Source: a virus
IMG/VR virus record: IMGVR_UViG_3300034069_000432
Coordinates: 9,219 to 73,218 of that record
Length of the DNA stretch: 64,000 nucleotides
Direction: 5' to 3' (one strand)
Part shown: piece by piece, positions 1 through 64,000 of the stretch
How the letters are laid out: the number at the start of each line of letters is the position of its first letter
How positions within the stretch are numbered: position 1 is the stretch's first letter
The notes under the pieces: generated by a model
Database searches by the model: none
What the model saw: the letters and a program-made list of their open reading frames with translations, nothing else
Told to the model about the DNA's origin: nothing
Position numbers and translations under genes: made by a program

Positions 1-179
1 TCCACGCTGTCAGCAGGGAACAGGGCCATCTTCAGGCGGCGAGGACGGTCTTCAAGGCGCCCTTCCCGGTCTGCTTCTGTCCACAAACCGATGAATAGCA
101 GTCGAGTGGCGAAGTCCAGCTCTGCCAGGTGTTCGTTCGAGAAGAACCCCGGTTTGATGTTTCTTGATCTGGCCATCAT
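1..179 (-). CDS. Phage replication initiator (O-like), N-terminal part, truncated by window edge
   Basis: Own translation MMARSRNIKPGFFSNEHLAELDFATRLLFIGLWTEADREGRLEDRPRRLK, a typical lambdoid replisome-organiser N-terminus; ATGA overlap with upstream gene. Confidence 0.8.
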   Translation of the reverse strand, partial: MMARSRNIKPGFFSNEHLAELDFATRLLFIGLWTEADREGRLEDRPRRLKMALFPADSV

Positions 180-478
180 TGGGCCTCCGGTGTGTTCTGT
201 GTGGCGTTGTAGCGCTGATAGCCTTCGCCATACTCATGGCAATAGGTGGCAGGCCAAGCGCCTCTTGTGCCGGGCTCAACGAACACGTAGCGCATGCTGA
301 ACTCGCCAGATCGGTCGGGCGTGGACTTGACCCAAACGTGTACCGGTCCACCCAAGAACCACCCTGGGCACTCTTTCACGGCCTCGGCCATAAACAGGTC
401 AAGGTCGTGATGACCGCGACTCATGGCTATGTAGGTGTCACTGCCTACGGATTCGATTTCAAGTGGATAGGTCTTCAT
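176..478 (-). CDS. Hypothetical phage protein
   Basis: ORF 176..535 with likely start MKTYPLEIE at 478; ATGA-coupled on both sides. Confidence 0.7.
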   Translation of the reverse strand: MKTYPLEIESVGSDTYIAMSRGHHDLDLFMAEAVKECPGWFLGGPVHVWVKSTPDRSGEFSMRYVFVEPGTRGAWPATYCHEYGEGYQRYNATQNTPEAQ

Positions 479-1284
479 GCAGCACGACCTTTGCCGACAA
501 GGCCGGCCAGTTCGAGGAAGCGGTCGACGTACCAATGTGGCTGCGTCTCGCGAGGGGATTGAGGACTGGTCAGGTTCTTGCCGTAGGAGAGGCCCTTATC
601 AGTGATCGACCAGAACGGTACGACTTCCTGCTTCGAGTTCTTGCGGGTCAGCTCTTTGAGGTAGCCAGCGGCTTCAAGGCGCTTGTTGAAGGCCACGACC
701 GAACCGCCCAAGCCGTTGTCTTTCAGCAAGGCGGTGGCAGATTTGGTGGGCATTGAAGAGCCGCCAGCGGCATCAGGCGCAGCATCAACGGCGTAACCGG
801 GGAGAAACTTCGGATCGAGGCCGTTGTTCTCAGCGATCTTCGTGAGCATGAGCATCTGACTGGATGGTGCAGGCTTCAGCAGGCGCGTGAAGCACTCCAT
901 GATGGCGATCTCGCCGATGACCTTCGTACCGTTCGCCGTGACGGCTTCGCGTGACGAAGATCGTTGTTCGAGTTCGTGCCAGCGTCGAATCACCTTCATG
1001 CGCAGACCGGCGCTGTATCCGGTAAGCAGGCAATCTGTGTGCTCGCGGTCCAGCAAATACTCGGTTTGCTCCCGATTACGCCCATCAAAATAGATGTGAG
1101 CAAAACTGCTCACATTGATCTTCAGTTCGGCGGACATGATCTGAATGTCTCGCTTCACATCGGGGTGACGCTTGCCAGTAAGATTCGCGATTTCACGCGA
1201 CGACATCGTTCGCGCCACGATTTGCAAAGGTGCAATTTCGTGGCGCGGATTGCCGTAGTTGACGCTTGGCTGTGAATTTGCCAT
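475..1284 (-). CDS. Rha-family regulator / antirepressor with KilAC-like C-terminus
   Basis: TMSSREIANLTGKRHPDVKRDI (Rha N-term) and FNKRLEAAGYL...ITDKGLSYG C-terminal domain. Confidence 0.85.
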   Translation of the reverse strand: MANSQPSVNYGNPRHEIAPLQIVARTMSSREIANLTGKRHPDVKRDIQIMSAELKINVSSFAHIYFDGRNREQTEYLLDREHTDCLLTGYSAGLRMKVIRRWHELEQRSSSREAVTANGTKVIGEIAIMECFTRLLKPAPSSQMLMLTKIAENNGLDPKFLPGYAVDAAPDAAGGSSMPTKSATALLKDNGLGGSVVAFNKRLEAAGYLKELTRKNSKQEVVPFWSITDKGLSYGKNLTSPQSPRETQPHWYVDRFLELAGLVGKGRAA

Positions 1285-1321
1285 TATTCGCTCCAGAACG
1301 TTGTTTTAAGCGCTGCACAAG

Positions 1322-1348
1322 AAGCCACCCTTGCCCGGTGGCTTTTTT
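1322..1348. terminator. Intrinsic terminator-like hairpin
   Basis: AAGCCACC-7nt-GGTGGCTT followed by TTTT on + strand; weaker U-tract on - strand. Confidence 0.55.
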
Positions 1349-1407
1349 GTGCGTCCGATTTGATGCTTGGTTGTTTCATTGGTAGTTCCTCAATAGTCCC
1401 TGAGGGG

Positions 1408-1599
1408 CTAATCAGCCCTTCGGCCGATGGATCTCACCTTGCCCCTGCTTGGGGGTGGCCGAGACATTCGGTCCAGGTGCTTGTTGATGATCTTTGCGGC
1501 CAACTCTTCGGGGGTGATGCCTTGCTTTCCGGCCAGCAGCGCCAGATCGCTTACACCTTCCGCGTCGAGCTGGATTTCCAGCTCTTTTCTTTCAGGCAC
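1408..1599 (-). CDS. Small ribbon-helix-helix-like protein
   Basis: 63 aa, ELEIQLD...ITPEELAAKIINKHL pattern, in P_R operon. Confidence 0.6.
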   Translation of the reverse strand: MPERKELEIQLDAEGVSDLALLAGKQGITPEELAAKIINKHLDRMSRPPPSRGKVRSIGRRAD

Positions 1600-1617
1600 A
1601 GGGTCTCCTCCGCCACT

Positions 1618-1806
1618 TCAGGCGACATCAGTCTTTGCGTTAAGCTCTTCCATCATCTGGTTCAGCCCACGCTCAAGAATCTCGCGGGCCAAAACGGCTT
1701 TTTGGGTGCGTTGATACCTGGCCATTGCGGTCAGCAAATCGTCGGCCACTTCATCGAGGCGGACTTTGGTGGGCTTGTCGTGCATGTGGCTTGGGTCGAA
1801 GTGCAT
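1618..1806 (-). CDS. Small DNA-binding protein (RHH/CII-position)
   Basis: MHFDPSHMHDKPTKVRLDE...QKAVLAREILE, GGAG RBS, directly downstream of cro. Confidence 0.65.
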   Translation of the reverse strand: MHFDPSHMHDKPTKVRLDEVADDLLTAMARYQRTQKAVLAREILERGLNQMMEELNAKTDVA

Positions 1807-1837
1807 CGTTTGTCTCCAGTGGCTTATGAAGTTGGTT

Positions 1838-2032
1838 TTAGGCTGCGGATTTTTGTGAAGGGAACGGGCGCTGCTCTTTGGCCTGAAAGCTGCCGTCAGG
1901 AAGCTCAAGCACACGGATGTCCCGTTTGGCGGAAAGCGCTTTGTGAATTGCCGGGGCCGTCACACGGAGAAGCCGTGCGGCTTCGGACTGCCCTTTTTCA
2001 GCAACGAACTTGTCGAGGGGTGTCTCGTTCAT
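1838..2032 (-). CDS. cro: Cro repressor
   Basis: 64 aa, GQSEAARLLRVTAPAIHKAL HTH, ends RPFPSQ like lambda Cro; divergent from cI. Confidence 0.9.
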   Translation of the reverse strand: MNETPLDKFVAEKGQSEAARLLRVTAPAIHKALSAKRDIRVLELPDGSFQAKEQRPFPSQKSAA

Positions 2033-2059
2033 GATCTGGCCTCGGTTGTAGATGAGGCG

Positions 2060-2088
2060 ATATTAACCATCTGTTAACGATTAATCAA
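2060..2088 (-). promoter_or_regulatory. P_R-like sigma70 promoter
   Basis: TTGATT-17-TAATAT on - strand upstream of cro. Confidence 0.75.
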
Positions 2089-2124
2089 CACCGATGGTTT
2101 CTTCACCACATTCACCGTTGGTAA
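2064..2124. promoter_or_regulatory. O_R operator triplet (consensus WAACC-N3-GGTTW)
   Basis: TAACCATCTGTTA 2064-2076, ACACCGATGGTTT 2088-2100, TCACCGTTGGTAA 2112-2124; 24 bp period. Confidence 0.8.
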
Positions 2125-2137
2125 TAAATTAACAACA
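2102..2137 (+). promoter_or_regulatory. P_RM-like promoter, probably leaderless cI mRNA
   Basis: TTCACC-17-TAAATT, then 6 nt, then ATG; no SD before cI. Confidence 0.55.
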
Positions 2138-2916
2138 TGACCAGAAAACGAATTTTGCCCCCCGATCGCCTCGCTGAATGCAAGGCAGCCCACGAACTGT
2201 TCCTGTCGAAAAAGAAGGAGTTGGGGCTGAGCCAGAAGAAAATTGCAGACGCCGCCGGTATAACGCCGGCCGCCGTGAACCTCTACTTCAAGGGGATCAA
2301 TCCCCTCAACGCGCAATTTGCCGCCATACTGTCCGAACAAATAAAGGAGCCTGTGGAGCGATTCAGTGCGCGCCTGGCTGCCGAAATAGGAAAGCTGACG
2401 CGTGCAACCCCAGACCGCGCCGCTGTTGCTTCGAACGCCGAGCTGCTTGGGCCAATTGATCTCTGGGATGACGACACGCCGCTCGATGACGATGAGGTGT
2501 ATGTGCCATTTCTAAAGGAAGTAGAGCTCTCGGCTGGCAAGGGACGCACCGCCGTAGAGCAGTCTCATAAACAGAAGTTGAGGTTCGGCAAGCTGACACT
2601 TCGCAAGCAAGGTGTTCAGCCGTCAGACGCTGTGTGCGTCACGGTGAGCGGGAATAGCATGGAGCCGGTATTGCCTGATGGCAGTACGGTAGGGGTAGAT
2701 CAGGGCACCACATCAATCACGGACGGTAAGATGTATGCCATCGACCACGGCGGGCAGCTTCGCGTGAAGACGCTATATCGTCTCCCAGGAGGAGGAATGC
2801 GGATGCGCAGCTTCAATCGAGATGAGCACCCCGACGAGGAATACTCAGCCATCGAGATGATCGAGATGGAAATCATTGTTCTGGGCCGGGTGTTCTGGTC
2901 TTCAGCTCTCTGGTAA
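2137..2916 (+). CDS. cI: CI repressor (XRE HTH + S24 peptidase)
   Basis: LSQKKIADAAGITPAAVNLYFKG HTH; VSGNSMEP and RVKTL Ser/Lys dyad. Confidence 0.95.
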   Translation: MTRKRILPPDRLAECKAAHELFLSKKKELGLSQKKIADAAGITPAAVNLYFKGINPLNAQFAAILSEQIKEPVERFSARLAAEIGKLTRATPDRAAVASNAELLGPIDLWDDDTPLDDDEVYVPFLKEVELSAGKGRTAVEQSHKQKLRFGKLTLRKQGVQPSDAVCVTVSGNSMEPVLPDGSTVGVDQGTTSITDGKMYAIDHGGQLRVKTLYRLPGGGMRMRSFNRDEHPDEEYSAIEMIEMEIIVLGRVFWSSALW

Positions 2917-2945
2917 AGCCCCGCGCGCCACGCGCTCAATAAAGG

Positions 2946-2972
2946 ATCCCGCCACGCGAGCGGGATTTTTTT
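2946..2972 (+). terminator. Intrinsic terminator after cI
   Basis: ATCCCGC-7nt-GCGGGAT-TTTTTT. Confidence 0.85.
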
Positions 2973-2990
2973 CGCCCACAGAAAAATAAT

Positions 2991-3031
2991 TAACCATCGG
3001 TGTTGACTTGGCAATAAACCGATGGTTAACT
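2991..3031 (+). promoter_or_regulatory. P_L promoter with two O_L operators
   Basis: TAACCATCGGTGT 2991-3003 and AAACCGATGGTTA 3016-3028; TTGACT-17-TTAACT (weak -10). Confidence 0.75.
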
Positions 3032-3079
3032 ACACCCATCGAAACGAATCAGCCCCTACCAAGGGCCTCCGGATCGAAC

Positions 3080-3088
3080 CGCTCTTTA
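3080..3088 (+). promoter_or_regulatory. boxA-like antitermination element
   Basis: CGCTCTTTA about 45 nt downstream of P_L, matches lambdoid/rrn boxA. Confidence 0.55.
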
Positions 3089-3351
3089 TCACCGCCAAGA
3101 TCCGCCCGAGGGAATCCCGGTTAGCCGGTACAAATGGGCGCAAAACATTCCCTCCCGAGCTGCGACGCGATGCGCAGTCACTGAAGCCCATGCATTCAGT
3201 GCGAACCAGGTGAGCACCTTCGAAGCGCCAGTAGCGCATAGAGGGCATCGGCAATGAGGGCCGAGTGCAGAAAGCCTGGGGAGAAACAGACTTCCTCGAT
3301 GACCTTGGCGACAGGGTCATCCGGAAAATCAACCTACGGAGAGACCCCGAA

Positions 3352-3483
3352 ATGACCACCAACAGAGTGCAGTGCCGCGATCAGGCCGAAGTGACCGAAG
3401 TCGCCGAGATGTGCACCGCTACCGGCTACCTCTACAGCGTCGATGAGCAACTGATGCTCACCTTCTGGAAAGCCCAACAGTAA
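3352..3483 (+). CDS. Small hypothetical protein (43 aa)
   Basis: MTTNRVQCRD..., GGAGAG RBS. Confidence 0.55.
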   Translation: MTTNRVQCRDQAEVTEVAEMCTATGYLYSVDEQLMLTFWKAQQ

Positions 3484-3500
3484 CCACCTGGAGAAGCGCC

Positions 3501-3581
3501 ATGAGCCAGAAACAAGAACCAGTATTCGTCGGCTACACCGAAGACGGCATGGCGATCTACCGGCTGCCGTTTCAGCTGTGA
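3501..3581 (+). CDS. Very small hypothetical protein (26 aa)
   Basis: MSQKQEPVFVGYTEDGMAIYRLPFQL, GGAG RBS; not in ORF track. Confidence 0.5.
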   Translation: MSQKQEPVFVGYTEDGMAIYRLPFQL

Positions 3582-3651
3582 ACCAAGCCGAACGATTTCT
3601 GAAACGCCTGGGCGACCGGGCGTTTTGGAAACAGAACGGGAGACACCGGAA

Positions 3652-3855
3652 ATGCTGGACAAGAAAGACATTCCCCGCTTCCGCGCCGAAGCAAAGATGT
3701 TCAGGGCTCATGCCAAAGCAGCCCGAGCCGACCTCGCGAAGTGCAAAGCCGCGGGCGATTGGGTCGGCAAGCTGAAAGCTGAGTGCCGGGTAAACGAATA
3801 CGTCCGCGACGCTCAGGCGAGGGACAGATGGATCAAGGAAATTCAGTCAACTTGA
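3652..3855 (+). CDS. Hypothetical protein
   Basis: MLDKKDIPRFRAEAK..., GGAG RBS. Confidence 0.65.
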   Translation: MLDKKDIPRFRAEAKMFRAHAKAARADLAKCKAAGDWVGKLKAECRVNEYVRDAQARDRWIKEIQST

Positions 3856-3868
3856 AAGGAGAGATGTG

Positions 3869-3958
3869 ATGACACCAGAAGAAATAGCCCAGGCGCTGGC
3901 CGAGTGGGAAGCACACCAACAACGTAAGGCTGAAGTCGCGAAACGCGCAAGGAAGTGA
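3869..3958 (+). CDS. Very small hypothetical protein (29 aa)
   Basis: MTPEEIAQALAEWEAHQQRKAEVAKRARK, AAGGAG RBS. Confidence 0.55.
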   Translation: MTPEEIAQALAEWEAHQQRKAEVAKRARK

Positions 3959-3959
3959 A

Positions 3960-4058
3960 ATGCCAACCCTCCCCTCACCCCCACAAGCATGGGGACTGCT
4001 GACAGCAATACTTTCGCTGCACGCCCTCGCGCTGGGGCTGATGGTGGCTTGGTCTTGA
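3960..4058 (+). CDS. Small hydrophobic peptide (32 aa, one predicted TM helix)
   Basis: MPTLPSPPQAWGLLTAILSLHALALGLMVAWS, starts 1 nt after previous stop. Confidence 0.4.
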   Translation: MPTLPSPPQAWGLLTAILSLHALALGLMVAWS

Positions 4059-4067
4059 AGTTGCGCC

Positions 4068-4707
4068 GGCCTTTGCGAAAGGGCCTATCGGGAAGTGATC
4101 GGAGTACCGCCAGCCAGCGCGGGAGCAAAGGCAGACAAACGTCATGCCGATCACTTCACCGATGCAGGACGCTAACCCCGCACAAGCGGGCCACCTTGCA
4201 TCGAAATCGCCCGACCGAGGGAGCTCTTAAGTTGGGAGGAAATGGTGACGGCCGTGGAACTCGGCGCCGGATGACGTGACCGGTAACCCAAGGAAACCGT
4301 GGGCAACGGAACCAGCCAGAGCGTTACGAGGAAAATTTTTTACATCTTTATCCTCCCTCGGCCAGTTGAAACGACCATGTGGGTGCCGCCAATGCGGATA
4401 AGCCTGTGTGAATCGACGATCTGGTGCGTGATCTGGCCCGATCACCTTGCTGGAGCTTTTTAGCTGCGAAGGCGAGGCTGCATCGGAGTGTTAACTGAAT
4501 GGTTGCAGAGTAGGCCCCGGCCGAGAGTGCAATAAACCCTCACCAGTTAACACCCCGATGCAGAAGCGGCGTTGAAAGCTGGGTTGAACGCTTCGGCGGC
4601 CCTAGAGAAACGCAGGTTCGATAGGCGCCATCTTCGGATGGTTTGCCCCTCCGAGCGGTCGTCCCGAAAGGGTCCGCTCTATCCGGGTTCGCGTCCGGAC
4701 TTCTGCA
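4068..4707 (+). ncRNA. Candidate structured RNA region (chain of long stems, cUUCGg and GNRA tetraloops)
   Basis: 11+5 bp, 9 bp, 19/20 bp and 8 bp stems; two CUUCGG loops, GAAA and GCGA loops; no credible ORF. Confidence 0.6.
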
Positions 4708-4762
4708 CCCCATTCAACAGGTAGCCACTGCCTTTCCAGTGAGCAATCAATAGGAGATCGCG

Positions 4763-5020
4763 ATGAGTGCTAACGACGGCGGCAACGCCTTTCCAGTCGC
4801 CGACTACGACCATCAAACTATTCAGCCTAAAGACGGCAATGAGTGTAAGCGGCAGCTGTTAGGCATGAGTCTTCGAGATTACCTAGCCGCCAAGGCCGTT
4901 GCAGCCCTTGAAGCTCCTTGTGACTACGTAGGGCGTAGCGAGACACAAAGATCGTATCGCGAGTGGGCAGAAAAGGCTTATCGAATGGCCGACGCCATGC
5001 TGGCCGCCCGGAACGCTTAA
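4763..5020 (+). CDS. Conserved phage hypothetical protein (GMSLRDYxAA...AYxMADAMLAAR family)
   Basis: Family motif recognised; AGGAG RBS. Confidence 0.8.
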   Translation: MSANDGGNAFPVADYDHQTIQPKDGNECKRQLLGMSLRDYLAAKAVAALEAPCDYVGRSETQRSYREWAEKAYRMADAMLAARNA

Positions 5021-5145
5021 CACCCCGCCTACAACCACCCCTCCCGAACATATCGCACTGCCCATCCACCGCTGCCTATCTGGCCGATCGCGTTCTTGGC
5101 TTGGGCAGTGCCGTGTGTTTGGTTAATCAGCAAGGAGATTGAGCC

Positions 5146-5400
5146 ATGGCTGCTACAGCCGAGTATGCATGCCTTCGATGCAAGCAGCCTTTCATTGCCC
5201 GAACGGCTGACCGCAAGCGCGGCTGGGCTCGCTTCTGCTCAAAGTCATGCAAGGCCAGCAGGCAGGAGCAGCGGACCGGCCAGCACGCCTCCTATCAAGA
5301 ACGGCAGCAGCGCAGATCGGAGGGGCACGAGGGTGGCGAGTTCACTGATGCCCACCTGTTCAGCAATGAAGACCACGATTGCAGTAAATCACCGGATTAA
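5146..5400 (+). CDS. Small Cys-rich protein
   Basis: CLRC...FCSKSC; AGGAG RBS. Confidence 0.7.
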   Translation: MAATAEYACLRCKQPFIARTADRKRGWARFCSKSCKASRQEQRTGQHASYQERQQRRSEGHEGGEFTDAHLFSNEDHDCSKSPD

Positions 5401-5423
5401 AAAACCCGCCGACGGAGGCGACC

Positions 5424-5837
5424 ATGAATGCTTTAAGCGCAGCACAGTTCGAGTATGACAACCTCCTCCCGGTGGACATCTGCTCAAGCGCGGAACGGGT
5501 TTGGATCGACGACGCAGCGGAGCAGTTGCTGCTCGGCGCTGACGTGACGTTCAAGCGCGAATTCCAATCTCCCCAGGGCGTCACCTACGAACAGTTCGCC
5601 GCTGCGGTGGATGAGTTCGTGATGGGTCAGCTCTCGGCTTTCGGCATCAGCAACTCGGTATTGGGCCGACTGGTGCTGGCCGCCAAGCGCCGCGCATCGT
5701 CAGACGCCTGCACTGCGGCCTCTGAGGCCCTGAACAGTCCCAACCCTGACGAGGCGCTGCGCCAGATCGCCGTCACGCTGCTGACGCCGCTGGCTAAGGA
5801 TGCGCTGATAGCCCAGGCCGAGGATGAGGCGCTGTGA
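5424..5837 (+). CDS. Hypothetical phage protein
   Basis: GGAGG RBS, coupled to next gene. Confidence 0.75.
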   Translation: MNALSAAQFEYDNLLPVDICSSAERVWIDDAAEQLLLGADVTFKREFQSPQGVTYEQFAAAVDEFVMGQLSAFGISNSVLGRLVLAAKRRASSDACTAASEALNSPNPDEALRQIAVTLLTPLAKDALIAQAEDEAL

Positions 5838-6028
5838 GCCCTCACATCCACCTCGACGAAGAGCTGGAGACAATCGAGTCTCCTGCCTGCCCCGCCATGT
5901 ACGAAGTGATCGTCATGCGCAACATTACGCGACTGATGAGCGAAGGCCAGATCACCCCCGAAGAATTCACCCACTACTGCAAACGACTTTATGCCGCACT
6001 TGATCGTCGGCAAGGGAGAGCGGCATGA
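5834..6028 (+). CDS. Hypothetical protein
   Basis: GTGA overlap; MSQGQITPEEF-like motif. Confidence 0.65.
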   Translation: MSPHIHLDEELETIESPACPAMYEVIVMRNITRLMSEGQITPEEFTHYCKRLYAALDRRQGRAA

Positions 6029-6210
6029 ACGCCATGTACCAGATCGGAATCACCGTCCAGCGCCCGGCTCGACCTGTAAAGGCGCCCCGCTTCTGCCCGC
6101 CCACCCTGGACATGATGCGCCTTGAGGCTGCTGTGACCGCCGCCATCGCCCAGCGCGACAAGGCTTGGTCGGAAGCTGTTCGGGTTGCTGGTGGGATGGT
6201 GCAGTCATGA
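6025..6210 (+). CDS. Hypothetical protein
   Basis: ATGA coupling both ends. Confidence 0.55.
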   Translation: MNAMYQIGITVQRPARPVKAPRFCPPTLDMMRLEAAVTAAIAQRDKAWSEAVRVAGGMVQS

Positions 6211-6431
6211 GTAAGCGAATCAGACTGGCAGTTACAGCAATCAATGGTCGCGTAGTTGCGGGCTTCGAGAATGCCAAGGGCACCGAAATCACCGAAGGCT
6301 CGCGGCAGGATGTCACTAGCGATTTTATGAAGGCGTTGATCGACAAAGGTGAGCACCACGACGGCGAGTTTGAAATCGGCGGCGGCGGTGAGTTGTGGGA
6401 TGTGACGGTCACGAAGAGGGTGAAGCCATGA
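6207..6431 (+). CDS. Hypothetical protein
   Basis: MSKRIRLAVTAINGRVVAG..., ATGA coupling. Confidence 0.65.
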   Translation: MSKRIRLAVTAINGRVVAGFENAKGTEITEGSRQDVTSDFMKALIDKGEHHDGEFEIGGGGELWDVTVTKRVKP

Positions 6432-6625
6432 GCCAGCCCATCGTCAAATCCCTGATCGACGAGCAGGTTGAAGAGGTCGAGTTCGCAGGCAAAACCAAAG
6501 AGTCTGCACAGCGTCTCGCCCAGCGCCTTGGGTTCGACGGCCCGCCAGCGCGTTACGGCTGGGTTGCGCCAGGTATCTGGCTGTTGTGCTATCAGGCTCC
6601 GACCTCCCCTCGCCACCCTCAGTGA
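6428..6625 (+). CDS. Hypothetical protein
   Basis: MSQPIVKSLIDEQ..., ATGA coupling. Confidence 0.55.
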   Translation: MSQPIVKSLIDEQVEEVEFAGKTKESAQRLAQRLGFDGPPARYGWVAPGIWLLCYQAPTSPRHPQ

Positions 6626-6681
6626 ATCCCACCCCATTCAATCGCAGCGCCCCGGCACACGGATGGCGCGGGAGACTCCGC

Positions 6682-7839
6682 ATGTCTGCAACTCAGCAAG
6701 TCATCACCATCGACGACATCAGCGCCGACAACGCGCCGGTCATCTACGTCGCCGGCGGCCTCAACCAGTTCCTGGAAGCCGTGAAGGCTGAGGTCACCAG
6801 TGAAGTGCCGGACCTTGCCACGGCAAAGGGTCGTGCACGGATCGCCTCGCTGGCAAACAAAGTCAGCAAGTCGAAAACTGCTGTCGAAAAGCCCGGCCGC
6901 GACTACCTGAAGCGCCTGAAAGAAATGCCGAAGGTCGTCGAGACCGAGCTGCGCGAGTTCGTCAACTCGATGGATGCGCTGCGAGACGCAACCCGCCAGC
7001 CGCTTACGGACTGGGAGAAAGCGGAAGACGCCCGTGTCGATGCGCACAACGACGGCATCCGGCTGATCAAGGACCTGGCGGCGTTCGAAGAGGTGCCAAC
7101 AGCTGCGCGCGTCGCCCAGGTGATCGCCGATCTGGAGCTGGTCGCCATCGATGACAGCTGGCAGGAGTTTTTGCCGGAAGCCGCTCAGGCCAAGGATCAG
7201 GCGCTGACCAAGCTTCGCGCCCTTCTCGCTGATCGAACAAAGCACGAAGCCGAGCTCGCGGAGATCGCCAAGTTCAACGCCGAGAAGGCCATCCGCGAAC
7301 AGCAAGAGCGTGATGCAGCAATCGCCAAGGCGGCGGCAGAGCAGGCCCAGCGTGATGCCGAAGCGAAAGCTGAAGCAGAGCGCAACGCCGCCGCAGCCCG
7401 TGAGAAAGCTCTGAAAGATCAGGCTGAAGCCCAGCAGCGCGCCGCCGAGCAGAAGCTTCGCGACGCAGAGGCAGAAGCCGAACGCCAGCGCTTGCAGATC
7501 AAGCTGCAGGAGGAGCAGGCCGAGCGGCAGAAACTCCAGGCGGAGCAGGATCGGCTCGCAGGCATTCAGCGCGCCGAGCAAGAACGTGTCGCCGCCGAGC
7601 AGCGCCAAGCGGAAGCAGTTGAACGCGCCCGCCAGCAAGAGGTGGAGCGCCAAGCCGCCGCAGTCGCGTTTGAGCTAAAGCAGGCGCAGGCCCGCGAGGC
7701 CGATCAGGCCCACAAGATCAAGATCATGGGCGCTGCCAAAGAGGCGCTGATGGGCATGAATATCAGCGAGGAGCTGGCGAAGGCCATCGTCCTCAAGATC
7801 TGCCGCCGCGAAGTGCCCCACATCACCATCAACTTCTGA
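6682..7839 (+). CDS. Long coiled-coil phage protein (often auto-labelled TolA-like)
   Basis: VPDLATAKGRARIASLA N-term, Ala/Glu/Gln heptads, IPHITINF-type end; usual position before erf. Confidence 0.8.
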   Translation: MSATQQVITIDDISADNAPVIYVAGGLNQFLEAVKAEVTSEVPDLATAKGRARIASLANKVSKSKTAVEKPGRDYLKRLKEMPKVVETELREFVNSMDALRDATRQPLTDWEKAEDARVDAHNDGIRLIKDLAAFEEVPTAARVAQVIADLELVAIDDSWQEFLPEAAQAKDQALTKLRALLADRTKHEAELAEIAKFNAEKAIREQQERDAAIAKAAAEQAQRDAEAKAEAERNAAAAREKALKDQAEAQQRAAEQKLRDAEAEAERQRLQIKLQEEQAERQKLQAEQDRLAGIQRAEQERVAAEQRQAEAVERARQQEVERQAAAVAFELKQAQAREADQAHKIKIMGAAKEALMGMNISEELAKAIVLKICRREVPHITINF

Positions 7840-7849
7840 GGAGGGCAGC

Positions 7850-8608
7850 ATGTCCACCGAGATCTATGTTCCTGAGCAGCGCAGCCAGGTAGTGAAGTCG
7901 ATCACTACCGACAACAGCATCATGGCTGTCATCAGCCGTGCCGCTGCCGACCCGACTTGCGACATCGAGAAGATGGAGCGTCTCTTAGCCATGCACGAGC
8001 GGATGCAGGCCAAAACGGCTGAGCAAGCGTTCAACGCTGCAATGGCGCAGATGCAGTGCGAGATCCCGACCGTATTCGAAGCCGCGGTGAATCTCCACAC
8101 CGGCAACGCTTACGCCACCCTGGACGACATTTCCCGGATCGTGAAACCGATCATGCAGAAGCACGGCTTCGCCATCACCTTCAAGGTCGAGAACCTCGAC
8201 GGGGCGATCAGCGTGACCGGAATCCTGATGCACCGGGATGGGCACCGCGAGCAAACAACGATGACCTTGCCGGCCGATATCGGCAAAGGCCGCAACGATG
8301 TGCAAGCGGTTGGCTCGTCGACCACCTACGGCAAGCGCTATGTCATGAGCGCTCTGCTGAACATCACCACGGGCGAAACCAGGGATGACGACGGGCAATC
8401 TTCTGACGGTTCAGAGACCGCCGATATGCGAGCCCAGGTCGTTGAGGACATCCTTGAACGCATCGGACAAACAACCACTCCCGAAGAGCTCAAGGACGTC
8501 TGGCAGGCAAGCCTGAAGGTCCTGCAGGCATCGGGTGACACGAACGGCTACTCGAAAGTGAAGACTGCGGTTACCGTCCACAAAGCCAAGTTGGAGGCTC
8601 CTCAATGA
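7850..8608 (+). CDS. erf: ERF-family single-strand annealing protein
   Basis: YATLDDISRIVKPIMQKHG and GSSTTYGKRY motifs. Confidence 0.9.
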   Translation: MSTEIYVPEQRSQVVKSITTDNSIMAVISRAAADPTCDIEKMERLLAMHERMQAKTAEQAFNAAMAQMQCEIPTVFEAAVNLHTGNAYATLDDISRIVKPIMQKHGFAITFKVENLDGAISVTGILMHRDGHREQTTMTLPADIGKGRNDVQAVGSSTTYGKRYVMSALLNITTGETRDDDGQSSDGSETADMRAQVVEDILERIGQTTTPEELKDVWQASLKVLQASGDTNGYSKVKTAVTVHKAKLEAPQ

Positions 8609-9372
8609 TCGTCGTCAATTGCACCCAAGGCTCACCCGAGTGGCTTCAGGGCCGCGCCGGCGTGATCACCGCCAGCATGTTCAGCACCGCCCGCGCCAAG
8701 GTGAACGGGCTTAACGCACAGCAGAGGAAGTACGTAGACGCGATGCTTGCCGGAAAAGGCGAGACAAAGGCGATGGAGTTGGCCGGCTACAAGGCAGGGC
8801 CGAAAGCAGAGGTCGTGCAGCGGGCTTTAGATGGTGAAACCGTAGGCGAGCCATCAAATGCAGCGCTCACCTACGCATTCGAGCTGGCGGTGGAGCGTAT
8901 CGGCGGCACGCCACTGGATAACGGCTTTGAAACATGGCAGATGCGCCGAGGCCACGAGCTGGAGCCTGAGGCTCGCATGGAGCACGAGATCAAGACAGGC
9001 CTAATCGTCACTCAGGTGGGATTGGTTAAAACCGATGATGAGGCGTTCGGCGCGAGTGCCGATGGGTTCATCGGCGAGGACGGGGGCAGCGAATATAAGT
9101 GCTTTCTCGCACCCGACAAGTTGCGCGCCTTCCATATCGACAATGACGCCAGCGAGGTGATCGATCAAGTGCAGGGTTGCATGTGGATCACCGGGCGAAA
9201 GTGGTGGCACATCGGGATGTACTGCCCGCTTCTTAGGCCGGTCGGCAGGCAGCTCTGGCTGCAAGAGTTTAAGCGCGACGACGACTACATCGAAAAGCTT
9301 GAGCAGGACCTCTGGGAATTCAAGCTCCTGGTGGACGGCTACGAGCAAAAGCTCAGGAGTAAGGCAGCATGA
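8605..9372 (+). CDS. YqaJ/lambda-type exonuclease
   Basis: [44 protein letters not shown]. Confidence 0.9.
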
Positions 9373-9872
9373 GAGGCGTGAACAAAGTCATCCTGGTGGG
9401 AACATGCGGGCAAGACCCCGATGTCCGCTACATGCCCAACGGCAACGCAGTGACAAGCCTGAGCTTGGCAACCAGCGAGCAATGGACCGACAAACAAACC
9501 GGTCAGAAGGTCGAGAAGACCGAATGGCACCGGGTTTCGCTGTTCGGGAAGGTCGCCGAGATCGCCGGGGAGTGGCTGAAGAAAGGATCGCAGGTCTACA
9601 TCGAGGGCAAGCTGCAAACCCGCGAGTGGGAGAAAGACGGCATCAAGCGCTACACCACAGAAATCATCGTGGACATGCAAGGAACAATGCAGCTGCTCGG
9701 CGGAAAGCCGCAGGACGGCCAGCATCGCCAAGCACATCCGCAGGCAGCAGCAGCGCGCCAGCAGCCACGTCAGCAGCAGGCAGCGCCGCAACAAAGCCAG
9801 CAAGGCGCGCCGCCGGATGACTTCGATGACGACATTCCGTTCTTTCCTGTGCACTACCTCGCCGGAGTCTAG
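9369..9872 (+). CDS. ssb: Single-stranded DNA-binding protein
   Basis: [11 protein letters not shown]...KTEWHRV...EGKLQTREW; DDDIPF near C-terminus. Confidence 0.97.
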
Positions 9873-9874
9873 CC

Positions 9875-10561
9875 ATGCACATCAGCCTTGAGTTGAGCAG
9901 CATCCAGCACAACAGCATCCAGTCGGCGGAGATTGCCGCGGCCGTCGCAGAGTACGAGCGCGGCGGCGGCGTCATCCACAAACTGGAAACCACGCAGCGG
10001 GTTGCGCTGCCCTTTAACAGCGAAACGATCGCCTACGGCTACAAGACGGCCGGCCAGAGTGAGCGCAAGGCGCAGGAGGCGCTGGCGCTTGAGCGGCGCA
10101 CCGTCGAGCAGCTCAGGACTCTTGCCAGCCTTGGGCTGAAGGCTGCCGCGGCGCAGATCGGCGTCAGCTCGACGCGCCTCGGGCATCTTGCTAAGGAATA
10201 CGGGGTCACCTTCCCATCCAAAGTAAGACCGGCCTCGCCCTTGGCGCTCAAGCGTGAAGCAGAAGCATTGCTGGTGCCGGACATCACGCGTCGATTTGCC
10301 GAAGGCGCAAACCAGCAAACTGTGATTCGGGAGTTCGGTCTGACTCGCGAGCGGCTGGTGAGAATGGCGAAGCACCACTGCTTTGACCTGCCCGGCGCCG
10401 TCGATGAGGAAGCAGACCGCAAGCTGGTCGAGCGCATCAAGGCCTTCAGTGAACTCGGCGTGCCGCGCACCACCTGCGCCAAATGCATGGGGATCAGCCA
10501 GAAGAAGCTCTGGCGGATCATCGACACCTACTCTGTCCACTACCCGTTGAAGCCCAAGTGA
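9875..10561 (+). CDS. Hypothetical protein with repeated HTH-like segments
   Basis: AAAQIGVSSTRL, CAKCMGISQKKL. Confidence 0.7.
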   Translation: MHISLELSSIQHNSIQSAEIAAAVAEYERGGGVIHKLETTQRVALPFNSETIAYGYKTAGQSERKAQEALALERRTVEQLRTLASLGLKAAAAQIGVSSTRLGHLAKEYGVTFPSKVRPASPLALKREAEALLVPDITRRFAEGANQQTVIREFGLTRERLVRMAKHHCFDLPGAVDEEADRKLVERIKAFSELGVPRTTCAKCMGISQKKLWRIIDTYSVHYPLKPK

Positions 10562-10636
10562 AAAGAAACGCACCCCAGCGCCGCAAACGTGCGGCACAAC
10601 ACCACCTCCCACCCAGCGGACTCAAGGAGGCAGAAC

Positions 10637-10969
10637 ATGGGAATCGCATCGTCGGGCGTCGTCACCCTTCCCTCCTGGATGAGGTCAGTCAAGAAGCTCT
10701 ACAACACCCGCAGCGGCGGGCAGTACCGGCCGGAGGATGTTGCGCTGGTCTTCGCGCTGAGTCTGCGGACACATAACAGCGCTGACGAGCTGCGCAAGTT
10801 GGCCTGGCGGCTCGTGGACAAGGTCTGCCTTGAGCATCAGCCGAACATGAAGCGCCTGAGCCGCGAGCCGGATGACGCGAAGGTGTTCGACGCCGCTTTG
10901 CGCATCATCAATCGCGTTTGCTCGATGCTGAACTGCGGCGAAGGGTCATTTGAACGGAGTAATGAGTGA
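10637..10969 (+). CDS. Hypothetical phage protein
   Basis: AAGGAGG RBS before MGIASSG. Confidence 0.7.
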   Translation: MGIASSGVVTLPSWMRSVKKLYNTRSGGQYRPEDVALVFALSLRTHNSADELRKLAWRLVDKVCLEHQPNMKRLSREPDDAKVFDAALRIINRVCSMLNCGEGSFERSNE

Positions 10970-11280
10970 TGGCAATGACCCAACAGCAGCGCGACGAGAA
11001 GGCAGCGCTGAAACGCAAGGCGCTCGGCGAGGAAGAGCTGAGGCTGCGGGTTCGGCCGGGAACCAAGCAAGCCCTCGCTGAGCTGATGGCCTGGGCAGAG
11101 ATTGAGGAGCAAGGCGAAGCGCTGACGGTGATGATTCACCGGCTTCACGAATTAGGGCCTGATCGGGCCCTGCCGCTGCTTGAGGTGCCGCGCCACGAAA
11201 TAACGATATCCCCTGCTGTGGCGCGGCGTCTTGAGCTTGCCTACAACCGCGAGTCGCTGCGCATTTCTTACGACGCATAA
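10966..11280 (+). CDS. Hypothetical phage protein
   Basis: EEELRLRVRPGT motif, coupled start. Confidence 0.7.
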   Translation: MMAMTQQQRDEKAALKRKALGEEELRLRVRPGTKQALAELMAWAEIEEQGEALTVMIHRLHELGPDRALPLLEVPRHEITISPAVARRLELAYNRESLRISYDA

Positions 11281-11340
11281 CTAAATCCCACCACCAGCCA
11301 CCGAACCTTCGGAGGCCATCACCTGCACGGGAGCATCACC

Positions 11341-11535
11341 ATGAAACCCAACAAACTGAAGCTCGACCCCAATGGCCCGTGGGAACCAACGTGCTGGGTG
11401 GGTGATGGACCTGCTGTACCTCTGGCGAAACTCGATGATGGCAGCCGGCGCAAGTATGCGGGCATGAAGGCCATTGCCGCGATCATGCGGGCAAAGCGTG
11501 TGCCGTTCTCTGCCGACGGTGGAGTTGAGACGTGA
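11341..11535 (+). CDS. Hypothetical protein
   Basis: GGGAG RBS; GTGA coupling to methyltransferase. Confidence 0.6.
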   Translation: MKPNKLKLDPNGPWEPTCWVGDGPAVPLAKLDDGSRRKYAGMKAIAAIMRAKRVPFSADGGVET

Positions 11536-12299
11536 CCTACGAACTGCACCTGGGCGATTGCCTTGAAGTACTGCAATCAATCCCGGACGCCAGCGTCGAC
11601 ATGGTGCTGGCCGACTTGCCTTACGGCACGACGCAGTGTGCGTGGGACGTGATCATCCCGTTCCCACCACTCTGGGCGCAGTACTTGCGAATCGCGAAAC
11701 CAGAAGCGGCAATCGTCCTGTGCGCGGCCCAGCCGTTCGCATCACTGGTGGTGGCGAGCAACCCGGAGCACTACCGGTACGAATGGATCTGGGAGAAAGG
11801 CAACGCGACCGGTTTTCTCAACGCTAAGAAGCAGCCTTTGCGCGCGCACGAAAGCGCTCAGGTGTTCTACCGGCGCCAGCCTGTCTACAACCCACAGATG
11901 TCCGGCGGCCACCAGCGGCGCACCGCGAAACGGAAGACGGTCAACTCGGAGTGCTACGGCAAAGCCCTGGCGCTCACCGAATATGACTCGACAGACCGGT
12001 ACCCGCGTTCGGTGCAGTTCTTTTCGAGCGACAAGCAGACCGCGAACTACCACCCCACGCAAAAGCCTGTTGCATGGATGGCGTTTCTCGTCAGCACCTA
12101 CACCAACCCGGGAATGACAGTACTCGACAACACCATGGGCAGCGGCACGACAGGTATCGCCTGCCAGCAGCTCGGTCGACGCTTTATCGGCATTGAGCAA
12201 GACGAGCAGATCTTTCAAACAGCCACCGACCGGATGCGCGACGAGCAAATCAGGCTTTCAACTCCTGAACCGCAGATCGATCTGTTCGGTACCGCCTGA
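11532..12299 (+). CDS. DNA amino-methyltransferase (N6A/N4C, beta class)
   Basis: LGDCLEVL, DLPYG (motif IV), HPTQKP, VLDNTMGSGTTG (motif I). Confidence 0.93.
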   Translation: MTYELHLGDCLEVLQSIPDASVDMVLADLPYGTTQCAWDVIIPFPPLWAQYLRIAKPEAAIVLCAAQPFASLVVASNPEHYRYEWIWEKGNATGFLNAKKQPLRAHESAQVFYRRQPVYNPQMSGGHQRRTAKRKTVNSECYGKALALTEYDSTDRYPRSVQFFSSDKQTANYHPTQKPVAWMAFLVSTYTNPGMTVLDNTMGSGTTGIACQQLGRRFIGIEQDEQIFQTATDRMRDEQIRLSTPEPQIDLFGTA

Positions 12300-12345
12300 A
12301 CCCTTCCCAACTTTGAATCACGCCACTGGCGACACGGAGGAACCC

Positions 12346-13113
12346 ATGCACGTTCTGTTCTGCAGTTACGGAAATGATTCAATCGCACTGATCCAGTGGG
12401 CGCACGAAAATCAGCTGAAGGACGTTACATGCCTGTACTCAGACACCGGCTGGGCGGCAAAAGAATGGCCGGAGCGCGTAGCCCGCGGCGAAGCGCTAGC
12501 CCAGCATTATGGTTTCCGTACTGTGCAGACCAAGTCCGAGGGGATGGTCGCCTTGGTAAAGCGTAAGCGTGGCTGGCCGGGTGCCGGTGGGCAGGGTCAG
12601 TTCTGCACTGCCGAGCTCAAGGTGCAGCCTGCCTTATCGTGGCTTGATGAGCATGATCCGGACAAGCAGGCAACGGCGATGACGGGCGTTCGCAGATCCG
12701 AAAGCGCGCATCGATCTGACGCTCCAGAACATGTGGTCGAATCGGAGCGGCATGGCGGTAGGGAATTGTGGCAGCCGCTGGTCCGCCATGATGACGCGAT
12801 GCGCAACCAGTTGCTGTTTCGGGCAGGATTCGAGCCTCTGCCTCACCGTTCAAATGAATGCTATCCCTGCATCAACGCAAACATTGACGAACTCCGGCTA
12901 CTCACTGAGGACCGGATAAAGATTATCGACATCACCGAGCAAGAGCTTGGCTTCACAAAAAATGGCAAAGCCAGGGTGATGTTCAGGTCCGGTCGCCGAA
13001 AGAACGCTGTCGGTATTCGCGCTGTTTTGAAATGGGCCGAGGCGCCCAGGGCACGGGACCAGATGCAGCTGTTCCCGATCAATAAGTGCGATTCCGGATA
13101 CTGCGGCGGCTAA
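12346..13113 (+). CDS. PAPS-reductase-family (PP-loop adenine nucleotide alpha hydrolase) protein
   Basis: CSYGNDS PP-loop, FCTAELK, TGVRRSES, ECYPC; GGAGG RBS. Confidence 0.85.
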   Translation: MHVLFCSYGNDSIALIQWAHENQLKDVTCLYSDTGWAAKEWPERVARGEALAQHYGFRTVQTKSEGMVALVKRKRGWPGAGGQGQFCTAELKVQPALSWLDEHDPDKQATAMTGVRRSESAHRSDAPEHVVESERHGGRELWQPLVRHDDAMRNQLLFRAGFEPLPHRSNECYPCINANIDELRLLTEDRIKIIDITEQELGFTKNGKARVMFRSGRRKNAVGIRAVLKWAEAPRARDQMQLFPINKCDSGYCGG

Positions 13114-13183
13114 TCACTGCGCCATCACGCACCCATCGTTCTCTCTTCTCAACTCTCAATCACGCCATCGGCGAGGTGCTGCC

Positions 13184-13393
13184 ATGCCCGAACCCATCGA
13201 ACCCGTCCCGCGCGTCCGAGCCACCGTATTCCCGGGCCTGGACGGCAATCACCGCATCAGCCTTCACTGGTTCCATCAGATTCATCTGACACCCGCTGAA
13301 GCGCTATCCGTAGCCAGAGAAATCAACCAATACGCCATCGACGCCATGCGGGCTGACGGTGAGCGGGAGGAAGTGAGCCATGAATCAATGTAA
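13184..13393 (+). CDS. Hypothetical protein
   Basis: GAGGTG RBS. Confidence 0.6.
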   Translation: MPEPIEPVPRVRATVFPGLDGNHRISLHWFHQIHLTPAEALSVAREINQYAIDAMRADGEREEVSHESM

Positions 13394-14252
13394 GCGTTTG
13401 AGCGATTGCCCGGCAGAGCGGTTGGCGCAGTGTCGCGGTGAGCCTGTGCCGCCTGCTGGCGGCGTGCAGTTTGTCGGCTATCCACCAGTGCCAGAAGATC
13501 GCAAGTTGCCGCCTGCTGGCGATGTGGAATGCGCCATCTGCTTAAGCCTCGGCGACCAGTGCGTAACGTGCGAGGAATCAGAATTCAAGGCTTGGGCCGA
13601 AAAGCACTTCGCGTCGCCTGATTACAGTCAGACCTCGGCAGGCGTTTTCATCAAAGACTGGATGCGCCACTCGTTCGCGGCATGGCAGGCACGATCGAAG
13701 GTCGTCACCCGCCTGACCGCCGAGCGTGACGGGCTTCTGGAAAAACTTGCGGATACCGAAGAATGCTACCGATCCGCCGCCCAAAGAACTGACCTTTATG
13801 GGGAAGAACTTAAATCAACGTCAGACGAACTGACCAAGGCGCGGGAGCTGCTCTTGCACATGCAGAAATACTCGAACAAATACCCGACATCGCCAATCGT
13901 TGAATACAAAAAACAGATTGCTGAAGTGCTGGGCAGCCAAACCGCCAACTTCATCGCCTGCAAAGTCGACGAGAGCTGCGGGCAAGATGCAGAAGCGGCG
14001 AAGGGGGTATTCAACGATCCTCTCTATAACGCTGAATCCGATGCCCGCAATGCGGCTGCAATGCTTGAAGAGGTGCTTGAGTTTTACGACGACGGGGTCG
14101 GCAGAAGCGCCGAGGAGTTCAAGCTGATGCGCAAGATCGGGGATTGGCTGGGAAGAAGCGTCCCGGAAATCGAGCATGGCGCTGATGAGTGCGCTCACAG
14201 TGAGGCGAACAAAATCGGTTGTCCCGAATGCGGGAAGGAGTTCAAGGCATGA
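13380..14252 (+). CDS. Mosaic hypothetical protein (Ea22-like accessory type)
   Basis: EFKAWAEK, coiled-coil, ends CPECGKEF. Confidence 0.65.
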   Translation: MNQCKRLSDCPAERLAQCRGEPVPPAGGVQFVGYPPVPEDRKLPPAGDVECAICLSLGDQCVTCEESEFKAWAEKHFASPDYSQTSAGVFIKDWMRHSFAAWQARSKVVTRLTAERDGLLEKLADTEECYRSAAQRTDLYGEELKSTSDELTKARELLLHMQKYSNKYPTSPIVEYKKQIAEVLGSQTANFIACKVDESCGQDAEAAKGVFNDPLYNAESDARNAAAMLEEVLEFYDDGVGRSAEEFKLMRKIGDWLGRSVPEIEHGADECAHSEANKIGCPECGKEFKA

Positions 14253-14833
14253 ACAAGACAGTCGAACTTTTGCCTTGCCCGTTTTGCGGGAATGACGAGC
14301 TGACCGCCGAGCCCGAAACGACATACGTCATGTGTCACGGCTGTGATGCGGACGGCCCAATGACAAAGCCCGGTGAAGCTCTAAAAGCATGGAACAGCCG
14401 CCCCGCCCCTGCCGAGGATGTCCGCGCAGTGGGGGAGGAGCCGGTAGCCTATGTGATGCCTTCCCAGATTGATGCTATGCAATCCATAGGATGGATGCAT
14501 GCATCTCGGGATAGGGGGCGGACAGGCCTTGAGGTGGCGCTTTACCGCCGCCCTCCCCGGCTGGGCGTGCCGAGCGAATGCCCACTAGGCTACGGCCATG
14601 AAGGTCATTGGTGTGGCCAAGAATACAATTGCTGGCTTGATCCACGTGGACGCAAAGAGCGGGATGAGGATTTCGAGCGCCGCAAAAGTGCAGACTCGCA
14701 GCGCCCGGTCGTGTTGCCGAAATTCAATGATTGGTATGCGAAGAACATCGGCGTTCTCGGAACAGCTTCGGCGAAGCATGACGAATCAGTGTGGCGAGCC
14801 TGCCTGGATGCGGTCGAGGAGCTGAACAAATGA
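14249..14833 (+). CDS. Lar-family restriction alleviation domain protein
   Basis: ELLPCPFCG...CHGC...ALKAWNSR at N-terminus. Confidence 0.8.
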   Translation: MNKTVELLPCPFCGNDELTAEPETTYVMCHGCDADGPMTKPGEALKAWNSRPAPAEDVRAVGEEPVAYVMPSQIDAMQSIGWMHASRDRGRTGLEVALYRRPPRLGVPSECPLGYGHEGHWCGQEYNCWLDPRGRKERDEDFERRKSADSQRPVVLPKFNDWYAKNIGVLGTASAKHDESVWRACLDAVEELNK

Positions 14834-14994
14834 CCGCAGGCCGTCCACGCCAGCACTCCGTAGAAACCCTAGTGCTGGCCTACGAACTCCACACCGAGGG
14901 CGTCTCATGGCGCCGTATAGAGCGAATCCTAGGCGCCGGCGTGCACAACGCTGTGCGCTGGGCCAAGCGAAGAGGAATCCGACATGCAAGATAA
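14830..14994 (+). CDS. Small HTH-like protein
   Basis: GRPR...GVSWRRIERILG. Confidence 0.6.
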   Translation: MTAGRPRQHSVETLVLAYELHTEGVSWRRIERILGAGVHNAVRWAKRRGIRHAR

Positions 14995-15199
14995 CAGCCG
15001 CTATGCGGATACGTCTCAGGCGCGCGAGGTTGATGCGGGCTCGCGTGAGCGGGGATATGATCCATTCCATCCGGATAACCCTGACCTGACGGATTGCTCC
15101 GCTTTAAAACAGCGCCAGCAGGCTGAGGATGAATCGCGGCGGGCTCGCATGGCTATAGCTATGGGTCAGCTCGAGGCGTTTTTCGGGGCCAGGCCATGA
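14984..15199 (+). CDS. Hypothetical protein
   Basis: GAGG RBS, coupled. Confidence 0.55.
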   Translation: MQDNSRYADTSQAREVDAGSRERGYDPFHPDNPDLTDCSALKQRQQAEDESRRARMAIAMGQLEAFFGARP

Positions 15200-15462
15200 G
15201 CGCGCGTATTGAGTGGAGCAATGACATGGCGACCACGCACCCACGGCGGTCGGGTCAGCTTCCGAAAAAGGCTGTCCACTGGATTGGGGAGATTTGGCTG
15301 CTGCTGCCATCCGGTGAAAAGGACATCCGATCGTTCCGCACGAATAACCCTCTAAGTACCGGTCATGTGCAGGTAGTGTTAGGTCAGCTTCTGGATCGGC
15401 TGGTGGGCGAGCACGGTAAAGAATCGGCGGTGTCGTCCGGCTTCTGGTGCAAATCGAGATGA
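15196..15462 (+). CDS. Hypothetical protein
   Basis: ATGA coupling both ends. Confidence 0.6.
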   Translation: MSARIEWSNDMATTHPRRSGQLPKKAVHWIGEIWLLLPSGEKDIRSFRTNNPLSTGHVQVVLGQLLDRLVGEHGKESAVSSGFWCKSR

Positions 15463-15605
15463 ATTCACGCAAGGGCAAGCTCATGCACGGAGCTCTCGAT
15501 ACCCCATATCTCTGCGACCAATGCCAGCGGCCGCGCGGCCATGGCAACCATCATAAATGCTCAAAGCGCCGGCAGGAGTTTCACAATGGCTCACGACCCA
15601 GTTAA
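15459..15605 (+). CDS. Mini Cys/His (zinc-finger-like) protein, copy 1
   Basis: YLCDQCQRPRGHGNHHKCSKRRQ; homologues at 26502 and 47756; not in ORF track. Confidence 0.65.
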   Translation: MNSRKGKLMHGALDTPYLCDQCQRPRGHGNHHKCSKRRQEFHNGSRPS

Positions 15606-15819
15606 TAACCCAGCTCACTATGACCTATTCCCGGGGCAGCAGTCGATCGATGTCATCCAGGCGGCGCTGACGCCAGAAGAGTTCGCGGGATTCTGCAAGG
15701 GAAATTTCCTTAAGTACCGGCTGCGCGCCGGCGAGAAGGGAGACCCTATCCAGTGTCTGGCAAAGGCGAACTGGTACCGCGACAAACTCCGCTCCCCTGT
15801 TGACGAGCCATCCCGCTAA
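15586..15819 (+). CDS. DUF3310-like protein
   Basis: DPVNNPAHY...GFCKGNFLKYRLRAGEKG...LAKANWY. Confidence 0.85.
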   Translation: MAHDPVNNPAHYDLFPGQQSIDVIQAALTPEEFAGFCKGNFLKYRLRAGEKGDPIQCLAKANWYRDKLRSPVDEPSR

Positions 15820-15989
15820 CCGCCATACTCGCCACACGTCGCTGCCTCCCCGTGGGAGGCCGTTAGGGCTGGTCCATCAGACCAGTATCGGAGTTGCTGA
15901 ATCCTCCGTAAACCGCGCTCCCCGTAAGCGCCGAGGCACGCTGTAAGCACGCTGGCAGCCCTCCAGTGCCGAAGATGGGCAACTAATTA

Positions 15990-16060
15990 GCGGGTAAGTA
16001 CAGGGTATTAATCAGCCTTCCAAGCTGATGATTAGGGTTCGATTCCCTATATCCGCTCCA
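15990..16060 (+). tRNA. tRNA-Gly (anticodon TCC), shortened D-arm, encoded CCA
   Basis: Acceptor GCGGGTA/TATCCGC, anticodon arm TCAGC-CTTCCAA-GCTGA, T-arm TAGGG-TTCGATT-CCCTA, TCCA end. Confidence 0.8.
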
Positions 16061-16084
16061 GAACGACCAACGCCAGCGCTGCAC

Positions 16085-16107
16085 AGCCCTCTCCGGAGGG
16101 CTTTTTT
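16085..16107 (+). terminator. Intrinsic terminator after tRNA
   Basis: AGCCCTC-TCCG-GAGGGCT-TTTTT. Confidence 0.85.
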
Positions 16108-16115
16108 ACGCCCAC

Positions 16116-16140
16116 AAAAAACCCGGCGCGGGGGCCGGGT
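16116..16140 (-). terminator. Intrinsic terminator of the convergent methylase/helicase operon
   Basis: AACCCGGC-5nt-GCCGGGTT-TTTT on - strand. Confidence 0.8.
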
Positions 16141-16157
16141 TGGTTTCTCGATGTGTC

Positions 16158-16898
16158 TTATTTTAAATGACGGGCGTTAGCTAAGAATACAGCTTCTGCA
16201 AAACCAGATGGAGTTGCACTTCGAAAGTTTGCGCGGTTAGGACCAGGAGGACACTTGTGCACACGGTCATCCGGATAGAAATCCAATTCTAATCCTGTCA
16301 GCTGCTGTGCTTTCTTCTTCGGTGGCATTTTTCCAGTAATTGTCTTAACGGCAGAGACATCCGCGGCAACGCGAGGATCAAGCCGCGCCGCAGGCATTGC
16401 GAATCCCCCGCCAGTCCAAAGGCATGTCCGCTTCGTGTAGTTATCTTCAATCTGCAGGGCGGTGAACTGGAAGGGGTGGAACGTGTGCTGAGGTTTGCCG
16501 AATATCGAGCTGAATACGCTGACCGGGTTTTCGAAAAACCACGGCGCGCCGGTGATCTGACCAATCACGCGGCACTGCTCGGCGACCAGCGCTGCCTTTG
16601 CCTGGAATTGAGGGTCTCGCGCGAACTTGGCGGCGAAGTGCGGCGTACCAGATACCGCGACATCGGTGCAAGGCGGGAACCCTGCGACGAACTCAACGCA
16701 ACCGCTGCTCACGGCCTCGCGAATCACTCTCCAAGATTCTGGGTGATTGATGATGTAACCCACTTTTGTGATTGCGCCGGCTTTATTAACGCCTTCTGGG
16801 TGTTGAGGGTCTATGAGGATTGCTTTATAGCCGGCATTGACCCATGGTTCAACCATGGCTCCGGTAAGGTCGCATAGGGAAATAATAATGTTATTCAT
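16158..16898 (-). CDS. C5-cytosine DNA methyltransferase (short phage type)
   Basis: ISLCDLTG (motif I-like), AGFPPCTD (PC), FFENPV (ENV), RSATPSGFAEA. Confidence 0.8.
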   Translation of the reverse strand: MNNIIISLCDLTGAMVEPWVNAGYKAILIDPQHPEGVNKAGAITKVGYIINHPESWRVIREAVSSGCVEFVAGFPPCTDVAVSGTPHFAAKFARDPQFQAKAALVAEQCRVIGQITGAPWFFENPVSVFSSIFGKPQHTFHPFQFTALQIEDNYTKRTCLWTGGGFAMPAARLDPRVAADVSAVKTITGKMPPKKKAQQLTGLELDFYPDDRVHKCPPGPNRANFRSATPSGFAEAVFLANARHLK

Positions 16899-16924
16899 GC
16901 TGAATCTCTCGGGATTATGGTGGA

Positions 16925-17347
16925 TTACGGCAACTCAATCTCAATCTGATCCGGATCATTCACGATCAACGCAATGCCGCCAGCAGCCTGGACTTGGTCG
17001 CGCCAGTTGAGTTGTTCTTTGCTGGGGCGGCCGGTTTTGGTCTTAGCTTCCAGCGATAGGAACTGTGCGATACGCAGCCCCTCGGCCGGCACGTCGCTAG
17101 GCATGATCGTCCGCGCTTTCCAGCCGATCCCGTCACCCGAGCCGACCATCAGCCCGAATTCAATCCTGCTGGCGTGCGTAAGAACTCGCTCGCCGCCCTT
17201 GGCCGTGTACGTCTGCCCTGGCTTCATAGTGAAGCCCGGGCCAGTCCAACCCGTGCCGACGTTGTTGCGAAACACACGCGAGCCTTTCCAAAACTTGCAC
17301 ACGCGCATCACGCACTCTTTGAAAACGTTGTTCTCCTTGACACCCAT
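16925..17347 (-). CDS. VRR-NUC domain nuclease
   Basis: FRNNVG, GSGDGIG, LEAKTKTGRPSKEQLNW. Confidence 0.9.
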   Translation of the reverse strand: MGVKENNVFKECVMRVCKFWKGSRVFRNNVGTGWTGPGFTMKPGQTYTAKGGERVLTHASRIEFGLMVGSGDGIGWKARTIMPSDVPAEGLRIAQFLSLEAKTKTGRPSKEQLNWRDQVQAAGGIALIVNDPDQIEIELP

Positions 17348-17348
17348 G

Positions 17349-19178
17349 TCATGCCCTCTGCTGATCTAGGAATTGGTTTTCGCAGGCCTGATCTAGAAGC
17401 GCCTGCAGTTGGTCTGCGGTCAGGTCAGCGTATGAGTCCTCCGACATCAATCGGCCTTCCATTACGGTGTTGATCTGGTTTGCGATGCCGACGCGCTGGA
17501 TATTCAGGCCCAGCTGCTTTGGCTTCATTTCCCGGATGTCGCTCATGTTGAAGCCCCAAGCGTCTCGGATCCCACGTCCGGTGCTTGTCGACCAATTGAT
17601 AAGCTGCTGACGCAGTTCTATTTGCTGAGCCTCCTTGGCTCGCCTGGCTGCGAGAATGTGGTCGGCGCGGGCTCCGCTGATGCCAAGGTCTTTAAAGTCC
17701 TCCTTGGTCTGAGCCATGCCGGTGCGCACGCGAGGTTTTTGCTGGCCGTCGTCAGTGGTCTCCAGCAACTCGCCATGCATGACCTCGACAACCGCATGAC
17801 GCTTGACATAGACGTGGCCGCAGTCAGGGCATTTAGGCGCCGGGTCATGAGTGCAGTAGCATTTCGGGCACTGCATGTCTTTTACGGCAGGCTCGGTCTC
17901 GCCCCTGCTACGCTTGCTGCCACCTTCTAGCGTCCACTCGCGATCCCAGTGCGGGAAGCCATGCTTAGCCTGGAATCCCTCGGCAGTCTGGGCGCCTACG
18001 TTGCCGACGTGGTCGAACAGCCAGCCGTGAGTCTTCCCCGACGCTTGAATGGCCGCCAGTCGACCTTCACGTGTGCGCAGATCAAACCCTGGCGCATACA
18101 CCGGCCGACCTACTCGGCACGCCTGCTGTATGAACAAGCCTTCAGAGTCAGTGAGCCGAAGCATGATGCCGACCGTAGCGCAGGGGATGTCTGTGCCTTC
18201 CCCAGCGATATCGACCGTCACAATACCTTGTAGCTCGCCAGTTTCTAAGCCGCCGATACGCGCATCACGAACGTCTTCTTCAGTGTTTCCGAACACAGGC
18301 TCAAAGCGGTACCCGGCAGATTTGAACTCGGTTGCAACGTCCTCGGCGTGCTTCAGGTCACAGCAGAACACGATCGCTTCTTTGCCGGCAGTCAGTTCGG
18401 TGTAGTGCTGGAGCGCGCTGCCAGTCACCTTCTTGGTATTGACTCGCTTTTCCTGATCCTTGGCGTCGATATCCCCGCCGCGGTGCTTCATCTTGGTAGC
18501 GTCGAACTGGCGCGGTGGGCAGAAGACTTTGAACGGCAACAGATAACCGTCTTCGATAAGCTCGCTCATAGTCGGGCCAATCACCATGCAGTCGAAAACA
18601 TCGCTAAGGCCTTGGCCGTCACTGCGGCACGGAGTAGCGGTAACGCCGATGATGATCGCGTTCGGGCACGCATCAATGATGCGCTTCCAGGTTCCCGCGA
18701 CGGCGTGGTGCGCCTCATCAATAACGATGATGGTGGGGTCGAATTCTTCAAGCCACTTCATGCGGCCTTTCATGGCAAGCGTCTGCACGCTGGCGACGGC
18801 CACGGTTGAATCGTTGGCGACCATGGGCCAGCCGATTTTCTTGATGTGCACTCGGCGGATGGCAGCGACCTTGTCCGGCGGGGAAACCACTTGGTGCTTG
18901 ATACCCATATTGCCGACAGCGGTGCTGGCCTGTCTTACGAGCTCTTTACGGTGTTCAAGGATGAGAACTCGGTTACCTTTTGACGCAGCGCCGGCAGCCA
19001 TCGCGGCGTAAGTAACTGTTTTCCCCGCGCCGCACGGGAGCACGTACAGAACGGCCTTTTTGCCTTCCTGCAGCTTTCTGCGGATGTCATTTAGCCCTTT
19101 GTCCTGATACGGCCTCAGCGTGAGGTTTACACCTATCGCCACTGGCCGCATTGGGCTCGGCGGTGACGCGAAACTCAC
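17349..19178 (-). CDS. SF2 DEAH helicase with C-terminal zinc ribbon
   Basis: LRPYQ, PCGAGKT, IDEAHH, GVTATP, QQACRVGR, CPKC...CPDC. Confidence 0.95.
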   Translation of the reverse strand: MSFASPPSPMRPVAIGVNLTLRPYQDKGLNDIRRKLQEGKKAVLYVLPCGAGKTVTYAAMAAGAASKGNRVLILEHRKELVRQASTAVGNMGIKHQVVSPPDKVAAIRRVHIKKIGWPMVANDSTVAVASVQTLAMKGRMKWLEEFDPTIIVIDEAHHAVAGTWKRIIDACPNAIIIGVTATPCRSDGQGLSDVFDCMVIGPTMSELIEDGYLLPFKVFCPPRQFDATKMKHRGGDIDAKDQEKRVNTKKVTGSALQHYTELTAGKEAIVFCCDLKHAEDVATEFKSAGYRFEPVFGNTEEDVRDARIGGLETGELQGIVTVDIAGEGTDIPCATVGIMLRLTDSEGLFIQQACRVGRPVYAPGFDLRTREGRLAAIQASGKTHGWLFDHVGNVGAQTAEGFQAKHGFPHWDREWTLEGGSKRSRGETEPAVKDMQCPKCYCTHDPAPKCPDCGHVYVKRHAVVEVMHGELLETTDDGQQKPRVRTGMAQTKEDFKDLGISGARADHILAARRAKEAQQIELRQQLINWSTSTGRGIRDAWGFNMSDIREMKPKQLGLNIQRVGIANQINTVMEGRLMSEDSYADLTADQLQALLDQACENQFLDQQRA

Positions 19179-19543
19179 GCCTGCGCCGCCTTCAATTCCT
19201 GCTCCATCTGGTCGGCGCGATCACGCAGGCGCTGGATGACGGCTGGGCGAGGCAGTGGGCGAGTTGGCGGAGCGCCGCGGAAGACTGCCAGCACTGCGAC
19301 CTGCTCGGGCGGGATGGTGCCGGCCTGCTCTGCCAGCTCCAGCACTGCCATAGTCAGCAGGTTGACGCGCCACGGCTCAGGGTTGACCTTATCGTTCTTC
19401 CAGCGATGCGGCGTGCTCTGCGCCATACCGATGCGCTTCATCGCCAGGTAAGCGGGAACCTTGCATTTCTTGCATAGGCGCCGGAAGTCTTTCTCCGCCT
19501 TCACACCATTAACTGAATCTTCTACCGCTCGCTTGTGGACCAT
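19175..19543 (-). CDS. Putative HTH transcriptional regulator
   Basis: LAMKRIGMAQSTPHRWK; first gene of divergent operon. Confidence 0.55.
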   Translation of the reverse strand: MVHKRAVEDSVNGVKAEKDFRRLCKKCKVPAYLAMKRIGMAQSTPHRWKNDKVNPEPWRVNLLTMAVLELAEQAGTIPPEQVAVLAVFRGAPPTRPLPRPAVIQRLRDRADQMEQELKAAQA

Positions 19544-19591
19544 GGGAATTCCTGCTGGGTTGGTTATTGCGGAAATTATCTACTAAACAGA

Positions 19592-19620
19592 TTGCGCAAT
19601 GCAAGGCGAGCAGGTAATAA
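19592..19620 (+). promoter_or_regulatory. sigma70-like promoter (rightward early operon)
   Basis: TTGCGC-17-TAATAA; TTCCGCAATAA motif on - strand at 19564-19574. Confidence 0.55.
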
Positions 19621-19666
19621 TCTGTCGGACAGCGGGGATTGGCTCTGCTGATGCAGGTGAGATTCA

Positions 19667-19900
19667 GTGATGAGTGACGCAGTTGAAATTTCGGTTCGAT
19701 TTAACATGAGCGAAGATCAGTGCAACGCATTGCTTCGCTTCAATGATACATGCGAAGACAGCCAGCCTTATGACGTGCGCCGACCGATGATGAAGTCGCT
19801 AACCTATGTAGGCATGGTGCGCTGGTGTGGGGGCTCCCGCTTTGAAATTACTGACGCCGGTATCGCAGCGGTTGAGTTTTTGCAGGAGCGTGCCAAATGA
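19667..19900 (+). CDS. Hypothetical protein (winged-helix-like)
   Basis: MSEDQCNALLRF...FEITDAG. Confidence 0.65.
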   Translation: MMSDAVEISVRFNMSEDQCNALLRFNDTCEDSQPYDVRRPMMKSLTYVGMVRWCGGSRFEITDAGIAAVEFLQERAK

Positions 19901-20079
19901 GCAAGCCAGACTGGAAGGATGCGCCGGATGGCGCTACACATCTGATCGTCAAGCGGCATGAGCCGGGGAAAGGTAAGTATTTTTTTGCCTTTTACGATGG
20001 CATTGATTTCAAACATACCAAAGACGGGAATCTGTGCTTTCATCCTGACGCCTATGACATCGTGAGCACGCGCCCATGA
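19897..20079 (+). CDS. Hypothetical protein
   Basis: PDWKDAPDGATH motif; coupled. Confidence 0.7.
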   Translation: MSKPDWKDAPDGATHLIVKRHEPGKGKYFFAFYDGIDFKHTKDGNLCFHPDAYDIVSTRP

Positions 20080-20957
20080 TCCCCCTAGGCCTGCACCCAG
20101 ACCTGCCGGACGCTGAGTACCGTGCTGACCCGGGCATTAACGCAAGCCTGCTGAAGGCGGTTGACCGAAGCCCGGCATATGCACTGCACTTAGCCGACCA
20201 GCCAAGCGACAAGCCATGTTTTACCGACGGCCGCGCGATCCATTCTGAGGTGCTGGAGCCGGATCACTTTGATGCCCGCTACATCGTCGTGCCGGACGAT
20301 GCGCCGCGCAAGCCCACGAAGGCTCAGTGGGGCGCCAAGAAGCCGTCCAGCGAGTCGATGGAAGCGATGCTGTATTGGGACGAGCTGAATTCGACCGCTG
20401 CGGGCCGCTCCATCATCGGCGCCGACGATTACGAGATGTATCGTGGCATAACCGATGCGGTCTGGTCGCACGCCGGCGCGCGCACTCTGCTGGAAGCTAA
20501 GGGCTACGCCGAAGCCTCAATGTTCTCCGACTGCCCGGTTACCGGCATCCGCCAGAAATGCCGGTGGGACAAGCTGCTTGAAGACATGCCGGTCGGTATT
20601 GACTTGAAGTCGACCACCGACGCCAGCGCCGAAGGCTTCCAGCACGCTTTGAAGAAGTTCGGTTGGGGCATCCAGGATGCGCACTACTCGGCGACCTTCA
20701 ATGCACTGTTCGAACAGGAATTGGAGGCCTTCTTGTTCATCTGCGTCGAAAAAACCCCGCCGTATCTTGTTCAGATTCACCGTATCGAAGAGGATGACCG
20801 CGCGTTGCTCAGGCTGCGCCGCGATCAGCTCATGCTCAAAACCCAGCAGTGCCGGACATCTGGCATCTGGCCTGGCTACTCTTCACAGATCCAAACCACC
20901 CGACTCTCCGGCTACCACCGGAACACACTTTCAGCACAGATAGGAAATGACCAATGA
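20076..20957 (+). CDS. RecE/ExoVIII-like PD-(D/E)xK exonuclease (DUF3799 type)
   Basis: YRADPGINASLLK, KCRWDK, IDLKST, QDAHY, FICVEKTPPY. Confidence 0.9.
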   Translation: MIPLGLHPDLPDAEYRADPGINASLLKAVDRSPAYALHLADQPSDKPCFTDGRAIHSEVLEPDHFDARYIVVPDDAPRKPTKAQWGAKKPSSESMEAMLYWDELNSTAAGRSIIGADDYEMYRGITDAVWSHAGARTLLEAKGYAEASMFSDCPVTGIRQKCRWDKLLEDMPVGIDLKSTTDASAEGFQHALKKFGWGIQDAHYSATFNALFEQELEAFLFICVEKTPPYLVQIHRIEEDDRALLRLRRDQLMLKTQQCRTSGIWPGYSSQIQTTRLSGYHRNTLSAQIGNDQ

Positions 20958-22000
20958 GTGATTTTATGACACTGAACGAAGACGGCAGCGCTGCGTCGAA
21001 GACGATCGTTAACGCCGGTTCGGTATCGATCGAGCAGGAGCGCGCGATTGCCGAGGCGCGCGGGCAGATCCAGATTGCTAAGATGTTCCCGCGCAACCTG
21101 AATGCCGTGTACGCCGAAGTGATGGAGGCCTGCAAACTCAAGGCGCTGGCCGAAATCGCTTTCTACACCGTGCCGCAGGGCGGGCAGAAGGTAACCGGCC
21201 CTAGCATCAAGCTAATCGAGCAGGTTGCCAGCGCGTGCGAGCACTTCATCTGGGGCCACCGCGAGCTGAGCCGTACTGAGGCAGGTATCGGCCCTAAAGA
21301 CTTCGGCCGCTCAGAGGTCGAGGTTTACGCGTGGGACATGCAGAAGAACAACAAGTCCCTGCGCCAGATCACCGTGCTGCACGTGCTGGACACGAAGGAA
21401 GGCCCGCGCAAGCTGCGTGACCAGCGCGATATCGACAACAAGATCGCCAACGTCGCCAGCAAGCAGATGCGGGGCCGGTTGCAAGCGCTCCTGCCTAAGT
21501 GGCTGATCCAGGCGGCGGTCGAGCAGTGCCAGCAAACACTGCTGGGAAAATCAGACGAACCTATCTCGGTGCGCGTGCGCAAGATGACGCAGGCGTTCTC
21601 AAAATATGGCGTGACTGCCGACCACCTTGAGCGCTACCTGGGCCACGGCCTCGATGACGTGATGATTGACTCGCTGGTTGATCTGACTGGCGTGTACAAC
21701 GCTCTGAAAGACGGCGCCAGCCCTTCGGAATACTTCGATGCGGCAGAGACCAACGTGCGCACCATAAATGCAACGGTCGACACGCTGAACGAGAAGATCG
21801 TGCAGCAGGAGAGCAAGCCAGCACCCAAGCCCGCCGCTAAGCCGAAGGCGGAGCCAAAGCCTAAGGCTGAACCGAAGCCAGAGCCCGAGCCGGAGGCGGT
21901 GGTGGAGCCTGAACCGGTTGTTGAGCAGGAGCCGGAGCCCGAAGCCGAGCCCGAAGCCGACGCTGCCCCATCCGCCGACAAACCAGTAGACCTGTTCTAA
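20954..22000 (+). CDS. Putative ssDNA annealing protein with Pro/Glu/Lys-rich tail
   Basis: AKMFPRN...FYTVPQGG...TGPSIKL family; follows exonuclease. Function inferred from position. Confidence 0.6.
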   Translation: MSDFMTLNEDGSAASKTIVNAGSVSIEQERAIAEARGQIQIAKMFPRNLNAVYAEVMEACKLKALAEIAFYTVPQGGQKVTGPSIKLIEQVASACEHFIWGHRELSRTEAGIGPKDFGRSEVEVYAWDMQKNNKSLRQITVLHVLDTKEGPRKLRDQRDIDNKIANVASKQMRGRLQALLPKWLIQAAVEQCQQTLLGKSDEPISVRVRKMTQAFSKYGVTADHLERYLGHGLDDVMIDSLVDLTGVYNALKDGASPSEYFDAAETNVRTINATVDTLNEKIVQQESKPAPKPAAKPKAEPKPKAEPKPEPEPEAVVEPEPVVEQEPEPEAEPEADAAPSADKPVDLF

Positions 22001-22015
22001 TTCCGCAATATTATG

Positions 22016-22044
22016 TTGACGCTCGGCGACGGGCGTTGCATATT
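22016..22044 (+). promoter_or_regulatory. sigma70-like promoter flanked by inverted CCGCAATAT motifs
   Basis: TTGACG-17-CATATT; motifs at 22000-22012 and 22039-22049. Confidence 0.6.
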
Positions 22045-22073
22045 GCGGGCGACATAACCAACCGAGACTCAGC

Positions 22074-23732
22074 ATGAAAATCGAAATCAAGAACTACCGC
22101 GGCATCGCGTCAGCTAGCCTGGAGCTCGCCAACATCGCCCTCGTATGCGGCCCTAACGGCGCAGGCAAATCATCCATCGCCGAGGCCGTAGCCGCCTGCG
22201 TCACTCGCAACCCGGTCCCACTTACCGGCCTCAAAAAGAAAGACGCCAGCATGCTGCTGCGCGACGACCAGAAGCGCGGCACCTGCACGGTCGGCGATGA
22301 TACGGGCAGCGTGACGGCTAACTGGCCGGGCGGATCAATCACCAGCCAGGATATCGGACCGCAAGCTACTCCGGTTGCTGCTGGGCTGGAGTCTCTGGTT
22401 GATTACAGCCCGGTTAACCGCGCCGAGCACCTGATCCACTACATGAAGGCGCTGCCGACCGAGGAAGACCTGCGCTCCGCATTGCCACGCACGCCAGCAG
22501 ACACAGTCTCGGCGGTGTGGACAGTCATCCTCGAACACGGATGGGACGCCGCCCACGACCGATCCAAAGAGCGCGGCGCCAAGATGAAAGGCGCCTGGGA
22601 GCAGATCACCGGCGAAAACTACGGCGGCGCAAAGGCTAACGGCTGGATTCATCCGCTGTTGACCAGTTGGGCGGATGTGACGCTTGAGGATCTGCAAGAT
22701 GCAGCAGCAGACGCCAAGGCAACTAACGAGAAGGCTATCGCTAATCGCGGCACCGCTCAGATGGTGCTGGACGCCATGAAGGAGAAGGTTCGGATTGGTG
22801 AGGTATCCGGGCCTTTTATCGAATCACTCGGCGCCGAACTGGAAGAGTTGCAGGCTAAATCTCGCGCGCTCGAAGATGTGATCGTTAATCTGCCGGCGCC
22901 AGAAACGCAGCAGGCTTACGTGGAATGCCCGCACTGCAAGGGCCATCTGGTTGTCATGTCGCGCACGGTCGTCAACAAGCCTCAGGAAGGCGGCGTATCC
23001 GACGAGGAGAATCAGAAGCGCCAGCAGGCTATCAGCGATAAGCAAACCGAGCTGGCAGGCCTGGATGCGCAGCGCGACGAGCTCACTCAAGCTCTAGCCG
23101 TCTACCGCAAGCAACAGGCAGACGGCATCAAGGCCGCCGCCGACCTGGAGAAGCAGCCGAAGGGCAATGCTACGCATCAGGAGCAAGTGGAGTCCGCGCA
23201 GCTCGCCGCGTCGACCGCCAAAGACCTGCAGGACTTCATCAATGCGCACGACGCCACCGACCGCGCCGGGGCGATGCAGCTGCAGATCCTGGATAACGTC
23301 AACATCCTTGAGCAGCTAGCGCCGCAGGGCCTGCGCCAGGCTGTGCTGACGCGCAAGATGGTCGAGTTCAACGGCATGCTGGCGCGGATGTGCAAGGTCG
23401 CTGGCTGGGCCTCTGTAGTGGTGGCTGATGACTTGTCTATCACGTTCGGCAGCCGTCCACTGATCCTGTGCAGCAAGGGCGAGCAGTATCGCGTGCGCGC
23501 TATCCTGCAGTTGGCGGTTGCCGATCTTGACGGCTCCGACATGGTTATCTTTGACGGCGCCGACGTGCTGGACCGGTTCGGGCGTAACGGTCTGTTCAAG
23601 ATCCTCGTTGAGGCGAAGATAAAGGCGCTCGTCTGCATGACGATCGACGGACAGGACAAGGTGCCGAACATCAAGGCCGCTGGGTTTGGGCTGGCTTACT
23701 GGATCAACGACTCGGTGCTCTCGCCCGTATAA
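22074..23732 (+). CDS. Rad50/SbcC-like ABC ATPase with coiled coil and CxxC hook
   Basis: GPNGAGKSS, CPHC mid-protein, CSKGEQ signature, VIFDGADVLD. Confidence 0.85.
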   Translation: MKIEIKNYRGIASASLELANIALVCGPNGAGKSSIAEAVAACVTRNPVPLTGLKKKDASMLLRDDQKRGTCTVGDDTGSVTANWPGGSITSQDIGPQATPVAAGLESLVDYSPVNRAEHLIHYMKALPTEEDLRSALPRTPADTVSAVWTVILEHGWDAAHDRSKERGAKMKGAWEQITGENYGGAKANGWIHPLLTSWADVTLEDLQDAAADAKATNEKAIANRGTAQMVLDAMKEKVRIGEVSGPFIESLGAELEELQAKSRALEDVIVNLPAPETQQAYVECPHCKGHLVVMSRTVVNKPQEGGVSDEENQKRQQAISDKQTELAGLDAQRDELTQALAVYRKQQADGIKAAADLEKQPKGNATHQEQVESAQLAASTAKDLQDFINAHDATDRAGAMQLQILDNVNILEQLAPQGLRQAVLTRKMVEFNGMLARMCKVAGWASVVVADDLSITFGSRPLILCSKGEQYRVRAILQLAVADLDGSDMVIFDGADVLDRFGRNGLFKILVEAKIKALVCMTIDGQDKVPNIKAAGFGLAYWINDSVLSPV

Positions 23733-23739
23733 ATACCAC

Positions 23740-23768
23740 TTGCGCAGTGCAGATAATTGCGGAATACT
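23740..23768 (+). promoter_or_regulatory. sigma70-like promoter with operator in spacer
   Basis: TTGCGC-17-AATACT; ATAATTGCGGAAT at 23753-23765. Confidence 0.6.
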
Positions 23769-23798
23769 GCGCAGGTCAACCAACCAACGGAGCGAACC

Positions 23799-24074
23799 AT
23801 GGCCTGCACATGCATCAAAGATACTGTCGATATTATCGTCAAGGAAATATCGGAAAGCGTTCCCGGCTCCGCATCAATCAGGTTCCACGCCGAGGGCAAT
23901 GCGATCTGCTTCAACACCGAATCAGGGAAAGTGCAGCAACGCTATTGCGTTCAGGTTGCTGGCCACTACATGGCGCCAAAGAAGGCTGGAGGCTTGAAGA
24001 GGGTATCTAAGACAGTTCAGGTCGCTGCCAATTTCTGCCCATTCTGCGGTATTGCTTGTTCTGATTCTTTGTAA
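23799..24074 (+). CDS. Small Cys-rich hypothetical protein
   Basis: MACTC...ANFCPFCG. Confidence 0.75.
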   Translation: MACTCIKDTVDIIVKEISESVPGSASIRFHAEGNAICFNTESGKVQQRYCVQVAGHYMAPKKAGGLKRVSKTVQVAANFCPFCGIACSDSL

Positions 24075-24128
24075 TTTTACCAGTGCGCACCATTCAGACT
24101 TTAACCCACCCACACAGCGAGATTCAGC

Positions 24129-24482
24129 ATGGCAACTCAAGAGCATAAAACGTTCAGCCTTTTCCTCTCAGTCTGCGTGAGCGGCTATGCGCGAGGAAAA
24201 TACAGCCTTAACGACTTCGACCGTTCTCCGTTCTCTTCGGAGTGGCGCGTCGTGAGCAAGATAGACGTGCCAGTCGTGATACCACAGCTCGACCTAGACA
24301 CACTGGAAATCGAAGGCCTCGAAGCCGCCCTCCAGAAAGACCGCGCCGAGTCTCAGTCGCGGCAGAACATCCTGCTCGACCGCATCAGCAAGCTTAAGGC
24401 GATTGGGCATGATGGGGCGGATGATGTGGTGCTGGCGGCTTTTGGGATGGATCGCAGTGACCTGCAGGAGCCAGCACAATGA
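24129..24482 (+). CDS. Hypothetical protein
   Basis: LEAALQK...ILLDRISKLKAIGHD family pattern. Confidence 0.7.
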   Translation: MATQEHKTFSLFLSVCVSGYARGKYSLNDFDRSPFSSEWRVVSKIDVPVVIPQLDLDTLEIEGLEAALQKDRAESQSRQNILLDRISKLKAIGHDGADDVVLAAFGMDRSDLQEPAQ

Positions 24483-25150
24483 GCAACGTAAAAGAACGTC
24501 CGATCTTGTTCTCGGCGCCGATGGTGCGCGCCATCCTGAAAGGCCGGAAGACGGTCACCCGGCGGCCCATCAAAGCATGGCAACACCCTCAGATCGAAGA
24601 TGACGGCTCGTGGTTCGCAGTCGCTCAACGTCATCCACGGTGGGGATTTGGAGTGAGTGGGGTCGACGCGAAGGAGTGCGCCGCAGAACTGGCTCGCTCA
24701 GGCTGCTGTCCCTACGGCCGCTCAGGCGAGCGCCTTTGGGTGCGCGAGACCTGGGCCCAGCCCGCGAACCTTGATCCCGGCCCTACGGTTTACCGTGCGA
24801 CTTATCCCGATTGCATCAAGGGTCAGGGCTGGGAAAATGTTCCACCATCGAGCGAGATCCGCTGGAAACCCAGCATCCACATGTTCAGACGTGACAGCCG
24901 CATTCTGCTGGAGATAACCGACGTGCGCGTCGAGAGGCTGCACGACATCAGCCATGATCAGGCCAAGGCAGAGGGCGTGCGGCTCTACACCGATCATGCC
25001 GAGCTGGGTGACTGGTGGCACGTTGAGGGAATTGAGACCTACAGCGCTGACCCTCGAAAGTCTTTCGAGTTGCTCTGGTCATCCGTCGGCGGCGACTGGA
25101 ACGCCAACCCGTGGGTCTGGGTCGTCGAGTTCAAGAGGGTTGCACAATGA
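24479..25150 (+). CDS. ASCH/PUA-like conserved phage protein
   Basis: ERPILFSAPMVRAILKGRKTVTRR, LWVRETW, WKPSIHM, WNANPWVWVVEF. Confidence 0.85.
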   Translation: MSNVKERPILFSAPMVRAILKGRKTVTRRPIKAWQHPQIEDDGSWFAVAQRHPRWGFGVSGVDAKECAAELARSGCCPYGRSGERLWVRETWAQPANLDPGPTVYRATYPDCIKGQGWENVPPSSEIRWKPSIHMFRRDSRILLEITDVRVERLHDISHDQAKAEGVRLYTDHAELGDWWHVEGIETYSADPRKSFELLWSSVGGDWNANPWVWVVEFKRVAQ

Positions 25151-25356
25151 TCACCGACAAACAGCTAGACGAAACGCTAGTGGAGCTGCTGCGGACTAAG
25201 CGGGCGCTGGAGGCTCTGCGCACTGCGCGTAAGCGCTGGACAGGCAAGGCGACGTCATGGCAGTACAGCGATCAGATCAAGGAGCACGCCAGCGCGCTGC
25301 GCGCCTCTCTCGATTTGACGCGCGCGCTGGCCAAGCTGCGTAAGGGGGATGTATGA
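25147..25356 (+). CDS. Hypothetical protein
   Basis: ATGA coupling. Confidence 0.65.
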   Translation: MITDKQLDETLVELLRTKRALEALRTARKRWTGKATSWQYSDQIKEHASALRASLDLTRALAKLRKGDV

Positions 25357-25571
25357 CTCCGCTGACCTTGGATCAAGCACTACTGGTAAGTGCCTACACT
25401 GGCTTTTTGATTGTTAGCGATTTCGGTCAGGTGCACGAGTACGTCGAAAAGGTTATGGGTCGTTCGGTTTGGACGCATGAGTTCGCCGAAAAGTCTTTCC
25501 GCGAGGAACTCAAGGAGAAACTTAAACCTGATTTCCTTCTTTTGGTGCCTGACGCAGGGGGTAAGCAATGA
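25353..25571 (+). CDS. Hypothetical protein
   Basis: VSAYTG...EKVMGRSVWTHEF. Confidence 0.7.
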   Translation: MTPLTLDQALLVSAYTGFLIVSDFGQVHEYVEKVMGRSVWTHEFAEKSFREELKEKLKPDFLLLVPDAGGKQ

Positions 25572-25807
25572 CCACCGACTTCTCCGACCTAGAGGACCTG
25601 CCGGCAGAGTTTCCAGAGCTGGTCCGGCCGATGCATCAGCCAGTACCAGGCCGCACTACGTACCGCCACGCAACCTCAGTACGGCGCTACGTGGTCGCTT
25701 CGGTAAGCGCAACCTCAGTCATCTTGGAGGCCATATCCGGCCACGCCCGCGACATCGCCCCGGACGTGCTGGCTAAATCCGACATGTGGGAGCTGGTGAC
25801 AGCATAA
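25568..25807 (+). CDS. Hypothetical protein
   Basis: ATGA coupling. Confidence 0.6.
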   Translation: MTTDFSDLEDLPAEFPELVRPMHQPVPGRTTYRHATSVRRYVVASVSATSVILEAISGHARDIAPDVLAKSDMWELVTA

Positions 25808-25814
25808 ATACCGC

Positions 25815-25843
25815 TTGTATTCCGCAATTATCCGACCTATAGT
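25815..25843 (+). promoter_or_regulatory. sigma70 promoter with operator in spacer
   Basis: TTGTAT-17-TATAGT; ATTCCGCAATTAT at 25819-25831. Confidence 0.75.
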
Positions 25844-25877
25844 CCCTCTCAGTTAACACAAATGAGAGGGATTTTTT

Positions 25878-26099
25878 ATGAAACCTGCAAAGATTCAGAA
25901 GATCAGCCGGCAGCAGCTTGAGGCTTTGCTGACTCCGCACATGCTGATGGGATTGGTGAGGACTACGTACAACGCTGGCACGACCGCGTTTGAGTACCGT
26001 CTGCCTAACTGCAAGCTGCTCGCCGTCAGTGTGGCTGACAACCATTTCTGCGAGATTGGGCGGGTGCCGATGGTCAACGTTGTGGCTGGGGTGGTGTGA
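25878..26099 (+). CDS. Hypothetical protein
   Basis: GAGGG RBS after promoter. Confidence 0.65.
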   Translation: MKPAKIQKISRQQLEALLTPHMLMGLVRTTYNAGTTAFEYRLPNCKLLAVSVADNHFCEIGRVPMVNVVAGVV

Positions 26100-26100
26100 T

Positions 26101-26382
26101 ATGGCGAATTTTAAGGCTGGGGATTTGGCGGTACTGATGCCTAACGGCGTCACTGTTGAGGTTCTTGAAGCTCTTGGCAACCCGCAGTTCGTTCATTGGC
26201 GCGGACTAGTCTTGGCTAATTCGCGGCGGGATCAAGCTTTTGTGGTTAAGTTTATTAGCGGACCGATCAGAAATTGCGTAGGGGATTCGATGCACCTCGG
26301 TCCAGTAAGCGCTCGACGCCTCATGCCCCTGCGCGGCGACGAACAGCCCGCCCAGCAACGCAAGCAGGAGCAACCGGCATGA
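26101..26382 (+). CDS. Hypothetical protein (SH3-like FKAGDLA...LMPLRGD family)
   Basis: Motifs typical of phage accessory genes. Confidence 0.7.
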   Translation: MANFKAGDLAVLMPNGVTVEVLEALGNPQFVHWRGLVLANSRRDQAFVVKFISGPIRNCVGDSMHLGPVSARRLMPLRGDEQPAQQRKQEQPA

Positions 26383-26501
26383 AACGCTGCTGGCTAGTCC
26401 GAGTACCCGGCTACGCACCCTTCATGATGATCATGATGTCGGACGATGACGACCCGCTCCGCATCGCCCGCCTAACCTGGCCCAACGCAACGGTGGAATA
26501 A
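26379..26501 (+). CDS. Small hypothetical protein
   Basis: AGGAG RBS, ATGA coupling. Confidence 0.55.
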   Translation: MKRCWLVRVPGYAPFMMIMMSDDDDPLRIARLTWPNATVE

Positions 26502-26654
26502 ATGACTCACGTCGTATGCCCCAGCTACCTGTGTGATGTCTGCAACAAAGCGCGGCGGAATGGAAAGCACGATAAGTGTTCGAAGATCCGCCAGAAACTT
26601 AACGAAGATCGCCGGGCGCGTGAAGCGGCTGCGGCGGAAGGATCAGTGAAATGA
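26502..26654 (+). CDS. Mini Cys/His protein, copy 2
   Basis: YLCDVCNKARRNGKHDKCSKIRQ; not in ORF track. Confidence 0.7.
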   Translation: MTHVVCPSYLCDVCNKARRNGKHDKCSKIRQKLNEDRRAREAAAAEGSVK

Positions 26655-27037
26655 GTGAATTTCTGGAAGTGGAGACGGCGGATTTGTTTGGATCGGCTCT
26701 GGACTGGGCGGTTGCTCAGGTGGAAGGGCGAAAGACTCGAATCTATCTTTGTCCCGTCGAAGGCCTAAGCCGTGTAGCCGTGAACGTCCCTGATGGCGAC
26801 CTAGAATGTGCTTGGTTACCGTCACTAGATTGGGATCAGTGCGGCTGTCTGATCGAGAAGTACCGGATCAGCTTCGAAGATGAAGACTACTGCTTCAGCG
26901 CGCTTATGGCCCTTGAGTCCCCGACGATCTTGGTAGGCTCTGCCTTTGGCGAAACCCACCTCATAGCCGCCTGCCGCGCCATCGTGTGTGCCAAGTTTGG
27001 CGACACCGTCAGAGTTCCAAAGGAGCTGCTGCAATGA
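26651..27037 (+). CDS. DUF2591/NinX-like protein
   Basis: LFGSALDWAVAQVEG, DWDQCGCLIEK, LIAACRAIV. Confidence 0.85.
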   Translation: MSEFLEVETADLFGSALDWAVAQVEGRKTRIYLCPVEGLSRVAVNVPDGDLECAWLPSLDWDQCGCLIEKYRISFEDEDYCFSALMALESPTILVGSAFGETHLIAACRAIVCAKFGDTVRVPKELLQ

Positions 27038-27243
27038 ACACTAGCCTGATAGAACGACAGCAAGGCCGCCAGCACGCGCTGAGTATGTTCACGTCGATCA
27101 ACACCACTACCGTCGAGACATTCAAGATCAGCGGCGCGCAGTTCATCGTGCAGAACCTTGAGCAGTCGCTTCCGGAATGGCCTGCAGGCTATGCGCTGGG
27201 AATTACTGACGTGATCAACTCGGTTAAGGAGCTGCTGAAGTGA
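27034..27243 (+). CDS. Hypothetical protein
   Basis: AAGGAG RBS, coupled. Confidence 0.65.
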   Translation: MNTSLIERQQGRQHALSMFTSINTTTVETFKISGAQFIVQNLEQSLPEWPAGYALGITDVINSVKELLK

Positions 27244-27536
27244 TCGGTGCTATGGCGTTAGCGCTGCTGGCCAGCACTGCGCAGCCGGTATCGGATAAAT
27301 GCCGCTGGGTCGCGCACGTCGCCGAGGCTACCGCCGAGCTCCGCGACTCCGGCCGCTCGCTTCGCGTCACCCGCGCGGCAATCAGTACCAATCCAACAAT
27401 CGACCGCGACACAGCAGCCGGCATGCAATCCATCGCTGGCTACGTCTACGCACACCCCGAGCAAACGCCTACTCAGGCGCGCGCAAAACTCCAGGCGGCT
27501 TGCCTGGCTTACTATGATGATGAGGAGATTCAGTGA
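27240..27536 (+). CDS. Hypothetical exported protein
   Basis: N-terminal hydrophobic signal-like MIGAMALALLASTAQ. Confidence 0.6.
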   Translation: MIGAMALALLASTAQPVSDKCRWVAHVAEATAELRDSGRSLRVTRAAISTNPTIDRDTAAGMQSIAGYVYAHPEQTPTQARAKLQAACLAYYDDEEIQ

Positions 27537-28042
27537 TGGTTGATATTGATTGGAGCAAGGCGCCGGAAGCTACTCATTATGACTTGCGGCCAGGATGCGA
27601 ACCGGCATTTATGCGTAAAAACCACAACGGTCGCGACTGGGAATTTCTCGGTATGGGCGGGAATTGGATCATGTACGGGCCTATCCGAGATAGCGATTTG
27701 GTTGGTTTGATCAAGCGCCCAGCACAATGGGTAGGCGAAGGGCCGGCACCAGCCGGCACTCTCTGCAATCTGAAAACAGAGCAGGGCACCATGCATGAAG
27801 CAGAAATCATGTACAGCAGCAAAACTGCTGTGGTCTGGCGCTGGAAGGGTCACACAGAGGAGTTTGGAAGCGAGTGGGATGTGGTCACCGTAACTCCAAT
27901 CCGCACCGCCGAGCAGATTGCTGCTGACGAAGAACTCGGTCGAGCGCTAGCCATGATGCTTAATGATTCCCTTGGCGAGGATGGATCAGCCGTTCAGGAC
28001 GCTGTAGCACGCAGGCTTTACGCTGCTGGGTGGCGGAAATGA
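27533..28042 (+). CDS. Hypothetical phage protein
   Basis: IDWSKAPEATH, VARRLYAAGWRK. Confidence 0.75.
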   Translation: MMVDIDWSKAPEATHYDLRPGCEPAFMRKNHNGRDWEFLGMGGNWIMYGPIRDSDLVGLIKRPAQWVGEGPAPAGTLCNLKTEQGTMHEAEIMYSSKTAVVWRWKGHTEEFGSEWDVVTVTPIRTAEQIAADEELGRALAMMLNDSLGEDGSAVQDAVARRLYAAGWRK

Positions 28043-28458
28043 CCCGAGCACCCCTGCCACCCGGGATCATCCCAGTCGGCGCAACGCACTTCTACTTCGA
28101 CCCAGCGCGCCGGACGCCTGTCACCAACCCATGGCGGCGCCTAGAGGATGACGGCACGTGGCACATGATGCGCGGCGATAGCTGGGGCCGTATCACTGGG
28201 ACCAGCCGGCACAAGTTCTTCTCTATCACTGAAGCATTGCAGGCGCCGCCGTCCGATCTGGCTGCGGACACGCTGACGTTGCGGGACGACCTCGCGAAGA
28301 ATGCACCTATCACGTTTGAGCAGGCGATGATGCTATGGGGCGATGAAGGTGCAAACCTGAATGACGACACGACGCGCAAGTGCTTTTACGCGGTATGGGC
28401 TGGGCTGCGCTACGAGTTTGCAGATGAAATGCTCGCCGCCCGGAGGGCCAAGACATGA
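28039..28458 (+). CDS. Hypothetical protein (TLRD...YEFADEMLAAR family C-terminus)
   Basis: Related motif to 4763..5020. Confidence 0.7.
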   Translation: MTRAPLPPGIIPVGATHFYFDPARRTPVTNPWRRLEDDGTWHMMRGDSWGRITGTSRHKFFSITEALQAPPSDLAADTLTLRDDLAKNAPITFEQAMMLWGDEGANLNDDTTRKCFYAVWAGLRYEFADEMLAARRAKT

Positions 28459-28742
28459 CGGCTGACCTGAACTACCTGCGCGCCGAACTGCATCGAGCCA
28501 TGCAGCAAGGCGCCCGCAGCATGAACGTCGGCATCGAAGAACTGAGCTCTATGCTGGCAACCATCGACTCGAACAAGGAGCGCGAGGCTCGCGAGTTCCA
28601 AGGCAAGCTGTTCGGCTTCGTTAAGATCCACAAGGCCCGCGCGATGCTGTCGGGATCGCGCGTCTACCTAACAGTCAGCCACGTCAAGCATGCCGACTTC
28701 GCGATGCCGCTCTACTTCACAGGAATACCAGAGGCGCCGTGA
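28455..28742 (+). CDS. Hypothetical protein
   Basis: ATGA coupling; last gene before convergent terminator. Confidence 0.7.
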   Translation: MTADLNYLRAELHRAMQQGARSMNVGIEELSSMLATIDSNKEREAREFQGKLFGFVKIHKARAMLSGSRVYLTVSHVKHADFAMPLYFTGIPEAP

Positions 28743-28754
28743 GGCGCCTTTTTT
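28732..28754 (+). terminator. Intrinsic terminator between convergent early and late operons
   Basis: AGGCGCC-GTGA-GGCGCCT-TTTTT. Confidence 0.8.
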
Positions 28755-30411
28755 ACACCACTTTAACTTCGCGGTTCTTCATGATCCTGAACCGGAACAC
28801 GCCGGACGGAGCGACATCTGTAGCCAGATATGCCGACAACCTGAAGCGGTGATCAGTGATCCCGTCGATCGATGTAAACGGCGGCGTCCGCTCGCGCCCA
28901 GTCCGTGCCAGCGCGCTCATAGGTTGAGTGGCGTACCGGTTGTTGTCCCAGTTGATCAGCGTGCTGCTGCCGGCTTCCTGCATACCGAGCTGAACCGATA
29001 GCACGCCCGCAGTTCCAGGGTCGAAGTCGTACTCGATCCAACCCTCATAGGTCTTGCCAGTCACCAGGCCGCCCTGCAGGCCGATCTGGCGCAGCATATC
29101 CACCGCAGCGTTTGCGGTCGCGACGGTACCGCTCAGGCGAACCTCGCACCAATCAACGCCGTTCTTCGTGACTCTCCGGTACTCGATGACCGTGCCAGTA
29201 GTGCCGGTGGCCTTTGCGTTCGTGTAGCCAGTCGGCGGCGTGGTGCTGTAGGTAGTCGTCAGGCCTGCCAGCAGCGACACGTTCGTGTTCAGCGCGCCTG
29301 TATCGGTAGCGTCTGGCAGGTCCATAGGCCCGCTGGAGTAGATCTGTTTGAGTACGATCGCGTCTGCCGGCGCCGTGACTTCCTGCACGTACAGGTTGCC
29401 CGGATGCTTGCCGTCTTGTGGTGACCACTTCTCGAGCAAGTCGAAATCGGTGCCAGCCTTGAGAAGCTGAGCGAAGCAGTCGACGACGTAAGAGCCAGGC
29501 CCAGGCAGCTCTGCCAGCATCCTGGCGTTGCGCGCCTTCATATCGGCAGCGACCGCAGTCGTCGGGCGGTTAGCCGGGAACGCATCGTTACCGCATGGCG
29601 CGATCGTGTGGAAAATGATGTTCGTCTTAGCGGCGAATGCCTTCTGCTTCCAGGTCAGCATCTTCGACAGCGTCTGATCTACTGTCAGCAGCGCATCGTT
29701 AATGCCGTTCCATACGTACAGCGTGCCGCCAGTGCAGGCAGCTAGTGCCGCGTCGAATCGAGCATCAATCTGGTTGGTGTCATCGCCACCATTACCGAAA
29801 GCGCCAGCAGGGCCCAGACGACGAACAACCTGTCCCGACTCATCGGCCGCACCAGTAGCCACACCGTAGGATCGGTATCCGTCAGTCGTGTACTGCCCGT
29901 TGGAAATGAATGAATGGCCGAGCTCTGCCATAAGGTTGTTCGCCGGCGCGCCAGCCCATGCGGAAACGCCGGCAGGCAGTCCGGTCCAGATCCACCCATT
30001 ACGACCGGACGCAGTCGTAGATGCCCAGCGAGCATCAGGGATCAGCGCGTTGCCAGAAGCCTGATTAGTAAACAACCCTGCCGGCGTCACATACACCATA
30101 TCGCCAGCAGCGACCGAAGCAGACGCAAGCACCGCAACCGGCCCGCGCTTGATGATCCTCGCTGATTCAAACTGCGAGAAATGGTTGCCGCGCGTGACTG
30201 AGCGATCCATGACAGCGATGCCAAGGTACTGCAAGCCGGTGTAGACGACGCAACCACGCGGATCAGCGCCCTGCGACACGGGCATCCCCATATACACGCC
30301 GGCCGCAGACTCGACGTTGCGCGATATCAGATCGCACTCCGTCATATCACGCAAAAATCCCGGTCGCAGTGCCGGGATGTTGACCAAATACTGAGTTTGA
30401 ACAGCCGGCAT
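28753..30411 (-). CDS. Capsid decoration domain-SGNH hydrolase fusion protein
   Basis: aa 1-144 align without gaps to 51878..52312 (86/144 identical by hand); then GHSF, GNGG, GIND, DGKHP SGNH blocks. Confidence 0.8.
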   Translation of the reverse strand: MPAVQTQYLVNIPALRPGFLRDMTECDLISRNVESAAGVYMGMPVSQGADPRGCVVYTGLQYLGIAVMDRSVTRGNHFSQFESARIIKRGPVAVLASASVAAGDMVYVTPAGLFTNQASGNALIPDARWASTTASGRNGWIWTGLPAGVSAWAGAPANNLMAELGHSFISNGQYTTDGYRSYGVATGAADESGQVVRRLGPAGAFGNGGDDTNQIDARFDAALAACTGGTLYVWNGINDALLTVDQTLSKMLTWKQKAFAAKTNIIFHTIAPCGNDAFPANRPTTAVAADMKARNARMLAELPGPGSYVVDCFAQLLKAGTDFDLLEKWSPQDGKHPGNLYVQEVTAPADAIVLKQIYSSGPMDLPDATDTGALNTNVSLLAGLTTTYSTTPPTGYTNAKATGTTGTVIEYRRVTKNGVDWCEVRLSGTVATANAAVDMLRQIGLQGGLVTGKTYEGWIEYDFDPGTAGVLSVQLGMQEAGSSTLINWDNNRYATQPMSALARTGRERTPPFTSIDGITDHRFRLSAYLATDVAPSGVFRFRIMKNREVKVV

Positions 30412-30920
30412 CAGCCACCTACCTTACATTTTGATTCCAGCGATCGAACTCGATCCTGAAGGCCTATTATTTGGGCTCGCTGCTTGGCGATTCCGCTGGT
30501 GAGACTGAGATAATTGCGTTCAGCATTGGCATCAAGTCGGATGGTGGCTGCATCAGCGCTGCCGGCGTCGGCTCGGGCGACTCCAGGACTGGACACACAG
30601 ACGCCGTGGACTTGCAGCCGCTTACGAGCAGCAGCAAGGTCAGAAGAAAGGGCGAGGCTTTGCTGATCGGCGTCATTTGATGCCTCCTGGAATCGCTGGG
30701 CGGCTGCTTGAGATTCGGTGTTGAGTTCGCGCTGGAGCTTGGCGGTCGCCTGCATTGAAGCGATGCGCGCGGCGGATGTGCTGGCTTGCTGTGCGTACTC
30801 ATCGCGCTGAGCCGATATAGACTCGATGCGCGAGTGCTGGAACCATAGCGCTCCAATCACTACGACGGCCACATACAGCCACCAAGGGATCAATCGGAGC
30901 ATAGCCAGCACGGCTGTCAT
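30411..30920 (-). CDS. Rz: i-spanin (Rz-like)
   Basis: N-terminal TM, coiled coil, RLQVHGVC, DANAERNYLSL. Confidence 0.9.
   Translation of the reverse strand: MTAVLAMLRLIPWWLYVAVVVIGALWFQHSRIESISAQRDEYAQQASTSAARIASMQATAKLQRELNTESQAAAQRFQEASNDADQQSLALSSDLAAARKRLQVHGVCVSSPGVARADAGSADAATIRLDANAERNYLSLTSGIAKQRAQIIGLQDRVRSLESKCKVGG
30467..30676 (-). CDS. Rz1: o-spanin (Rz1-like lipoprotein) embedded in Rz
   Basis: GGAGG RBS, LLLLVSGC lipobox, Pro-rich. Confidence 0.85.
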   Translation of the reverse strand: MTPISKASPFLLTLLLLVSGCKSTASVCPVLESPEPTPAALMQPPSDLMPMLNAIISVSPAESPSSEPK

Positions 30921-31450
30921 GCGATGACCCGCAGAGCCTGCGCATACCGCGCCTTGCGGTCTTCAGCGCCGTTAGTGCCGCCGTTTATTTTGCGCGTGAT
31001 AGTGTCGAACTGATCAGACTCTGCCAAAGCAGTGAGCCCGCGGGAGTTCCAGAACCACACGGCAGACTTGGCGGCCCACTCCGGCTGCTCAAGAATTTCA
31101 GGAGCGGATAGCAGACGATCGTCACCGAATAGAGCCTTGCTGGTTGCCGTGTAGTTGGCGCGCCCGGTAACCTGAATCAGCCCGCGCCCGGCGAATTTGG
31201 CGCCATCGCCCGGCTTTATGTTGCCCAGGTCTTTGCGGCCGTCGTACTTCTTGAAGTAGTCGGCGCCACCCAGCTCTTTGGTGTAGTAGAACGAGCCGGA
31301 TTCGTGGCCGACTTGGGCGAGGAATGCAGCGACCGCCTTGCGGCTGGTAATGCCGCCGGCACTCATAGCAAGCTCAAGCGGTGCGGCCCACTTCTGAGCG
31401 CGAGCAAGCGGCATGTTTGGAACGGCTTTGGATAGGGTGTCTGGAGTCAT
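30917..31450 (-). CDS. Endolysin, glycoside hydrolase family 19
   Basis: AAFLAQVGHESG, GRGLIQVTGRANY, ITRKINGGTNG. Confidence 0.95.
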   Translation of the reverse strand: MTPDTLSKAVPNMPLARAQKWAAPLELAMSAGGITSRKAVAAFLAQVGHESGSFYYTKELGGADYFKKYDGRKDLGNIKPGDGAKFAGRGLIQVTGRANYTATSKALFGDDRLLSAPEILEQPEWAAKSAVWFWNSRGLTALAESDQFDTITRKINGGTNGAEDRKARYAQALRVIA

Positions 31451-31827
31451 TATTCACCAGCCTTGATCGAGTTAGACTTTGAGGCGGACTCAGCGGACTT
31501 TCCGGCAGCCTTAGCTGCCTCAATGGCAGCCTGCGCAGCCTGAGTAGCCGCGTCTGCTGACTTGCTTGCGATATCGGTAGCTTGCTTGGCGCCGGTAATC
31601 TGCAAGTCTTGCATAGCACGTAATCGAGCATCCTTGTCCCTGATTATCGCGTCTTTCTCGCCAATCACCTGAGCCTGTGTTTTGATCGTCTCAGCGTTTA
31701 GCAGTTGGGTTTCGGTCGATCCGATTCGCGCACCGATCTGCAGTCCTGTCACCAAGAAAAATACCATGGCAAGCGGTGCGGCCCAGCCTTCGTGCTTGTC
31801 CCAGAACATCTTGATTCTTCGGTGCAT
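31450..31827 (-). CDS. Single-TM coiled-coil protein (lysis cassette, holin/antiholin candidate)
   Basis: WAAPLAMVFFLVTGLQIGA TM; start MHRRIK. Confidence 0.55.
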   Translation of the reverse strand: MHRRIKMFWDKHEGWAAPLAMVFFLVTGLQIGARIGSTETQLLNAETIKTQAQVIGEKDAIIRDKDARLRAMQDLQITGAKQATDIASKSADAATQAAQAAIEAAKAAGKSAESASKSNSIKAGE

Positions 31828-31828
31828 T

Positions 31829-32197
31829 TTAATTTGCTCCTGCGAGCCTTGCTTCAAGTTTAGCCACGTTATCACTGAGGGTTTGGACCTGATCCTGCAA
31901 GGTCTTGTTCAATGACTCCATGCGAGCCATGCTGAGCGTGAACTCGTTTTGCTTCTCAAGCAGGCTTTGAACTTGCGCCTCAGCCTTCTCGCGCCTGGAT
32001 ACCTCATCCCTGAGCTGCTCTCTTTGCCAGTCGAGCATATCTTTTTGGGCTTGAGCGTTAGCATCTGAGGCCGTAGAGGCGGTTAACCCCAGCTTTTTCA
32101 GCACCAAGGTTACGCCCCAACCTAAAGCAAAAGTCACTCCGGCGCCGATTGTCCCGACAATCCCTAAGTTGCTGCTGATTTCCGCTGGGTCCGGCAT
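31829..32197 (-). CDS. Single-TM coiled-coil protein (holin candidate)
   Basis: IVGTIGAGVTFALGWGVTLVL TM followed by heptads; GGAG RBS. Confidence 0.55.
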   Translation of the reverse strand: MPDPAEISSNLGIVGTIGAGVTFALGWGVTLVLKKLGLTASTASDANAQAQKDMLDWQREQLRDEVSRREKAEAQVQSLLEKQNEFTLSMARMESLNKTLQDQVQTLSDNVAKLEARLAGAN

Positions 32198-32268
32198 TAC
32201 GCCCTCCGCTCTATCCTGCTCAAAGAAGGCACACGCTACCATTTCGCCACCTATATATCGCCAGTTTA

Positions 32269-34986
32269 TCACGCAGGCGGAAAGTTATCGTCGTCGAGGT
32301 ACATCCGCTCATCGTAGTTCACGGCTTTGACTGAGCATGTGCGCGTGCCGGACGGGCTTACTGACTGGATGAGCGCAGGGAATGCCCAAACGGATTCATG
32401 ACCAAACTGCAGGAATGGCGGCTCGCCCGGGCCGTCAATGTTCGGCTCGCCGCGCATGGCGCCAATAAAATCCGGCTCAGGGATGGTGAACCTGTTGTCT
32501 GCCAGTCGCGTGGCGATGTAAGGCCCGCACGCAGATCCATCCTTGCGCCGCACGACCAGCTTGTAGCGCCCATGCTTAGACCAGTCAAAGGACTCTGATG
32601 CGGTGAGCATCGTGACCGCGCCTACCTGCATCCATTCGGTGATGAATGCCGACTGACCATACCCCGGCGTAGTCACCCCAAGAGCCACGTAGTCTAGATA
32701 GCCAGAGTTCAGCGCGTCGAGCTCTGTCTTAAACGAGTACTGCTTCTGCCGGTAGATGTGCGACCGGCGCTGACGCATGCCTATACGCCAAGCGCGGTAC
32801 TCGTCCAGCACGCCGTTAACGGTGATTTTCTCCACGCGCTCGCCCTTGTCACCCGGAAGCCGGCACTGAACGGTCTCGTTCTGCAACGTAATCCGGCTGA
32901 AATACGTGGCGTCAACGCCGTCAAAGTCGTCAGGCTGATCTGGTGCCAGGAACTCGTACAGCAATGGGTCAAGCATGTTCTGTGGGTTGTAGACGTGATC
33001 GAACACCTCGCCGCGCGGCTGGTCGCGTACGGGCGTGATCACTCCTCGCTCGATCGTTAGCTCAGAAAATCCAACCCGGAGCGCTTCTATCAGCGCCTCC
33101 TTAACGGTGAATGAATCAGTGATGATCCGATCATAGAAGTCTCCGCGCGGTGTCCAGTACGTTCGCTCTAGGCGCTCGAGCTCCGCTATGTTCAGGTCCT
33201 GAGTGTCTGAGTAACCAATGCTCCGGCACACGTAGCCGACCCAGGCTGAAATCTCGCGCGTGGGCTGTGGCGCGCCCCACTTGCCGCCTCTCAACACAGG
33301 AAGGATGCGAGTAGATTCAAGGTTGACGAGGTTTTCAGTCTGGCTCGATATGCGGTCGCCGCCGCGAATCCTGACCGACATAACAGTTGCGCCGGCATAC
33401 GATGTTGGCGATGAGCTGGGGATAAGCGACTTAAGGCCGTACCACATTGCTGTATCGTGCACGTCATCGGTGCTACGGACTACAAGCTTTTTCAGGCGGA
33501 CTTCGAGACGCATGGGATAGGGAAGGTCGATCCGATACGTAAACCCCTTAGCATCAAGGTCGGCCCCGGACGCAGAGTACTGGCCTACAGTCCAGGTTCC
33601 AGCCAAGTCAGCATCTCGCCATTCAAATTGATGGCCCGTATTGGTCGCGAAGTACTCGCCCTTCTTTCCGATCGTGACGATGCCGCTAGGGTAGAAAATA
33701 TCCCACTCTACGGCAGTGCACTTCTCGTTTGGCGGTGTAGCCAGGAATGGACCGCGGTAGCCGCCCTCAAGGTTTGAACTGTCGAGCTGCACACGGCCGG
33801 CGTTCGAAGAATTAGAAACCCAGCCCGGCCAAGCGCTATCGGTAGTGCCGTTGGTTTTCAGGCGTTCGACGATTAGTGCCTGCGCGTTGTAACTTACGAT
33901 TCGGTAGCGCAGGCCGCGGAAACCGATAGCCATCGTCGCGTTGCCGATCGTCATGCCGGTGGCCGGAGCGCCACCTGCATAGTTCAACTGCAACTGGGTG
34001 GATGTGACGCTGAATACTTCGTACATGCCCGGGTTGTCACCCTGAATCTCGATCAGATCTCCGGCAGCGAACCCAAGGTTCGCAACGTTGCCACCGCTGA
34101 TGATGTCGCGCCCGTCGGTGCCTGTGCCGTCAGCGATGCTATAGACGTATGGATCACCAATCGCCAGCAGCAGGCCGGCAGTCCAGTTCGCAGGGAAGCT
34201 GCCGGCGCCTGTAGGGATACTCACCGTTGTGCTGTTGTACTGAAAGACCGATGCCGTGGCGCTTACCGTTAACGGTGTGCTGGCTGTCAGCTCAAGCCCC
34301 GCAGTGCCTGTCGACCCCTGCCCAACCTCAGGCGCCGGATACCAGAACAGGTGCGCAGCTTCTCCTCCGAGATAAGCGCCAGGCGGATAGATCACATAGC
34401 TTGCGTCTGCGCCGAGCGACAGAAGTGGTGTCTCGCCAACCTTGATAGTGGAAGGTTGGATCTGGTAATCACCCACGCCCACGCATAGCAACATTTCAAT
34501 CCACTGCTCTCGCGGGCCGGCAAAGTAGCGGCGCGGCAGAACTAGATAGTCCGGATAACGCGCCGGGTTGAATCCGGCAAGCTCAGGACGTACATCATTG
34601 ATCTTGACCTTGTTACCCTTGCTGGACGCCTCGTCCAGATCTTTGCCCGACTTGCGCGTCTGTGTGTTAAGGCTGGGCAGCTTGGGCATAAGGGCTGAAA
34701 GCACTGCCTTGGCGCCAAACACCAGGGCGGCCGTGATAGAGAACGGGTCCGTACCTTTGGGCATGCGGCAGATTTCGACCTTGTCCATCGGCCCGATAAC
34801 CGCTAAAGGCCACTGCGCGGGGATCAGGAAGTCGCCGTTAAGATTGATGCTGATCGGCAGGCAGTCGAGGTTGGTCTTGCGGTCAATGCCGTTATCAAAC
34901 AACCAATCTGTCACCGTCATGTTGCGATCGATTGAGTACTGCTCGTCCGGCTTGTGCGCCAGTGCGTTACCGTAGACCTCAATCAT
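32269..34986 (-). CDS. Tail tip / host specificity protein (J-like)
   Basis: 905 aa after NlpC/P60 gene; PELAGFNPARYPDYL, KAVNYDERMY end. Confidence 0.85.
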   Translation of the reverse strand: MIEVYGNALAHKPDEQYSIDRNMTVTDWLFDNGIDRKTNLDCLPISINLNGDFLIPAQWPLAVIGPMDKVEICRMPKGTDPFSITAALVFGAKAVLSALMPKLPSLNTQTRKSGKDLDEASSKGNKVKINDVRPELAGFNPARYPDYLVLPRRYFAGPREQWIEMLLCVGVGDYQIQPSTIKVGETPLLSLGADASYVIYPPGAYLGGEAAHLFWYPAPEVGQGSTGTAGLELTASTPLTVSATASVFQYNSTTVSIPTGAGSFPANWTAGLLLAIGDPYVYSIADGTGTDGRDIISGGNVANLGFAAGDLIEIQGDNPGMYEVFSVTSTQLQLNYAGGAPATGMTIGNATMAIGFRGLRYRIVSYNAQALIVERLKTNGTTDSAWPGWVSNSSNAGRVQLDSSNLEGGYRGPFLATPPNEKCTAVEWDIFYPSGIVTIGKKGEYFATNTGHQFEWRDADLAGTWTVGQYSASGADLDAKGFTYRIDLPYPMRLEVRLKKLVVRSTDDVHDTAMWYGLKSLIPSSSPTSYAGATVMSVRIRGGDRISSQTENLVNLESTRILPVLRGGKWGAPQPTREISAWVGYVCRSIGYSDTQDLNIAELERLERTYWTPRGDFYDRIITDSFTVKEALIEALRVGFSELTIERGVITPVRDQPRGEVFDHVYNPQNMLDPLLYEFLAPDQPDDFDGVDATYFSRITLQNETVQCRLPGDKGERVEKITVNGVLDEYRAWRIGMRQRRSHIYRQKQYSFKTELDALNSGYLDYVALGVTTPGYGQSAFITEWMQVGAVTMLTASESFDWSKHGRYKLVVRRKDGSACGPYIATRLADNRFTIPEPDFIGAMRGEPNIDGPGEPPFLQFGHESVWAFPALIQSVSPSGTRTCSVKAVNYDERMYLDDDNFPPA

Positions 34987-35378
34987 TTAATGTCTCGATG
35001 GTAGGTGACAGTTAGGTGATCCTTGAGCCAGTCGGCCAGCAGCATGAAGCGAGGACCGCGGACCGGGTTTATCTCCAAGATACGCAGGCGCCCCTCATGC
35101 TCCAGCACTACAGCAACGTGAACGCAGACCTTGCCATGCATGACCGAGGCAATAGCTCCGTGCTCAGGCTCGCAGGGCTCCATGAATGCGGCTTGCTCGA
35201 TGTATGCGCGGGTGAAGTCGCGCGGGTTATCGTTGCGCAGGTGGCCGTAGCTTGGTAACTCACGCATTCCGAGCTCCTTGTGCCGGACCGTTCGCACCAT
35301 TTGCCAGCAGTCCATCTCGGTGTCAGTTCGGCCACCATCGACATAGATGCACTCCAGGTAACGATTCACAAATTTCAT
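34983..35378 (-). CDS. Tail tip assembly protein K-like (NlpC/P60)
   Basis: YVDGGRT...DCWQMVR, HVAVV. Confidence 0.85.
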   Translation of the reverse strand: MKFVNRYLECIYVDGGRTDTEMDCWQMVRTVRHKELGMRELPSYGHLRNDNPRDFTRAYIEQAAFMEPCEPEHGAIASVMHGKVCVHVAVVLEHEGRLRILEINPVRGPRFMLLADWLKDHLTVTYHRDIK

Positions 35379-35863
35379 CAGACATATCTCAGCGAAGGTG
35401 CGTAGCCAGCAGTATACAAGGCGCGCGGCCAACTCACGTCGATCATGTTGAAGTAGCCGCATTGCAGCTGCGCAACTATTCCCTGTATAGAACCAGACAG
35501 CAGAGTCAGCCGATAAGGAGGCTCTGCAGGCGCGCCGGTGTTGCTAGCGAGATAGGTGCGATACGTGGCCGACACCCTGGCGCGAGCTGCCTGGCTTATG
35601 TCCACTCTTTGCGAGACCTCGCCCGTGGTGTTGTCCACAGCGAAGGCTAACGTCTGATTGCCCTTGTTATCCTTCTTCGCCAGCGCGATATCAATGTTTG
35701 CGCCACGGAACGTAAGCACTTGCCCCGCCTCCGTGGTCAGATCCCGATCAATAAAACCGGTGCTGATATTCACGGAGTCATCCCAAGCCGCACACTCAAG
35801 CTCCAGCGTGCGGATGATCACCTCTTTTCCGGCAGAGGCGTTGACCTCCTCGAGGATTGTCAC
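35378..35863 (-). CDS. Minor tail protein L-like (DUF1833)
   Basis: IRTLELEC...QTLAFAVDN...YRTYL. Confidence 0.85.
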   Translation of the reverse strand: MTILEEVNASAGKEVIIRTLELECAAWDDSVNISTGFIDRDLTTEAGQVLTFRGANIDIALAKKDNKGNQTLAFAVDNTTGEVSQRVDISQAARARVSATYRTYLASNTGAPAEPPYRLTLLSGSIQGIVAQLQCGYFNMIDVSWPRALYTAGYAPSLRYV

Positions 35864-37738
35864 TTACGTGCCCTGGTTGTATGGCATAACGAACTCTGCC
35901 GACCAAGCGAATGCGAACTGAGTGTTCGCCACAGCAGCGCCGGTTGATGGGTTGTACAGCCTTACGGTGAACGTCGTGTCGTTATGGTCGTACACTTGCA
36001 GCGCGATTGCTCCGGAGTTGTAGAGCTGCAGCAGGATAAAATTCGGGTCGGAGTGGAACCCGTGAGTCACTACGACCAAGCCGTTGGCGTTGGAAGTAAC
36101 CAGTGCTGCAACGCTTTTACCCAGCGGGCACTGAATTATGCCTGTGCCGGTGAGCACTTGGGCACCGTTACCATTGGAGCGCAGGCAACGAACACCCAGT
36201 GGCGCATAAACGGCTGCTGGAGACACCACAGCGATTGCTGGCTTGCTGTTATTGCGCTTGTTCCAGCCCTCAATATGAGGCCTGCTGCTGAAGTTCAAGA
36301 TGTTGTTATTGCCCTCAACGTAGACCGCCTGCTCAGGAATGTTGGAAGCCAGGAAGCCGTCAATTTCCATACTGGCGCCGACAGCGCTGGAGAAAATAGC
36401 GTTGCCCACAGCGACACCATCCCAGCTAGTGCAGGTCAGGTTATCGAAGAACGAGGTGCTGCCGGGCGCAGTGTTCACCACGCCGAACGCCCCACCATCC
36501 AGGTCGAGGTTCGTGCACTTCAGTCGCGATGGAACGCCTTGCACGCCTTCAGCAAGTTGCAGGCCGTAGCGGTGCGCATAGCTAAAGTTGTCCGACATGA
36601 TGCAGTTGTCAGCGCGATAAAGCGCGTAAGCGATCGTGTTGCCTCGCGTGTAGTCCATTGCGAATGTGGATTCGTCCCAATACGGCCAATGGTGGCAGTT
36701 GGTGATATGCACCACGTCGAAATTGTTGTCGATCTGGATGAAAGAACCGAACGCCTGCCCTTTGATCTGGTTCAGTACAGCCCGCTGCTCGCAGTAGATG
36801 CCGCGCGTGGCTTTCAGCACGCAGACGTTATCAATCTCGCAGGCCCCGTAACCGGCCATATAGATGTCCCAGGTGTGCCCGGTCGGCGCAAAGCTAGAAT
36901 TGGTCGGGGTCGGCTGGTCGCGGATGGTGGCAAAATCCCGCATCGTCATGCCATTGGTGTTCGATGTAACCGTAGTGCTATTGCTTTGCTCGATTCCTCG
37001 GCCGCTGTGAGCAAAGTAGAAGTAGCTGCCGTAACGGGTCTGCGCCCCCATGCTGCGGCGGTATCCGGTATCGAACCCGTCACCGATCAGGCGGAAGCTG
37101 TTCTTGATTTTCAGCGTCGCAGTGGTCTTGTACACGCCAGCAGGCATGCGAAGATAAGCGCCGGTGGTTGCAGCCCAGTCGAAAGCGGCCTGCACTGCTG
37201 TCGTGTCATCGACAATCCCATCGCCCTTGGCACCAAAGTCGTCGATCACATTACGCACATACGCCGTGCCTTTCTTCAGACTGTCGAGCAATGCTTGGAC
37301 AGTCGTCGTCGCACCCACTGGCGTAAGTGCCCCAATGCGCGCTGCACCACCTGATGCGGCCAGATCCTGACGCAGTACGAAGTCGCCACGGTTGACGAAC
37401 TTGGGCGCATCGGTAGTCCAGTTGTTGACGGTCGTGTAGGGTAACGTCAGAGCTGCCGAGGCGCTGTAGAACTGACCGCCATGCGTGAACACCTGATTGC
37501 GCCGCGTGATCGTCAACGGTCCGTTTGCATCGTAGTCACCGATATCGACAAACCCTGTGTTCACCAGCGCAGTGTTGGCTTGGTTCTCAATCCCCTTGTA
37601 AGACAGGCGCATGACGCCAAAACGATCAGGGTACTGATCCATCGGACCGTTTGCCCAGTAGTCGAGATTCTGGCCGTTGTCGTAAACGTCTTTTACCGCG
37701 TAGGAGCCCAACGGGTTCATGGTTGCGTAAGTTGTCAT
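35864..37738 (-). CDS. Tailspike/depolymerase (pectate-lyase-like beta-helix), RBP 1
   Basis: MTTYATMNPLGS...DNGQNLD virion-anchor N-term; DFGAKGDGIVDDTTAVQAA. Confidence 0.85.
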   Translation of the reverse strand: MTTYATMNPLGSYAVKDVYDNGQNLDYWANGPMDQYPDRFGVMRLSYKGIENQANTALVNTGFVDIGDYDANGPLTITRRNQVFTHGGQFYSASAALTLPYTTVNNWTTDAPKFVNRGDFVLRQDLAASGGAARIGALTPVGATTTVQALLDSLKKGTAYVRNVIDDFGAKGDGIVDDTTAVQAAFDWAATTGAYLRMPAGVYKTTATLKIKNSFRLIGDGFDTGYRRSMGAQTRYGSYFYFAHSGRGIEQSNSTTVTSNTNGMTMRDFATIRDQPTPTNSSFAPTGHTWDIYMAGYGACEIDNVCVLKATRGIYCEQRAVLNQIKGQAFGSFIQIDNNFDVVHITNCHHWPYWDESTFAMDYTRGNTIAYALYRADNCIMSDNFSYAHRYGLQLAEGVQGVPSRLKCTNLDLDGGAFGVVNTAPGSTSFFDNLTCTSWDGVAVGNAIFSSAVGASMEIDGFLASNIPEQAVYVEGNNNILNFSSRPHIEGWNKRNNSKPAIAVVSPAAVYAPLGVRCLRSNGNGAQVLTGTGIIQCPLGKSVAALVTSNANGLVVVTHGFHSDPNFILLQLYNSGAIALQVYDHNDTTFTVRLYNPSTGAAVANTQFAFAWSAEFVMPYNQGT

Positions 37739-39450
37739 TGGGCGGCCTCAAGTTTTTCCAATCGATCAGTCAATAGCGTTTGCGTGCGGCGCATGAGCGC
37801 AGATTCCAAAACCAATGCCTCTTCGTAACGAATGCCGTAACGGTCGCCGGCTTTCACTGCTGGCACCACTTGGTCGGTTTCTTCGTCTTCGGCGCCTTCC
37901 TGCGCTTCCCATTCGTCATAGCACAAAAGGCCGTAGGCAAACGCATCGAGTCCGGCTTCCTCGAAGGCCGCTTTAACGCGTTGGGCGATCACGCCGAAGT
38001 GCCAGCGCGCCTCTTTGCCCTTGCTTGCCTTGGCTTCTTTCATGCGGAACATCTGGAATTCAACAGCCTGCCAAGCATCTAGCACCTTGTCGGGAATAGC
38101 CTTAATGTCAGTCTTGAAGCGCTCGTCAGAAGTCGAGATTGTGCTCGTCGCGGCAAACACCTGCGACCATAGGTTGCCTGCTTTGCCCAGCGAAAGCCCG
38201 GAGGTGGTAAGCGGGAACAGGGCTGCCTGGTCCAGCGACATGAAGTTGTCGGCACCGGCTGCAGTCTTGGCGGACCAGTCCAGGCGGCTCGTTGCAAAGC
38301 CCCCGGAGAATGCTGCGGTCTGGTAGAGGCGCGCGGATGCCAATACAACCTCAGTGCCAGCGTTGTTGCCGCTCCAGCTATCCAGTTTGACAAGGGTGTT
38401 GTTGACAGTGGTTGCCCCGCCGCGCGTGCCCCGTGTGTAGCAAGGGCCGTCAACAGAGTATTGCTGAAGAATGTCAGACTTGACGTAGGACGCCATGCCC
38501 GAAGAGCCGGAGAGGTGCCAGCCAATCTGATACCCGTAAGGCATCGATACAACTTCACCGGTTTCTATGGAGTTCTGGTAAACCACCCAGCCGCGTTGGA
38601 ACTTGCGACCTACGGGAATCACACCGATTGCGGCGGACGAATTGTAGTCACCAAGCGCGCTCAACCACAGCCCCACTGTTACGCCAGTAGTTTCGCCTGG
38701 CTGCTGGTAGGGATTGGTTGACACCACTGGCGCATAGTTGAAAGAACTCAACTCAGCAGTGAAAGCGTTTCCGGTTCCCGCCAAGGCTCGGATCGACTCC
38801 CCGTAAAAAGCCCATCCTGTTTTTGGCGTAGCAACGTTGTCGTTGTACATCTGAGCGCCAACGCCGATGGAAGCCTGATCAGCACCATTACGCCCGGAGG
38901 TAAAGGTGAAACCAGACACGCCCCCAGCAGCACGATTCGACGCACCCATAAGCTGGGCAGCGAGCAAGCGTCCGGTTTTCTTCTGGTTGGTATATGCAGA
39001 GTCGCCCACGTAGATCGTGCCGTACTGGTCGATACCACTGAAACGAAAGATCGTGCCAGTCAGCCGAGTGGTATCGGTCTGGTACGCAGGAGCAACGCCC
39101 GGCAAGCCATTGATGTCGGTACCGGGAGGGAGCCACCAAGTGCCAGGCGGCGTGGGGCCGCTCAAGTAGTAGGACTTGTTATTTTCAAGCTCAATCGGCG
39201 GCCCGCGATGCGCTCCACCATGGCTTAGAGTTTCTGCGTAATTGGCTGCCGCAGTGAACGCCGCCAGGTCATCCGTCACACCGTCACCAACCGGATTGAA
39301 TCGGGAAATCTGAACGTTGCCGCGCTTTAGAAACGAGGCCGCAGGAATCTGCTTTGTCACGCCAGCTTGAATGCCTAGCAGCACATCGTTGTCACCGACG
39401 CTATCGGCAATGGGCAGTTCTGAGCCCTTTTTTAGTGGCAAGTCGGCCAT
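37735..39450 (-). CDS. Tail fibre with C-terminal S74 intramolecular chaperone, RBP 2
   Basis: VGDGVTDDLAAF; TSDERFKTDI, HFGVIAQRV, YGIRYEE. Confidence 0.85.
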   Translation of the reverse strand: MADLPLKKGSELPIADSVGDNDVLLGIQAGVTKQIPAASFLKRGNVQISRFNPVGDGVTDDLAAFTAAANYAETLSHGGAHRGPPIELENNKSYYLSGPTPPGTWWLPPGTDINGLPGVAPAYQTDTTRLTGTIFRFSGIDQYGTIYVGDSAYTNQKKTGRLLAAQLMGASNRAAGGVSGFTFTSGRNGADQASIGVGAQMYNDNVATPKTGWAFYGESIRALAGTGNAFTAELSSFNYAPVVSTNPYQQPGETTGVTVGLWLSALGDYNSSAAIGVIPVGRKFQRGWVVYQNSIETGEVVSMPYGYQIGWHLSGSSGMASYVKSDILQQYSVDGPCYTRGTRGGATTVNNTLVKLDSWSGNNAGTEVVLASARLYQTAAFSGGFATSRLDWSAKTAAGADNFMSLDQAALFPLTTSGLSLGKAGNLWSQVFAATSTISTSDERFKTDIKAIPDKVLDAWQAVEFQMFRMKEAKASKGKEARWHFGVIAQRVKAAFEEAGLDAFAYGLLCYDEWEAQEGAEDEETDQVVPAVKAGDRYGIRYEEALVLESALMRRTQTLLTDRLEKLEAAQ

Positions 39451-39455
39451 GCTGG

Positions 39456-39977
39456 TTACTCCGTAGTCAGGCCGAAGCCGTCTTCAGTGGTCAAAATAAA
39501 GTCGTCCTGCGTGATCAGCGCGTAGCTGATAACCAGCGGCCATTCGCGATTCATGGCGTAATCAAAAATGTCTGCGTACAAAATGTACTCCGGTAGCAAT
39601 TCAGCCCATCCTTCAACAACCAATGGCTTTTCTCTCACTTCAAGAACGGCTGTGAATCTCCATCGATCAACGCCTATAAGCACGCCGGCAGAAGGTGTGC
39701 CCGCGAATCTGACTTCCTCGTCTTGATAGGCGATTGGGCTAAGGACTGGGAATGTCCACCAGTCTGCTTTCGCCACCTGAGAAACCCAGGCCTCGTAAAG
39801 CCTTGCTTCGGGCGCCGTAAAAAGGAAAGTGACCGAGACATTGGTAGGCTTGCTGTCGAACTCCACGCGCTGCCTGGCTCGCCCCGAATCCATTTTGGTC
39901 CGGACGATCCAGTCAATGTCCTCGAATCCGTAGTCGTCCCGGATCGGCTTAGGCAGACCATCAGGATAGCGGGTCAT
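39456..39977 (-). CDS. Distal tail protein (M-like) with C-terminal extension
   Basis: RTKMDSGRARQR; follows TMP; extra ITQDDFILTTEDGFGLTTE tail. Confidence 0.8.
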   Translation of the reverse strand: MTRYPDGLPKPIRDDYGFEDIDWIVRTKMDSGRARQRVEFDSKPTNVSVTFLFTAPEARLYEAWVSQVAKADWWTFPVLSPIAYQDEEVRFAGTPSAGVLIGVDRWRFTAVLEVREKPLVVEGWAELLPEYILYADIFDYAMNREWPLVISYALITQDDFILTTEDGFGLTTE

Positions 39978-42900
39978 GAGCCCACCCGGCGCAGGCCATA
40001 CGTACGCTCAAGCACTGTAGCCGCATCGCCCTGCTGCTGGATGTTGGAAACGAATCCCACGATCTGAGTTTCTCCGTTGACTTCGCTTTGCTGAACCGTT
40101 CCGGCTTTGCTGGCGTCTTCTTTGAAGACTACCGAGACGTTGGCGCCCTGCTTGCCCTGACCGCCGGCGCCGCTGGTATATGACTGCGTATTAGCGCTGG
40201 CCTGCATATTACCATTACGCATGGCATCCAGGGCGCTAACACCGATGCGGGCAGTGCTAGCAGCATCAATTACGTACTCGCCTTTATGCACAATACCGGC
40301 CACTTCAGACTTCCCGCCGTCACCGGTGTAGCCGCCCTTCTCGAAACCAGCCACCGACCCGGCTGCCAGCGTAGCTGCCAGTGCAGTCGTGCTGGTCAGA
40401 GCAGCGGCAGCCGGCACACTGTTAGAACCAAACGAGCCAAGCGATGCCAGTGCAGCAGCAGGAGCCCACACAGCCGCCGTGGCAGTCGCGGTCGCAGCAG
40501 ACACGCCTACAGAGGCAGCAGCGATGGACTGCCCAAGCGTAGCGTTGACCGCGTACTGGATACCCAGCTTGACCAACGAGGAGATAAGCTGCGTTTCGAT
40601 CGTGGTCGCTACCGCTGCCAGGCTTGTGCGAAGGTTATCGCCCGACACAACTGAGCGCGCGATGCTGTCAGATATACCATCTGTCAGCGATGTAAATACG
40701 CCAGAGACGAGGTCTTTGGTAGTCGCCGCAATGTTCGCAGACTGGTCTAGAAAGTCCTGAAACGCGCTGCTCGCGCCATTGACCCAGTCGCCGTTCGCCG
40801 CAGTGATATCGTCGTAGTTCTTGAGGATCTGCGCGGTAGCATCGTCGTGCGCCTTCGCTAGCGCCTCAACCTTGGCTGTGTACTCCGTGTCCGACATCGC
40901 CCTGGACGGGTCAGACTGCTGATCAGCGAGCGTGGCGGATGCCGATGCGTAGCGGTCATCGTTTGAGTTCAGCTGCCCGGATAGCCCGGTCTGGCGAGTG
41001 CCACGGCCAACGTCTGCGACTGCGCGCTGCCCGGACTTAACTAGCGCTTCCTGCTGCAAGTTCAGTGCATCGACGTACTTCTGGATAGAGGCAACTTCTT
41101 TTGCGCGCGCCCCCTCCGCCTCAGTAGCGGCGATTGCCTGCTGGCTAGCATTATCCTTCGCGGCCTTGCTGGCAGCAGCTTGCGCATCAGCGATCTTCTC
41201 GTTGATCTGGATGCGCTGGGCAGCGGTGGTACTGGACTTGTCGCGGACAGCCTCAAGGGCGGTTATCTCGGCCGCGTACGCCGACTGGGTTTCTTCATTC
41301 TCCGCGCGCAGCAGGGTCAGCTTCTGATCGTTGTACTGCTGCTGACTGATCAGCCCGGCCTTACGGCTTGCATCGAGCTCTTTTTCCGCGTTGTTGTACT
41401 GTCCAACGATCGCAGCAAGGGCGTTTTTCTGGTCGTTGAATGCAGATAGGTCGACTGAGCCAGCTGCGGCCTTAGGGTCTTTGTTCTTTTCAGCGATGTT
41501 CGCCAGACCGCGCTTGACCGCATCCGGCTGCACTTCCGGAGCGTCCGGGTTAGCCAGGCGGATCTTCTCAATGTTCTTGAGGTACTTTTCGCTTTCCTTG
41601 GTCCGCTTCTCGGCGTTGGTCAGGTTGGCGTCGTTCTGAGCTTTGATTGCTATTCCAGCAGTGATGCCTTCGCGCTGGATCCGCGCATTCTCTTCCTGAT
41701 ACTGTCCCTTGGCTTTCTCTGCATCGATCTGCAGAGTTACCAGATTCAATTCGGCCTTAAGTGAGTCTTGAGACCTGCCACCGCCGCCGCGCGGACCAGT
41801 GCCGGCGCCGCCATTATTGATGGCCGCCTGCAGCTCAGCCTGACGCGATGCGAGTGTCTGGTCACGACCAACGCTCAGCGTCGCATCAAGCGCTCCTTTA
41901 GCAGCGTTCTTGACAGCCAGCCAACCGCGCTCGATGTAGCCAAGGTTCTGCGTAATCTCGCCGGCACGCTCTTGAACGGTGCTGGCATAGGTATCAGTCA
42001 GCAGCTTGACCGCGCCGACCTCATCGCCCTGCGCCTGGAGCGCGACGATCTGCGCGTATACGGACTGCGTGAGGAAGTTGTATTGGTCGTTCAGCTCTTT
42101 TGCGGCCGCTACCGGATCCTTACCGATCTTCACGAACTCGGCGACTGTCTCAGATGCGGCCTTGCCCGTGGCTTGCTCCATGCTCAGGGCAGCCCGGGTG
42201 ATTTCCTCGAATGAACTTGCAGCCACCTTGCCAGACCCAGCAAGCTGAGTCAGAACTTCAGCAGCAGCGCCAGTGGTGCCAACAGTGTTCGATATCTGTG
42301 CGGCCAGCGTGGATAGCTGATTTGCACTGGTGCCGGCAGCGTTGCCGGAAGTAATCAGCGCAGTATTGAAGGCCGTGGTTTCCTGCGCGCCTTTAGCGTA
42401 AGCCACACCTATTGCTACCGCGGCAGCTGCGGCAATCGTGAACGGATTCACCAAACCCAGGACATACCCGCCCAGCGCCCGAGCGGCATTACCAGCCCCG
42501 CCGAACATATCCTTTAGCTGTCCGCCCTGCTGCAGGAACACGGTGAGCGGAGCCTGTCCGCCTTGCAGGCTGGTCACGATGTCGGTGAACTGCGCCGGCA
42601 CACCGCGCAGGGCTGCGGCTGTCTGCTTGGCACTGATGCCGGTCTTGGTGAGAGAGTCGTCTACAGCCTTGTTGGCCGTTACGACCTTTGACGAAGCATT
42701 AGCCTGCGCGGTTGTGGCAGCTGTGACTTGCCCAATAGATGCCGCTGCGGTAGTGAACGAATGAGATGCTTTATCAACAGACGCACCTACAGTCGCCATC
42801 AGCTTAGCGGTGGTGTCCTGCTTTGCGTTTAGGAGTTGTAGCTCTCTGACGATCTGCTGGGTATCAGCCGCGATCGATGTTGCAGTCTTGTCCCAGGCGG

Positions 42901-43024
42901 CGCCGGTAGTCTTGGCGCCAACCTCGGCCTTTTTGCCAGCGTCTACCAGCTTGTCTAGGTCGGTGGCCGCTTTGTCGACACCATCTGACTTAATTTCGAT
43001 GCCGAGCTGGGCAATGTCGACCAT
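39974..43024 (-). CDS. Tape measure protein (lambda-type)
   Basis: 1016 aa Ala-rich; PAQFTDIVTSLQGGQAPLTVFLQQGGQ; GIVHKGEYV. Confidence 0.95.
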   Translation of the reverse strand: MVDIAQLGIEIKSDGVDKAATDLDKLVDAGKKAEVGAKTTGAAWDKTATSIAADTQQIVRELQLLNAKQDTTAKLMATVGASVDKASHSFTTAAASIGQVTAATTAQANASSKVVTANKAVDDSLTKTGISAKQTAAALRGVPAQFTDIVTSLQGGQAPLTVFLQQGGQLKDMFGGAGNAARALGGYVLGLVNPFTIAAAAAVAIGVAYAKGAQETTAFNTALITSGNAAGTSANQLSTLAAQISNTVGTTGAAAEVLTQLAGSGKVAASSFEEITRAALSMEQATGKAASETVAEFVKIGKDPVAAAKELNDQYNFLTQSVYAQIVALQAQGDEVGAVKLLTDTYASTVQERAGEITQNLGYIERGWLAVKNAAKGALDATLSVGRDQTLASRQAELQAAINNGGAGTGPRGGGGRSQDSLKAELNLVTLQIDAEKAKGQYQEENARIQREGITAGIAIKAQNDANLTNAEKRTKESEKYLKNIEKIRLANPDAPEVQPDAVKRGLANIAEKNKDPKAAAGSVDLSAFNDQKNALAAIVGQYNNAEKELDASRKAGLISQQQYNDQKLTLLRAENEETQSAYAAEITALEAVRDKSSTTAAQRIQINEKIADAQAAASKAAKDNASQQAIAATEAEGARAKEVASIQKYVDALNLQQEALVKSGQRAVADVGRGTRQTGLSGQLNSNDDRYASASATLADQQSDPSRAMSDTEYTAKVEALAKAHDDATAQILKNYDDITAANGDWVNGASSAFQDFLDQSANIAATTKDLVSGVFTSLTDGISDSIARSVVSGDNLRTSLAAVATTIETQLISSLVKLGIQYAVNATLGQSIAAASVGVSAATATATAAVWAPAAALASLGSFGSNSVPAAAALTSTTALAATLAAGSVAGFEKGGYTGDGGKSEVAGIVHKGEYVIDAASTARIGVSALDAMRNGNMQASANTQSYTSGAGGQGKQGANVSVVFKEDASKAGTVQQSEVNGETQIVGFVSNIQQQGDAATVLERTYGLRRVGS

Positions 43025-43034
43025 GGTGGTACCC

Positions 43035-43741
43035 TTATTTAGACGGCGGTTTCATTTCTTCGATCACGCTGAGCGCTTCCGACTCCATAATTTGGAGGTC
43101 TGCAAACGCCTGCGACCTTGCACTCTTCTTGATGCCGATCAACTTCATCACAGTGACCAGTGGAGTGTAATTGATCCCGGTGGCGCCGCCCATGCCTACA
43201 TTCCATTGCGTCGACATTGCTTGAAAAAGGCAAAAAGAAGGCCAGTTAACTGGCCATACTTCGTAGTCGTCTTCGAGAACGTCTTCAGGCGTCAGGCCGA
43301 AAATACTCAGCTCGGTGGCTGACGCCGATCCCTGATAAAGCGCGCGGACTACGCCTCTAAGTTTCCCAGGCGGGACCGTTGGAAGGCTTCCTGATAGGTG
43401 CTGATGACGGCGGCCGGCACGGATACGGATGTCTTGACGAGGGCCATGACAGACTCATCGTTAAACTCGTCGTCGAAGTCCCATCCGATCACAATGTCCT
43501 TGATCTGCTTGCACTGAGTTTCCATCATGCCAGCGGTGAACGCAGGAAGATCAAGCTCACCCTCGGAGAACTTCTCCTGCACGGCCAGCGAGTCATCGGC
43601 CCACTGCTTAAACAGCTTAGCCAGCGCATCACGGTCCATGTACTTGAACGTGAACGGGACTTCAATCGGGTCGCCGCCGACGCGAGGGATCTTGACGAGG
43701 GAGGTAAACGTTGGCTCAGGCTGAATCTTGAACTTTGCCAT
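43035..43741 (-). CDS. Tail assembly chaperone G-T frameshift product
   Basis: G GGA AAC at 43361-43367; -1 frame open to 43035 (WPVNWP...MSTQW...GINY). Confidence 0.85.
43349..43741 (-). CDS. Tail assembly chaperone (G)
   Basis: FTSLVKIPRVGG, IVIGWDFDDEF. Confidence 0.9.
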   Translation of the reverse strand: MAKFKIQPEPTFTSLVKIPRVGGDPIEVPFTFKYMDRDALAKLFKQWADDSLAVQEKFSEGELDLPAFTAGMMETQCKQIKDIVIGWDFDDEFNDESVMALVKTSVSVPAAVISTYQEAFQRSRLGNLEA

Positions 43742-43753
43742 GGATGGGATTCC

Positions 43754-44398
43754 TTACGATGCGTAGCGGGTTGGGCGAGCGATTAGCGACACGGTGATGG
43801 TGCGCGTCATCAGTTGGTTACGAGTCAGCGCAGGGGTCTGGCTGATCGTGATGTAAGCGTTGTACAGGATCGAAGAACCGCCCGGCAGGTTCAGGCGCAG
43901 CACGCGCGGCAAACGGTCTTGGTCGGCTGCCTCACACAGGGCAACGTATGGCTGCGAAGGATCATCAGCGACGGTGAACGTCATGCTGATAGGGTTCTTC
44001 GTGGTCGGAATCTGGCGGTCGTCGTTCTCTGCCAGGAAACCGAAGGTATAGAACTGCTGGTCGCCGCCAGTGGTCGCCACGTCGGTGATCTGGTTGATTT
44101 CAGCCCAAGTCAAGACTTTGCGCGCGGAGCCGACGCCGGAACCCACTGCATAGCGCGTGGTGTCCGTGGTGTCGATGCCTTCGAGCGAGTACTGAGTGCC
44201 AGACGGCGCTGCTACGCGAACGGCGCGACCAGTCAGCGCCGACCAGCCCGAAGTCTGCTCGACGATATCACCAGCGGCGAAGGTGTTCGTTGCGGTTGCC
44301 ACTGCTGGCAGTGCGTTAGTCACTGCGGTTACGGAAACTGGGGTCGCGTAAGTCGCGGCCATTTGAAGTGTTGCACCGTTTGGGAGCCGGAACGCCAT
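43754..44398 (-). CDS. Major tail tube protein
   Basis: MAFRLPNGAT..., GGDQQF, LRLNLPGGS. Confidence 0.9.
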   Translation of the reverse strand: MAFRLPNGATLQMAATYATPVSVTAVTNALPAVATATNTFAAGDIVEQTSGWSALTGRAVRVAAPSGTQYSLEGIDTTDTTRYAVGSGVGSARKVLTWAEINQITDVATTGGDQQFYTFGFLAENDDRQIPTTKNPISMTFTVADDPSQPYVALCEAADQDRLPRVLRLNLPGGSSILYNAYITISQTPALTRNQLMTRTITVSLIARPTRYAS

Positions 44399-44449
44399 GA
44401 TTTCCTCACTTTTCTGGCTTTTGCCAGTGTCTAGATGGTTGAAGCCAGA

Positions 44450-44872
44450 TTATTGAGTGTTGACATCCGCGCGATACGACACAGACGCCGGCACAGTATA
44501 CGTCGAATCGTCCGTAATTGCAGGCCCTTGCGCGACTGGCGTGTAGACCATTACGGGGAATTTAGCTGGGTCGGGGTAGAGGTAGAGCGGGAACAGGACG
44601 CCGAGCTCTGCGACGATCTGCTTCAGCGGGCCAGAGCCCTTGCCAATAGGGGCAATGACGTTGACCTGGAAGATCCCCTGATACTCGCGATGCTGGCCGC
44701 GCAGGTCTTGGGAGTCGGTGATTGATGGCAGCGTGAAGGCGCGCAGATAGGTCTCCCCCGCTGCTGGACTGAACGCCGCATTCTGGTAAGCGATGCGAAG
44801 CGCCGGCACCCGGGCAGCGGCCCATGTCGCCAGCCTGGCTTCGAAGATCTGTTGGCAAAGTAGGTGGCTCAT
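44450..44872 (-). CDS. Tail terminator (DUF4128-like)
   Basis: IAYQNAAFSP, YQGIFQVNVIAPIGKG. Confidence 0.85.
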   Translation of the reverse strand: MSHLLCQQIFEARLATWAAARVPALRIAYQNAAFSPAAGETYLRAFTLPSITDSQDLRGQHREYQGIFQVNVIAPIGKGSGPLKQIVAELGVLFPLYLYPDPAKFPVMVYTPVAQGPAITDDSTYTVPASVSYRADVNTQ

Positions 44873-45312
44873 TTGGCCTCGTTCAGCGCTGCGGCAGCGG
44901 CTACTATTTTTTCGAATTGGGCGATGGTGATTCTAATTACGCCACTTGGAGCTTGACTAGAGTGGCCATACTCCAAACTGATCGCATAGACCAAGTTCGA
45001 CACAAAATACGCTACCTGGCTGGTATCCCACTGCGCCACTCGAGCGTTCAGCTCAGCAAGCGCTATGGTTCCTTCTTTATCGTAGCGGATCGGGCTGAAA
45101 TTGGCAGGGGCGCCGACGGTGAACTGGAAAGATCCCTTGAAGCGTCCGGTATCCACGGGCGCAAGGTTGATGATCGTCTCGCCGATCTGAATCACTACGT
45201 CTTTGATGGTCTGCTCAATCGACGCCATGGCTTTCTGCTTGAACTGGTCGAGCTGAAGGCTAAACGAACCGGTCAGTCCGCCGTAGCGTTCCTTCATGTG
45301 GTTGCCGGCCAT
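44869..45312 (-). CDS. Tail completion protein (HK97 gp10-like)
   Basis: APVDTGRFKGS, YAISLEYGHSSQAPSG. Confidence 0.85.
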   Translation of the reverse strand: MAGNHMKERYGGLTGSFSLQLDQFKQKAMASIEQTIKDVVIQIGETIINLAPVDTGRFKGSFQFTVGAPANFSPIRYDKEGTIALAELNARVAQWDTSQVAYFVSNLVYAISLEYGHSSQAPSGVIRITIAQFEKIVAAAAALNEAK

Positions 45313-45704
45313 CAGAGACGCGCCTGCACTTGGAAGCCGACTGCGAGGCCTGCGTAGTTCCACGGCTGGACGTTATGGGCCTTGTACGAGACACCGTCGA
45401 ACAGCAGGTCATCACCGAGCAGCGGCGCCGGCATATCCGAGCCATCAAGCTGCACAGGCGAAACCAGCAGCTTCACATCCGTCTGCTTAATCAGCGTGCC
45501 GTCGATATCGTCCTGAGCGTAGGTGTCGCGGAAGGCGGACCCGTCGTACTCGACTACGGTGTCGCCGGTAGTGGCGCTGGTTGCTGGGTCGTACACGCCT
45601 GGAATGGTGCGCGAGACGGTGAGCTCTAGGCCTTTGCCGCCCTTTGAGCGCGGGGATAGCAGTCTGGTGGCTAGAGCTTTGGAGCGGTCGTAGATGTCAG
45701 GCAT
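45312..45704 (-). CDS. Head closure/stopper protein
   Basis: YDPAT, IDGTLIKQTDVKL, FQVQAR. Confidence 0.8.
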   Translation of the reverse strand: MPDIYDRSKALATRLLSPRSKGGKGLELTVSRTIPGVYDPATSATTGDTVVEYDGSAFRDTYAQDDIDGTLIKQTDVKLLVSPVQLDGSDMPAPLLGDDLLFDGVSYKAHNVQPWNYAGLAVGFQVQARL

Positions 45705-46687
45705 TACCACACCACGCGATATGTGAGAGTACAGCGGCAGTTAGCCCGCTCGTTGAGTCCTGCGCCTAGCGATGAATCGCCAGGGTACATCAGCATCGCG
45801 CCCCGTGCAGTCTGAAACGGCTGCATCAGCGGAACCACGACGCCGCCAAGGATTTCATGCGTATTACGCACGCGCTCATCACCCTTATTCCGCCAGCCCT
45901 TCGTGATCGACTGAGGCGCTTTTGGCTGAAGGGATAATTGCACGTAGAGCTGGTTAAATCCAGAGTTGTAAGCCTCTAGGCCAGCGGTACGGGCGAGCAT
46001 GCGGGCGCGGGTCTTGACCTTGCGCGCGGCGTAGGCGTCGGTGATGCGCTTGATGTCGGCTGCGGCTACGGGTGTCTCGTTCTTGATGGCACGCCGGGCA
46101 ATGGGATCGAAGATCGGGTCACGGTCTACGCGGTTAAGGTACTCTTTTATCTGCGCAGGCACGCCGGAGGCCAGTTGCGTCTGAGCGTTGAGAACCGCCT
46201 GCACATCAGCACCGGACAGACCGACAACGCCGCCGAGCCGCCGCCCTGTCTGCTTGCTGGTCGTGCCGAGGATATCCCTCGCCGTCTGAGCTGCCGACTG
46301 CTGCGACATGGCGCCGGCCTGCATCGTCAGACGGATGGCTTCGGCTTGGGCTTCGTTGATGCTGGCGACTGTTGAGGCGGCTTGCTGCTGGAGGGCCTGC
46401 ACGGCTTCGGCGGTAGATGGGTCGAACTCAACCGGGCGGCCACCGGGCGGCTTCTCGCGGGGCTTGCGACCACCAGCAATGAACACTGCCCGTATCAGTT
46501 CGGCGAACAGCGCCATTGCGCCAAGCGACAGATAGTCGATCAACCCCTGCTCGTCGTTATCTTCGATGTAGCGCTGCACTGCCGCATACGTGCTCGCGTC
46601 AACGACCGCGCGCACCCGGTCAAGGTAGGCGCGCTGTAAGTCCGGGGTTAGGCCGTCGATGGCGGCTAGGATTTCTTGTTCGGTCAT
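45704..46687 (-). CDS. Head morphogenesis protein (Mu gpF / SPP1 gp7-like)
   Basis: RMLARTAG, KGWRNKGDERVRNTH, MYPGD...NCRC. Confidence 0.85.
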   Translation of the reverse strand: MTEQEILAAIDGLTPDLQRAYLDRVRAVVDASTYAAVQRYIEDNDEQGLIDYLSLGAMALFAELIRAVFIAGGRKPREKPPGGRPVEFDPSTAEAVQALQQQAASTVASINEAQAEAIRLTMQAGAMSQQSAAQTARDILGTTSKQTGRRLGGVVGLSGADVQAVLNAQTQLASGVPAQIKEYLNRVDRDPIFDPIARRAIKNETPVAAADIKRITDAYAARKVKTRARMLARTAGLEAYNSGFNQLYVQLSLQPKAPQSITKGWRNKGDERVRNTHEILGGVVVPLMQPFQTARGAMLMYPGDSSLGAGLNERANCRCTLTYRVVW

Positions 46688-47016
46688 TTACGCCGCATCC
46701 CGGTCCATAGGTCGCCGATATAGCCCCAAAGCAAAAGCGGCCAGCAAAGCGCACAAAGGAACTTGAACACCGACATGAACGGCGAGAAATTCCCCTCGTT
46801 AACTACATCTGCGTCATCGCGCAAAGCGTCCTCCTTGAATTTTGCCCAGTCAGAAGCGCTCATGAATAGAGTTGGCGACAGGACAAGGATTGCTAGCGTT
46901 ATGACGGCGCCAGCAACCCAAATCAGCATTACGTCAGCGATTGTCATGCAAAATGCCTCCCAATCAACATCCCAACCGCCACCGCCGTAATGACGATCGC
47001 GGTCAGGGCTAGCCAT
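46684..47016 (-). CDS. Hypothetical membrane protein
   Basis: Two hydrophobic segments. Confidence 0.55.
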   Translation of the reverse strand: MASPDRDRHYGGGGWDVDWEAFCMTIADVMLIWVAGAVITLAILVLSPTLFMSASDWAKFKEDALRDDADVVNEGNFSPFMSVFKFLCALCWPLLLWGYIGDLWTGMRRK

Positions 47017-47026
47017 TCGGCGTTTG

Positions 47027-47614
47027 TCATTGTACGCTCCACCATGTTTCGCTACCCTTCATTTGTAATCTTGAATGGTCGCCAGTCTTTATCTCATAAC
47101 CCTGATTGATAGCCCATTCAGCGGCTTCTTGCTCGCTTTTAAACTTTGGTCCTTCAAATCCAGAGCAAACCAAAAACCATCTTTCATCCCAGTCAGCACA
47201 GATTCTTGGCGAAATTTGATGTGCTTTCAAGGCGGCCTGCAGGCGTTCGTTCTCAGCCTTAAGTCGTGCAATCTCATCAAAGCAGTTAAGCGCCGGCGCA
47301 GCTGCAAGTCGACCCTTAAGATCTTCGTTCTCGGCCTTGAGCTGACCTATTTCTTCCCCACGCTTTATAACTAGATCGCATTGTATATCACGCTGCATGC
47401 GCGCCACTGACTTCATACCCTTCTCAGCATCGCGATCGGCGGTAATCGTTTTGATATGCCGAATCAGCCCCAGCACCACCAGCGGAGATAGCGCCATTAT
47501 CATATCAATCAGCGCCATATTAGGCTGAGGCCACGGCTTGCCGGCCTCCTCCCACTTGGTTCGCTCAGCCTGCGCAAACAACGCCAGCGCCTCGACCTTC
47601 TCAATATCAATCAT
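47027..47614 (-). CDS. Ea22-like accessory protein
   Basis: IDIEKVEALA, LSPLVVLGLI, QLKAENEDL. Confidence 0.7.
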   Translation of the reverse strand: MIDIEKVEALALFAQAERTKWEEAGKPWPQPNMALIDMIMALSPLVVLGLIRHIKTITADRDAEKGMKSVARMQRDIQCDLVIKRGEEIGQLKAENEDLKGRLAAAPALNCFDEIARLKAENERLQAALKAHQISPRICADWDERWFLVCSGFEGPKFKSEQEAAEWAINQGYEIKTGDHSRLQMKGSETWWSVQ

Positions 47615-47756
47615 CTTTAAACCCTCGCTGCTGCCGAATCTTGGAACACTTTGCATGGGAACCTGGACGGCCGCCGCGGTGCTTGCCGCAGACCTCGCAG
47701 GTGACGGGGTTTGACTCGTTTAGGTTTTGGCGGTAGATGGGTGGGGGTTGGGTCAT
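47607..47756 (-). CDS. Mini Cys/His protein, copy 3
   Basis: VTCEVCGKHRGGRPGSHAKCSKIRQ; not in ORF track. Confidence 0.65.
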   Translation of the reverse strand: MTQPPPIYRQNLNESNPVTCEVCGKHRGGRPGSHAKCSKIRQQRGFKDD

Positions 47757-47765
47757 GGTGTAGCC

Positions 47766-48014
47766 TCAGTAGGGTATGCACTGATCGCACTGCCCTGTGT
47801 ACCCTTTCGAGCCACAGCCAGTGCAGAGGTGTTCAGGAATCGCAAAGATATCCGGGTTGTTTCGTCTGGCTTCTCTTTGCATGATGATTCTCTGAGCTCC
47901 ATGGATCAAATGCATCATTTCCTGATGGTCCCAGATGTGCTGCTCTGGCAGAGTTAGAAATGAATTCCATGCCTCAGCCAGCAGGTTAATAGTGGCTTTC
48001 TCTGCTGGCGTCAT
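47766..48014 (-). CDS. Hypothetical protein
   Basis: AEAWNSFLTLPEQH...IHGAQRII. Confidence 0.7.
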   Translation of the reverse strand: MTPAEKATINLLAEAWNSFLTLPEQHIWDHQEMMHLIHGAQRIIMQREARRNNPDIFAIPEHLCTGCGSKGYTGQCDQCIPY

Positions 48015-48208
48015 ATCCGCACCTCATAGGCGCCGGCCTGCACGCACTCACGCGCAACTGAGCGGAGCGCATCCTTGGCGAACTCAAAGCCTTCACTACC
48101 CACTTTTTGGAGGTGCTTGATGGCATTCCATTGCTGGAGCAGCGAGCAGTAGGGCTCTTTTACGGAGCACTGCTTGAGCGCGCCTTCGATTTCCAGGAAG
48201 AAGATCAT
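48011..48208 (-). CDS. Hypothetical protein
   Basis: ATGA coupling. Confidence 0.6.
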   Translation of the reverse strand: MIFFLEIEGALKQCSVKEPYCSLLQQWNAIKHLQKVGSEGFEFAKDALRSVARECVQAGAYEVRI

Positions 48209-48489
48209 GGCGCCACCTTCAGGCCGGCGGCATTAATCGCCCTAACCACGGCTACATACTCCAGATCCTCGCCCGCCGGATGCTCGTAAACGCAGCCTTG
48301 GTCGTCGATGTTGAAGCGGGGCGGGAGAGTGATGGTCATGTCCGCGCGAGAGGCCTGCCACGCCAGCCAAGCTGCATGCAACTCAAGCCCGACATAACCG
48401 TCTTGCTCGTCGTAATGCATGCACTCATCGGACAGACCAAGCCACGCACAAGTAATAGCCCAAGCTTCAAACTCTTCACGACTGGTCAT
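48205..48489 (-). CDS. Hypothetical phage protein
   Basis: MTSREEFEAW...AWLAWQASR. Confidence 0.75.
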   Translation of the reverse strand: MTSREEFEAWAITCAWLGLSDECMHYDEQDGYVGLELHAAWLAWQASRADMTITLPPRFNIDDQGCVYEHPAGEDLEYVAVVRAINAAGLKVAP

Positions 48490-48632
48490 TTCACCGCCCT
48501 CAGCGAATTGGACTCGCGCCACTGCTTTGTAAACTCAGCAACCAAGCGCATCTGCCGCCAGTATGCTTTTGATTCAAGTTTGCAGGACAGGAATATGCGG
48601 CGTTCGTGCTGGATCAGTTCGAGTAGGCTCAC
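48486..48632 (-). CDS. Small hypothetical protein (48 aa)
   Basis: GTG start after GAGG, coupled at both ends; not in ORF track. Confidence 0.5.
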   Translation of the reverse strand: MSLLELIQHERRIFLSCKLESKAYWRQMRLVAEFTKQWRESNSLRAVK

Positions 48633-48946
48633 ACCTCACCTCCTGTCGCGCGGGCGATGGCGGCGCTAAGCGCGGCGATCTTGGTGCGCAGCACTGTGAT
48701 TTTGATCTGGTCATGCTTGCTCTCAGGCTTGTCTAGCTCATCACCCAGCATGGTTACCATAAGTGCACGAGATTGAATGCAAAGCGCCAACAGGTCAGGA
48801 GCGCTGGACATTACTCTAGCGTTTGCTTCCGGATCCCCACCTTGGCATAAGCCGACCTCTGCAAGATCAAGAAACTCGCCTGCCGTTACATGTAGTTTTC
48901 CGTCGGTGTCATATTCTACCGACCATGGACCTGGAGTATGCGACAT
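48629..48946 (-). CDS. Hypothetical phage protein
   Basis: MSHTPGPW...ANARVMSSAPDLL...AAIARATG. Confidence 0.8.
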   Translation of the reverse strand: MSHTPGPWSVEYDTDGKLHVTAGEFLDLAEVGLCQGGDPEANARVMSSAPDLLALCIQSRALMVTMLGDELDKPESKHDQIKITVLRTKIAALSAAIARATGGEV

Positions 48947-48991
48947 ATGCTGAACCTCTGCTGATTCGTGCAGGCGCTCAGTGGTGGCGCT

Positions 48992-49513
48992 CTACACGAC
49001 AAATACTGCGGGACCGCCGCAGCGCGTGATCAGTAGAGAGTATAGGAGGGAATTGATGGCGCTGACAACAGGAGATATTGCGGAATTGCCAGATTCGGTG
49101 GAGACGGCGTATTCCGTTTCGAGTGGGCCGACCTTTTCGCGCTTGACGAGGGATGAGGCTACGAAGTCGGGGGTGAGTGAGCCAGGGGATGCCAGCTCTC
49201 TAATACTTGCTTCATATGCAGACATCACAACCTCTGCCGGCACAGTTTCAGGATCAATCGATCCGCCCTCATCCCGGTAAAACGCTCCAACCCTAGGCCA
49301 TGATCTTGGCTGAGAAGGAATTGCTTTTTTACCTGGGAATAACATCCTGCAGCCAGCGCGGCCAGGTATTGGCATTCCATTGAGACCATCAATGTACTGA
49401 GAACCCCTAACCAGCGCCTGGATCTTTTGCTCGTCGGTTCCCGTCCAGGCTGAATTCCCCCGATCTGCGTGGTATTGGTTGGCTCCGGCGAGCGACCCAT
49501 AGAAATCTGGCAT
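48992..49513 (-). CDS. Head-tail adaptor (DnaT-like fold family)
   Basis: ANQYHADRGNSAW, ALVRGSQYID, REKVGPLETEY. Confidence 0.85.
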   Translation of the reverse strand: MPDFYGSLAGANQYHADRGNSAWTGTDEQKIQALVRGSQYIDGLNGMPIPGRAGCRMLFPGKKAIPSQPRSWPRVGAFYRDEGGSIDPETVPAEVVMSAYEASIRELASPGSLTPDFVASSLVKREKVGPLETEYAVSTESGNSAISPVVSAINSLLYSLLITRCGGPAVFVV

Positions 49514-49566
49514 TTCAAGCTCTCTCTATGATTTAATAAGTTTCACATGAAAAATCAGGTGCAAAA

Positions 49567-50268
49567 ATGAATACACAAAAACTTTGCTCTGTTGAAGGGT
49601 GCGGCAACATCCATCAATCAAAGGGCTATTGCGACAAGCATTATCGAAGGTTCCGCGCCCACGGCGATCCTCTTGTTGCAAGAATACCATTTGTAAAAGC
49701 GGTGTGCTCAGTAGAAGGCTGCCTAAGAGAATCCGAGTGCAAGGGCTTCTGCAAAAAGCACCATGCTCGTTTTGTTAGGTGGGGTGATCCCCTGATGGGG
49801 AATACTGACGTTGGCGGACCGCAAAAGTGGATTTTGGACAATGCCGGGCATGACGACGATGAATGCCTGATATGGCCTTTTGCCAGATATCCTGCCGGAT
49901 ATGGATACCTGATTGTTGGGAAAGTAAAAATGAGCGCCAGCAGACGAATGTGCATGGTGGCGCACGGCGACCCAGATTCTCCAGAATTACACGCTGCCCA
50001 TTCTTGCGGAAACGGCTTTGGAGGATGCGTGAATCCTAAGCACTTAAGATGGGCAACAAAGCTAGAAAATGAGATGGATAAAATAATCCATGGGACTATA
50101 AGAAAAGGTGAGAAACACGGCATGCACAAGCTTACCGAGGATGAGGTGCGTCAAATTAGATCGCTAAGGCCATCCCATACGGCAACAAGCCTAGGAAGAA
50201 AGTTTGGAGTTAGCAGAGCTTGCATTGACAGCATTACTAATGGAAAGAATTGGTCTTGGCTTAAATAA
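49567..50268 (+). CDS. Free-standing HNH homing endonuclease, antisense to late operon
   Basis: CSVEGC...GYCDKHY twice; HAAHSC...CVNPKHLRWAT...N; KLTEDEVRQIR. Confidence 0.9.
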   Translation: MNTQKLCSVEGCGNIHQSKGYCDKHYRRFRAHGDPLVARIPFVKAVCSVEGCLRESECKGFCKKHHARFVRWGDPLMGNTDVGGPQKWILDNAGHDDDECLIWPFARYPAGYGYLIVGKVKMSASRRMCMVAHGDPDSPELHAAHSCGNGFGGCVNPKHLRWATKLENEMDKIIHGTIRKGEKHGMHKLTEDEVRQIRSLRPSHTATSLGRKFGVSRACIDSITNGKNWSWLK

Positions 50269-50293
50269 AAAATGCGCCAAGGAAGGCGCATTT
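50267..50293 (-). terminator. Intrinsic terminator after capsid genes (possibly bidirectional)
   Basis: AAATGCGCC-6nt-GGCGCATTT with T-run on - strand. Confidence 0.7.
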
Positions 50294-50323
50294 CTGAACT
50301 GGCGCCATCCATGGCTGGGGTAA

Positions 50324-50557
50324 TTACTTGCGGTACGGTGCGGGCGCTGGTACTGGCGACGGTGCAGCTTCAGCGGCTTCAACCTGCTCAGCCTTGGAAG
50401 CGTTCACGACCAAGATGCCCTGCTCAAGATACGACTGAACGTTCTTCAGCTGCTTCAGATCAGCCCAGTCCTCACGCTCCAGCGTCTGCCCGCCGAGGAT
50501 CAGAGACCCTTCATTCAGCGGCACAGCCACGGTGCTGGTGTTCGTAATCTTTGCCAT
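50324..50557 (-). CDS. Small virion-associated protein
   Basis: Paralogous to N-terminus of 50599..50931. Confidence 0.65.
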   Translation of the reverse strand: MAKITNTSTVAVPLNEGSLILGGQTLEREDWADLKQLKNVQSYLEQGILVVNASKAEQVEAAEAAPSPVPAPAPYRK

Positions 50558-50598
50558 GCTGGTGACTCCAGAATAAATGGGGCCTAAGCCCCGGGTTG

Positions 50599-50931
50599 TT
50601 ACTCGGCAGCGGCGCCGGACTCAGCAGCAGAGGCAGCTTGTTGGGCTTCGACCAGCAGTGCTTCCAGCTTTTCAACGCTGGAGCGCTTATCGGCCTTGCC
50701 GCCCAACTCCTTGATGCGCGCGATGAGGTCGGACTTGCGATCGTCGTCCGGATCTTCATCGGCATCCTCGACCGCGCCAGTCACCAGCACACCAGAGTCC
50801 AGGTAGAACTTGGTGATAGGGTGAGCCTTGACCTTGCTCCAGTCGCTGACTTCAGTCTCGACGCCGGGGGCCAGGAAAGTGCCCCCGAGCAGTACAAGCG
50901 GCTGAACGCCGGTGTTAGTAACTGTGGTCAT
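50599..50931 (-). CDS. Small protein with HeH/LEM-like C-terminus
   Basis: LIARIKELGGKADKRSSVEKLEALL; directly after MCP. Confidence 0.7.
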   Translation of the reverse strand: MTTVTNTGVQPLVLLGGTFLAPGVETEVSDWSKVKAHPITKFYLDSGVLVTGAVEDADEDPDDDRKSDLIARIKELGGKADKRSSVEKLEALLVEAQQAASAAESGAAAE

Positions 50932-50934
50932 GGC

Positions 50935-51864
50935 TTACACCCCGTCCAAGTAACGAACAGACTGCGGTAGACGGATGTCCAGGCCGCCCAGACGGAACAA
51001 GCCCGGCACTTCCCAGCGGATCGGGCCAGCCTGATACACAGGCATGAACCGGTGAGGCATCGGGATGTACGCCTTCAGCACGCTTGGGTCGCGACGGTAT
51101 GCCACGATACGAGCAGTGCCGCCAGCGCCGGCAGTCAACAGGCCGTAGATGCCGCGGATCAACAGAGGGCGTCCAGTGGTCTGGGTGTACAGGTTCGACT
51201 GCATGATGAACTGGTACACAGTCAGAGTGGTGTTCGGCATCAGCGTCTGGTTCAGCAACTGCAGGCGTTCGAACGGCAGCAACAGGGTATCGGCGACGGA
51301 CGTGTACTGAGTGCCGGAGTAGGTCGGCATCAGTGCGGCGTTGATGTCAGCGATGATCTGCTGTGGAGTGGTATTGCCAGTCCAATTGCCGGTCGGCGCG
51401 GTGATCGCGGTCACGGCGCTGTTGCTAATCAAACCCTGGAAGCCCTTGCGAGCATCACCGCGCAGCAGCACACCGTCTACGAACTCTTCGTAGGCGCGGC
51501 GAGCAGCAGCGGCGTCATCAGCCTGAAGTGGCAGGCCCAGCATCTGAGCCTGGCTGATCTCTTCCAGACCGTAGCCGTAGCCGATACCAGCGGTGAAGAC
51601 CTGGGACTCGTACTTGGTGCGCTCGCTGCCAGCACGTGGAATGTCGTCGCTGTTGCCGTTGATCCAGTTGGCCTGACCGAACTTGTCACCCGAGAAGAAG
51701 GTAACAGTCTTGACCCACTCAGGGGCGGACGAGTCCACCGGGATCAGATCCTGATACTGGATGTCGGCGTAGACGATCTGATTGACCTGACGCTCGATGT
51801 AAGTCGTCTGGGACAGCACGAAACCCATCGCAGCCTGGGCGTCGAGCAGTTTAATTTGAGCCAT
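50935..51864 (-). CDS. Major capsid protein (DUF2184/HK97-fold)
   Basis: QTTYIERQV, GIGYGYGLEEI, RLGGLDIRLP; start MAQIKLLD. Confidence 0.92.
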   Translation of the reverse strand: MAQIKLLDAQAAMGFVLSQTTYIERQVNQIVYADIQYQDLIPVDSSAPEWVKTVTFFSGDKFGQANWINGNSDDIPRAGSERTKYESQVFTAGIGYGYGLEEISQAQMLGLPLQADDAAAARRAYEEFVDGVLLRGDARKGFQGLISNSAVTAITAPTGNWTGNTTPQQIIADINAALMPTYSGTQYTSVADTLLLPFERLQLLNQTLMPNTTLTVYQFIMQSNLYTQTTGRPLLIRGIYGLLTAGAGGTARIVAYRRDPSVLKAYIPMPHRFMPVYQAGPIRWEVPGLFRLGGLDIRLPQSVRYLDGV

Positions 51865-51877
51865 GCTTGACGCTCCT

Positions 51878-52312
51878 TTACTTAACGAAGATGTCGCCGA
51901 GGACGCCCGACGCAGTGGTCGTGTCCCAGCGGGAGTTTGGAATTGCGAAGTTGCTGGTGGCAACGTTGGTGAACAGGCCGGCAGGGGTGATATAGACCGG
52001 ATCGCCGGCTGCTACAGCAGCGGATGCCAGCACGCAGATCGGGCCTTTCTTCAGGATGCGGGCCGACTCGTAGCGGCTGAACAGCTCGCCAATCTGAACG
52101 GAACGATCGCGAACGGTGATTCCGAGGAAGCCAGTGCCTGCGTAGGCAATGCAGCCGTCTTGGTCAGCGCCCTGGGCAACCGGAACACCAAACGCGATAC
52201 CGGCTACGGTCTCAACGTTACGGCTGATCAGGTCCGCCTGGGTCATGTCCGGAATATGGCCGGCCTTGCGAGCCGGGATATTCGTGCTGTAGGTAGATTG
52301 AATGGCTGGCAT
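51878..52312 (-). CDS. Capsid decoration/cement protein
   Basis: 144 aa beta-rich protein between protease/scaffold and MCP; IAFGVPVAQG, AVAAGDPVY. Confidence 0.8.
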   Translation of the reverse strand: MPAIQSTYSTNIPARKAGHIPDMTQADLISRNVETVAGIAFGVPVAQGADQDGCIAYAGTGFLGITVRDRSVQIGELFSRYESARILKKGPICVLASAAVAAGDPVYITPAGLFTNVATSNFAIPNSRWDTTTASGVLGDIFVK

Positions 52313-52315
52313 CGC

Positions 52316-53446
52316 TTACGCTCCTTTACCGGCGGTTTTCCACGCCTCGGACTTGGATTTCTCCCAAGCATCTTGGCCGTTGTCGTTGATGGTGGTCTTG
52401 CCGTCCTGCGCGATGAAGTGCTGGCGCATCGGATCTTTGTTGGCGTCTTCCAACAGGATGTCAAAGCGGGCGTCGACGTAGGCGTCGGACTTGCCAGCCA
52501 GGGCAGCATCGCCCAGCTTAGCCAGCACTGCGGCCTTGCGGATTTCGGCGTCGGACTTGCCGGTGTAGTCGGCGTCACTGATCAGGCGAGCGTTGGTGAT
52601 CAGATCGGCGCGTTGCTTGACGCGAGCGTCGAGAGCGGCATCGGTCAAAACCTTAGCTTTCAGGCCGTCAATCTCGGCGTCTTTCTTCGCAAGATCAGCG
52701 TCTTTCAGCGCCAGCGCGGCAGCATAAGCGTCAGCCAGTGAGGTGGTTTTATCCGCGGCATCGCTGAGCTGCTTGGTCAGCTTTTCGATAGCCTGGGCGC
52801 CTTGCTCGGTCACTTCGATGGTCAGGCCATCAACAAGCAGTTTACGCAGTGCATCAGCCATGTCATGGCCTCCGTTTGGTGTTTTTGGTGCGGGATTATT
52901 ATCGCCGATACGGGTGTTGCCCGCACGTGGATTGTTGTCGGGCAGGTAGGCTACGTGATTGAACCGCAGCGGGCCTTCCTGCTTGAATTCGTAGGGGGTG
53001 CCGTCCGGGGCTGTGCCCGAGTCGCGCACGATTGCAACGCTGTAGCCGGCAGAGAGTGAGCGGGCGCCTGCGGCAATCTCTTTGGCTGCGGTTGAGTCCA
53101 TGATCGCCATCGAGGCGACCACATGCTCACCGTCGCGGCGCACTGTGCCACCCATTTGGCCGACAGCCAGATCTTTCCAGTTGTCAGCGGTTACGCCTTC
53201 ATCGGGATGGCCGCGAGTGACGGGTCGACCCGCAAGCGAAAGCATGCTGGCGTTATCGAAAACCACATCGGGATCGCGGTACACGCCGAACACCTTATGC
53301 TTTTCTTCGCCATCCAGGCCAAGCTCATGGCCGTAGTACTGCTGCACATTGCCCGCACGCGATACACGCGCATCGCCCACAAGATACCCGTCCTGAGTTA
53401 ACTTCAGGCCGGACGCATCAAGCGTAAGGCTATCGACAATGAGCAT
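52316..53446 (-). CDS. Prohead protease/scaffold (DUF2213)
   Basis: GYLVGDARVSRAG, PVTRGHP, LSAGYS, NHVA, RAG. Confidence 0.9.
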   Translation of the reverse strand: MLIVDSLTLDASGLKLTQDGYLVGDARVSRAGNVQQYYGHELGLDGEEKHKVFGVYRDPDVVFDNASMLSLAGRPVTRGHPDEGVTADNWKDLAVGQMGGTVRRDGEHVVASMAIMDSTAAKEIAAGARSLSAGYSVAIVRDSGTAPDGTPYEFKQEGPLRFNHVAYLPDNNPRAGNTRIGDNNPAPKTPNGGHDMADALRKLLVDGLTIEVTEQGAQAIEKLTKQLSDAADKTTSLADAYAAALALKDADLAKKDAEIDGLKAKVLTDAALDARVKQRADLITNARLISDADYTGKSDAEIRKAAVLAKLGDAALAGKSDAYVDARFDILLEDANKDPMRQHFIAQDGKTTINDNGQDAWEKSKSEAWKTAGKGA

Positions 53447-53514
53447 TTACGACCTCATGGTGCATATTTGATGCCCGGATATTACCACTTCCGGGCATGG
53501 TATGACATAGCCCC

Positions 53515-53715
53515 TTAGAACGGGTTGCCGGCAGCCACGATGGTCGCCACGATGCCACTAATGACTGCCAGTGGCACGCCTGCATCAAAGCTGATAACCA
53601 ACGCTGTGTTCGTCTCGTCAACGAATGACGGGAACGCTACCGAAGTTTTCCCATCAGAACCCACGCTGACCACTACCAAAGTGCCGTTTACGATGTTCTC
53701 ACCAATTACAAGCAT
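53515..53715 (-). CDS. Small hypothetical protein
   Basis: AAGGAG RBS before MLVIGEN. Confidence 0.6.
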   Translation of the reverse strand: MLVIGENIVNGTLVVVSVGSDGKTSVAFPSFVDETNTALVISFDAGVPLAVISGIVATIVAAGNPF

Positions 53716-53725
53716 GTGTATCTCC

Positions 53726-54190
53726 TTAGAGCAACGAAGAGTTGCGGATTGTGTTGAGCGCGGTTCCGTCCCACTGGTAATCAGTCCAGCTGGAGCCAAG
53801 AATATTTTTCAAGCCTGAAACCCCTGCTACCTGGATGCCAAGGGTAGTAAGCGCGGCCAGCGCTGTAGGTCTGACGATGGTCAGTTCGAAGCCTGGGTAC
53901 AGATTAGCGGTCTGCAGCGTGAGAACCATGCTGGCCGTGTTCGTGCCGGTAATCGACATGATCGTCGGGCTGAGCAGCGGCGTAATAGAGATTGCCGCAG
54001 CAGCCGGCACAGCGCCCATGAGCCCGCGCCTGATGTGCTTCCAGTTCGTGCCATCGGAAAGCACCATATCCGAGCCGCCGCCCAGATCAGTGACGTACGC
54101 GTACTTCGCCTGAAAGCTGGAAGCCGGGGGAAGGCTGGCGACCGTGTACAACCCTGGCAGAACCGCGCTGTTACCACCGAACAAAGGCAT
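53726..54190 (-). CDS. Putative minor virion protein
   Basis: YTVASLP...AYVTD...SDGTNW, motif seen in phage fibres. Confidence 0.6.
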   Translation of the reverse strand: MPLFGGNSAVLPGLYTVASLPPASSFQAKYAYVTDLGGGSDMVLSDGTNWKHIRRGLMGAVPAAAAISITPLLSPTIMSITGTNTASMVLTLQTANLYPGFELTIVRPTALAALTTLGIQVAGVSGLKNILGSSWTDYQWDGTALNTIRNSSLL

Positions 54191-54561
54191 CAGCTTAGCT
54201 CCGTGATGCGGGCGCTGCCATTGGCTGTAGTCCAGATGGCGGTGATGATGCCGGTATAACCGAATGGGATTTCGTAATAGCCGCTTGGGGCGACCTGCAC
54301 GGTGTAGCTGGTCGCCGACGCAACGGTTCCGAACTTGATGAACACGACTGACGTGGACTCGTTGTAGATCGTTGCACCCTTGCGGTTGGCGTTCGCCGTG
54401 AGCAGAGTCACCGCAGTGGCAGAGGATGCGATCGACGTGACAGCCGCCGCCGATGATGCAGGTGCCAGGTTAGCAGCCTGCCCTGCAGGGTTGACGATCA
54501 TGACCGGGTAGGCTTCGATGTACCCCTGATCGCCCTGCACTGTCGGTAACTGGTCTGGCAT
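54190..54561 (-). CDS. Putative minor virion protein (beta-sandwich)
   Basis: NANRKGATIYNEST...VAPSGYYE. Confidence 0.6.
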   Translation of the reverse strand: MPDQLPTVQGDQGYIEAYPVMIVNPAGQAANLAPASSAAAVTSIASSATAVTLLTANANRKGATIYNESTSVVFIKFGTVASATSYTVQVAPSGYYEIPFGYTGIITAIWTTANGSARITELS

Positions 54562-54567
54562 GTCTTG

Positions 54568-55911
54568 TTACTCCTCGACAGGCGCGTCCGGGGCGCCGGT
54601 AACTGGTGGTTCTTCTGGATCTTCAGGCTCAACTTCGGTGCCGAATTCTTCGATTGCCGCCTCAAGCCCGGGGAGGACATTGCCCTCGACCAGAGTGGTG
54701 GTGGCGGCCTTGCTGAGCGCTTCTTGATTGAACAGCTGCGTATCCGAAAGAGTTTTGATCGTGTCGGCTACCGTCTTTCCGATGGTTGCTCGCTCTGCCG
54801 CTGTAGGCTGCCAGAGAATGCGCCAGTCGTAATAAATCTCAGTTGGCCGCGAGCCCAGCGCAGAACGGATCAGGCACTCATCGAAGATCGACAGCGTCTG
54901 GCTCAAGCCAAGCTTCTGCAGCGCACGCACGTGGTCGTAGTAGTTGCGCAGGTCAGACTCGCCGCTAGACGATAGGCCTGCCGGCGACTGTCCAAGGAAC
55001 CGCACAGCCGGCACATCAAACGCGCCGCAGACCTTCTGGTCGAACCGATCCATGATGTCTGGAAGGTTGCTGAATGAAGCGGACTTGGTCTCATAGTCCT
55101 CCTCCTTGTCCAGCATCAGCATTCCGTTGATGCCCTTACCCGTAGCAGCCAGGCTGAGACGCTGGAGAACGCGGTTGCGATACTCCTGATCGTCCATCTG
55201 CTCCATGAAGTTCGGGATCTTGACCACGTCGACCTTGGCCTCGAAAACCATACTGGCGACGTTTGCGTCTACAGACTCAGATTGCTTTACGGTGTTGGAT
55301 GCGGCCAGCAGGATTGAATCTCCCCAGCCGCGGTCCTGCACGCCCAGTAATTCGTTATCGGGATACGGCGCGCCGATGAACACGATGACGCGCGATGGGT
55401 GGATGCGTAGCTGAGGCGAGCCAGTGGGGATGTACCATTTCGGCTTGTCGAAGTATTCGGATTGCGGATCGGTTTCGGTGTCCCCCGGAGTCAGCTGGCG
55501 CTTGCTCATGACGTTCAGGTACTTGATACCGCCAGCCTGCACGCGCTCTGGATCCAGGCGCAGCGACAGGTCACGATCTCCAGTGCCGATAAAGATCGCA
55601 GCACCGCCAAACAGGCGCGCCTTGGTCATCGCCTCCTTGACTTTGTTCTGGACATTCAGGCGCTTCTCTTCGGCCTCGATAGCCTGTATCTGCTTGCTGT
55701 CCGCCTGCCATGCGCGCCACTCGCGCGTCGCGTCAAACGGCAGAATCTCGACACCCTTGCGCGCCATCCACGACCCACGATAGGCGTTGACCAACTCCTG
55801 ATCCGTGATGAACGGCATATCGAACTGGTTGTGGCTCGCCTTGTCCCGGCCAGTGCCAAGGTTGGCAACCAGGTTGACCAGCTTGTCGTTCAGGTAGCGG
55901 ACTACGCCCAT
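54568..55911 (-). CDS. Portal protein (DUF1073 family)
   Basis: AYRGSWMARKGVEILPFDATREW, ARLFGGAAI, GQSPAGL, DLRNYYD; follows terL. Confidence 0.9.
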   Translation of the reverse strand: MGVVRYLNDKLVNLVANLGTGRDKASHNQFDMPFITDQELVNAYRGSWMARKGVEILPFDATREWRAWQADSKQIQAIEAEEKRLNVQNKVKEAMTKARLFGGAAIFIGTGDRDLSLRLDPERVQAGGIKYLNVMSKRQLTPGDTETDPQSEYFDKPKWYIPTGSPQLRIHPSRVIVFIGAPYPDNELLGVQDRGWGDSILLAASNTVKQSESVDANVASMVFEAKVDVVKIPNFMEQMDDQEYRNRVLQRLSLAATGKGINGMLMLDKEEDYETKSASFSNLPDIMDRFDQKVCGAFDVPAVRFLGQSPAGLSSSGESDLRNYYDHVRALQKLGLSQTLSIFDECLIRSALGSRPTEIYYDWRILWQPTAAERATIGKTVADTIKTLSDTQLFNQEALSKAATTTLVEGNVLPGLEAAIEEFGTEVEPEDPEEPPVTGAPDAPVEE

Positions 55912-58241
55912 TAGGAAACGCCTGCGAGTGAGTATTTGCGCCGCTTCTTGGCGACAGCGAAGTATCGAAATGCGTCGGCGGCGTGCGAGCAGTTATGCAC
56001 GACAGCGCCGTTTGCCAGAGTAAAGTGCTCTACTCCCGGCACTGTCAAGCAGTATACATCCTCAACCACCGATAGTCTTGTCACGCTTTGCACTTCGATA
56101 TGCGGAAGCTTTGCAATTTGCGTGGCAAAACCGTTGCTGGTGGCCATTGTTTCGAACAAGAGCTTCGTATTCGTTCTTGCACCAGTCGCATTTTTTGAGC
56201 TCTCGCTTCCACTTTGTCCAGCCTTGAGAGGTGATAGCGTGCTGCCTATGCCACTCTCTGCCAGCAGGCGAAGCATGCCAGTCGGCAGCAGCTTTTTTTG
56301 CATCATCGCTAAACCAGCCCTTGCCAGCTCGCATAGATTTGACTTTATCAGAAAAACCTTTACCCAAATGCTCAGACGCTGGCAAGCACTCAAGATTGCC
56401 GAGCGAGTTGTTGGTTTTTTCTTCGTCGATGTGGTGTATGTGGCATCCTTCAGGGATTTCGCCAAAGGCGTCGCGCCAAACTGCTCGATGAAGTCTTTCT
56501 CCGCCAGCAGCAAAGTATCGCTCACTCGGGTATATCCGGTAGAGCTTTCCGAGAAAGTACTGGGTTGCTGGGTCAAGCCTGACAGGATCTTGAAACCCTT
56601 CTCTAGGCTTTCTGCGGATTTCCACCCGTTCGCCGTCAAGAATTTGTGCTCCGGCGTACATCTCACTGTACTTCCGTTGGCAAATAGGACCTCCACAAGT
56701 AGGGCATCCTGCTTTGTTTTCCTCGGGTTTTGATACTTCTTCCATCCGCATAGCGTCCACACCTCTCCAGTTTTTGGTAGGTCAACTATACGTTGCATTC
56801 CGTTACGCGTCAGCAGCCGTGTATCGGACGTGAAGCACCAATCGTGGAGAGGCTTATCTTTCCAGCACCCTCTTTTGTCGTCCCACTCTTTCCGATAGCT
56901 CTCCAGCGCCTTGACACCCTGCTCCGTCTTGGCGTCGTCGAACCAGCAGTGCTGAAGTATCTCACGCACAGCTTCGATACCGTCATCGATCCCAAGCTTT
57001 GGCACGACGGTGAACTTCAGCGAGTACTTCTTGCCGTCGATTTCGTAGCCTTCACGCGCAATCTCACGGCGCGTCTTACCGTCGCTGCCAAACTCCCGGT
57101 TATCGATGTCATGCGGGCCCCAGTGCTCGCTGTAGGTGTACCCCCGGTCCTTGATTACTTTCATGTAGTGCCGCAGGCCTTCGCCTGAGTTCTCGTAGAA
57201 GTCGATGACGTGATATTCTTCACCTACCTGGCGCACGAACCAGATCGCAGTCGAGTCGCCAACGCCGATGTCCCAGATCGTGAACACGGGCTGATGCGAG
57301 TTATCCGGCAGCTTGGTTATGCGCTTCTGCTCGTAAATCTTGGCGAACTGGGTCGCGTAGTACGCCCCCTCGACCGACTGCTGGAACGCCTCAGCCGGAA
57401 TCGAGGGGTACTCACGCTTCATGTCGTCGCCAAGCGTCTTCTCCTTGGACCAGTACCAGGCGCGCTGCTCGGGAGTGGTGACCACTCCGTGCTTCTGCTC
57501 AAGCTGGGTGAAGTAGTCCGTCAGCCGCTGCGGCAGCTCAGCCAGCACAGGCTCGGCGTAACCTGCATTGCGCCACCAGGAGAAGAAAAAGAATTTCCAG
57601 TCCAGACGACCCAGCGGCCGGCCGGCTATCTGGTGCTTTTCGGCGCTGTCCGAGTAGTCGAAGAAATACCCAGCGCGCCCCTCGGCCGTCGACTCGATCG
57701 TGATGAAGCAATCGGCCGCCACCGCCTCGAACGCGCCGGTAACGATCTCCCGCGCCTTGTGCGGATACTTTGCGCAGATCTTCCCGAACTCTGAAACGTG
57801 CAGGTAGCGCAGGGTACCGCCCCGGAACGATGTCGAGACGTACAGCGACCCGCCCTTGCTGAAAACCAGCTCGCCGGCACTGTCGTTGCGCGCTGGGTTG
57901 GCTTGCTTGATTTCGTCAGGGAGATTGTCGTATGCGAACTTAACTTTCTCGCGGAACAGCCTGTGAGCGTCAGGCAGTGTATGCGCGATTAGTGCGCACT
58001 TTGCTGATTCGAATAGCGCTGCGTCTAGTTGAATAATGCATTGTTCGGTAGTGAAGCCAAGTTGTCGGGCTTTGAGGATTATGTTTCGGTTGTGCATGCC
58101 GTTGTAATAATCAAGTTGCTCCTGCGTCATCTTGAATCTTACTTTCTTCCCGGCCTTGTCTGTAATTACATACAAGTTTTGCAGGCGCCATAACTTCTGA
58201 CGCAATAGAGCCAACCACTCAGGCTTCACTTGATAACTCAT
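55911..58241 (-). CDS. terL: Terminase large subunit precursor containing an intein
   Basis: IILKARQLGFTT, LHVSEFG, ESTAEG, WDIG, HDW|...|CSHAADAFRY. Confidence 0.95.
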   Translation of the reverse strand: MSYQVKPEWLALLRQKLWRLQNLYVITDKAGKKVRFKMTQEQLDYYNGMHNRNIILKARQLGFTTEQCIIQLDAALFESAKCALIAHTLPDAHRLFREKVKFAYDNLPDEIKQANPARNDSAGELVFSKGGSLYVSTSFRGGTLRYLHVSEFGKICAKYPHKAREIVTGAFEAVAADCFITIESTAEGRAGYFFDYSDSAEKHQIAGRPLGRLDWKFFFFSWWRNAGYAEPVLAELPQRLTDYFTQLEQKHGVVTTPEQRAWYWSKEKTLGDDMKREYPSIPAEAFQQSVEGAYYATQFAKIYEQKRITKLPDNSHQPVFTIWDIGVGDSTAIWFVRQVGEEYHVIDFYENSGEGLRHYMKVIKDRGYTYSEHWGPHDIDNREFGSDGKTRREIAREGYEIDGKKYSLKFTVVPKLGIDDGIEAVREILQHCWFDDAKTEQGVKALESYRKEWDDKRGCWKDKPLHDWCFTSDTRLLTRNGMQRIVDLPKTGEVWTLCGWKKYQNPRKTKQDALLVEVLFANGSTVRCTPEHKFLTANGWKSAESLEKGFKILSGLTQQPSTFSESSTGYTRVSDTLLLAEKDFIEQFGATPLAKSLKDATYTTSTKKKPTTRSAILSACQRLSIWVKVFLIKSNLCELARAGLAMMQKKLLPTGMLRLLAESGIGSTLSPLKAGQSGSESSKNATGARTNTKLLFETMATSNGFATQIAKLPHIEVQSVTRLSVVEDVYCLTVPGVEHFTLANGAVVHNCSHAADAFRYFAVAKKRRKYSLAGVS
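55992..56837 (-). mobile_element. Intein (282 aa) in TerL nuclease motif
   Basis: C1 CFTSDTRLLT, block B TPEHKF, block F VYCLTV, block G VVHN, +1 Cys. Confidence 0.95.
56062..56760 (-). CDS. HNH endonuclease nested in the -1 frame of the intein
   Basis: LHRAVW...IPEGCHIHHIDEEKTNNSLGNLECL...H; C-terminal CDWC...FCHANC. Confidence 0.88.
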   Translation of the reverse strand: MDAMRMEEVSKPEENKAGCPTCGGPICQRKYSEMYAGAQILDGERVEIRRKPREGFQDPVRLDPATQYFLGKLYRIYPSERYFAAGGERLHRAVWRDAFGEIPEGCHIHHIDEEKTNNSLGNLECLPASEHLGKGFSDKVKSMRAGKGWFSDDAKKAAADWHASPAGREWHRQHAITSQGWTKWKRELKKCDWCKNEYEALVRNNGHQQRFCHANCKASAYRSAKRDKTIGG

Positions 58242-58680
58242 CCATCAGCACACCCAAACTAGTTGGCGAGATACTGTGCTCAGTTTGAATCTTGTCGCCA
58301 TACTTCTTCGGCGCGATTTTGGATAGGTACCACTTACGTGCGTCGGCGCGGTTCTTGGCCCAGGTTACTGCGGCAGCGTCTATTGAACCATCAGGCTTCA
58401 TCGGCGGCACTTCGTCCAGGATATCGAAATACTGTTCGGCCAGCGCCTCAGTGGCGACCTCCTTGGACTTCGCGTATTGGGTGCGAAAACTCTCGTGCTT
58501 AGCCAGCCAGCGCAACACTGCGGTCTTCGCAGGCATGTCCTCAGCCTTGCACACGGTCGTCAGCGAATCGCCAGTAGCAAGCCGGTCACAGATCCGCTCA
58601 GCCAGTTCCTCGGTGTAGTCCGAAGGTCGGCCGTGAGGTTTCTTGGGAGTGGTAGGCGCTTTTTTTTTGATTACTGTCAT
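58219..58680 (-). CDS. terS: Terminase small subunit
   Basis: GRPSDYTEELAERICDRLATGDSL, RKWYLSKIAPKKYGD. Confidence 0.93.
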   Translation of the reverse strand: MTVIKKKAPTTPKKPHGRPSDYTEELAERICDRLATGDSLTTVCKAEDMPAKTAVLRWLAKHESFRTQYAKSKEVATEALAEQYFDILDEVPPMKPDGSIDAAAVTWAKNRADARKWYLSKIAPKKYGDKIQTEHSISPTSLGVLMDELSSEA

Positions 58681-59180
58681 GCCGCAACACCCAGATAACG
58701 GTTGATAGCCGCGAGATTTTCTTTCATCTCAGCAACAAGCGCCATTGCAGGATTAGCTCGATCTGGACGAGCTACTGCGAATGCCGTGTAGTCTCTGATG
58801 AATCGCTCTGCTGCGCGCTTGGCGTGGGTGTGCTCTGATTCCTGCCCGAATAGCAAATTGGTCAGGTTTTCGTGTCCGATGCGCCAGATTTCATTCTTTT
58901 CGAATTGATATGCCGCATGCTCACTTTCGAAAGAGCGAACCATAACGCGCACGACAGTTCCGCCTTCGTCCCAGATGGACTGGATGCGTTCAATTTTTGG
59001 AGAAATCATGTAGGAGGCTTTGGCGGCCTCACGCTCATGATGCATGACGCGATCGCCAGTACCCTTGCCGACGTAGAAAACCGAACCATCCCGGGAGTCA
59101 ACAAGGTGGTAGACGTAAAACCCGGTAGCAGGGAATTTTTCTCGAATCTCTTTGGGGAGGATGCGTCGAGTGAGTGCCAT
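58677..59180 (-). CDS. GIY-YIG (LEM-3-like) nuclease
   Basis: FYVYHLVD...FYVGKG...R, E...LTN. Confidence 0.85.
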   Translation of the reverse strand: MALTRRILPKEIREKFPATGFYVYHLVDSRDGSVFYVGKGTGDRVMHHEREAAKASYMISPKIERIQSIWDEGGTVVRVMVRSFESEHAAYQFEKNEIWRIGHENLTNLLFGQESEHTHAKRAAERFIRDYTAFAVARPDRANPAMALVAEMKENLAAINRYLGVAA

Positions 59181-59332
59181 GATCCGAATCTCATCTGGTG
59201 GAGTGGTTGGTGGTCATCACGATCCGTCTTCGGTGCGCACCTGGACTGGTTACCGATGCGTTCAAGGGGTGTCGGGTTTCGTGTAGGTGACCAGTATCGC
59301 ATTTTGGTGGTGGTGGTCAAGAGCCAGCAGCC

Positions 59333-59620
59333 TGTCAGCTGATGTCTTTGCTGTCTGCATTTTTGCTGATTGATTTGCTGACAACCGAAACCCTTGTGGT
59401 ATAAGGGCTGTAGCCGTTTTAACCCCCTCTATTCTATAAATCTATACCTTTTAAAGATATATATAATAAGAGAGGTATTTCTCTCTATTCTTATATAAAG
59501 GGCTATGTTTCCAAAAAAGTGCTGACAACGCTGACTCGCCTGATTTTCGATTTTTTCCTTTTGTAATCATGTAGTTGCGACGCTGACAAGTCTCTGCTGA
59601 CACTCCAGATGTTGCTGACA
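59333..59620. repeat. Candidate replication origin: GCTGACA iterons around an AT-rich core
   Basis: GCTGACA at 59377, 59521, 59582, 59596, 59614, reverse copy 59333-59339; AT-rich about 59415-59520. Confidence 0.65.
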
Positions 59621-59664
59621 AAATGGTGAAATCTGATCATTTTTTAACCATGTGCCTTCAAAGT

Positions 59665-59714
59665 GCCATCATTGGCCTCTAAATGGCCACTACTGGCCTC
59701 TAAATGGCCATCAT
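59665..59714. repeat. 21-bp tandem repeat (about 2.4 copies)
   Basis: TGGCCTCTAAATGGCCA at 59673 and 59694. Confidence 0.85.
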
Positions 59715-59725
59715 GGAGCGTGGCG

Positions 59726-59935
59726 TCACGAAAAACGAAGGACGATTAAGGTCCGGCCAACCTGCTGGCAGGAAAATCCCTTGCCATTTTTGCTATTCCT
59801 GGAAGCCATTGTTCGAACGGATTGAAACTGAAAAGGGTCATTGACCACGAACTTTCCGCCTACCTGGAGCGCGTCAAATGGGTAAATTCGAGGGCGTTTA
59901 GTCACTGGATGGGTGTGCTTTTGGACTGTCAGCAT
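59726..59935 (-). CDS. Small putative DNA-binding protein
   Basis: YPFDALQVGGKF...ASR...FS...VLRF. Confidence 0.7.
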   Translation of the reverse strand: MLTVQKHTHPVTKRPRIYPFDALQVGGKFVVNDPFQFQSVRTMASRNSKNGKGFSCQQVGRTLIVLRFS

Positions 59936-60053
59936 GGGTGGTTTCTCCCGTTATAACGTATCCGAATTCTACCATTTTTCATTCCGGGGGTATATAAACC
60001 TTGCGAGAGTCTATAAACTCCCGATCACGCGACCACCGACAGGCACCTGAACC

Positions 60054-60356
60054 ATGCGCCAACGAAACGAACAAAATACGAACCGCCTTATCAATGCAGC
60101 CAAGCAAATCCACGCCAGTGTTGGCGAGATTCCACCTGCGCATCACAAGCTAACCTTGCGCGCTTACCAGGCGCTGAAGGCCATCCATAAAAATGGCGCA
60201 ATTTATGACTACCCTGATTTCCCTAATCCGTGGCCTATAAACCCTCAGGGTCTTGTGGGTTATCTGGTGGATGAGTTAGTTAACTATGGTTACATTTACC
60301 AAGGCCAAATAACTGCTCTTGGCCGTCACCTTATTGAAACTGTCGAAGGCAAATAG
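60054..60356 (+). CDS. Hypothetical protein (winged-helix-like)
   Basis: LVNYGYI...ITALG. Confidence 0.65.
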   Translation: MRQRNEQNTNRLINAAKQIHASVGEIPPAHHKLTLRAYQALKAIHKNGAIYDYPDFPNPWPINPQGLVGYLVDELVNYGYIYQGQITALGRHLIETVEGK

Positions 60357-60359
60357 CAC

Positions 60360-63242
60360 ATGGACTTAACCAATAAAAACCGCGAGCACCTGTGCCGTAT
60401 CGTTCCTCTCGATTCAATCATTGGTCAAGTAACTGAACTCAGAAAGTCAGGCGCAGAATGGAAAGGTCTGTGCCCTATCCATAACGACAACAACCCGAGC
60501 TTTAGTATCTTCACCGGCGACGATGGCAAAGACCGTTACCGCTGCCATGCTTGCGGCGCGGGCGGGGATGCAGTTGGTTTCCTGATCGAATACCACAGCC
60601 TTAGTTACCCAGAAGCAATGGAAATGATGCTCGACTTGTCGGGCGGCGCGGCGCTTGAGTCCAGCAGCAATCAGAAGCGGGAGACGTACAAGGCTGCACC
60701 TAAGCAGCAGGTCTGGGAGGCAATCCCGGCTGACTATGAAGTCCCTGCGCCCAAGAAGCTGGACGCGCCGAAGGATGGCAAGTGGGTGTCGACGAAGGTG
60801 CTCGGGGCCTGGGCTTACCGCAGCTACGATGACCTGCTACTGGGATACACCTGCCGCATTGAACCCACTCCCGGCAAGAAAGAAGTTCTGCCGATGACCC
60901 ACAAGGTGCACAAAGAGACCGGCGAAATGTCTTTGCGTGCCGGCGCTTTGCCTATCCCGCGCAGCCTATACGGCGCTGAAATGCTCAAGAAAATGCCAAA
61001 CTCCAACGTGATATTAGTCGAGGGAGAGAAAGCTGCCGAGGCTGGCCGGCGCCTGTTGGGCAGTTTTGGCGTGATCGTGATGACTTGGCCGGGTGGCTGC
61101 AAAGCGGTTGATAAAGCTGATTGGTCCATGCTTCACAACCGCAAGGTAGTGGGTTGGCCTGACTGCGATAGCCAGCGCGACAATGACGGCAATCTCAAGC
61201 CCTACATTCAACAGCCAGGCATGGCCGCTATGCTGCGCGTTGCTGAGTTGTTGGCAGAACACAACGCACCCATGCGGATCGTGTGCGTCCCACAGCCAGG
61301 CGAAGGTGAGGGGCATTGGCCAGCGGGTTATGACTTTGCCGACCTTGAGGGCGACGGTTGGACCGGCGCCCAAGTGATGGAATATTTGCAGACCCATATG
61401 CGCGAACCTAAGGATATTGCAGTGACGAAGAAAGATGATGACCTGAACCCGCCAGAGCTCGAAGATATCCCGCTCGACAGCTACTACGATCACCATATTC
61501 CGGAAGGTGACCCTGCGCTGGAACTGGAGGTGCCGGAGAGTTTGGTGCCGGTCGCCCCTAGGCAGTTCATTGCGCAGAGCAACCGTGAGCCGTTCCGGAT
61601 CCTGGGATGGGACAACGGGAAAGCCTACTACTTGTCTGACAGCATTTCGCAGATCGTAGTCCTGGCTGCCAGTCAGCACACCAGCCATAACCTGTTCCAG
61701 CTAGCCGACTTATCCTACTGGCAGGCTAACCATGGCGTCGAGAAGAAGTCAGGAATCGTTGTCGACTACCTGGAAGCAGCGGCAACCCTGATCAAGAAAG
61801 CGAAGGCCAAGATGGTTTTCCGTCCTGAAATGATCCGCGGCAGAGGGGCGTGGTGGGACAAGGATAAATGGGCGGTGCACCTAGGTGACCGTGTGGTTAT
61901 GGGAGACGGTGAGTTTCCGCCTGTGACCTATGAGCTCGCCGACATCGAGTCGAAGTACATTTATCAGCGCTCGGTCCCGCTGAATATCTCGTTTGCTGAA
62001 CCGTTGGGCAGTAGCGAGTCGATCAAGCTTTGCCGGCTTACTGAGCGTCTGCTCTGGGATACGCCCATCAATGGCAAGCTGCTGGCAGGATACATCTTCC
62101 TGGCGCCAATCTGCGGCGCCCTGGAATGGCGGCCGCATATCTGGATTACTGGCGGACATGGTACCGGTAAGAGCTTTGTGATGGAGAAGTACGTCACCCG
62201 GATACTGAAGGGTATTGGATTGATCCTGCAAGGCAACACATCAGAAGCCGGCGCCCGGCAGCTCCTCGAGCACGATGCACTTCCGATCGTGTGGGATGAG
62301 TTCGAGAGCGATAACAAGAAGACCGAGGCACGTACTGACGACATCATGGACATGGTGACGAGGGCCAGCTCTGAGTCTGACGCAATGCTGGCGAAGGGCG
62401 GGGCGGACGGTAAGGCGACGACCTATAAAACGCGATCTATGTTCTGCTTCTCGTCTATTTCGGTCGGTATCAAGAACCCCGCAGCCGAGAGTCGGATCAG
62501 CATTTTGGGGTTGGTAAAGGTCAAGAAGGACGAGGAGACAGTCGCTCGTTTTGAGCAGCTACGCAGCGACATCGACGCCACTTTCACGCCTGAGTTCATC
62601 CAAGGCTTGCAGGCGCGAGCTATCCGCATGATCCCTGTTATCCGCAAGAACGCCACCAAGTTCGCGAACGCACTGGCGAAGCTGAAGGACGACCAGCGCT
62701 ATGGCGACCAGCATGGTGCCTTGATCGCTGGTGCCTACGCGCTGTATCGCACTAACGAAATCGATCAGGACTACGCCGACCAGTACGTCAAGAGTCAGGA
62801 CTGGGCGAAGATGCAGGTTGACGACAAGATGAGCGACGACCGACTTTGCCTGCAGCGGATCCTTAGCTGGCAGATCAAGGTTGAGACTCACGAAGGCGTT
62901 CGCACGCGGACGGTCAGCGAGCTTATCTACCTGGTAATGGGCAAGACAGAGGCGATCGAGGACAAGATAGCTCCTGATGAAGCTAAGTACGCATTAGGCC
63001 GGTCGGGCCTTGTAGCCTTTAAGGACCGCAGCAGTGGAGAGTGGGAATTCCGCGTAGCCAAACCTCACCCTGAGGTGACCAGGATGCTCGACAACACGCC
63101 GTGGAAGGTCAGCTATCACAAAACCCTTGTTCGTATCCCTGGGTCTGTGGAGAAAAAAGCGCTCGACTTTGCCAAGCAGAAAATCAACTGCACGTGCATA
63201 CCAATGGATCAGGTTTTTATAGTGGGGGCAGAAGAAGACTAA
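60360..63242 (+). CDS. DNA primase-helicase (CHC2 zinc finger + TOPRIM + SF3-like ATPase)
   Basis: CPIHNDNNPSF...CHACG; LVEGEKAAE...WPDCD; ITGGHGTGKS, VWDEFE. Confidence 0.92.
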   Translation: MDLTNKNREHLCRIVPLDSIIGQVTELRKSGAEWKGLCPIHNDNNPSFSIFTGDDGKDRYRCHACGAGGDAVGFLIEYHSLSYPEAMEMMLDLSGGAALESSSNQKRETYKAAPKQQVWEAIPADYEVPAPKKLDAPKDGKWVSTKVLGAWAYRSYDDLLLGYTCRIEPTPGKKEVLPMTHKVHKETGEMSLRAGALPIPRSLYGAEMLKKMPNSNVILVEGEKAAEAGRRLLGSFGVIVMTWPGGCKAVDKADWSMLHNRKVVGWPDCDSQRDNDGNLKPYIQQPGMAAMLRVAELLAEHNAPMRIVCVPQPGEGEGHWPAGYDFADLEGDGWTGAQVMEYLQTHMREPKDIAVTKKDDDLNPPELEDIPLDSYYDHHIPEGDPALELEVPESLVPVAPRQFIAQSNREPFRILGWDNGKAYYLSDSISQIVVLAASQHTSHNLFQLADLSYWQANHGVEKKSGIVVDYLEAAATLIKKAKAKMVFRPEMIRGRGAWWDKDKWAVHLGDRVVMGDGEFPPVTYELADIESKYIYQRSVPLNISFAEPLGSSESIKLCRLTERLLWDTPINGKLLAGYIFLAPICGALEWRPHIWITGGHGTGKSFVMEKYVTRILKGIGLILQGNTSEAGARQLLEHDALPIVWDEFESDNKKTEARTDDIMDMVTRASSESDAMLAKGGADGKATTYKTRSMFCFSSISVGIKNPAAESRISILGLVKVKKDEETVARFEQLRSDIDATFTPEFIQGLQARAIRMIPVIRKNATKFANALAKLKDDQRYGDQHGALIAGAYALYRTNEIDQDYADQYVKSQDWAKMQVDDKMSDDRLCLQRILSWQIKVETHEGVRTRTVSELIYLVMGKTEAIEDKIAPDEAKYALGRSGLVAFKDRSSGEWEFRVAKPHPEVTRMLDNTPWKVSYHKTLVRIPGSVEKKALDFAKQKINCTCIPMDQVFIVGAEED

Positions 63243-63279
63243 CCACTCATCGCCCCGCTGATTATTCCGCAATTATTAG

Positions 63280-63308
63280 TTGACGCACGATCGTGGCGGG
63301 GTAATACT
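63280..63308 (+). promoter_or_regulatory. sigma70-like promoter with upstream operator
   Basis: ATTCCGCAATTAT 63264-63276, TTGACG-17-AATACT. Confidence 0.65.
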
Positions 63309-63334
63309 CGCCACACAGACACAGGAGACCAGCC

Positions 63335-63478
63335 ATGAACCTCATCACCCTGATCCAGCAAGCCCGCCGCATGAACCACCAAGCGATCCATTTCCGCGCT
63401 GCAGGCCGCCACCTTACCGCCAGCCTGTGCGTTGACTTCCGCAATATCAACATGCGCCACGCTCGGGAGCTGGCGTGA
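63335..63478 (+). CDS. Small hypothetical protein (47 aa)
   Basis: AGGAG RBS, MNLITLIQQARR. Confidence 0.6.
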   Translation: MNLITLIQQARRMNHQAIHFRAAGRHLTASLCVDFRNINMRHARELA

Positions 63479-63606
63479 TCACTCCAGTCCACCAGGACGG
63501 CCTTGTGCTGTTCGTGCTTACAAAATTCGCCGGCCACTACCAGCCCTTTATCTGCTGGTCCGCTGACAACGCCCACTACTGCCGCATCGACTACGGGACT
63601 ATCTGA
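63475..63606 (+). CDS. Small hypothetical protein (43 aa)
   Basis: GTGA coupling, GGAG RBS. Confidence 0.45.
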   Translation: MITPVHQDGLVLFVLTKFAGHYQPFICWSADNAHYCRIDYGTI

Positions 63607-63607
63607 C

Positions 63608-64000
63608 ATGATTCGCACAATCGCATTGCTCGCTGCCATAAGCCTCAGCGCTGGCTGCTCAACCATCATGAACGACCGCATGACTGACGTGTCTGTCACG
63701 TCAGAACCTGCTGGCGCTCACTTCACTATCACCAACCAAGATGGCGCGCCGGTTGCTTCAGGTGTGACACCTGCGCAGGTAAAGCTTGACGCTGCGGCGG
63801 GTTTCTTCGACGGCGAGAAATACCAGGTCGCTTATGACAACGGACCCACTGTCGAGCTTAACTCCCGCGTCACTGGCTGGTACTGGGTAGGCTTCTGCGT
63901 CAGCGTTGTATCCGGCCTGATCGTCGACCCAATCACCGGCGATATGTTCTCTCTGCCTGCACAGGTTAACGGCGACATGACTCCGCGCGTAGCGGCTAAA
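63608..64000 (+). CDS. Lipoprotein (PEGA-like), truncated at window edge
   Basis: MIRTIALLAAISLSAGC lipobox; VSVTSEPAGA; GLIVDPITG. Confidence 0.75.
   Translation, partial: MIRTIALLAAISLSAGCSTIMNDRMTDVSVTSEPAGAHFTITNQDGAPVASGVTPAQVKLDAAAGFFDGEKYQVAYDNGPTVELNSRVTGWYWVGFCVSVVSGLIVDPITGDMFSLPAQVNGDMTPRVAAK

Follow-up and report, generated by a model that had tools for sequence, protein, structure and literature searches.

I-TevI, in the td intron of T4, is said to be expressed independently of the surrounding gene, from its own promoter(s) and ribosome-binding site (RBS), and the same is reported of mobE in Aeh1 nrd, as Gibb and Edgell are said to have described in 2007. ORFs of this type sit in non-coding intron loops or between the halves of split genes. 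The HNH endonuclease ORF that we describe here, within the intein of a phage large terminase (TerL), differs in that translated intein codons carry not only 81% of the ORF but also the putative promoter, leader and RBS.

Out-of-frame homing endonucleases, in inteins and in other inserts, were recognised only in 2025-26. The non-canonical inteins of actinobacteriophages carry an endonuclease in another frame or on the other strand; it is proposed that they arose when a free-standing endonuclease gene invaded a mini-intein, and TerL often serves as the host (Gosselin, Arsenault and Gogarten, bioRxiv 10.1101/2025.01.02.630785). As in those inteins, the splicing domain and extein here share one frame, the endonuclease occupies another, and the host frame stays open. 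However, the same-strand out-of-frame case in actinobacteriophages is an endonuclease VII-like enzyme, HNH being found there in frame only; 51 HNH codons overlap the splicing domain here, unlike in the actinobacteriophage inteins, for which promoter, RBS and start codon are not discussed (bioRxiv 10.1101/2025.01.02.630785). The present family, in contrast to actinobacteriophages, belongs to uncultured phages that probably infect Gram-negative bacteria. A further case is ShiLan, with an out-of-frame HNH inside a mycobacteriophage DNA methylase (Arsenault et al., Genes 2025, PMC11855218), where the translation of hidden HNH endonucleases was explicitly posed as a question. Both ShiLan and our locus hold an out-of-frame HNH gene within a stop-free host ORF; ShiLan, however, is without a splicing domain, and no RBS was found there and leaderless GTG initiation was proposed (PMC11855218), whereas a conserved Shine-Dalgarno (SD) motif, an ATG and a promoter-like element are identifiable here. 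Lastly, a cyanobacterial dnaX intein holds a LAGLIDADG endonuclease in a +2 ORF (Phillips et al., bioRxiv 10.64898/2026.09.14.751524). [quoted passage not shown]

The out-of-frame layout is already present in 2025-26 preprints for other nucleases, and it is the expression signals that appear to be unreported. With expression a stated open question, and leaderless initiation one guess, the intein HNH family offers a testable answer: a promoter, RBS and start codon that seem to be kept at synonymous sites of an essential splicing domain. We posit that the HNH is quite probably a gene in its own right, complete in itself and written over the intein in the -1 frame, with its own start, its own RBS and probably its own promoter.

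An out-of-frame HNH ORF in a terminase intein

In the window (the whole 64,000-nucleotide stretch of viral DNA that was analysed), the N-extein DNA of TerL is similar to phage terminase genes, and residues 469-750 of the protein form an intein (Table 1). This is a class 1 intein with a Hint domain, carrying Cys469, TPEH and VVHN followed by C, and a Pfam search of the zero frame found only Intein_splicing (E=2.1e-12). AF2 gives the zero-frame product a pLDDT of 97-98 at residues 1-88 and 94-98 at residues 250-282; both Hint lobes lie at 94-98. The intein is predicted to splice.

Table 1. Features of the TerL intein locus, in positions of the window
Feature	Positions	Strand	Remarks
TerL (large terminase) ORF	55911..58241	-	776 aa; zero frame runs through the intein
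Intein	55992..56837	-	282 codons; Cys1 (TGC 56837), block B TPEH, terminal His-Asn, +1 Cys at 55991
-35-like hexamer CTGACG	56808..56813	-	family consensus TTGACG; intein codons 9-10
-10-like hexamer TATAGT	56785..56790	-	family consensus GATAAT; intein codons 16-18; 17-nt spacer
Shine-Dalgarno-like GGAGAGGT	56761..56768	-	zero-frame Gly-Glu-Val; 9 nt before ATG 56751-56749
HNH_3 homing-endonuclease gene (putative)	56062..56751	-	-1 frame; 229 aa + TGA; ATG 56751 as probable start
CPTC (Cys16-x-x-Cys19 of the HNH ORF)	56695..56706	-	over zero-frame Asn-Ala-x-Leu-Val
Second in-frame ATG (Met31 of the HNH ORF, MYAGAQ)	56659..56661	-	GGAAG 56675-56671, 9 nt before
G GGT TTC heptamer	56592..56598	-	Gly52-Phe53 codons of HNH; junction with free-standing HNH homology
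Zero-frame intein linker (about residues 90-243)	56109..56570	-	stop-free; without confident fold

The -1 frame is open at 56760-56062 and matches both HNH_3 (PF13392, E=1.4e-14) and the HNH endonuclease PHROG 15471 (E=4e-27). The PF13392 match and the invariant catalytic His/Asn place the product among the HNH_3 / I-HmuI-like HNH enzymes; the Cys ligands are likewise invariant (57 HNH sequences compared), and the protein would presumably act in homing. Its AF2 model has a mean pLDDT of 84 and exceeds 90 in the core, and Foldseek against the PDB gave no match at E<=0.001, the first being I-HmuI (1u3e), weak at E=0.067. Residues 1-30 are modelled with low confidence (47-64), an observation that counts against the explanation we favour; the model becomes more confident at about residue 31, with the beginning of a β-hairpin (31-47).

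Free-standing HNH_3 genes lie between terL and portal in Pseudomonas phage PAE1 (Orf3), Lactobacillus phage CL2 (gp3) and Salmonella phage Shemara (gp03). They are 30-37% identical to the intein HNH across its core and the C-terminal Cys4 region, and have in common with it the N-terminal motif (M)-DPI..T.Q.F.G, but they are non-overlapping, independent genes of ~200 aa that lack the 51-residue N-terminal extension and its CxxC. This extension is not ancestral, since the free-standing homologues start at the junction, and this too counts against our favoured explanation.

For comparison we used 71 distinct related loci, which amount to ~60 independent lineages (61 clusters at 85% nt identity), with column-wise statistics drawn from 70 stacked sequences; the family takes in 315 IMG/VR contigs. 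A contig scan yielded L081 and L082 as the only family members, and the other inteins that it returned (L083-L160) were set aside, having no HNH match except for L107, which is weak, in frame and outside the family. All 71 relatives have the HNH in the -1 frame, with its start at intein nt offset 239, whilst the zero frame is stop-free across 262-290 codons, so that every locus combines an endonuclease in another frame, an open host frame and selection on both.

Across the linker, the selected frame is the HNH frame. Variability within it is highest at the third codon position (1.45-1.55 bits, compared with 0.67-0.93 at positions 1+2), and at 58% nt identity the HNH-frame product retains 57% aa identity, against 31% in the zero frame; the same DNA yields an HNH core with a pLDDT above 90, as opposed to 33-60 for the zero-frame product (AF2), which is nevertheless free of stops in 71/71. 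Over the first 51 HNH codons, on the other hand, both frames are under selection, because this stretch overlaps the N-terminal splicing domain. The -1 frame is open from -138 (relative to the junction) in all 71, where a null based on extein codon usage puts the chance of an open frame at ~0.05-0.07 per sequence for each frame (~0.07 for the -1 frame). A within-gene synonymous permutation null, which gave P(open) of 0.13-0.25, was replaced by this one as too lenient, given that the codons it draws on already bear the imprint of the overlap. A search for longer proteins returned no in-frame fused relatives of the HNH, which is weak evidence.

A promoter-like element in intein codons 9-18

How would such a gene be transcribed? 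Most likely, we suggest, the HNH would have a transcript of its own, from a sigma-70-type promoter in intein codons 9-18 with a leader of ~25-30 nt. Measured against TTGACA and TATAAT at 16-18 bp spacing, the window matches at 9/12 with a 17-bp spacer, and this is the sole promoter-like match (56813-56785) in the 2.6 kb from 55800 to 58400, although its -35 scores only 4/6 (CTGACG). The family mode is 5/6 + 5/6, and a match of this quality recurs at the same offset in 56/71 relatives, against a background of 2.6e-4 per position. Codon choice points the same way: Leu9 is TTG in 57/71, compared with 16.5% TTG among extein Leu codons, and Ile17 is ATA in 58/71, compared with 16.5% in exteins. Judged by codon usage, Leu-TTG and Ile-ATA codons that are rare elsewhere hold the promoter-like consensus in place, and we infer that the promoter fires. 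None of the sequencing runs listed for 55900-58300 is an RNA run; the only DNA runs belong to a single plant-metagenome study, and the window may derive from one of them.

Alternatively, there might be no functional internal promoter at all, the HNH being translated from the late TerL mRNA via its SD and ATG, and the TTGAC...ATAAT block serving as, for example, a protein-binding site or another DNA-level signal. A consensus match does not amount to evidence of function, 15/71 loci lack a qualifying match, and the -35 of the window is weak. Moreover, the spacer (family consensus CGTTACGGAACG...) is conserved at synonymous sites to the same degree as the two hexamers, unusually for a promoter; as this exceeds what a plain promoter needs, part of it could reflect some other function at the DNA or RNA level. 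We nonetheless consider the absence of a promoter rather unlikely, though far from negligible. The -35, 17-nt spacer, -10, SD and ATG, all within 90 nt, are canonically ordered and spaced, with non-preferred synonymous codons holding each element, and of four distant out-of-frame HNH inteins three show a promoter-like match shortly before the start of the HNH, a match that in phiCDHM19 reaches 12/12 of the consensus. Nor is there an alternative frame open beneath the conserved spacer: the -1 frame has stops in many members including the window, the +1 frame has stops in the family-consensus reading, and the antisense ORF of the window runs into non-homologous extein. Conserved RNA structure was likewise not found, RNAalifold giving no consensus pairs among the 70 stacked sequences over the promoter, SD and ATG; an SD-sequestering or regulatory RNA structure was rejected on the same ground. 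In the window only, GACCUACC can pair with the SD in a long-mRNA context, but this pairing is not conserved.

If the HNH does have its own promoter, it is tempting to take the idea further, although here we stop a little short of giving it an even chance: perhaps the first ~90 nt of the Hint coding sequence are triple-purpose, specifying the catalytic N-terminal strands, a working promoter, leader and RBS, and the start of a Zn-knuckle extension of the HNH. The endonuclease could then follow its own schedule (for example early, with the RNA polymerase of the host), uncoupled from the late terminase gene, and the spacer could be an operator that regulates it. Such dense, multi-layer coding would fit two protein frames and the signals for transcription and translation into 90 bases.

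Probable start codon and Shine-Dalgarno-like motif

Translation of the HNH would begin, by ordinary internal initiation behind GGAGAGGT, at ATG 56751. The original prediction had offered an internal RBS as one of two routes to the HNH, locating this motif 9 nt before the in-frame ATG, and GGAAG ahead of a second in-frame ATG; both motifs are where it put them, and the comparative data bear out the first site and not the second. An ATG occupies the corresponding position, -153 from the junction, in 64/71 relatives. Those without it have ATG, GTG or TTG 2-5 codons downstream, the next zero-frame codon there being neither TGY nor TGG, and one additional locus (L173) has GTG at the position itself. 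An SD-like 4-mer lies at -16..-5 of ATG 56751 in 54/71, and GAGGT no more than 20 nt upstream of it in 52/71, compared with SD-like 4-mers in 2/71 and 14/71 at the other two candidate starts (the former being ATG 56661). Distant -1-frame HNH inteins of isolated phages also have an ATG or GTG of their own with an SD near the junction. At 9-10 nt, the gap between SD and ATG is among the longer of those usually seen, a further observation that counts against our favoured explanation.

The zero-frame third base that supplies the A of the ATG is invariant (70/70), where the background frequency of third-position A is 0.25, and the codon that supplies it encodes nine different residues (S, P, R, L, Q, I, E, A and V); by this measure, ATG 56751 is under direct selection. 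In codons 18-28, third positions in the zero frame are free (1.2-1.9 bits), the Glu codon of the SD excepted. Past codon 29, and still upstream of the second ATG, invariant third bases supply the HNH frame with Cys16, Cys19 and Arg26; T in 70/70 as the third base of intein codons 44 and 47 produces the invariant Cys codons. As read from these columns, synonymous-site constraint begins exactly at ATG 56751, which we infer is the start used for the HNH.

Could translation instead begin mainly at the second ATG (56661, Met31), leaving the folded part of the HNH at the N-terminus and the upstream ATG unused or minor? Both codons found at that position, ATG in 65/71 and GTG in 5/71, are start codons, AF2 confidence climbs from just there, and the free-standing homologues have nothing upstream of the junction. 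However, the position is conserved as Met/Val, and the Val in five loci also fits an internal hydrophobic residue; SD-like motifs are nearly absent (2/71). Furthermore, a start at 56661 does not explain why invariant zero-frame third bases 36-90 nt upstream should make ATG, Cys, Cys and Arg codons, or why no relative (0/71) has a -1-frame stop between -138 and -63. We regard it as distinctly improbable; since the upstream sites are selected in the HNH frame, ATG 56661 is most likely an internal residue, and possibly a minor start.

The heptamer at the junction

The other route in the original prediction was programmed -1 frameshifting on G GGT TTC, yielding a TerL(N)-intein(N)-HNH fusion. The heptamer does lie in the correct zero-frame register, as an X XXY YYZ sequence with GGT as Gly549 and TTC as Phe550, and the -1 frame is open across it. 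Homology to the free-standing HNH genes begins exactly there, their Met aligning two codons past the first G. The remark that no strong stimulatory hairpin follows also holds: over the 129 nt from the heptamer on, the MFE has z = -1.04, with 28/200 shuffles as good, and the predicted fold downstream pairs the heptamer itself. The proposed comparison of heptamer and RBS conservation settles the choice that had been left open, in favour of ATG 56751, as a canonical heptamer occupies the junction in only 8/71 relatives, the others having GGGTTCN, GGGTACN, GAATACN, TTATACA and similar, and no conserved heptamer was found at any other position in the 71. Frameshifting would also make the 51 selected upstream -1-frame codons, open for at least 138 nt in 71/71, and the conserved ATG and SD unnecessary. 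It is in our view very improbable, and the heptamer is simply a by-product of the HNH codons, GGG-TTY encoding a conserved Gly-Phe/Tyr.

With initiation at ATG 56751, ribosomes translating TerL would keep to the zero frame and cross the stop-free, structureless linker of ~150 residues, and the Hint domain would splice itself out to leave an active terminase. As for its origin, we envisage that an ancestral free-standing HNH gene, starting M-DPI..., joined the intein at what is now the heptamer.

Homing endonucleases often decay once fixed, and gene callers annotate the long TerL ORF only, yet it is scarcely credible that the HNH frame is left over, unexpressed, from a domain once in frame or from an inserted gene now dead, or that its offset is a sequencing or assembly artefact, when 71 distinct contigs from many metagenomes, and isolated phages besides, have the identical offset, an intact HNH frame with variable wobble positions and other marks of purifying selection, and invariant catalytic and Cys-ligand residues. 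The family suggests that annotation pipelines overlook a nuclease gene inside phage terminase genes in hundreds of cases, those of the isolated phages phiCDHM19, TJE1 and Highwayman among them.

The intein and its two reading frames

The zero frame of the TerL intein (the frame of TerL itself, minus strand) has Intein_splicing as its sole Pfam match, and the -1 frame encodes an HNH_3 domain (Pfam, E=1.4e-14). As the HNH stop lies close to the intein end (37-103 nt short of it across the family, mostly 67-76 nt), the HNH ORF spans ~81% of the intein, and in its 3' end (window 56062-56120, minus strand) the last ~10 codons and TGA overlap the start of the C-terminal splicing region. Immediately upstream of the small terminase gene, a 167-aa ORF matches the Pfam LEM-3-like GIY-YIG nuclease family (E=5.9e-15), which probably makes it the packaging module's second homing-type endonuclease, in this case a free-standing one.

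Features of the window, of the intein and of compared loci (L-numbers); nt offsets are counted within the intein
Feature	Location	Strand	Remark
TerL ORF	55911-58241	minus	776 aa
Small terminase gene	58219-58680		Sf6-type; upstream of TerL
Portal gene	54568-55911		downstream of TerL
Intein	56837-55992	minus	TerL residues 469-750; Cys1, TPEH, terminal His-Asn, +1 Cys
GIY-YIG ORF	58677-59180	minus	
Candidate -35	nt offset 24-29		
Candidate -10	nt offset 47-52		
Expected transcript start	nt offset ~59-61		
SD	nt offset 73-77		
ATG	nt offset 86		
Free-standing HNH homologue, Brevundimonas phage Poludnitsa	L161:2468-3043		unannotated ORF filling the terminase-portal gap
TJE1 TerL	L162:1077-3263		GenBank: single CDS
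LS06-2018-MD07 TerL	L163:1092-3140		GenBank: single CDS
Highwayman TerL	L164:888-3170		GenBank: single CDS
phiCDHM19 TerL	L165:443-2842		GenBank: single CDS

A protein search with the zero-frame intein recovered ~100 TerL matches (28-46% identical), nearly all aligning across >90% of the intein, odd-looking middle included, and none with an in-frame HNH domain. Their exteins represent different terminase families, so the intein is one mobile element, found at a homologous site directly after ...HDW. From the best 80 of 315 IMG/VR contigs and two metagenome-assembled genome (MAG) contigs, we compiled 71 distinct intein sequences including the window's (61 clusters at 85% nucleotide identity). 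All 71 lack zero-frame stops over 262-290 codons, and all 71 hold an HNH homologue in the -1 frame (44-61% identical), beginning at intein nt offset 239. When codons are resampled with extein codon usage, ~2.3-2.4 stops are expected per frame where the other frame codes, with a probability of remaining open of ~0.05-0.07 per sequence; both frames are nonetheless open in essentially all 71, and selection therefore keeps both open.

Across the intein middle, the HNH-frame wobble position is the most variable (1.45-1.55 bits vs 0.67-0.93 at positions 1 and 2), and translations in the HNH frame have a median amino-acid identity of 57%, those in the zero frame one of 31%, with the DNA 58% identical. 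AlphaFold2 models built with family alignments gave a mean pLDDT of 84 for the HNH ORF (core >90) and, for the zero frame, 97-98 over Hint residues 1-88, 94-98 over residues 250-282, and just 33-60 over residues 92-241. The zero-frame linker apparently need only be translatable.

Internal initiation or frameshifting

The original prediction proposed two routes to the HNH, of which initiation at an internal ATG is now well supported by sequence comparison. The SD-like GGAGAGGT lies at 56768-56761, 9 nt ahead of ATG 56751, as had been read from the sequence. Upstream of the junction (56598-56592, where homology to free-standing HNH genes begins), the nearest -1-frame stop is 141-444 nt away in the 71 sequences; 64 have an ATG at -153 (window 56751), and the remaining loci ATG, GTG or TTG at -150 to -138. 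An SD-like 4-mer at -16 to -5 accompanies this -153 ATG in 54/71 sequences, the -27 GTG in 14/71 and the -63 ATG (56661, Met31) in only two. GGAAG, proposed as the ribosome-binding site of that second ATG, is present at 56675-56671, 9 nt ahead of it, and is not borne out in this role by the family; Met31 is a possible minor start. Position -27 encodes V, L or M; as CTG, which is no start codon, is among its codons, it is an internal residue. We therefore take ATG 56751 as the start.

The start at 56751 is dual-coded, being composed of the final base of intein codon 29 and the TG of Cys30. Codon 29 specifies S, P, R, L, Q, I, E, A or V, yet its third base is A in 70/70 stacked sequences (background third-position A, 0.25). 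Zero-frame third positions of codons 18-28 are free (1.2-1.9 bits), except in Glu25 (GAG), part of the SD, and from codon 29 on several are invariant without zero-frame reason: codons 44 and 47 end in T in 70/70, which makes HNH-frame residues 16 and 19 the cysteines of CPTC, and codon 54 ends in C in 68/70, giving Arg26. These constrained sites lie upstream of Met31, and translation therefore starts before them.

It is very improbable that -1 programmed ribosomal frameshifting (PRF) at G GGT TTC (56598-56592) delivers the HNH. The heptamer does stand in zero-frame register, at Gly549-Phe550; however, a canonical X XXY YYZ occurs at the junction in just 8/71 (other relatives have GGGTTCN, GGGTACN, GAATACN, TTATACA and similar), and no heptamer is conserved at any other position across the 71 sequences. 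GGG-TTY is accounted for as the conserved Gly-Phe/Tyr of the HNH, and the RNA 3' of the heptamer shows no excess of structure over shuffled sequences (z = -1.04), in keeping with the predicted lack of a strong stimulatory hairpin.

A candidate promoter within the splicing domain

The entropy scan also revealed synonymous-site constraint upstream of ATG 56751, in a separate block spanning codons 9-18, a stretch in which stops frequently interrupt the -1 frame. The family consensus here is TTGACG, a 17-nt spacer and GATAAT, with at least 5/6 matches to the -35 in 61/71 and to the -10 in 50/71; Leu9 is TTG in 57/71 (vs 16.5% among extein Leu codons) and Ile17 is ATA in 58/71 (vs 16.5%). Scanning 55800-58400 for promoters returned a single match, CTGACG-17-TATAGT at 56813-56785 (minus strand), and by the criteria of that scan 56/71 sequences have one at the same offset, against a background of 2.6e-4 per position and just 49 matches elsewhere across all loci. 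With -35, -10, SD and ATG in canonical order and spacing, we infer that this element acts as a promoter. The spacer (56791-56807, minus strand; family consensus CGTTACGGAACGTGTCA) is as conserved at zero-frame synonymous sites as the hexamers (Arg11 CGT in 63/70, codon 12 third base C in 65/70, Gly13 GGA in 64/70); we found neither conserved RNA structure in the promoter/spacer stretch nor an open alternative frame under the spacer, which could be an operator or other DNA-level signal.

Origin and comparable inteins

Free-standing HNH homologues adjoin terL and in most cases separate it from the portal gene; they are PAE1 Orf3, Shemara gp03 and CL2 gp3, all annotated, and the unannotated ORF of Poludnitsa. 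They start M-DPI..., aligning two codons past the junction, and one intein locus, L022, retains an ATG at this ancestral position (M-DPI; +6 from the junction); the HNH gene therefore appears to have entered a mini-intein. We posit that a free-standing gene would have invaded in the -1 frame, its start afterwards shifting into the Hint N-lobe, at a distance of 51 codons upstream. The L022 ATG, together with a GTG replacing ATG at the family position -153 in locus L173, fits a start that migrated upstream and was maintained as a start codon.

Inteins with out-of-frame or antisense endonucleases are a recently described layout (Gosselin et al., bioRxiv 2025, 10.1101/2025.01.02.630785), of which the present family is a variant: the published cases are EndoVII-like, LAGLIDADG and VSR-like, with HNH in frame only, whereas here the HNH lies in the -1 frame, and expression signals are not discussed there, whereas promoter-like, SD and ATG elements are found here. 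A cyanobacterial dnaX intein is described with an out-of-frame LAGLIDADG and putative SD motifs (2026, bioRxiv 10.64898/2026.09.14.751524), and for the out-of-frame HNH of ShiLan, which has no intein, the question of translation was raised and leaderless initiation proposed (PMC11855218). Neither a -1-frame HNH_3 TerL intein family nor an embedded promoter turned up in our literature search; what is added here would be a conserved promoter-SD-ATG cassette, its promoter function predicted, and a dual-coded N-terminal extension within the splicing domain. The main interest is that hidden-HNH expression, an explicitly open question, becomes a matter of simple experiments.

TerL genes of the isolated phages TJE1, LS06-2018-MD07, Highwayman and phiCDHM19 carry inteins of other subfamilies, each hiding an intact -1-frame HNH ORF; every case seen has this relative frame. 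Close to the junction, each of the four ORFs has an ATG or GTG of its own, accompanied by an SD, and in three of the four a promoter-like match lies directly upstream, that of phiCDHM19 matching the consensus at 12/12 positions (TTGACA-17-TATAAT, L165:2006-2034), immediately 5' of the HNH ORF.
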